The translations under genes and the position numbers were made by a program. The notes under the pieces are model-generated. The model saw only the letters and a program-made list of their open reading frames with translations, did not search any database and was not told the DNA's origin. 24,210 nt of DNA from a virus (taxonomy: Duplodnaviria; Caudoviricetes): positions 1 through 24,210 of IMG/VR virus record IMGVR_UViG_3300014656_000139; one strand, written 5' to 3'. Shown here in pieces: positions 1 to 24,210 of this stretch (position 1 is its first letter; the number at the start of each line of letters is the position of its first letter).

Positions 1-178
1 GATGCCCCCGCCCGCCGAGATGCCCCCGCCCGCCGAGATGCCCCCGCCCGCCGAGATGCCCCCGCCCGCCGAGATGCCCTCGCCCGCCGAGATGCCCCCG
101 CCCGCCGAGATGCCCCAGCACGCCGAGATGCCCCAGCCCGCCGAGATGCCCTCGCCCGCCGAGATGCTCGAGCCCGCG
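1..178. repeat. 18-bp tandem repeat, at least 10 units (consensus GAGATGCCCCCGCCCGCC), coding
   Basis: Units start at 17, 35, 53, 71, 89, 107, 125, 143 and 161, plus a partial unit at 1; they encode I-S-A-G-[G/E/W]-G on the minus strand. Confidence 0.97.
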
Positions 179-348
179 AGCGCTCGGATCGAGCCTCGCA
201 CGAACAGGCGCTGGAACCAGACGACACCAAGGTCCTTGTCGATCTCAACGGAGGCCTCGATCGTGGTTGCTAGATCGAGCGTGCCGCTGTACTCAAGGCG
301 GCCGTTCCGCTCCTCGAAGTCGGATCGAGTGAGTACGATCTTGTCCAT
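1..348 (-). CDS. Hexapeptide-repeat (ISAGxG)n protein, probable beta-helix/solenoid; 3' end runs off the window
   Basis: Minus-strand ATG at 348-346 with strong RBS AAGGAGG just upstream and a leftward promoter. Reads MDKIVLTRSDFEERNGRLEYSGTLDLATTIEASVEIDKDLGVVWFQRLFVRGSIRALAGSSISAGEGISAGWGISACWGISAGGGISAGEG... with no stop before base 1, which explains its absence from the ORF track. Confidence 0.85.
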   Translation of the reverse strand, partial: MDKIVLTRSDFEERNGRLEYSGTLDLATTIEASVEIDKDLGVVWFQRLFVRGSIRALAGSSISAGEGISAGWGISACWGISAGGGISAGEGISAGGGISAGGGISAGGGISAGGGI

Positions 349-402
349 GCGTCCCTCCTTCCGGGCGGCTCCCGACCCGCCGCACCTCGCAATGTCGCAA
401 TC

Positions 403-431
403 AATCTACCATCCCTTTAGTTGTTTGTCAA
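403..431 (-). promoter_or_regulatory. Leftward sigma70-type promoter
   Basis: Minus strand TTGACA (431-426), 17-bp spacer, TAGATT (408-403), in an AT-rich intergenic region upstream of the 348 ATG. Confidence 0.7.
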
Positions 432-519
432 GTGTGTTTTCGGCGTATTTCCGAACTATCTTGCAACTGCCCTAGAATCAAGACGTTGTAGAAAACAAGG
501 GTTTCCGTTGTTTTTCTGC

Positions 520-548
520 TTGACAAGCGCAACCGCGGCGGTTACAGT
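520..548 (+). promoter_or_regulatory. Rightward sigma70-type promoter with palindrome in spacer
   Basis: TTGACA (520-525), 17-bp spacer, TACAGT (543-548). AACCGC-G-GCGGTT palindrome at 531-543; RBS AGGAGG at 555-560 before ATG 567. Confidence 0.75.
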
Positions 549-566
549 GTCGGTAGGAGGTTAGCC

Positions 567-914
567 ATGGCAGACGCAGCGAACGCCAAGGATCTTTCCA
601 CAGTGACGTGGCAGATCCGAAGGGAGACCGATGAAGGTCTCGCGGCCGAGGCGTCGGGGATCGGGATGTCGAAGGTGGCACTCGCGAGGCTGCTTCTTGA
701 CTTCGGGATCGCCCAGCTCAGGAAGGGGCACGTGAGGATTGTCAGCCGTTCGGGCATCCCGGCATCCGAGGACGTCCCGGAAGACTCCGAGAAAGAGGTT
801 TTGATCGAGGGGAGTCCACCATTGGGCGGGCGGGGCGTTTCCACCGGCGCGGGTGAGCAGGATGATGCGATGGAACTTGTCCACAGGCGGACGGAACGAG
901 CGACTGTCGCATAA
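567..914 (+). CDS. Ribbon-helix-helix (Arc/CopG-like) DNA-binding protein with acidic, likely disordered tail
   Basis: Strand-helix-G-helix pattern STVTWQI-RRETDEGLAAEASGI-G-MSKVALARLLLDFGIAQL; strong RBS; first gene after the promoter. Confidence 0.65.
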   Translation: MADAANAKDLSTVTWQIRRETDEGLAAEASGIGMSKVALARLLLDFGIAQLRKGHVRIVSRSGIPASEDVPEDSEKEVLIEGSPPLGGRGVSTGAGEQDDAMELVHRRTERATVA

Positions 915-1074
915 TCCATAGACGGTAAACTGGCCAAACTGAGCAAGTTAGGCGGTTTCTTTGAGGACCTACTTGTATCTGTCGGTTCACAGGACGGCTA
1001 CCCAGCGGGCATCTTCTTCTCCATTCCGTTCCAGGAAGATCCGCGCTTCTGCCCACAACCGCCTGTCTGGGAGC

Positions 1075-1128
1075 CAGGGGCGGGGGCCGACGTAGAGACT
1101 GGGCTACGGAGGCGCCCCGCCCCGCCTG
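1075..1128 (+). promoter_or_regulatory. Long GC-rich imperfect hairpin directly upstream of the initiator RBS
   Basis: CAGGGGCGGGGGCCGACGTAG...CTACGGAGGCGCCCCGCCCCGCCTG, ending a few bases before GAGGGGAG (1133-1140) and the TTG start at 1144. Confidence 0.5.
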
Positions 1129-1143
1129 TTTCGAGGGGAGACG

Positions 1144-2052
1144 TTGAGCCGGAAGCGGATGCTCGATCCCGGAATCTGGACGGACGAGGGGTTCCTCGAG
1201 CTCTCCGTTTCCGCAAAGCTCTTTTTCATCGGCCTGATCTCCCACGCGGACGACTACGGCAGGGGCATCGCCTCGGAGAAGAGCCTAAAGGCCAAAATCT
1301 TTCCAGGTGCCTCACTTCCGACCGGTGAGATCGAGCGCTTCTGCGAGGAAGTCTCCGACCACATGAACGTCGCGTTCTACCAGGCCGATGACGGCTCCCG
1401 GTTCTATTCTCTAACCCATTGGAAACGCTACCAGAAGGTGGACCGTCCCTCCGACAGCATTATCCCGCCGCCGCCCCGTTCGTCGAGCGCTCGTCGATCA
1501 CTCGTCGAACGTTCGTCGAGCGTTCGCCCTGAATTAGTAGAAGAGAAAGAAGAGAAACAAGAGAAGGGGGAGAAGGAGCAACCACCGTGCCAGCCGGCGG
1601 TGGATAACTCCCCCCCTGAAGAAAAAAAAACAGGGGAGGGGGAGCTCACGAAGACCCCCGCTGTCGGACGCCAGCCTGCCGAGCGGGAGGAGCCTCCCCC
1701 TCTCTGCCCGAACGCCCTCCCGGGGGGCGTGATCTGCATGAAGCGCCTGGTGTGGAGCCCGTCCAAGGACGAGTGGTTCTGCCCACGGGCCGACAAGGGC
1801 TGCGGCAGAGCTTACCCCGCGGCGGAGTGGGCCCGGAAGAACGGGACGGTGGTCCCCATCCGCCGGAAGCCCGCGGAGCCTTCCGTGAGCCCTGCTCTCG
1901 CGAAGGCACGCGACTGGCAGCGCCGCAAGGCGGAGGACCCTCGTGCCTTCGCACCGCCCGAAAACCTGCCTGATCCGTTTGCCAGGGGAACAGTCCCCAC
2001 TCAAGCGGTTGACATATCGGACGATAACTCGATAAGCGAGGTCGGCAGATGA
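1144..2052 (+). CDS. Phage replication initiator / replisome organizer (lambda O-like role) with C-terminal Cys4 ribbon
   Basis: N-terminus MSRKRMLDPGIWTDEGFLELSVSAKLFFIGLISHADDYGRG...LKAKIFP...HWKRYQKVDRPS matches common phage replication proteins; internal iterons and purine-rich tract; C-x9-C...C-x6-C in the C-terminal part. Confidence 0.8.
   Translation: MSRKRMLDPGIWTDEGFLELSVSAKLFFIGLISHADDYGRGIASEKSLKAKIFPGASLPTGEIERFCEEVSDHMNVAFYQADDGSRFYSLTHWKRYQKVDRPSDSIIPPPPRSSSARRSLVERSSSVRPELVEEKEEKQEKGEKEQPPCQPAVDNSPPEEKKTGEGELTKTPAVGRQPAEREEPPPLCPNALPGGVICMKRLVWSPSKDEWFCPRADKGCGRAYPAAEWARKNGTVVPIRRKPAEPSVSPALAKARDWQRRKAEDPRAFAPPENLPDPFARGTVPTQAVDISDDNSISEVGR
1477..1644. other. Putative replication origin inside the initiator gene
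   Basis: Five 11-bp direct repeats (CGTTCGTCGAG consensus, 1477-1531), a purine/A-rich tract (1532-1577), a DnaA-box-like GGTGGATAA (1599-1607), and a C-rich/G-rich inverted repeat around an A-run (1608-1644). Confidence 0.7.
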
Positions 2053-2375
2053 GCAAGGCGAAGCAGAAGCCCCCCTACATCCGCCGGCTCGACCGTGCCC
2101 TCCAGTCCTCGCGCTCCCCCTATCCACCGCCAGCGGTCTCTTCCGGCGACTACGATATCCACTGGGTTCTCGTCGAGGAGGACCCGACTTCCTCCGCCGA
2201 CCGTGCCTTCCTCCGGGGCCGCTGGACGCCCGGGAAGTCCTACCGCGTTCGCGGCAGAATCGACAACCTCAACTCCTGGCGCCGCGATCTCATCCTGCTC
2301 CTCGGGGACGACTACGGGCGCCTCCACCACGTGCACATGGATCACGTTCGGGTGGTCGACGAGGACGAGGAGTGA
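2049..2375 (+). CDS. Hypothetical protein
   Basis: ATGA overlap with the initiator and GTGA overlap with the next gene; codon bias matches neighbours; no recognised family. Confidence 0.75.
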   Translation: MSKAKQKPPYIRRLDRALQSSRSPYPPPAVSSGDYDIHWVLVEEDPTSSADRAFLRGRWTPGKSYRVRGRIDNLNSWRRDLILLLGDDYGRLHHVHMDHVRVVDEDEE

Positions 2376-2596
2376 AGGGGCTCACGGCTCGGCAGCGGGA
2401 GGTCTTGGCTTACCTCCACGGACAGATCCTGCATGGCGGCTACCCTCCGACCCTACGCGAGCTCGCCGACAAGTTCGGAGTCACCCGCTCGGCCGCGCTC
2501 GGCTACCTCACCGCGCTCGAACGCAAGGGCTACATCCGGCGCGAACGCCGCGTCGCACGAGGAATCCGCCTTGTCCAGTCGAGTGAGGTCCTGTGA
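2372..2596 (+). CDS. LexA-like winged-helix DNA-binding domain only (no peptidase domain)
   Basis: LTARQREVLAYL...GYPPTLRELADKFGV..SAALGYLTALERKGYIRRERRVARGIRL is the LexA N-domain signature; the protein ends at 74 aa. Confidence 0.9.
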   Translation: MKGLTARQREVLAYLHGQILHGGYPPTLRELADKFGVTRSAALGYLTALERKGYIRRERRVARGIRLVQSSEVL

Positions 2597-2914
2597 TTGC
2601 TGTGCCGCAACTGTCCGATGCGCGAGCAGTGTGAGGCGCTCTGCGACGATGTTCTCAAGGTCCTGTCGAAGCTCCGCCCGCTTCCGAACACGGTTCTGTT
2701 CGACGAGATCCCCTACAACCTGGCAGCCGCCGACGAGCGACACCTGCAGATCGGCGGCGTGAAACTCTCCGAGCCGCAGGGGGAGGCAATCCGCCTCTTG
2801 GTTGCCGGCTTCACGCTCGAGCAGATCGCCCGCTTCACCAACCGCTCTCCACGTGCCGTCCGCTCCATCCTCTACCGGGTCGTGACCAAGGTGCGTGCAC
2901 AAAAGAGCGCCTAG
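2597..2914 (+). CDS. Sigma70-region-4/LuxR-type HTH regulator with N-terminal Cys cluster; probable late-gene activator
   Basis: LSEPQGEAIRLLVAGFTLEQIARFTNRSPRAVRSILYR HTH; N-terminal CRNCPMREQCEALC; last gene before the packaging module; RBS GAGGT at 2585-2589. Confidence 0.7.
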   Translation: MLCRNCPMREQCEALCDDVLKVLSKLRPLPNTVLFDEIPYNLAAADERHLQIGGVKLSEPQGEAIRLLVAGFTLEQIARFTNRSPRAVRSILYRVVTKVRAQKSA

Positions 2915-3011
2915 CAACAGCTCTAACCCCGCGCCGAAACATCGCTTAACCAAGACGCCCTCCCGCCGAGCGGTAACGAACTCCGCTAAAGGGTAGAGGG
3001 GGTGAGTCCGT

Positions 3012-3431
3012 GTGGCGCGTCGAAGGACGAAACCAGACAGCAGGGCCGGTACCTCATGGACACCACGCCAGCGCAAGGCGCTTGAGATCGAGGCCGTTAA
3101 CTTCGGCACCCAGCGGAAGACCCAGCAGCAGATTGCCGAGGAGGTCGGAGTCGCTCGATCGACACTCTGCTCCTGGCACGATCTGCCCGGTTGGGCTGAA
3201 GAACGGGCACGCCTCACCAACCTCATCTCCGACGAGTTCAGGCCGGCGGTTATCCGAGCCAACATCGAAAGCGCTCTTCTGCCCGGCGCTCAGGGTGCGG
3301 CGGACCGTCGGCTCTTCTTCCAGCTCCGCGGAGAGCTCAAGGAGAAGCACGAGGTGGAATTGAAAGACGAGCTCCGAGTGGTCGTGGACTGGAGATCGAG
3401 GGCGGGAGGCGGCGATGCAGAAGACGGTTGA
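3012..3431 (+). CDS. Terminase small subunit (HTH type)
   Basis: WTPRQRKAL...TQQQIAEEVGVARSTLCSW HTH; lies immediately upstream of and overlaps TerL; C-terminal EKHEVEL..ELRVVVDW strand typical of TerS. Confidence 0.75.
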   Translation: MARRRTKPDSRAGTSWTPRQRKALEIEAVNFGTQRKTQQQIAEEVGVARSTLCSWHDLPGWAEERARLTNLISDEFRPAVIRANIESALLPGAQGAADRRLFFQLRGELKEKHEVELKDELRVVVDWRSRAGGGDAEDG

Positions 3432-4662
3432 GATCCGGATGCACCCGCACCCTGGGCAGGCACTCGTCCACGGGTGCCCGGCGCGCTTCAAGGTCGTCGC
3501 CTGCGGGAAGCGCTGGGGCAAGACCACACTGGGTTGTGGGGAGAGTGTCGACACCGGGTCGATCGGCGGCCGCGCCTGGTGGATCGCTCCGGACTACAAG
3601 CGTGCGCGTGAGGGCTGGGATCCAATCCGGGAGGTCTGCTCGTCCATCCCGGGCGTTCGGGTGAACCAGACGGAGCGCGACGTCTATCTACCGGGCGGCG
3701 GGCTTGTCCAGGTGCGGAGCGGCGACGACCCGAACACCCTCCGCGGTCCCGACCTCGACCTCGCGGTCTTCGACGAGGCAGCGTTTGCCCGTGAGCGCTG
3801 CTGGCATGTGGTACGCTCCGCACTCATGGACCGACTTGGGCGAGCGATCTTTTTCTCGACGCCGAACGGCCACAACTGGTTCTGGAAGCTCCACGTCTCC
3901 TCGACGCAGTGCTCAGGAGACTGTGCGGCGTGCCCGGTCCATCGCGGCGAGAGCGACTGGGCCGCGTTCAACTTCCCCTCCTCGTCGAACCCCTACCTAT
4001 CGCGCCAAGAGATCGAGGACCTCGTCCGGGACATGCCGGAGCGCGTGAGGCTGCAAGAGGTCGAAGCCCAGTTCCTCGAGGACGGCGGATTGCTCTTCCG
4101 GAACGTGCGCGAGTCGGCGACGGCAACCAGGCAGGAGCGTGCGATCGAGGGGCATCAGTACGTGACCGGTGTCGACTGGGGGCGCACCGGCGACGCGACA
4201 GTCTTCACCACGATCAACAGCACGCTCCGTGAGCAGGTGCAGCTGGACCGGATGGTCCGCACGGACTACGAGCTCCAGCTGGTGCGGCTGCGTGCTCTCT
4301 GCGAGAGGTTCCGCGGCAGCGGCGATTCCCGCGGACGCTACCAGATCGTCGCCGAATCGAACGCGATGGGCCGCCCGATCGTCGAGAGACTCCGCAAGGA
4401 AGGGCTCCCTGTCTTTCCCTTCGAGACAACGCACGCGAGCAAGAAGGAAGCGGTTGACTCACTGGCGCTCGCGCTCGAGCGACGCGACCTGCAGATCCTC
4501 AACGATCCGATTCAGATCGCCGAGCTCCTCGCGTACCAGGCGACGCGCTTGCCGTCGGATCGCGAACGGTATGAAGCACCGGAAGGAATGCACGACGACT
4601 GTGTCATGGCCCTGATGATCGCCAACCTGATGAGCCGGCGCGTAAGGGCGGGAGTGTACTGA
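3415..4662 (+). CDS. terL: Terminase large subunit
   Basis: Q-motif PHPGQ, Walker A GKRWGKT, Walker B LAVFDEAAF, coupling motif STPNG, RNase H nuclease motifs GVDWG...D and HDDCVMAL. Confidence 0.96.
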   Translation: MQKTVEIRMHPHPGQALVHGCPARFKVVACGKRWGKTTLGCGESVDTGSIGGRAWWIAPDYKRAREGWDPIREVCSSIPGVRVNQTERDVYLPGGGLVQVRSGDDPNTLRGPDLDLAVFDEAAFARERCWHVVRSALMDRLGRAIFFSTPNGHNWFWKLHVSSTQCSGDCAACPVHRGESDWAAFNFPSSSNPYLSRQEIEDLVRDMPERVRLQEVEAQFLEDGGLLFRNVRESATATRQERAIEGHQYVTGVDWGRTGDATVFTTINSTLREQVQLDRMVRTDYELQLVRLRALCERFRGSGDSRGRYQIVAESNAMGRPIVERLRKEGLPVFPFETTHASKKEAVDSLALALERRDLQILNDPIQIAELLAYQATRLPSDRERYEAPEGMHDDCVMALMIANLMSRRVRAGVY

Positions 4663-6815
4663 TGGGCGTTGTAGCCGCGCTCCGATCGAGACGTGACCGC
4701 ATGGTCGAGTCCGTTCACATGGGGATGTTCCGGTACCTGATACGCTCGAGCCGCTTCTCGGGGCTCCTCTACCAGGCCGCACGGAAGCGGACCGACAAGT
4801 CGATGGATCCCGAGGAGCAGCTGAAGACCTACGGCCAGGTGTACCAGGTCGTCTCGTGGGTCTACGCCGCGCTCTTCCAGATCGTGAGTCACGGGTCGGG
4901 TCTGCGGTGGTACCTGTACCGCCCGATCGACGGAGACGATCGCAACCGCAAGGAAGTCTCCGACCATCCCCTACTGCCGCTGTTCAAGGACCCGAATCCC
5001 GAGCAGTCATTCCAAGACCTCGTCGAGGAGACGCTCGGACACGCCGAGCTCCAGGGCTCGATGTACTGGGCGAAAGAGAAGGAGCAGTCGGTCGTCGTGA
5101 ATCGCTTGTGGGGCCTCCGGCCCGATCGTGTGCGGCCGATCCCGGATCCGGAGACCAAGATCTCCGGGTACATCTACTCGGTCGAGTACGGCAAGGAAGT
5201 CACCTACGAGCGCGACGAGATCGTGCACTTCAAGTACTGGAACCCGATGAGCGACTACTTCGGGCAGGGTTCGCTCACCGCGCTCAAGTTCGCTCTCGTC
5301 CGCTTTCTCCGCATGGCCGAGTGGAACGCGAAGTACTTCGACATGGGGTCGGCTCCGGGCGGCGTGCTCGAGTTCCTCGAGGATCCCGGTCAGGAGCCCG
5401 AGGAGATCCGGCAGAAGTGGGAGGACCAGCACGCCGGCGCCGAGCGGAGGCACCGGCTCGGCATCGTGGTCCGTGGCAAGTACCAGCCGACCGAGAGATC
5501 GCCCAAGGACGCTGACTGGATCGAGGGCTCGAAGCAGACACGCGAGGAGATCCTCTCGGCCTTCGGCGTGCCGCCGTCTCTCGTCGGGCTCCTCGAGTAC
5601 GCCAACTACGCGAACATGGACCAGCAGACGGAGATCTTCTGGGAGGGCATGAAGCCGCGGCTCCGGAAGATCTGCCAGGCCGTGCGCCGCGATCTCCTCC
5701 GCCCCTACGACCCGGAGCTCCGGCTGGGCTACGACCTCTCGGATGTGAAGGCTCTCCAGGACGACGAGAACGAGAAAGTGAAGCGTGCGGTGGAGCGCAT
5801 CTCCCACGGGCTTGCCTCGCCGAACGAGATCCGGTCCGAGGAAGGGAAGGAGCCGTACGAGGGCGGGGACGAGTACTTCATGCCCATGGCCTTGCTCCCG
5901 ATCGGCAGCTCCGCCGGCGAGTGGTGGAACCGTCCGACGCCGGAGGAGCAGAAGGAGATCGAGAAGGTCAAGTCGAAGGAGGCGAAGAAGCTTATCGACC
6001 CCGCGGAGCTCCTCGTCCGTGCCCCGACCGTCCGCCTCGAGATCGACCCGACGAAGTTCCTTCCGCCGATCGACCCGCACGCGAAGGGGCTTGCCGGCGA
6101 TCTCCTCTCGTACCAGCTCGAGGCTGCCCAGTTCGGGCTCGACACGATCAAGATTCTCGGCTTCCCGCCGCCGCCCGGTTTCTCCGTCGCAACGGATCCT
6201 GCGATCGTCGACGCGATCGCCGAGTTCGGTCTGAACCGGTCGGAGTGGGTCGTCGAGTCCGACTTCAAGGAGCCAATCCGGAAGGCGCTCGAAGCGGGCA
6301 TTGAAGCGCACGAGAACGTCACGCAGATCGGGACCCGCGTGCGGGACGCGATCGCCGACTTCAAGAAGAGCCGCTACTGGTCGGATCGGATCGCCCGGAC
6401 GGAGATCGGGCAGTCCTCGAGCTACGGGCGCTTCCAGGGGATCCTCGTCTCCGACGCGCTCGCGACGAAGATGTGGCTCTCCGCACGGGACAAGAACACC
6501 CGGAAGAACCACCTGCTCGAGGACAGCGACTCCCACAAGGATCCGGTTCAGAAAGACAAGCCGTTCCGGATCATGAGCGGCATGGCGCCCGGGTGGACCG
6601 GGAAGGCGCACGAGGACATTCAGTGCCGGTGCGACCTTCTGCCGGGCCCGCCCAAGGACAAGAAGTCCGCCGGGTGGTGCAACCACCTGATGCAGTCCCG
6701 CGTGAGCTGGGACCGTGCGCTGAGCCGCATGTCGCCGCGGTACGTGCGGGTGATCCACAAGCACCTCGACCGCTACACGGCGGAGGTGCTGAAGAGGCTG
6801 AGGGGCGAGGGATGA
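4662..6815 (+). CDS. HK97-family portal protein fused to a MuF/SPP1 gp7-like head morphogenesis domain
   Basis: Portal motifs SWVYA, HPL..L..PNP, LRPDRV, EIVHFKYWNP..DYFGQG, ILSAFGVPPSLVG, PNEIR...GGD. The C-terminal part has RIARTE, KMWLSARDKNTRKNH and IQCRC, characteristic of MuF. Confidence 0.92.
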   Translation: MGVVAALRSRRDRMVESVHMGMFRYLIRSSRFSGLLYQAARKRTDKSMDPEEQLKTYGQVYQVVSWVYAALFQIVSHGSGLRWYLYRPIDGDDRNRKEVSDHPLLPLFKDPNPEQSFQDLVEETLGHAELQGSMYWAKEKEQSVVVNRLWGLRPDRVRPIPDPETKISGYIYSVEYGKEVTYERDEIVHFKYWNPMSDYFGQGSLTALKFALVRFLRMAEWNAKYFDMGSAPGGVLEFLEDPGQEPEEIRQKWEDQHAGAERRHRLGIVVRGKYQPTERSPKDADWIEGSKQTREEILSAFGVPPSLVGLLEYANYANMDQQTEIFWEGMKPRLRKICQAVRRDLLRPYDPELRLGYDLSDVKALQDDENEKVKRAVERISHGLASPNEIRSEEGKEPYEGGDEYFMPMALLPIGSSAGEWWNRPTPEEQKEIEKVKSKEAKKLIDPAELLVRAPTVRLEIDPTKFLPPIDPHAKGLAGDLLSYQLEAAQFGLDTIKILGFPPPPGFSVATDPAIVDAIAEFGLNRSEWVVESDFKEPIRKALEAGIEAHENVTQIGTRVRDAIADFKKSRYWSDRIARTEIGQSSSYGRFQGILVSDALATKMWLSARDKNTRKNHLLEDSDSHKDPVQKDKPFRIMSGMAPGWTGKAHEDIQCRCDLLPGPPKDKKSAGWCNHLMQSRVSWDRALSRMSPRYVRVIHKHLDRYTAEVLKRLRGEG

Positions 6816-8167
6816 GCGGGGATCTGAAAAAGAGCCCGATCACGTGGCGCGACCGTGTGGGGCCCGGTGTCTGGGACAAGGTCGTCGCAGGGGGGAGGAG
6901 TGGGACCGTGGACAACCAGGCATCGGCCGATCTGTCTCCGGAGGTCCTCGTCGGCAGAATCGCCGCGATGGAGCAGTTCCTCGCGAGGCGCGATTTCTTC
7001 CGCGACTTCCGTGCCGAGGTCGAGGAGGCGGACAAGAGCAAGGGCGTCATTCAGTCGATCATCTCGGACGACTCGACGGACTACTACGGCACCGTGATCG
7101 CCCCGGGCGCCTTCGAGGACAGCCTGCCGCGGTTCCGGGACAAGGGCGTGGTGCTGTGGATGCACGGGATCGAGCTGCTCCGCGGCCACAAGCCGGTCGG
7201 GAACCCGGTGGACGGCTACCCGCAGTACGTCGGGAAGGGGAAGCGGCTCCTCCGGGCACGGACGAAGTTCGACATGCTCGATCCGTTCGCCTCGGAGGTC
7301 TTCCGGATGTACCGGGACGGCGTGATGAAGGACTGGTCCGTCGGGTTCCGGATCCCGAAGGACGGCTGGGCCGAGGAGCCGATCCGCGAGGATCAGACGA
7401 GCATCACGATCTGGACGGCGACGCTCACCGAGTACAGCGCCGTGCACGTCGGGGCCAACCCGAACGTCGAGACGGAGAAGATTCAGGGCCTCGTGCGGAT
7501 CGCTCTTGGCGGCTCGCCGGCACCGCCCCCGCTGACGTTCGAGCTTGACGACGAGGACGAGGAGCTCCGCGGTGCCCTGAAGCCCCACAAGACCGACCTC
7601 GCGCCGGAAGACACCCCATGGCGCCTCACGACCAAGGAACAGAACGAGCTCCCCAACGAGGCGTTCTCTTGGATCGACAAGGACTACCTGAGCGGGAAGT
7701 CCGAGGACAAGAGTCTCCGGAAGCTCCCGCATCACACGAAAGACATGAAGTGCGTCTGGCGTGCCGTGGCCGCGGCCATGGCGGTGCTCCGCGGTGCCCG
7801 CGGCGGGGCGAATATCCCCGACAAGGACCGTGCTGCCGTCTACCGCCACCTCGCCGGGCACTACAAGCAGTTCGACAAGGAGGTTCCTCCACCGCCCGGA
7901 CAGAAGGCCGCGGACGAAGAGGAGCCCAGCGAGCGTGAGCTCGAGGAAGTCATGGGCCGGGAGATCGGGCCGACGGGTGGTGACTCGATGGGACGGGTGG
8001 TGGTGCCCGCTCCCGACCCTGCTCTTACGAATGAGCTCGCACGGTTGCGGGCCGAGATCGAGGAGGTTGCACGGAGAGCACGAGAGCTTGAAATCGACCG
8101 TACGACGACGCGCAAGGCCGCGGATCTGATCGAAAGACTGGTGGTGACGTACGGAGGGAAGCGGTGA
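6812..8167 (+). CDS. HK97-type prohead protease with an additional C-terminal domain
   Basis: True start ATG 6812 (ATGA overlap with the portal stop), not 6473. Motifs DYYGTVIAPGAF, VLWMH, WSVGF, EYSAVHVGANP; extra domain LPHH...VWRAVAAAM...GARGG...HL..HY..F. Confidence 0.88.
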   Translation: MSGDLKKSPITWRDRVGPGVWDKVVAGGRSGTVDNQASADLSPEVLVGRIAAMEQFLARRDFFRDFRAEVEEADKSKGVIQSIISDDSTDYYGTVIAPGAFEDSLPRFRDKGVVLWMHGIELLRGHKPVGNPVDGYPQYVGKGKRLLRARTKFDMLDPFASEVFRMYRDGVMKDWSVGFRIPKDGWAEEPIREDQTSITIWTATLTEYSAVHVGANPNVETEKIQGLVRIALGGSPAPPPLTFELDDEDEELRGALKPHKTDLAPEDTPWRLTTKEQNELPNEAFSWIDKDYLSGKSEDKSLRKLPHHTKDMKCVWRAVAAAMAVLRGARGGANIPDKDRAAVYRHLAGHYKQFDKEVPPPPGQKAADEEEPSERELEEVMGREIGPTGGDSMGRVVVPAPDPALTNELARLRAEIEEVARRARELEIDRTTTRKAADLIERLVVTYGGKR

Positions 8168-9696
8168 AGTACTTCGATGAGGCCGCGAACGGCGGAACGA
8201 CGAGCGAGCAGACGCAGAAGAAGCCGCCCGTCGAAGCCGGGACCGCGGTCTTGGATCCGACGACCGAGCAGCTCCATGCGATCGGGAAGCTCCTTCACGA
8301 CGTGAAGGACGTTCTGAAGCGCGGGGAGGACCAGAACAAGACGAAGGACGAGGTCGAGGCCGAGGCGATGCGCCTGCTCAACTCGGCGATCAAGACGCAG
8401 GCCGAGACCCCCCGCAAGATGGTGTTCCCGTCCGGGCAGAGCGGCGAGCTCCGCCAGCTCTGCGCCGGCCGCACCGTTGAGGAGGTGTACAACCTCCCGA
8501 CCGACAACAAGCAGATCCGTGAGTGGCAGGAGCTCGGCTCGCGCCTCGCGATCCAGCACCTGATCCACGGAAGCCCGCAGAGGGCTCACCGGACGAACTA
8601 CTACGAGCGCGGAGGCTACCGGACGCTCAAGGCACATCAGCGTTTCCTCTCGCTCTCGAAGGAGCTCGACAAGGCGGTGCGTGCCGCGGACTCGACGAAG
8701 CCGTGGAACATCACGACCGCCGGACAGGGCTTGGAGTTTGTTCCGTCGGATCTTGCGAACACGTGGCTGGAGCCCTACAGGCTGAAACTGGCCGTCGCCG
8801 CGCTGTTCCGTGAGATCCCCATGCCGACGAACCCGTTCGACATCCCGGTTCTCACGACGAGGGTGCAGGCTCTGAAGCGCACCGAAGTCGCCGCGAAGCC
8901 GACCAGCGTCTACTCGGAGATCACTCTGACGAATCAGGGCACCTCGAAGAGGACCCTCACGGCCGTCGGGTACTACATGGTGTCGATGATCTCCTCGTAC
9001 GCCGAGGAGGATGCGATCGACGCGGTGATGGACCTGATCCGTGACGACCTCGGTCGTGGCATGGTCGACGCGCTCGAGAACGGGATCCTCAACGGCGACA
9101 CCGCTGGTACGCACCAGGATGCCGACGTGACCGCCGCGACCGACATCCGCACCTGTTGGCTCGGGCTCCGGGCCTACTGCGCGGACATGGAGGCTGCCGG
9201 GAACAACGGCACGTCGGTGCTCAACGGCAACATGTCCGTCGCTGGTCTCCAGGCGGCGCGTGCCGCGATCGGGAAGTTCGGAGTCATCCCGCAGGAGTGT
9301 GCCTGCATCATCTCGCCCATGTCGTACCTGAAGCTCATCAAGGACACGAACGTGGCGACGGTCGACAAGTTCGGCCCGGCCGCGACCATCCTTCAGGGCG
9401 AGCTGGCGAAGTGCGAGGGCATCCCGATCATCGTATCCGAGTGGCAGCGCGAGGACATCGACAACGAGGGTTACTACGTGGACGGCGTCGACGACGTCAG
9501 CACGGCGATCCTCGTCAACCGCATGGCGGGCTTTTGGGGAACGAAGGGGGGCATCGCCCTCGAGACGTTCCACGACCCGCTGAACAAGGCCGACACGCTC
9601 ATCGCCGATGCGCGCAGGGCCTGGACGTGGCACGAGGACGCTGCGGCTGCCTCGTCCAAGTACATCCACTGCCTCATCAAGGTGACGCTGGCCTAG
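8164..9696 (+). CDS. Major capsid protein (HK97 fold) with long N-terminal delta/scaffold region
   Basis: Follows the protease; G.E.VP, FREIPMPTNPFDIP, LENGILNGD, VDKFGPAATILQGELAK.EGIPIIVSE motifs. Confidence 0.93.
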   Translation: MKYFDEAANGGTTSEQTQKKPPVEAGTAVLDPTTEQLHAIGKLLHDVKDVLKRGEDQNKTKDEVEAEAMRLLNSAIKTQAETPRKMVFPSGQSGELRQLCAGRTVEEVYNLPTDNKQIREWQELGSRLAIQHLIHGSPQRAHRTNYYERGGYRTLKAHQRFLSLSKELDKAVRAADSTKPWNITTAGQGLEFVPSDLANTWLEPYRLKLAVAALFREIPMPTNPFDIPVLTTRVQALKRTEVAAKPTSVYSEITLTNQGTSKRTLTAVGYYMVSMISSYAEEDAIDAVMDLIRDDLGRGMVDALENGILNGDTAGTHQDADVTAATDIRTCWLGLRAYCADMEAAGNNGTSVLNGNMSVAGLQAARAAIGKFGVIPQECACIISPMSYLKLIKDTNVATVDKFGPAATILQGELAKCEGIPIIVSEWQREDIDNEGYYVDGVDDVSTAILVNRMAGFWGTKGGIALETFHDPLNKADTLIADARRAWTWHEDAAAASSKYIHCLIKVTLA

Positions 9697-9712
9697 TGAG
9701 GCGATGTGAGTC

Positions 9713-9744
9713 TGTGGGGGAGGGGCTTCGGTCCCTCCCCCATG
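9713..9744 (+). terminator. Strong stem-loop after the capsid gene (cUUCGg tetraloop, no U-tract)
   Basis: TGTGGGGGAGGGGC-TTCG-GTCCCTCCCCCATG; may be a partial terminator or an mRNA-stabilising hairpin. Confidence 0.65.
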
Positions 9745-9758
9745 AGAAGGGAAGAGCG

Positions 9759-10073
9759 ATGCAACGGAAGAAGAAGGCGGCCAAGGACCCCGGCGACGGA
9801 CCGGCCCCCGCAAAGGTCGGGGCCCCGAAGTACGTGCGCTTCATTCGGAACTTCCGGGGCGTCGGGTTCTCGGCGAAGGCCGGGAGAGTGAAGACCGTCG
9901 AGGAGTGCGGGGACTTCCTCGAGGACATTTTGCAGATGGGCTACGGCGTGGAGACCGACAGCCCGGAGGAGGTCGCGCCTCGGGCAGCTGGGGCGTCAAC
10001 GGATCCGCAGAACCATCCGGAGGCGGGCGATCCGCGCTACAGCGGACTGCGGAGGGGAGGAGGACCGCAGTGA
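9759..10073 (+). CDS. Small hypothetical protein after the capsid gene (104 aa)
   Basis: ATG 9759 after GAGAAGGGAAG; core KYVRFIRNFRGVGFSAKAGRVKTV...LEDILQMGYGVE resembles small post-capsid proteins. It is the 3' part of track ORF 9156-10073. Confidence 0.75.
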   Translation: MQRKKKAAKDPGDGPAPAKVGAPKYVRFIRNFRGVGFSAKAGRVKTVEECGDFLEDILQMGYGVETDSPEEVAPRAAGASTDPQNHPEAGDPRYSGLRRGGGPQ

Positions 10074-10996
10074 AGAGGCGGTGGATGCTCTATCGGGCTG
10101 GCGCCGTTCTGGTTGCTCTCGCCGTAGTCTGGATCGTCTCCGGGGTGTCGGTGGAGAAGGTCGCTGCGACGAGCAGCTACACGCCGAACGAAGCGCTCAA
10201 TCGGATCCTGGACGAGCTGCTGACGACTCCGGCTGACACGACGGTGGCCAGGGACACCACGTCCCTGGCCCTTCCGAAGCCGAGCGGATGCGACATACTC
10301 GACACGCTCGTGGTCCCAGACACGACGGCACGGGACAGCTCGTTCATCACGACGGACACGGCGTCTGTGGACACGGTGGCCTTCACCGAGACGATGCCGA
10401 CATGCTGCCACGAGCTCGACACGCTGGTGGTTGTGACCGATTCCTTCTGGGTCTGCACGGACACGGCCTACGTGGACACGATCTCCTTTGGGAGTCCGCC
10501 GCGCCGGGCCCCGGTTCCCACGTGCTACGACGTCTTGGACACGCTGATTGAGTACACCATCGACCTCGACAGCTTCCATGTGTGTACGGACACCGTGATC
10601 ACTCCGGAATATGTTGGGGTTGTCCCGTCTGTGCTACGTGCGATCGAAAGCGGCGGTTCGGGCAAGGTGGCCTATGACTTCGCGGCTCTGGACGCCGACT
10701 CGACGACGTGGGTCTCGCCTCCGGAGAAGTGCGGCATGTTCGGGTGGGACCTCATTCGGTTCACAGCCGCCGACGGTCCGTGCTCGCTGTTCCTCTGCAG
10801 CACCCTGAATGCGACGGACACGGTCTGCGTGGACACGCTTGTGGTCCCGTTTCCTGGAATGAACATGGGGGCACAGGGATCCTTCGTCCCGCTTCCCGTG
10901 CTCTTGCCGCTCGAACTTGAGGGGTTCGGGGTCGCGACCGCAGAGAGCCTTTCCTACCTACGGATCTTCTGGCTCCCGAAACGAGGTGGTTCGTAG
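10070..10996 (+). CDS. Predicted exported protein (308 aa) with three Cys-containing repeats and dense D-(S/T) motifs
   Basis: GTG 10070 after GGAGGAGG, GTGA overlap; N-terminus MKRRWMLYRAGAVLVALAVVWIVSGVSVEKVAA is a signal peptide or anchor; 17 D-T/D-S dipeptides; 10 Cys. Confidence 0.8.
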   Translation: MKRRWMLYRAGAVLVALAVVWIVSGVSVEKVAATSSYTPNEALNRILDELLTTPADTTVARDTTSLALPKPSGCDILDTLVVPDTTARDSSFITTDTASVDTVAFTETMPTCCHELDTLVVVTDSFWVCTDTAYVDTISFGSPPRRAPVPTCYDVLDTLIEYTIDLDSFHVCTDTVITPEYVGVVPSVLRAIESGGSGKVAYDFAALDADSTTWVSPPEKCGMFGWDLIRFTAADGPCSLFLCSTLNATDTVCVDTLVVPFPGMNMGAQGSFVPLPVLLPLELEGFGVATAESLSYLRIFWLPKRGGS

Positions 10997-12394
10997 ATGA
11001 AGCCGCGCCTCTCCACGATCGTCGCCGTGGTCTTCTCCGTCGCGTGGGCTTGTCCTGCCCAGGCCGGGAGCGACTACGTGCTCATCACGGGCTACGAGGG
11101 CGGCTACGGGCAGTGGTCAGGGAAGGTCGTCACCGGAACCGGGACTCTTTGCGACACGTCTTTGACTGTGAAGTACAGGGGGACCCGGGCTGCCAGACAT
11201 CGGTGCGGATCGACGGACGGCACGAGCGCGGCGCTCCTCAAGCCGGACCGAAGCTCCTTCGTGAGCCTCTCGTATTGGTCCAACACGAACCGCATTGTCG
11301 GCTCAGGGGCCTATCGTCATCCCGTGCAGCTCATCCAGTCGTCTCGCACGTCTGGGATCGGACTGTTCTCCACAACTCAGTGGCATTATGCAGCATCCTC
11401 CGATTCGTTCCAGCTTGGCTGGACGGCTCGCGACGACATAGGGGGCTATCCGACCACGAATGGGGGCATCTACCCGAAAAAGGAGTGGATCCGCTACGAG
11501 ATTGAGATGTATCAGTCGGCACACGGATGGATTCGCTTCAAGGTGAACGGCGAAACGCTCTACGATGCGCCGGCGATCCTCGACACATCATATGTCGACA
11601 GTGTGCTGGTGGGGTGGATTGCGGACGCCTCGTTCGGCGACATCGACACCGGCACCGTGTACTACGACGACGTCGTGTACAGCACGGTCCATTATCCTGC
11701 GCCCCAGACTAGGATCTTTGAGGCACACGCAGATCCAGGCGGCCTCTCCGAATGGTGGGGCGCCAACATCACGGGGACCGGGAACATCCTGAGAGACTCG
11801 CTTCTAACATCGTTCTCGGGCACGAGGGCGCTCGTGGCGGTACCCAGCGTGGCAGGCTGGATGACAGTTAAACAGATCCTGCCCCCTGTTCAGGCTTGCC
11901 TCCACTTCGAGGGCCAGATCAACGCGGACAACTTCCAGTCGGGGAGCCCGGTGAGGCAGGTTCTATACGGATACGCTCGCGGGAACTCCTCGGTTCGGCT
12001 TCAGCTCTTCATGGCTGCCGTGTCTGGTGGATACCGAATCGGCCTAACTCTCTCAGACGACGTGGAGATCATCCAGAGCAACACGCCGATCGACACGGTA
12101 TCGGGGGGCTCTTGGCATCGCCTGAACTGGTGCCAGTGCCGCGGCGCTGGGGACGGGGTCTTCCAGATCGACATTGACGGTCAAACCAAGTACTCGGCGG
12201 CAAATCTGACAACCACAAACTCGATGATCGACAGCATGCTTGTCGGTCTCCGGGTTACTAATCCCGTGAGCGAGTCGGGATGGGTAGCGTGGGACGAGAT
12301 CTACGTGCACTCCATGCCGTGCCCGCCTCCGTGCGGGCTCACGACGCGACTGGATCGAGTCCCCTCACGGGTACAAGTCGGGATGTGGTGGTGA
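10997..12394 (+). CDS. Predicted secreted protein with two tandem ConA/LamG-like beta-sandwich domains
   Basis: Signal peptide MKPRLSTIVAVVFSVAWACPAQA; RBS GAGGTGG; internal duplication (W..YEI..GWIRFKVNG...DSVLVGW...GTVYYDDV versus WHRLNW..GVFQIDIDG...DSMLVGL...GWVAWDEI). Confidence 0.75.
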   Translation: MKPRLSTIVAVVFSVAWACPAQAGSDYVLITGYEGGYGQWSGKVVTGTGTLCDTSLTVKYRGTRAARHRCGSTDGTSAALLKPDRSSFVSLSYWSNTNRIVGSGAYRHPVQLIQSSRTSGIGLFSTTQWHYAASSDSFQLGWTARDDIGGYPTTNGGIYPKKEWIRYEIEMYQSAHGWIRFKVNGETLYDAPAILDTSYVDSVLVGWIADASFGDIDTGTVYYDDVVYSTVHYPAPQTRIFEAHADPGGLSEWWGANITGTGNILRDSLLTSFSGTRALVAVPSVAGWMTVKQILPPVQACLHFEGQINADNFQSGSPVRQVLYGYARGNSSVRLQLFMAAVSGGYRIGLTLSDDVEIIQSNTPIDTVSGGSWHRLNWCQCRGAGDGVFQIDIDGQTKYSAANLTTTNSMIDSMLVGLRVTNPVSESGWVAWDEIYVHSMPCPPPCGLTTRLDRVPSRVQVGMWW

Positions 12395-12398
12395 TGCC

Positions 12399-13265
12399 AT
12401 GGCCGAACTGAGACGACGAAGCGGGATCTCCTACGGCGGGCCAGTCGATCTCCTCGATGAGGGCTACATCGAGCGCTACGTCGGCGGAGAGGATGTGGGT
12501 TTCACCTGTGGCGCCGCCGCGGACAAGGACTTCGTCGGCTACGTGGCCGTCGACGGGGACGGGTACGAGAGGGCCTATCGGAGCTACTTCCGGTTCGACT
12601 TGTCGGGCCTCAGCCTGGACAGCATCGCCGCAGGGACGCTCCGCTGGTACGTCGAGGGGATCGACCTGTACCAGGGATACCCCACACCTTCTGAGTCGCT
12701 GCGGATCGAGTACGGCTGGGGCGCCTTCGGGAATGTTCTGTGCACGGCACCGAATCCGGGATCGAACTGGAACCCTTCGGACATGTGGCTGCTGTGCATC
12801 CTACCGTGGATCAGGTGGGCCGGAGACGGGGTGGGGAAGTACTACGAGCACGTGCTCACGCTGACCCAGCTGCGGACGCTGTTCTCCCACGAGTCCGCCG
12901 ATCAGCGGCTGGACCTGCGGTTCATCCTCTCGTCGCAGGGTCCCGACACGGGCTTCCGCGTTCGGATCCCGGCTGGCGAGGACATTCGACTCTATCCCGA
13001 GCTCGTTCTTCAGACCGGGACCCTTCTCGAGACGGAGCCGCTTGTTGCTGTCGCCTCGGACGATGGTGTCCTCACTCCGAGGGCCGAGGCCGGGGCCGTC
13101 AAGTCGGGCGTCGAGAGTGGCGCTGCGGAGGCGCGTGTCGAGACGCACACCATTCACGCGGCGGTCGATTCGGGTGTGGTCGGCGGCGTGCGCGTCGAAG
13201 ACGGTGCCGTGAAGGCCGGCTGCGCGAAGAGAACCCTCACCCTTCGCACCGAGGAGGGCGCCTGA
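12399..13265 (+). CDS. DNRLRE-like beta-sandwich protein with 9-residue periodic C-terminal tail
   Basis: YRSYFRFDLSGL....IAAGTLRWY and a terminal YPELVL match the DNRLRE-type domain pattern; C-terminal V-E/D-x-G repeats. Confidence 0.6.
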   Translation: MAELRRRSGISYGGPVDLLDEGYIERYVGGEDVGFTCGAAADKDFVGYVAVDGDGYERAYRSYFRFDLSGLSLDSIAAGTLRWYVEGIDLYQGYPTPSESLRIEYGWGAFGNVLCTAPNPGSNWNPSDMWLLCILPWIRWAGDGVGKYYEHVLTLTQLRTLFSHESADQRLDLRFILSSQGPDTGFRVRIPAGEDIRLYPELVLQTGTLLETEPLVAVASDDGVLTPRAEAGAVKSGVESGAAEARVETHTIHAAVDSGVVGGVRVEDGAVKAGCAKRTLTLRTEEGA

Positions 13266-13628
13266 GTGGCAAGGACCGAGGTACAAGTTTCGCTCTTCGC
13301 CGGCGACAAGTTCCCGCTCGAGTTCGCCGTGCTCGAGGGCTCGGAAGCCGAAGGCTGGGAACCGCTCGTTCTTCGGGACTCAGCGGAGCAGGAGTGCGGC
13401 GTCACGCTCACTGTCTGGCACGAGAAGACCAAGACGAAGATCGTCACCGCTCAGGCCGTGACCCTATCGGACGCCGACGCAGGGCTCTGCTACTACGTCC
13501 TGAGCGCAGCCGAGACCGCAACAGCGGGAAGGTACGTGGGCCAGCTGAAGATCACGAACGTGGGCTCACACGATGCGATCAAGCGGACGGAGACCTTCAT
13601 CCTCTCGATCGCACCGACGGAGGCGTAG
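13266..13628 (+). CDS. BppU N-terminal-like (Ig-like) adaptor protein
   Basis: AGDKFPLEFAV...LSDADAGLCYYVLSAAETATAGRYVGQLKIT pattern; RBS GGAGGG; GTG directly after the previous stop. Confidence 0.65.
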   Translation: MARTEVQVSLFAGDKFPLEFAVLEGSEAEGWEPLVLRDSAEQECGVTLTVWHEKTKTKIVTAQAVTLSDADAGLCYYVLSAAETATAGRYVGQLKITNVGSHDAIKRTETFILSIAPTEA

Positions 13629-14252
13629 ATGGGCGCGGACACCGGACTGGAATACTCCCTCGTCCCGACCGTTGCCGAGATGAAGGGCTATCTGGGGTTC
13701 TCGGAACCGAACGAGGACGACCCGGTCAAGGAGCTCCTCCTCGAGATCACGGAGGATCTGGAGCACTGGTGTGGCCGGCACTTCGTGTCGCGCACGTGGG
13801 ATCTCCGGATCCACGGGAACGGGAACACGAGGATCCTCTTGCCGGAGTGGCCGGTTCAGTCGGTCACATCCATCTATCTCGACGACGACGACACGGTGGA
13901 GCTTCCGACGACGTCTCTCCTCTTCGACAACGACGAGCAGCGCGGGCGGTTCCTCTACGCGAGGGACGGCTACGCCTTCACGAGAGGCGAGCACAACGTA
14001 CACCTCACGTTCGTGACGGCGTACCTCCAGAACCCCACAGCGGAGCAGCTGACGGCCGGCTACCTGAAGCTGCCCGCGTCGATCGTCGGGCTCGCGAAGC
14101 GGATCGCGGCGCGGAGATGGAAGCGCCGGCAGAGGCTCGGAGACGAGGTGGTCTCCGAGACGTTCGAGGGAGGAACGGTCCAGTACCTCCAGGAGGAGCT
14201 GACGGAGCGCGACAAGGCAACCCTGCGGAGGTTTACGAGGTTCCGTGTCTGA
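13629..14252 (+). CDS. Head-tail connector/adaptor (HK97 gp6 / SPP1 gp15-like)
   Basis: TVAEMKGYLG...DD..ELLL...LEHWCGRHFV...LPEWPVQSVTSI...NVHLTFVTAY...LP; synteny. Confidence 0.85.
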   Translation: MGADTGLEYSLVPTVAEMKGYLGFSEPNEDDPVKELLLEITEDLEHWCGRHFVSRTWDLRIHGNGNTRILLPEWPVQSVTSIYLDDDDTVELPTTSLLFDNDEQRGRFLYARDGYAFTRGEHNVHLTFVTAYLQNPTAEQLTAGYLKLPASIVGLAKRIAARRWKRRQRLGDEVVSETFEGGTVQYLQEELTERDKATLRRFTRFRV

Positions 14253-14871
14253 TGAAGGCGGCATCGCAATTCGCATCCCGGAGCTCCGGATCCCCCCGTC
14301 CCTGGTGGACAACCGGGAGATGCTGGAGCGGCTGTGGAAGCACGTGGGCGTTGCGGCGGTGCAGATCGGCTCGATGCTTGAGGACGCGGCTAAGTACGGA
14401 GTCACCGGACGCTTTCTCAACGTGCGGTCCGGAGATCTCCGCCGGTCCATCGCGCACAACGTGGAGAAGGGCCGCCCGGGCGAGGAGCTCCGGATTCACG
14501 TCGGCTCGCAGGACCGTGTGCCCTACGGCGCGATCCACGAGTTCGGCGGAACGATCAGGCCGAAGAGGGCGAAGTTCCTGTGGATCCCTGGCATCCACAA
14601 CAAGACCGCTACGGGCCAGGCCAGGAGCGCACCGAGCGACTGGTATCCGTTCGGCGAGCACGGCATGTGGTTCCACCCGGGACTGCTCGCCGGCGAGTTC
14701 GAGGCGTTCGTAACCGAGGGGAAGAAGACGAAGCACATGTTCACCCTTCGGAAGAGCGTGAAGATCGAAGGCAAGGAGTGGCTCAAGACGGCGATCGAGG
14801 AGCGGTTCGCTGAGATTCACCGCATGTGGTGGGACGCGCTTGCGAAGTTCGTCGCCGAGGAGAAGGCGTGA
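14245..14871 (+). CDS. Neck/tail completion (virion morphogenesis, Mu gpG / HK97 gp10-like) protein
   Basis: LNVRSGDLRRSI, VGS...VPYGAIHEFGGTIRPKRAKFLWIP and KSVKI motifs. Confidence 0.82.
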   Translation: MSDEGGIAIRIPELRIPPSLVDNREMLERLWKHVGVAAVQIGSMLEDAAKYGVTGRFLNVRSGDLRRSIAHNVEKGRPGEELRIHVGSQDRVPYGAIHEFGGTIRPKRAKFLWIPGIHNKTATGQARSAPSDWYPFGEHGMWFHPGLLAGEFEAFVTEGKKTKHMFTLRKSVKIEGKEWLKTAIEERFAEIHRMWWDALAKFVAEEKA

Positions 14872-15341
14872 TGTTGCAGGAGGCCGCTTGCCAGCGCGTG
14901 CTCGAGAACCTGCACCGCACGCTGCTCTCTCTCCGGGGCGACTCCTCGGGGACGTACTACTACCGTCCGGTCGACGTGGTTCTCGGTGCGGTCGAGGCGC
15001 GGGAGCTCGCAGCCTTCCCGGTCTACTGCATGTTCCCGACCGCGGTGAACATCGAGAGGAGGTTGCCGAACAAGCGCTATCAGTGCTCCGTGCCACTGAT
15101 CGTCTGGGGGTTCCACCGTTCCTCGGTGGTCGAGGAGCGGCTGAAGCATCAGACGCGCATGGCGCGGGACATCATTCGGGTTCTTGACGCGGACCCGCAT
15201 CGTGGGCTCAGCGGAACCGACGACGATTGCTGGGACACCGTGTTGCAGTCCGTTCGATTCACGTCCCTGAGCGGGACGCCGATCGTGCGGACCGAGCTCA
15301 GGTACAACTGCCCGTACCGGTTCAAGGACGGGGCGATCTAG
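14871..15341 (+). CDS. Probable tail terminator
   Basis: ATG 14871 overlapping the previous TGA; 156 aa; located between the neck and tail tube genes; A.FP motif and terminal beta strand. Confidence 0.6.
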   Translation: MLQEAACQRVLENLHRTLLSLRGDSSGTYYYRPVDVVLGAVEARELAAFPVYCMFPTAVNIERRLPNKRYQCSVPLIVWGFHRSSVVEERLKHQTRMARDIIRVLDADPHRGLSGTDDDCWDTVLQSVRFTSLSGTPIVRTELRYNCPYRFKDGAI

Positions 15342-15367
15342 GGGATGAGGATGACGGGGGGTGTGGA

Positions 15368-16417
15368 ATGGCTCGCGCACTGTCCTACGGGATGGAAGAA
15401 AAAGGTGCCGGTCTCGGGTGGGGACGAGAGACGACGTGGGGCACGGAGGTCGCTCGCGAAGCGAATCTCTGGGTCCCGGTCGTCAGAGAGGATGTGAAGT
15501 TCCGGAGGCCGCTGCTCAAGAGGTCGGCGATCTTCTGCCGGGGGAACGCTCCAGGGTTCCACAGAAGTGCTCGCCACGCGGGCGTGGCCGACGTGGTTGG
15601 AAACCTCACGATGGAGTTCAACTACGACGGACTGAACGCGCTCCTCTGCAACTACTTCGGGGACGCGACCGTGACGGAGCCAGTGGCCTCGACGGCCTGG
15701 CAGTTCGCCTACGGGGACGACGTGGAGCCGGGGCACTCCCTGACGATGGAGCTCCTCCGTCATCAGAACAGCCTGGAGCTCTACGGGGTCGACCTCACGA
15801 CCATGCGGATCGCCGTGGCGGATCCGAACCCGCTCCAGATCATCTTCGGCCTCATGGCGAAGAACGCGGAGAAGCAGGCGTCGGCGCCGGAGCCGAGCTG
15901 GGTCACGGACCTGCCGGCCCTCACGCAGCATCTGAAACTCGAGGTGGACGTCGGTGGCGGATACGTCGCGCTGGACTTTGACGACTTCTCGCTCGAGGGG
16001 GATCGGAGACTCGGACGCCGGCAGGCTCACGACGGGTCGTCCCTCACGATCCGCCGGCCGCACCGAGAGGGCTTCGCCAACTGGCGGGGCACCGTCTCCC
16101 GGCTCTACGGCGAGCAGGACACGGGGGTCTTTGGAGTCGACGACATCTACGACGAGTTCCTGGCCGGGCAGACGACCGGGATCGCCATGAAGTTCACGGC
16201 GACGGGCGCCCTGATCTCGGGATCGACCTACTACAAGCTGACGATCGAGATGCCGAACGTCGTGATGCTCGACACCGGTCCCATCACGGAAGACGAGGGA
16301 CCGCGCAAGGAGATGATCGAGTTCGAGGCGGACGCGGACAGCGACGACAAGGCCGTCGAAGTCACGGTGGTCTGCACGGAGGATCCGAGCCTTTGGACCT
16401 CGAACCCGATCACGTAG
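15368..16417 (+). CDS. Tail tube (major tail) protein
   Basis: ATG 15368; GLGWGRETTWGT, VVGNLTMEF...LNALLCNYFG, SLTMEL, KLTIEMPNV...GP...IEFEA are typical of siphophage tube proteins. Confidence 0.85.
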   Translation: MARALSYGMEEKGAGLGWGRETTWGTEVAREANLWVPVVREDVKFRRPLLKRSAIFCRGNAPGFHRSARHAGVADVVGNLTMEFNYDGLNALLCNYFGDATVTEPVASTAWQFAYGDDVEPGHSLTMELLRHQNSLELYGVDLTTMRIAVADPNPLQIIFGLMAKNAEKQASAPEPSWVTDLPALTQHLKLEVDVGGGYVALDFDDFSLEGDRRLGRRQAHDGSSLTIRRPHREGFANWRGTVSRLYGEQDTGVFGVDDIYDEFLAGQTTGIAMKFTATGALISGSTYYKLTIEMPNVVMLDTGPITEDEGPRKEMIEFEADADSDDKAVEVTVVCTEDPSLWTSNPIT

Positions 16418-16429
16418 GAAGGGGGGTCT

Positions 16430-16888
16430 GTGCGAGAGAAGGAAAGGAAGGAGGAGCGAAAGCCGGAGAATCGAGTCACGACGGCTGACGAGCTCCTCCA
16501 GAAGACCAGAAAGATCATCGAGACGCCGTCCGGGCTGAAGCTGCGGATCCGCAAGGTGACGCCGTACACGCTCGCGCAGCACGAGGCGTGCCGTCCGATG
16601 ATGCAGAAGATCCAGCGCGCTACGAGGCGCGGCGAAGAGAACGTCGCGGCGCTGGAGGATCCCGAGCTCGGATCGAGCTTCATCCAGATGGTCGTGCATC
16701 TCGGAGTGATCGAGCCGGCGCTGGCGCTTCCTGGCCTTGCCGCGACCAACGGGAGACCCACGGTCGACGATCTCGGCGAGGAGCTCATGTTCGTGTACGA
16801 GGCGATCAGCGTCTTCTCCGGGATCAAGACCGGCCCGGAGGTGTCGGAAGGCACCTTTCGTGACGAGGGAGCTCCTTCGGCTCCTTGA
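16430..16888 (+). CDS. Tail assembly chaperone (gpG-like)
   Basis: Between tube and TMP; IETPSG..LRIRK and GVIEP motifs; ends just after a TFR slippery site. Confidence 0.8.
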   Translation: MREKERKEERKPENRVTTADELLQKTRKIIETPSGLKLRIRKVTPYTLAQHEACRPMMQKIQRATRRGEENVAALEDPELGSSFIQMVVHLGVIEPALALPGLAATNGRPTVDDLGEELMFVYEAISVFSGIKTGPEVSEGTFRDEGAPSAP

Positions 16889-17006
16889 CCTGACGGGGGC
16901 GCGCTATGGGGTGCTCCCGTCCGAGCTCCTGCGCTGCGACTGGTGGGAGCTCTTCTTGAATGTGCGGGCCGCAGTGGAGGGGATCACCTCCAGACAGGTC
17001 GAGTGA
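16860..17006 (+). CDS. gpT-like segment of the tail chaperone (probably a +1 frameshift product)
   Basis: VTRELLRLLDLTGARYGVLPSELLRCDWWELFLNV lies in the +1 frame starting at ACC TTT CGT G; the RYG.LPSE pattern is typical of gpT segments. Confidence 0.7.
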   Translation: MTRELLRLLDLTGARYGVLPSELLRCDWWELFLNVRAAVEGITSRQVE

Positions 17007-17009
17007 ACC

Positions 17010-19376
17010 ATGGCCTACAAGGTCTCCTACATCATCGAGGCGATGGACCAGTCGGGGCGGGCCCTTGAGTCCGCCTCGAGGGGCCTCGAGGCGTTCCAGA
17101 AGAAGCACAAGAACACGATCGACCAGATCAACAAGGCGGCACTTCCTGCGGCCGGGATCTTCGCCGGGTTCGTTCTCTCCACGAAACACGCGATTGACGC
17201 CTCCAACCAGGTAGAGGCTGCGCTCACGGGGCTCCGGTCCGTTGCCCGTGCGTTCGGAACGGACGTAGGCGCTGCGGAGCAGGCCGCTGTCGGGCTCGCC
17301 TCCGACGGTCTCATGACGGTCGGGGAGGCGGCGGCCGGTCTCAAGAACCTCCTCGCACGTGGGTTCGGCCTCGACGAGGCGACGCGGCTCATGAACGCCT
17401 TCAAGGACTCCGCGGCGTACGGCCGGCAGGGGACGCTTCAGTTCGGAGAGTCCGTGGTTCGTGCGACCGAGGGGCTCAAGAACGAAATGTCCCAGCTCGT
17501 CGACAATGCGGGCGTCACGAAGAACGTGTCGATCATGTGGAAGGAGTACGCCAAGTCGATCGGGAAGGGAGTTCAGGAGCTCACGATCGCGGAGAAGCGT
17601 CAGGCCGAGCTCAACGGGATCATGAAGGAGACCGCTCCGATGTTGGGCGACGCGGCCACTCTATCGGAGCAGTTCTCCGGAAAGACCGCATCGCTCCGGA
17701 CGAACATCGAGCTCGCCTACGCGGCGATCGGAGACATCATCAAGGACGGGCTCACCCCCTACATCGCGAAGCTCAGCGAGGGCGCCGAGGCCGTGAAAGA
17801 CTTCACGACGGAACACGAGACGGCAACGAAGGTCCTCATCGGAGTGAGCACGGCGATCGCCGGTGGAGCCGGACTCATCCTCGCGCTCGGAGCCCTGCTC
17901 CGGATCCTCCCGATGGTCACGCTCGGCATCAAGGGCGTATCGGTCGCGCTCGCCTTCCTGGCAGCCAACCCGATCGGCCTTGCCGTCGTTGGGATCGGCG
18001 CTGTCGTCGCAGCTGCAATCACCTGGCACGACGAGTTCGAGAAGCTCGAGAGGTTGATCGCGTCCATGGCCTCCGAGACGATCGCGAGGCTCATCAACGG
18101 GATCGCCTCCCTTCTCGAGGGCATGTCGCGTCTTCCCGGTGTCGGCGATGACTTGAGCCGTGCCGCCGAGAAGCTGCGGCAGACAGCTGACGGGATGCAG
18201 TCGTGGGCCGGGAATGTGCGCCAGAGCACGAAAGAGGCTGCCGAGGCCGGAGGCTACTTCGCCGCAGTGATGGGAGACCAGGTCGCTGCGATGTACGGCG
18301 TGGGAACCGCGAGCGGTCCGGCCGCGGAGGGAATCACCACCGTCGGGAACGCCGCCTCCGACGCAGCGGACAAGGTCGACGGTCTGAACAAGAACCTCAA
18401 AAGCGTCCCGCGCCCCGATCTGCCCACCGACGCCTTCGAGCTCTTCGTCAAGGCCGAGGAAGACGCGATCGAGACCATCGACAACGTCCTCCCGCTCATG
18501 GAAGACGAGATCGAGCACAAGCAGCGGTCTGCCGAGGAAAGCAGGAAGCTCGCTGAGCGAATCGCCGAGTCGAACCGCCGCGCCCAGGAAATGGCCAGGC
18601 AGGGGTTGAGCGATCTCATTGGCGGATTCCGCACGTTGCTTGGCCTCATCGCGGAGAACGACAAGGGTCTCCAGAAGATGCTCCAGACGTTCGACCGCTG
18701 GATGAGCGGGATCACTGCGGTCACGCGGATCCTCTCGGGGCTCGACAAGGTCTTCGGCGGTGGCGGCGGCGGTGGTGGCGGCGGTGGTAGCAGCTGGCTC
18801 GGCTACGCCACGGCTGGGCGTTCGGTTCTTGGAGGTGGTGGCGGTGGCGCCGTCCTGGAGATGGGCCCGGCGGCGGCCGGCGAGATGTGGCCCACGTCTA
18901 CCGCGGCCCCTGGCACACTCGCCAAGATCGGAGCGGCCGCAAAGAGCGCCGCGAGCGCTGCTGCCCCCTACGCGATCATGGCCGCAGAGGTGACCGGCCT
19001 CGCGTGGGGGGCGAAGCAGATCTACGATTGGTTCCGTACTTCCGGCGGGGCCGGAGAGACCTACCACGAGATGCTCGCCCGTACGACCGGCGCGACGCAG
19101 GCCGGTATCTTCCAGGCACAGACGTACGACCCGAACCGACCCCGCGGGGGCGGTTTCGCCGGATACACGCCCGGCATGTCAGAGAGCGCATTCTCTTCTC
19201 AGTTTCATCACCCTTCACCCGTTCTCCGCCCTTCCGTGGCCCATGTCGGTAACGCTCCGCTGAGCGTCACTCTGCAAAACAACGGTCCGCTGATGGGGAA
19301 TGAGGCGGACGCTCTTCGCTTCGCACGGCAGACACGCGATCTCCTCCTCCGCATCGCCCGCGGGGAGATCAGCTGA
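17010..19376 (+). CDS. Tape measure protein (788 aa)
   Basis: I.A.D start; Ala/Gly-rich helical sequence; LKNLL..GFGLDEA..LM..FKDSAA.GRQG...EGLKNE.S.LVDNAGVTKN block; hydrophobic segments including FLAANPIGL; follows the chaperone genes. Confidence 0.93.
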   Translation: MAYKVSYIIEAMDQSGRALESASRGLEAFQKKHKNTIDQINKAALPAAGIFAGFVLSTKHAIDASNQVEAALTGLRSVARAFGTDVGAAEQAAVGLASDGLMTVGEAAAGLKNLLARGFGLDEATRLMNAFKDSAAYGRQGTLQFGESVVRATEGLKNEMSQLVDNAGVTKNVSIMWKEYAKSIGKGVQELTIAEKRQAELNGIMKETAPMLGDAATLSEQFSGKTASLRTNIELAYAAIGDIIKDGLTPYIAKLSEGAEAVKDFTTEHETATKVLIGVSTAIAGGAGLILALGALLRILPMVTLGIKGVSVALAFLAANPIGLAVVGIGAVVAAAITWHDEFEKLERLIASMASETIARLINGIASLLEGMSRLPGVGDDLSRAAEKLRQTADGMQSWAGNVRQSTKEAAEAGGYFAAVMGDQVAAMYGVGTASGPAAEGITTVGNAASDAADKVDGLNKNLKSVPRPDLPTDAFELFVKAEEDAIETIDNVLPLMEDEIEHKQRSAEESRKLAERIAESNRRAQEMARQGLSDLIGGFRTLLGLIAENDKGLQKMLQTFDRWMSGITAVTRILSGLDKVFGGGGGGGGGGGSSWLGYATAGRSVLGGGGGGAVLEMGPAAAGEMWPTSTAAPGTLAKIGAAAKSAASAAAPYAIMAAEVTGLAWGAKQIYDWFRTSGGAGETYHEMLARTTGATQAGIFQAQTYDPNRPRGGGFAGYTPGMSESAFSSQFHHPSPVLRPSVAHVGNAPLSVTLQNNGPLMGNEADALRFARQTRDLLLRIARGEIS

Positions 19377-21535
19377 TGGGCGTCGGCTCGTACTTCCAGG
19401 ACCTGGTTCTCGCGACGGTGCCAGAAAACGAGGCGTTGATCTATGGCGGACACGGCGGAGAAGGGGGTCCGGGAGCGATCACGTACGACTCCGGCTGGGG
19501 CACTTCCGTCATCCGGATCCGGGCGATGGCTCCGCTGGAGCCGGGCGAAGACGAGTCCTGGTACCGGACGTTGGTCTTCGTCCCTGACGCTTCCGGCGAC
19601 GTCGGGGAGTCCGACGAGTACAGCCTCACAGTGAGGTGGCGGCTCTACCGCGGCGACTTCACACAGGCGTCCCCCGCTCTGTCCGGTCGCATTCGTGTTG
19701 GGTACGACTACACGGCCGGGACTTGGATCGCACTCCCATTCGGCCTGGCCGTCTCGTTCTCGGCGGGGACGATCGCCGCGAGCAAGAGGGCCTACCTGTA
19801 CATCTACCCCGCCCGCGTCTTCCCGCCGTCCTACCGGGAGATCAATCTCTCCTCGGAGATTTTCGGTGTCGACGGTCTGACTCCCGCCTTCGGTGTCCAG
19901 GAGGTCGAGTCGCAGGACTACCGCCGCGTGACCGCCGAGGGGCGCGAGACGCGGGCGCCCGTCTCGCTCCGTCGCAACCTGTGGATCGCCGCGGAGGGCG
20001 TGCCGATCGCCGTGCGGACCGAAATCCTCCGCTGGATCGAGGAGGGCCGGCGCGTCGCCGCATTCCCCTACTACAACTCGTTCACGCGGCTGCTCGTCCC
20101 GTTCCAGGACAGCCTTCGCTCCTATATCGGCCAGCAGCCCTACACCTACGCCGGCGAGACGAACGAGCCCGGGCGCCGCGGCTACTTCCAGGATCGAAGC
20201 GGGATCTGGCGTCCGTCGATACCCTCCGCCGTGGCGTGCTTCGAGAACATGGAGCCGCTCGGACGCGGGCTCGTCCTTGCGGAGGGCGACGACAACGACT
20301 GGGAGAACCTGGTCTACCCGTCATCCCCGACAGGCAGCGGCAACCTCGGCTGGTCTGCCTCCGGCGTCAACGACACGACCGAGTTCGACGCGGAAGTCCC
20401 CTTGCCCGTGGAGGCCGATCCCGGTGCTGTCCGCTGGAAGGTCGGGGCATCCTCGACCGGGCTCGCGCTTACCTTCTCTCTCGCGACCGCCGCGCCCGGT
20501 ATCTTCTCCGTCTGGGTCTGGGGTTCGTCTGCGGACATCGTCACACTCGAGCAGACGCCGGCGCAAGGAAGCGTGCCGCGGAACTCGACCACGCTCACGC
20601 CTTCGACGACTCCTCAGCGGGTCTTCGTCGGCGTCCAGGGTGTTTCCGGATCCGTCACCGTGAAGCTCACCGCAGACGAGGGATCCCTGCTCTGGGTTGC
20701 GTGCGCTCAGGGGGAGGAGTGCCGGGACACGTACTGGGGCGCCGGGAGCATCACCTCTTGCGCCTGGCACGGACCAACCGCATACCAGCGTCGCCTCACT
20801 GCGTCGGGCGACGTGGAGCGGGAGAATACGCTCTGGTCTATCGCGTCACGGCTGGCCGGGTACGCCGGGCGCGTCTCGTTCTTCTGGAGGCCGAACTTCA
20901 TCGGCGGATCGACGACCGGCGGGATCATCGGAATGGCCGCATCGAGCACGTCTGACTTCTTCATCGCCATGACGGATGCCGACGGTGACGGGGATCCCGA
21001 GATCCGCGCCTACATCCGGTCGGGGCAGTCCTCCATCGTGGGCATCACCACCGCCGAGCTCGCCGACGTGGACCCAACGACCGTCTTCTTCGTCGTGTTC
21101 ACGTACCGAGTCGTCGACGGGGATCTCACGCTCCGCCTCGAGGTTTTCTACGATGGAGCGCCCGAAGGGATCGTGGCGACGAGTACTTCGGGCGATAGCA
21201 CATGCTCGGTCGCCGTAGACCTCGAAGCCCATTCCGTCGGCCGGTGGCATGGCACGATCGCGCTCCTCCGTGTCGACGCCGACTCGCACATCTCCAGCCC
21301 GCCCGGCACAGGAGACGAGAGTTACTGGGCGCGGCGCCAGTACGAGTGGTGGACGCGCTCCGAGACGAAGGAGATCGCGAAGATCCTGTTCGGGCGCGAG
21401 TACGAGATCGTGACCGGAGAGCAGGCGCCGTTCGGCGGCGACAGCTCGCACGTCAATCTACCCTTGACCCTCGTCGAGGCTCGAACGGACGAGTACACGG
21501 CGGTCTACAAGGGGAGGGCGCCCGGTGAGGGATAG
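19376..21535 (+). CDS. Tail-tip protein 1 (possible distal-tail-like protein with inserted carbohydrate-binding/LamG-like modules)
   Basis: Directly after the TMP with TGATG coupling; beta-rich; GLVLAE...NL, FSVWV and AQ.E..PTAY motifs seen in CBM-bearing tail proteins. Confidence 0.6.
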   Translation: MGVGSYFQDLVLATVPENEALIYGGHGGEGGPGAITYDSGWGTSVIRIRAMAPLEPGEDESWYRTLVFVPDASGDVGESDEYSLTVRWRLYRGDFTQASPALSGRIRVGYDYTAGTWIALPFGLAVSFSAGTIAASKRAYLYIYPARVFPPSYREINLSSEIFGVDGLTPAFGVQEVESQDYRRVTAEGRETRAPVSLRRNLWIAAEGVPIAVRTEILRWIEEGRRVAAFPYYNSFTRLLVPFQDSLRSYIGQQPYTYAGETNEPGRRGYFQDRSGIWRPSIPSAVACFENMEPLGRGLVLAEGDDNDWENLVYPSSPTGSGNLGWSASGVNDTTEFDAEVPLPVEADPGAVRWKVGASSTGLALTFSLATAAPGIFSVWVWGSSADIVTLEQTPAQGSVPRNSTTLTPSTTPQRVFVGVQGVSGSVTVKLTADEGSLLWVACAQGEECRDTYWGAGSITSCAWHGPTAYQRRLTASGDVERENTLWSIASRLAGYAGRVSFFWRPNFIGGSTTGGIIGMAASSTSDFFIAMTDADGDGDPEIRAYIRSGQSSIVGITTAELADVDPTTVFFVVFTYRVVDGDLTLRLEVFYDGAPEGIVATSTSGDSTCSVAVDLEAHSVGRWHGTIALLRVDADSHISSPPGTGDESYWARRQYEWWTRSETKEIAKILFGREYEIVTGEQAPFGGDSSHVNLPLTLVEARTDEYTAVYKGRAPGEG

Positions 21536-23606
21536 ACCCTACACCATCATCACGGCGCCGATGCTCCGCGGGAAGCTGGTCTCTGAGGAGGACGGCGGGT
21601 GGCCCCTGGACATGCCGCTCCCCCGGGCCCGGGGGGAGCCGACGGTTCACGCCGCCCGGTATGCCCTGCACATCTCCCTCCGCCGAAGGCCAGGCTCCGC
21701 TGGCTCCTATATCCGTTTCTGCTGGTACGACCTCGAGCTGAACCCGACCGGGGCTATTTCGTACGGTCCGTTTCTCCTCTTGGGGGAACACGACGTCGGA
21801 CTGACGTGGAGCGGAAAGCCCCTTGCGGTCGGATTTGGCGTCACTCTATACCTCCCGACCGATCCCGACTGGCCCGACGAGGTCGGGACCTACACGTGGG
21901 AGTTCCGCGGACTCCGCCGGCTACCACGCGACTGGGGACTCGTCACCCTCCTCGAGACGGACGACACGAACCCGGTGGTCAAGGTCTCCGGTGTTTCCGC
22001 TCCCGAGGGAGCGCCGCTCGCGGCTGGCGGCTTTCGCCGCGAGGGAGGTCCAAGGAGGCTTCTCCTCGGCTTCGACCCGTCGATTGTCAGGGCCACCCTA
22101 CAGGGGACGCTCACGCTGGCGGAAACGCTCCGCTCTCCCGTGGCGTTCTTCCCGGAGTTCGACGAGACCACACTGCTCTCGATTCCGTTCACGCGCTGCT
22201 CGCTCCCCGAGATCGGCTCGCCGCCGCTCCCCCTCGGTCACGACGGATACCCGCTCATGCGGCACGAGCGGGAGCGCCCGGAAATGGTGCGCTGCGCTCA
22301 CCGGGCGGCCGATCGCCTCGACCGGCGCCTCACCCTCTACGGGACGACGATCGAGGAGGCTTTCCCGGACGCGACGTTCTCGCTCAGCTCCCCCTCCGGG
22401 GAGAACGACGACTGGACGACGCGACCCGAAGGCTCCGGGGACCAGTACGACCACCTCGGACCCGACGAGTCTTTCGACCCGATCGAGCCCAGCCTCTCCG
22501 GCGCACACGTCTGGAGAAAGGGCTCCGAGGCGGAGTACTTTGGCAGGACCTTTACTTCACTGACGGCAGGGGACACGGTCTCCTTCTCGGTCTATGTCCG
22601 CGGCTGCGCTCACGTCATCCTCTCCCTCTCGAATGTGTCTCAGGTCTACGGCGACACGGAGACGGTTCACGCCCCGGGCGAGGGCTGGCGAAGGCTCATG
22701 ATCTGGGGCGTTCTCACGGACGTCGAGACGGAGATCACCATCAACCAGGGGAACGAAGGCGACGTAATGGAGTTCGCCGGCTACCAGTTCCAGGTGATTC
22801 CGGGTGACGCGGCGATCGGTGGCGAGGCGTCCTCTCTCGTCCCGCGCTTCCTCGGTGAGGAAACCCGAGCCGCTGCGTCTCCGGAGTACGTCGTCCCCAT
22901 GTACGGGGACCGCGGGACGGTGTTCGTCGTCTGCCGCTGGTCCTACCGCGGCGGAGGCGTCGGCTGGGTTCCGCTCCTCACCGCCTACGACCCGGACACG
23001 CCGGCGCACCTGTGGCTCTTCTGCTTCCGATCTCCAAACGACACGAACGAGGACGCCGGCGTTGCTCTGATCCGGAACACGGACGCGACGACGACGACCT
23101 GGTGGGAGGAGATCGCGAGCCCTGGTCTTCCCGGCGATCTCCTCCATCTCGTCTGGACGTGGGAGCCGGAGGACGACTCGGGCGTGACAAAGACCAGAAT
23201 CAAGATCTACCACGACGGGTCGCTCCTCCTCTCCGCGCTCACGGACGAGGTGCCCGACATGCTCGGAGAGCGCATCGTGGTGGCTCCGTCCGAGGACCTC
23301 CCGACGATCGACTCGGACGAGACGGTTCCCTATGCCGGCACCTTCTACCTGGTCCGCTACGATCAGCAGGTCTGGGACGCGACCGAGATCGCCCGGCACT
23401 ACCAGACCTGGTCGGGTGACTTCGGGCGGGACCTCCTTTACCTGTCGCAGGGGAGACGGTTCGAGGCGAGCGTGGCTGGCGGATTCGCGCCCACTCCCGG
23501 GGCGGAGATCTACTCCCTGTCATCCCTGCGGCTCCGCCAGATCGGCGAGTTCCCTCCGGAGGAGGACCCGACCGGTGCTGAGATGTACGAGAGGAACGAC
23601 CCATGA
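21525..23606 (+). CDS. Tail-tip protein 2, paralog of 19376-21535
   Basis: LTAGDTVSFSVYVRG...GWRRL...GYQFQ CBM-like module, then LamG-like HLVWTW...IKIYHDGSL...WDATEIARHY; shares blocks with the upstream gene. Confidence 0.6.
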   Translation: MRDRPYTIITAPMLRGKLVSEEDGGWPLDMPLPRARGEPTVHAARYALHISLRRRPGSAGSYIRFCWYDLELNPTGAISYGPFLLLGEHDVGLTWSGKPLAVGFGVTLYLPTDPDWPDEVGTYTWEFRGLRRLPRDWGLVTLLETDDTNPVVKVSGVSAPEGAPLAAGGFRREGGPRRLLLGFDPSIVRATLQGTLTLAETLRSPVAFFPEFDETTLLSIPFTRCSLPEIGSPPLPLGHDGYPLMRHERERPEMVRCAHRAADRLDRRLTLYGTTIEEAFPDATFSLSSPSGENDDWTTRPEGSGDQYDHLGPDESFDPIEPSLSGAHVWRKGSEAEYFGRTFTSLTAGDTVSFSVYVRGCAHVILSLSNVSQVYGDTETVHAPGEGWRRLMIWGVLTDVETEITINQGNEGDVMEFAGYQFQVIPGDAAIGGEASSLVPRFLGEETRAAASPEYVVPMYGDRGTVFVVCRWSYRGGGVGWVPLLTAYDPDTPAHLWLFCFRSPNDTNEDAGVALIRNTDATTTTWWEEIASPGLPGDLLHLVWTWEPEDDSGVTKTRIKIYHDGSLLLSALTDEVPDMLGERIVVAPSEDLPTIDSDETVPYAGTFYLVRYDQQVWDATEIARHYQTWSGDFGRDLLYLSQGRRFEASVAGGFAPTPGAEIYSLSSLRLRQIGEFPPEEDPTGAEMYERNDP

Positions 23607-24210
23607 TCCAGCTCCCTGGAGAGGCCGAGCTCGAGCTCCAGCGGATGCCACGCCTGGTGCTCCGTGCGGAGATCGGGCCCTACGACCGGCGCGATCCGGC
23701 CGTCGGCGGAGACCGACCGCCCGTCCGTCTCTACCGGGACGTGCCCGGAATCGAGCACTCCATGATCGACCCGGCGGATCCGGAGCTGATCGACGATCGC
23801 GAGGTCTACGTGGGGGCTGACCTCTCCGGCCGGATGCTCGGCCTCGGAGCGATCGCGCACCGGATCAATCTGCACCTGAACTCGTCGGAAGCATCGGAGC
23901 TCTCCGTCGAGGTCGACAACATCGACAACCTCTTCTCGCACGTCTGTCTCGGTGCTCCGCGTGCCGGGCTGCCGCACTGGCTTCTCCGGAACAACTGGCA
24001 CCTCGGGCGGATTCTTCGCGTGCGCGGTGGCGTGCGGGATGCCGACGGGCTCTTCCACTACTTCCCGCTCTACGAGGGGATCATCGAGGGCGCCACGCAG
24101 GGAGAGAGAAGGATCACCCTCTCGGCCTACGATCCGCTCCGTGCCTTCAGCGGGATCATCATCGAGGACAACCCGACCTACACGGACGAGACCGCCGCGG
24201 CAATCGTCGA
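23603..24210 (+). CDS. Tail hub/Tal-like protein, partial (runs off the window)
   Basis: ATG 23603 (ATGA overlap, RBS GAGAGGA), open to the window end: MIQLPGEAELELQRMPRLVLRAEI...ASELSVEVDNIDNLF...FPLYEGIIE...ITLSAYDPL. Absent from the ORF track. Confidence 0.75.
   Translation, partial: MIQLPGEAELELQRMPRLVLRAEIGPYDRRDPAVGGDRPPVRLYRDVPGIEHSMIDPADPELIDDREVYVGADLSGRMLGLGAIAHRINLHLNSSEASELSVEVDNIDNLFSHVCLGAPRAGLPHWLLRNNWHLGRILRVRGGVRDADGLFHYFPLYEGIIEGATQGERRITLSAYDPLRAFSGIIIEDNPTYTDETAAAIV

Follow-up and report, generated by a model that had tools for sequence, protein, structure and literature searches.

Why should genes with predicted export signals stand in the head gene block of a tailed phage? 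As generally understood, tailed virions are assembled entirely in the cytoplasm. The question is raised by a 24,210-nt stretch of the Caudoviricetes record IMGVR_UViG_3300014656_000139 (the window), in which genes A to D lie among those between the major capsid protein gene and the head–tail connector gene (Table 1). An earlier note on this DNA had read A, B, C and D as one cassette of exported proteins and their docking adaptors.

Gene order and integrity of the locus

Five genes, and not four as first counted, lie between the capsid and connector genes; the one omitted is a short leaderless gene ahead of A. The junctions described earlier (GTGA overlap, TAG-ATG, 4-nt gap, TGA-GTG and TAG-ATG) were all re-found at ORF ends. 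Lysogenic morons usually carry their own promoter and terminator, and the assertion that no room is left for such elements holds between the genes, where coupling is tight, but not at the upstream border, where a 62-nt gap downstream of the capsid gene holds a strong UUCG hairpin. This hairpin is likely to act as an mRNA stabiliser or attenuator, and because gap and hairpin follow the capsid gene, an internal promoter or a processing site may precede the five-gene block. A scan of the block for sigma-70-like promoters, with other promoter types outside its scope, found 0 against 0.7 expected, and a + strand terminator scan called none, the UUCG hairpin included. Base composition and Shine–Dalgarno use of A and B are in line with those of virion genes (GC3 of 0.81 for A and 0.76 for B, vs 0.82–0.90 in other virion genes). 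Inside the cassette, sequence runs X1, X2, X4 and X5 have no differing letters, gaps or joints (X1, X2 and X4 are possibly the source itself; X5 is not so marked and spans C and D in pieces only). IMG/VR record L001 shows no difference from the window over A and residues 1–293 of B. Thus, the stretch is free of assembly artefact.

Table 1. Features of the capsid-to-connector region, in window coordinates
Feature	Positions	Strand	Evidence
Major capsid protein, HK97 type (context)	8164..9696	+	phrog_10 E 3e-7; PF05065 E 0.002
G+C-rich hairpin, UUCG loop, no U-tract, 3' of capsid gene	9711..9747	+	fold of 9700-9760 = -32.9 kcal/mol
Leaderless 104-aa gene lying between the capsid and A genes	9759..10073	+	no family matched
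Gene A, 308 aa, with a predicted Sec signal, then a short helix, stalk and C-terminal jelly-roll	10070..10996	+	
Predicted signal peptide of A, residues 1-33	10070..10168	+	home-made rule; cleavage site by eye
Three imperfect ~39-residue repeats of A	10289..10639	+	aligned by eye and family alignment
Eight-stranded single jelly-roll of A, about residues 195-305	10652..10984	+	phmmer family, AlphaFold2, VIA-align
Gene B, 465 aa, Sec signal predicted at residues 1-23, then two ConA/polysaccharide-lyase-like beta-sandwich domains in tandem	10997..12394	+	ESM Atlas, BLASTP
Gene C, 288 aa, leaderless, weakly DNRLRE-like N-part	12399..13265	+	NF033679 E 0.044, below cut-off
Gene D, 120 aa, no leader, Ig domain weakly like BppU-N	13266..13628	+	PF10651 E 0.0045, below cut-off
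Head–tail connector (context)	13629..14252	+	phrog_442 E 2e-25; TIGR02215 39.8 bits, cut-off 39

Predicted export signals and glycosylation motifs of A and B

Signals were called by a home-made rule (basic n-region, hydrophobic h-region and small-residue cleavage site), with cleavage sites placed by eye. It flags 2 of the 21 genes called from position 2618 on, and these are A and B, as first proposed. The rule is passed by 11/11 A-family proteins (P0004 being swapped for P0013, the full-length member of its cluster) and by 3/3 B-type proteins, both B homologues keeping the signal; all 14 pass despite diverging leader sequences. The signal of A is the sole hydrophobic stretch of the protein, with a 19-residue mean of 2.39, and those of its 10 homologues are shorter and cleavable-looking. 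As predicted, the signal of A is long enough to serve as an anchor. No lipobox was found in the A family, and no second membrane segment in A. The start of A at 10070 has the strongest Shine–Dalgarno sequence among three in-frame starts; a start at 9905 was rejected on this ground (−2.4 vs −11.4 kcal/mol). Twin-arginine export was considered for the paired Arg in the leader of A, but the pair occurs in only 2/11 members, which favours Sec. B as a lipoprotein modified at Cys19 was likewise set aside, the lipobox being poor by eye and a homologue lacking Cys there.

The predicted exported proteins are rich in the motif D-(S/T)-(A/I/L/V/M/T). A carries 14 copies vs 2.4 ± 1.5 by chance (maximum of 9 in 20,000 shuffles). 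Over the 14 proteins the total is 103 vs 17.1 by chance, with 13/14 individually at P<0.02, counts that come from related proteins and from repeats within A and hence are not independent. Control motifs in the same proteins number 9 (Glu version) and 14 (reversed version). Leaderless ORFs have 18 motifs vs 19.4 expected in the window (24 ORFs) and 3 vs 13.0 in locus L131 (19 ORFs). B by itself, with 4 motifs vs 1.8 (P 0.10), has no significant excess. The enrichment is spread over helical stalks, jelly-rolls and ConA domains alike. The same pattern characterizes the substrates of general protein O-glycosylation in Bacteroidota, where, in the available text of PMC12871550 and PMC8729774, signal-bearing proteins are motif-enriched, leaderless ones are not, and D-(S/T) is modified solely outside the cytoplasm. 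A and B, as putative glycoproteins, differ from these substrates in being phage-encoded within a head gene block and in host traits unlike those of typical Bacteroidia. No gene for a glycosyltransferase was noticed in the window.

Collectively, because the signals are conserved, the motif is in excess and A and B are paired in an unrelated phage (G001, see below), export and host glycosylation of both proteins are strongly indicated. What had been claimed about export, disulfides and glycans is well supported for A and B, with predicted signals in the whole A family and both B homologues, and an about 6-fold motif enrichment confined to the predicted exported proteins.

Folds, relatives and genomic contexts

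A belongs to a small family of 11 members; in all of them a Sec signal is predicted, while the stalk varies and the C-terminal jelly-roll is conserved. It has 10 Cys and a Cys- and motif-rich stalk, whose three repeats (residues 74–112, 113–151 and 152–190) are Cys-bounded, rich in the glycosylation motif and modelled with low confidence; family members P0005 and P0007 carry one copy. The jelly-roll is modelled by AlphaFold2 at pLDDT 60–86 and gives VIA-align rows of Z 6–8.3. The top row, Ena1, is non-viral (Z 8.3, rmsd 2.8, 95 aligned, 13% identity) and the rows below are tied; among the matches are the turret of STIV (Z 7.6, rmsd 3.0, 98 aligned), the cement protein of KHP40 (Z 6.5, rmsd 3.0, 96 aligned) and the turret of HFTV1 (Z 6.3, rmsd 3.1, 94 aligned). 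As modelled, the fold match is generic (Z 6–8), although the jelly-roll has the size of cement, turret and penton proteins. A small eight-stranded jelly-roll encoded near the capsid gene is shared with the KHP40 cement (7DOU), HFTV1 turret (8QPG), STIV turret (4IND) and XepA/YomS proteins; A differs by its leader and motif-rich stalk, the others being cytoplasm-made as far as known. The HFTV1 turret comprises a small base and a carbohydrate-binding head, and the term 'signal peptide' has 0 occurrences in the available text of the preprint (bioRxiv 10.1101/2024.12.09.627619). The endospore appendage subunits Ena1, Ena2 and Ena3 (7A02, 9I0Y, 8PDZ), top rows for the jelly-roll, form disulfide-linked extracellular fibres, and Ena is also among the ESM Atlas matches of A, under the Atlas bar. 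In contrast to A, they are Bacillus spore fibres; they are tied with viral jelly-rolls and have no sequence match to A.

By sequence, A has no match in Pfam, PHROGs, NCBIfam or PDB sequences, a PDB search with its profile giving chance rows, and none by HHalign to other post-capsid families in the examined loci. A profile search yielded no further family member, and word-index searches with A and B returned the phage's own proteins only. Scans with the A and B alignments found nothing beyond L001 and G001 in IMG/VR, and nothing beyond the window's own record and L133 in metagenomes; tblastn of A, B, C and D against 50,697 GenBank phage records gave no match at E up to 1.

In its ESM Atlas model, B consists of two ConA-type domains (TM 0.68–0.83 by row over about 200 residues, both sides being predicted models), which are similar to protein clusters from tailed phages (TM 0.83 by row). 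Its homologues in the unrelated 88-kb phage G001 are two adjacent signal-bearing genes of L131, in the same order, right after an A homologue and within the head block (BLASTP E 1e-13 and 1e-11). At the sequence level, B is the fusion counterpart of these two neighbours. PF14099 reaches E 9e-7 and 0.008 on them, under the curated cut-off (29.4 and 16.5 bits vs 29.9), and B itself has no match to it. The capsid proteins of the two phages have no significant match (BLASTP E 1.4). Since the module is common to two phages with unrelated capsid proteins, A and B are hard to read as a capsid-specific cement. A lies in the head block in 3/3 contexts: it follows the capsid gene in the window and the portal gene in L133, and in L131 it stands between the portal and protease/scaffold genes. 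In L131 and L133 alike, A is preceded by a gene for a small membrane or haemolysin-like protein. A survey of capsid relatives gives a higher share of signal-flagged genes from capsid to connector (16/190) than upstream (17/663) or downstream (19/491), all 14 flagged loci being counted although L003 and L004 look like small membrane proteins, six form one related group and the L112 genes are lipoprotein-like.

The resemblances proposed for C and D exist but are weak: C scores 13.9 bits on the DNRLRE family vs a cut-off of 34, and D 17.1 bits on BppU-N vs 23.1. C has an extended beta-strand-like C-terminal segment; no homologue of it was found, a PDB sequence search giving chance rows. Ig-like genes of similar size stand before, or are fused to, the connector gene in L088, L101, L106, L127 and L002, with no significant match to D by HHalign or phmmer, and viral scans with the connector and D found no relative. 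From sequence features, C is a probable neck fibre and D a probable neck adaptor. The proposal that C and D dock A and B finds no support. In four stretches of G001, which has A and B, no phmmer match to C or D appears at E up to 0.05, and relatives with no A or B homologue have, by eye, a leaderless beta-strand gene and an Ig-like gene of ~100 aa before the connector. The single four-gene cassette is not borne out; the exported pair A and B is separate from the leaderless pair C and D.

Possible roles of the predicted exported pair

The best reading, on which our confidence is evenly balanced, is that A and B would attach to finished particles at lysis and form there a sugar-binding appendage with a glycan coat. 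With high confidence, they would be co-expressed late with the head genes, exported by Sec and cleaved by signal peptidase I, disulfides forming in the Cys-rich stalk of A and D-(S/T) sites being glycosylated in the periplasm. With moderate confidence, A would serve as the base or spike, a jelly-roll on a stalk, and B as the carbohydrate-binding head of A; the pair would be added after assembly, like capsid decoration proteins, once lysis opens the inner membrane, and would provide a glycan shield and reversible attachment to polysaccharide of the host surface. C and D would form a separate neck fibre/adaptor pair made in the cytoplasm. It is tempting to propose, somewhat more tentatively, a mobile module of stalked jelly-roll and lectin in phages of a lineage outside typical Bacteroidia, which matures in the periplasm via host Sec and O-glycosylation and snaps onto heads at lysis, leaving the virion coated with host glycan.

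Alternatively, A and B could be envelope proteins, exported and glycosylated, that remain with the host cell, the head block serving only for strong late or read-through expression; they could then hide a receptor or act as its decoy, prevent superinfection or ready the envelope for lysis. This possibility, rather doubtful, gains from the movement of the module between phages whose capsid, connector and tail proteins are unrelated, from the small membrane or haemolysin-like genes ahead of A in L131 and L133, which fit an envelope or lysis role, and from the space for separate control after the capsid gene. In the available text of PMC8729774, the glycan of P. gingivalis lies mainly on periplasm-facing proteins and not on surface ones. 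The Q-rule proteins of P. gingivalis Nixviridae prophages (PMC10367356) and ORF22 of phage P1312 (PMC4569894), like A and B phage genes adapted to the host Sec pathway, are read by their authors, in the text available, as envelope modifiers. Unlike exported prophage proteins and morons, A and B are coupled on both sides into a head block, with no promoter or terminator of their own found. Against an envelope role also stand the head-block position in all three contexts, virion-like base composition and Shine–Dalgarno use, and the lack of a lipobox in the A family and of a second membrane segment.

A single neck appendage, with D on the connector, C on D and exported A and B on C at lysis, is unlikely: the unbroken coupling of A to D with the connector, the Ig-like domains before or fused to connectors in relatives, and the signal-bearing genes that precede such a fibre/adaptor pair in L106 and L127 speak for it, but G001 does without a detectable C or D, L088 and L101 have the pair with no signal-flagged gene, and D has no significant sequence link to the relatives' adaptors. 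Still less probable are soluble glycoproteins freed at lysis that act on capsule, S-layer or biofilm polysaccharide with no particle binding. The predicted folds of B resemble polysaccharide lyases and ConA, and export would put the proteins beside their substrate, but no curated enzyme family reaches its cut-off and the stalk of A suggests surface display. Hardly credible is a reading in which the starts are mis-called, or the leaders tether the proteins to the cytoplasmic membrane, and in which the motifs are structural beta-turn repeats. The hydrophobic stretch of A is long, the signal rule is home-made and the three repeats supply part of the motif count of A; however, basic, hydrophobic and small-residue leader parts recur in 14/14 proteins, the motif is enriched across stalks, jelly-rolls and ConA domains but not in leaderless proteins, and the best Shine–Dalgarno sequence belongs to the 10070 start.

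A virion coated with host glycan in this way, if true, would give Caudoviricetes an extracytoplasmic assembly step and would widen the known host range of D-(S/T) O-glycosylation. A conserved, probably glycosylated exported module in the head block would mean either a periplasmic maturation step in assembly or late envelope remodelling, and either outcome would be new for tailed phages in the literature searched.

Glycan-coated tailed virions have precedents in mycobacteriophages with glycosylated capsid and tail tube proteins, where glycosyltransferases encoded by the phage modify virion proteins in the cytoplasm; no such export-independent route is implied for A and B. The closest precedent is gp091–gp094 of Cellulophaga phage phi10:1, consecutive late genes with Sec-type leaders by the home-made rule, whose four products carry the annotation 'structural protein', based on MS/MS of virion preparations (GenBank KC821618). 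They differ from A and B in their tail-block position, Q-rule leaders, 0–3 motifs each and lack of homology. The notes of that record make no remark on leaders, and the proteins could be co-purified. Phage phi10:1 is a cultured phage. Shine–Dalgarno sequences precede 22/24 genes of the present phage vs 1/16 in phi10:1, and Gln occupies +1 of the by-eye cleavage sites in 0/14 proteins here vs 5/5 in phi10:1. Because of this strong Shine–Dalgarno use and the absence of the Q-rule, the sequence points to a host outside typical Bacteroidia. A GTDB scan gave 35/35 loci in Chloroflexota at 26–33% identity, driven by one motif, which does not name the host, and no tRNA was found in G001. The D-(S/T) motif may itself be usable as a host marker, and it hints at a glycosylation system that reaches uncultured lineages.

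Predicted export and glycosylation

Judged from sequence, the protein encoded by gene A, which lies with its neighbour B between the capsid and connector genes, is very probably exported and glycosylated by the host, and B probably as well. Export signals were called with a home-made rule, not a trained predictor; it was drawn up with A and B in view, before any homologue was known. A protein qualifies when 11 consecutive uncharged residues average a hydropathy of ≥1.9, begin no later than residue 24 and follow a stretch of net positive charge. In the window the rule picks out A and B alone (2 of 21 called genes). A phmmer search with A over 1.84 billion representatives yields 10 homologues besides A itself (E 9e-24 to 2e-5), and all 11 A-family proteins are positive, though their leader sequences differ; P0004 starts mid-leader and is replaced by the full-length cluster member P0013. 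Conservation of the predicted leader across the family is a stronger test of the signal than the rule applied to the window. The C-terminal domain is common to the family, and the stalk between leader and domain varies from almost none (a 143-aa protein) to three Cys-bounded repeats (A).

According to PMC12871550 and PMC8729774, D-(S/T)-(A/I/L/V/M/T) is the sole known bacterial O-glycosylation sequon, and the modification is restricted to the outside of the cytoplasm. The motif occurs 14 times in A, versus 2.4 ± 1.5 in 20,000 shuffles (maximum 9). In 14 predicted exported proteins (11 A-family, B and two B homologues, first 25 residues cut off), it totals 103 versus 17.1 expected, counts that are not independent events because the proteins are related. 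Enrichment is seen singly at P<0.02 in 13 of the 14, the exception being B (4 versus 1.8). Control motifs in the same proteins total 9 (Glu-substituted) and 14 (reversed). The excess is absent from leaderless ORFs, both in the window (18 versus 19.4; 24 ORFs) and in L131 (3 versus 13.0; 19 ORFs), a locus of the IMG/VR phage G001. Leader and motif are two independent signs of the predicted export.

The motif points to a host with Bacteroidota-type glycosylation. Shine–Dalgarno use is weak in Bacteroidia. Here, however, pairing at −5 kcal/mol or better precedes 22 of the 24 genes in the window and all 13 in L131, compared with 30% of 400 control codons and 1 of 16 genes in Cellulophaga phage phi10:1. 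Gln follows the by-eye cleavage site in none of 14 leaders here versus 5 of 5 in phi10:1; this Q-rule holds in >99% of Bacteroidetes species, yet not FCB group-wide (PMC5837995). We infer that the host belongs to another part of the FCB group.

The A+B module and its gene contexts

The window, one 24.2-kb phage record, has by family matches the order terminase, portal with MuF domain, protease, HK97-type capsid, connector, neck, tail tube and tape measure, and is of long-tailed phage type. The four ORFs that the earlier note described as an exported cassette, and all five of their junctions, agree with the ORF/junction check of the window sequence; its count of four genes between capsid and connector falls short by a fifth, of 104 aa. 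The hairpin 3' of the capsid gene may control how much capsid is made relative to the products encoded after it. The cassette interior has zero sequence differences in groundwater runs (three of four possibly being the source), and IMG/VR record L001 is identical over A and the first 293 aa of B.

In G001 (88 kb; GC 37% versus 64% in the window phage), L131 has the order terminase, portal, 125-aa membrane protein, A-homologue, B1, B2, A-homologue, protease/scaffold and capsid genes. Window B joins B1 (E 1e-13) and B2 (E 1e-11) in a single fused protein, order kept. In four G001 stretches, phmmer (E up to 0.05) finds no counterpart of the window connector, tube, C or D, and by BLASTP the G001 capsid and portal proteins lack significant matches to their window counterparts. 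In locus L133, an A homologue lies after the portal and a small haemolysin-like gene. From these gene orders, A stands in a head block in three of three known cases, and the phages concerned fall into two or more unrelated groups.

The earlier note had placed C and D in one cassette with A and B, a grouping that G001 breaks, since it carries A+B with neither detectable in the four stretches compared. On this comparison of gene content, the unit of the module is A+B, C and D being separate. C and D are leaderless and not motif-rich, with weak likeness to DNRLRE (C) and BppU-N (D). By eye, the connector of L088, L101, L106 and L127 is preceded by two genes, one containing an extended beta-strand segment and the other Ig-like (~100 aa), and L002 has an Ig-like domain fused to the connector; D has no significant match to these Ig-like genes or domains.

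Folds and final place of the products

In an AlphaFold2 model (11-row alignment), A residues ~200–303 form an eight-stranded sandwich (pLDDT 60–86; 53–197 below 50). Compared with 48,161 chains by VIA-align, the model is a single jelly-roll whose matches are tied and generic (Z: Ena1 8.3, SPMV capsid 7.8, STIV turret 7.6, YomS/XepA 7.2 and 7.1, KHP40 cement 6.5, HFTV1 turret 6.3). The modelled fold would suit a decoration protein but does not establish that A is one. In the Atlas model, B folds into two ConA/lyase-like domains that resemble clusters of tailed-phage proteins. The best functional analogy for A+B is the HFTV1 turret, made up of a small base and a carbohydrate-binding head (bioRxiv 10.1101/2024.12.09.627619).

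All routes together, the particle is the somewhat favoured final place of the A+B products, mainly because of the constant head-block place, the fold and the phi10:1 record. In phi10:1 (GenBank KC821618), gp091–gp094 have Sec-type leaders by the home-made rule and are annotated 'structural' from MS/MS. In the full-text literature, with most subscription journals outside coverage, no paper turned up on tailed-phage particle proteins that are exported and glycosylated by the host. Chances are about even that the products would sit on the particle as an independent module. What chiefly speaks against a role as capsid cement is that the module is common to phages with unrelated capsid proteins. 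Attachment through C and D is improbable, G001 having A+B without a phmmer match to either in four stretches.

Other signal-bearing phage genes are read by their authors as envelope modifiers (PMC10367356, PMC4569894), and retention of the A+B products in the cell envelope is a less likely but serious alternative; the head-block position of A in all three known contexts speaks against it and for the particle. Soluble products are very unlikely.

Signal-bearing genes in related loci

Survey loci were found via the capsid protein (26–38% identity). Leaving the window aside, 88 of them have a located connector, and in 14 of the 88 a signal-flagged gene stands between it and the capsid gene. Flagged genes number 16/190 between capsid and connector versus 17/663 upstream (Fisher p 8e-4) and 19/491 downstream (p 0.02), where p values ignore kinship among loci and counts include likely false calls. 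No A homologue is detectable among them. Motif enrichment is found in flagged genes of L118, L120 and L127 and absent in most others; export therefore appears to be the wider trait, with the motif following the host.

The ~159-aa signal-bearing family occupies or adjoins the post-capsid slot, which a leaderless protein of ~140 aa fills in L006, L010 and L016; the signal-bearing family has no motif enrichment, and HHalign found no link between the two families. Fibre-like/beta-helix proteins reach 1168 aa (PF13229).

Coordinates of features in the window and in compared loci
Locus	Position	Feature
Window	1-348, minus strand	Incomplete gene running off the left end; hexapeptide repeat of the type usual in phage beta-helix repeat proteins; 18-base tandem repeat ~1-165
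Window	9711-9747	UUCG hairpin, very stable, without U-tract, inside 62-nt gap 3' of capsid gene
Window	9759-10073	104-aa gene between capsid gene and A
Window	10070-10996	A
Window	10997-12394	B
Window	12399-13265	C
Window	13266-13628	D
Window	14310-14352	Neck gene: cluster of five substitutions, confined to a single contig of run X2, the sole strain differences there
Window	16430-17006	Tail assembly chaperone, then overlapping 48-aa ORF; candidate programmed frameshift pair, from layout
Window	21525-23606	Tail-region protein; weak match to GTA head spike fibre domain (NF048003, E 0.012, below cut-off)
L118; L120; L127	6815; 3249 and 3863; 8206	Post-capsid genes not related to A, with signal and motif enrichment
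L007; L009; L011; L012; L013; L014	4854; 2112; 9780; 2735; 7395; 4369	~159-aa signal-bearing family
L106; L103; L068; L065	4672-9135; 4981-7269; 6997; 11092	Signal-bearing fibre-like/beta-helix proteins between capsid and connector
L112	14217-15421	Head block: two lipoprotein-like, Cys-rich genes, CAP-like by eye
L131	16455-20283	Glycosyltransferase genes (phrog match) directly 3' of capsid or decoration genes

In L019–L053, from 35 Chloroflexota genomes (mostly Dehalococcoidia chromosomes), a phage-like capsid gene is followed almost directly by a connector, and the pair may belong to a conserved GTA-like or domesticated element. Besides L131, glycosyltransferase genes are recognized by eye directly 3' of capsid or decoration genes in L006, L008, L010 and L016, possibly a second, phage-encoded route to glycosylated heads.
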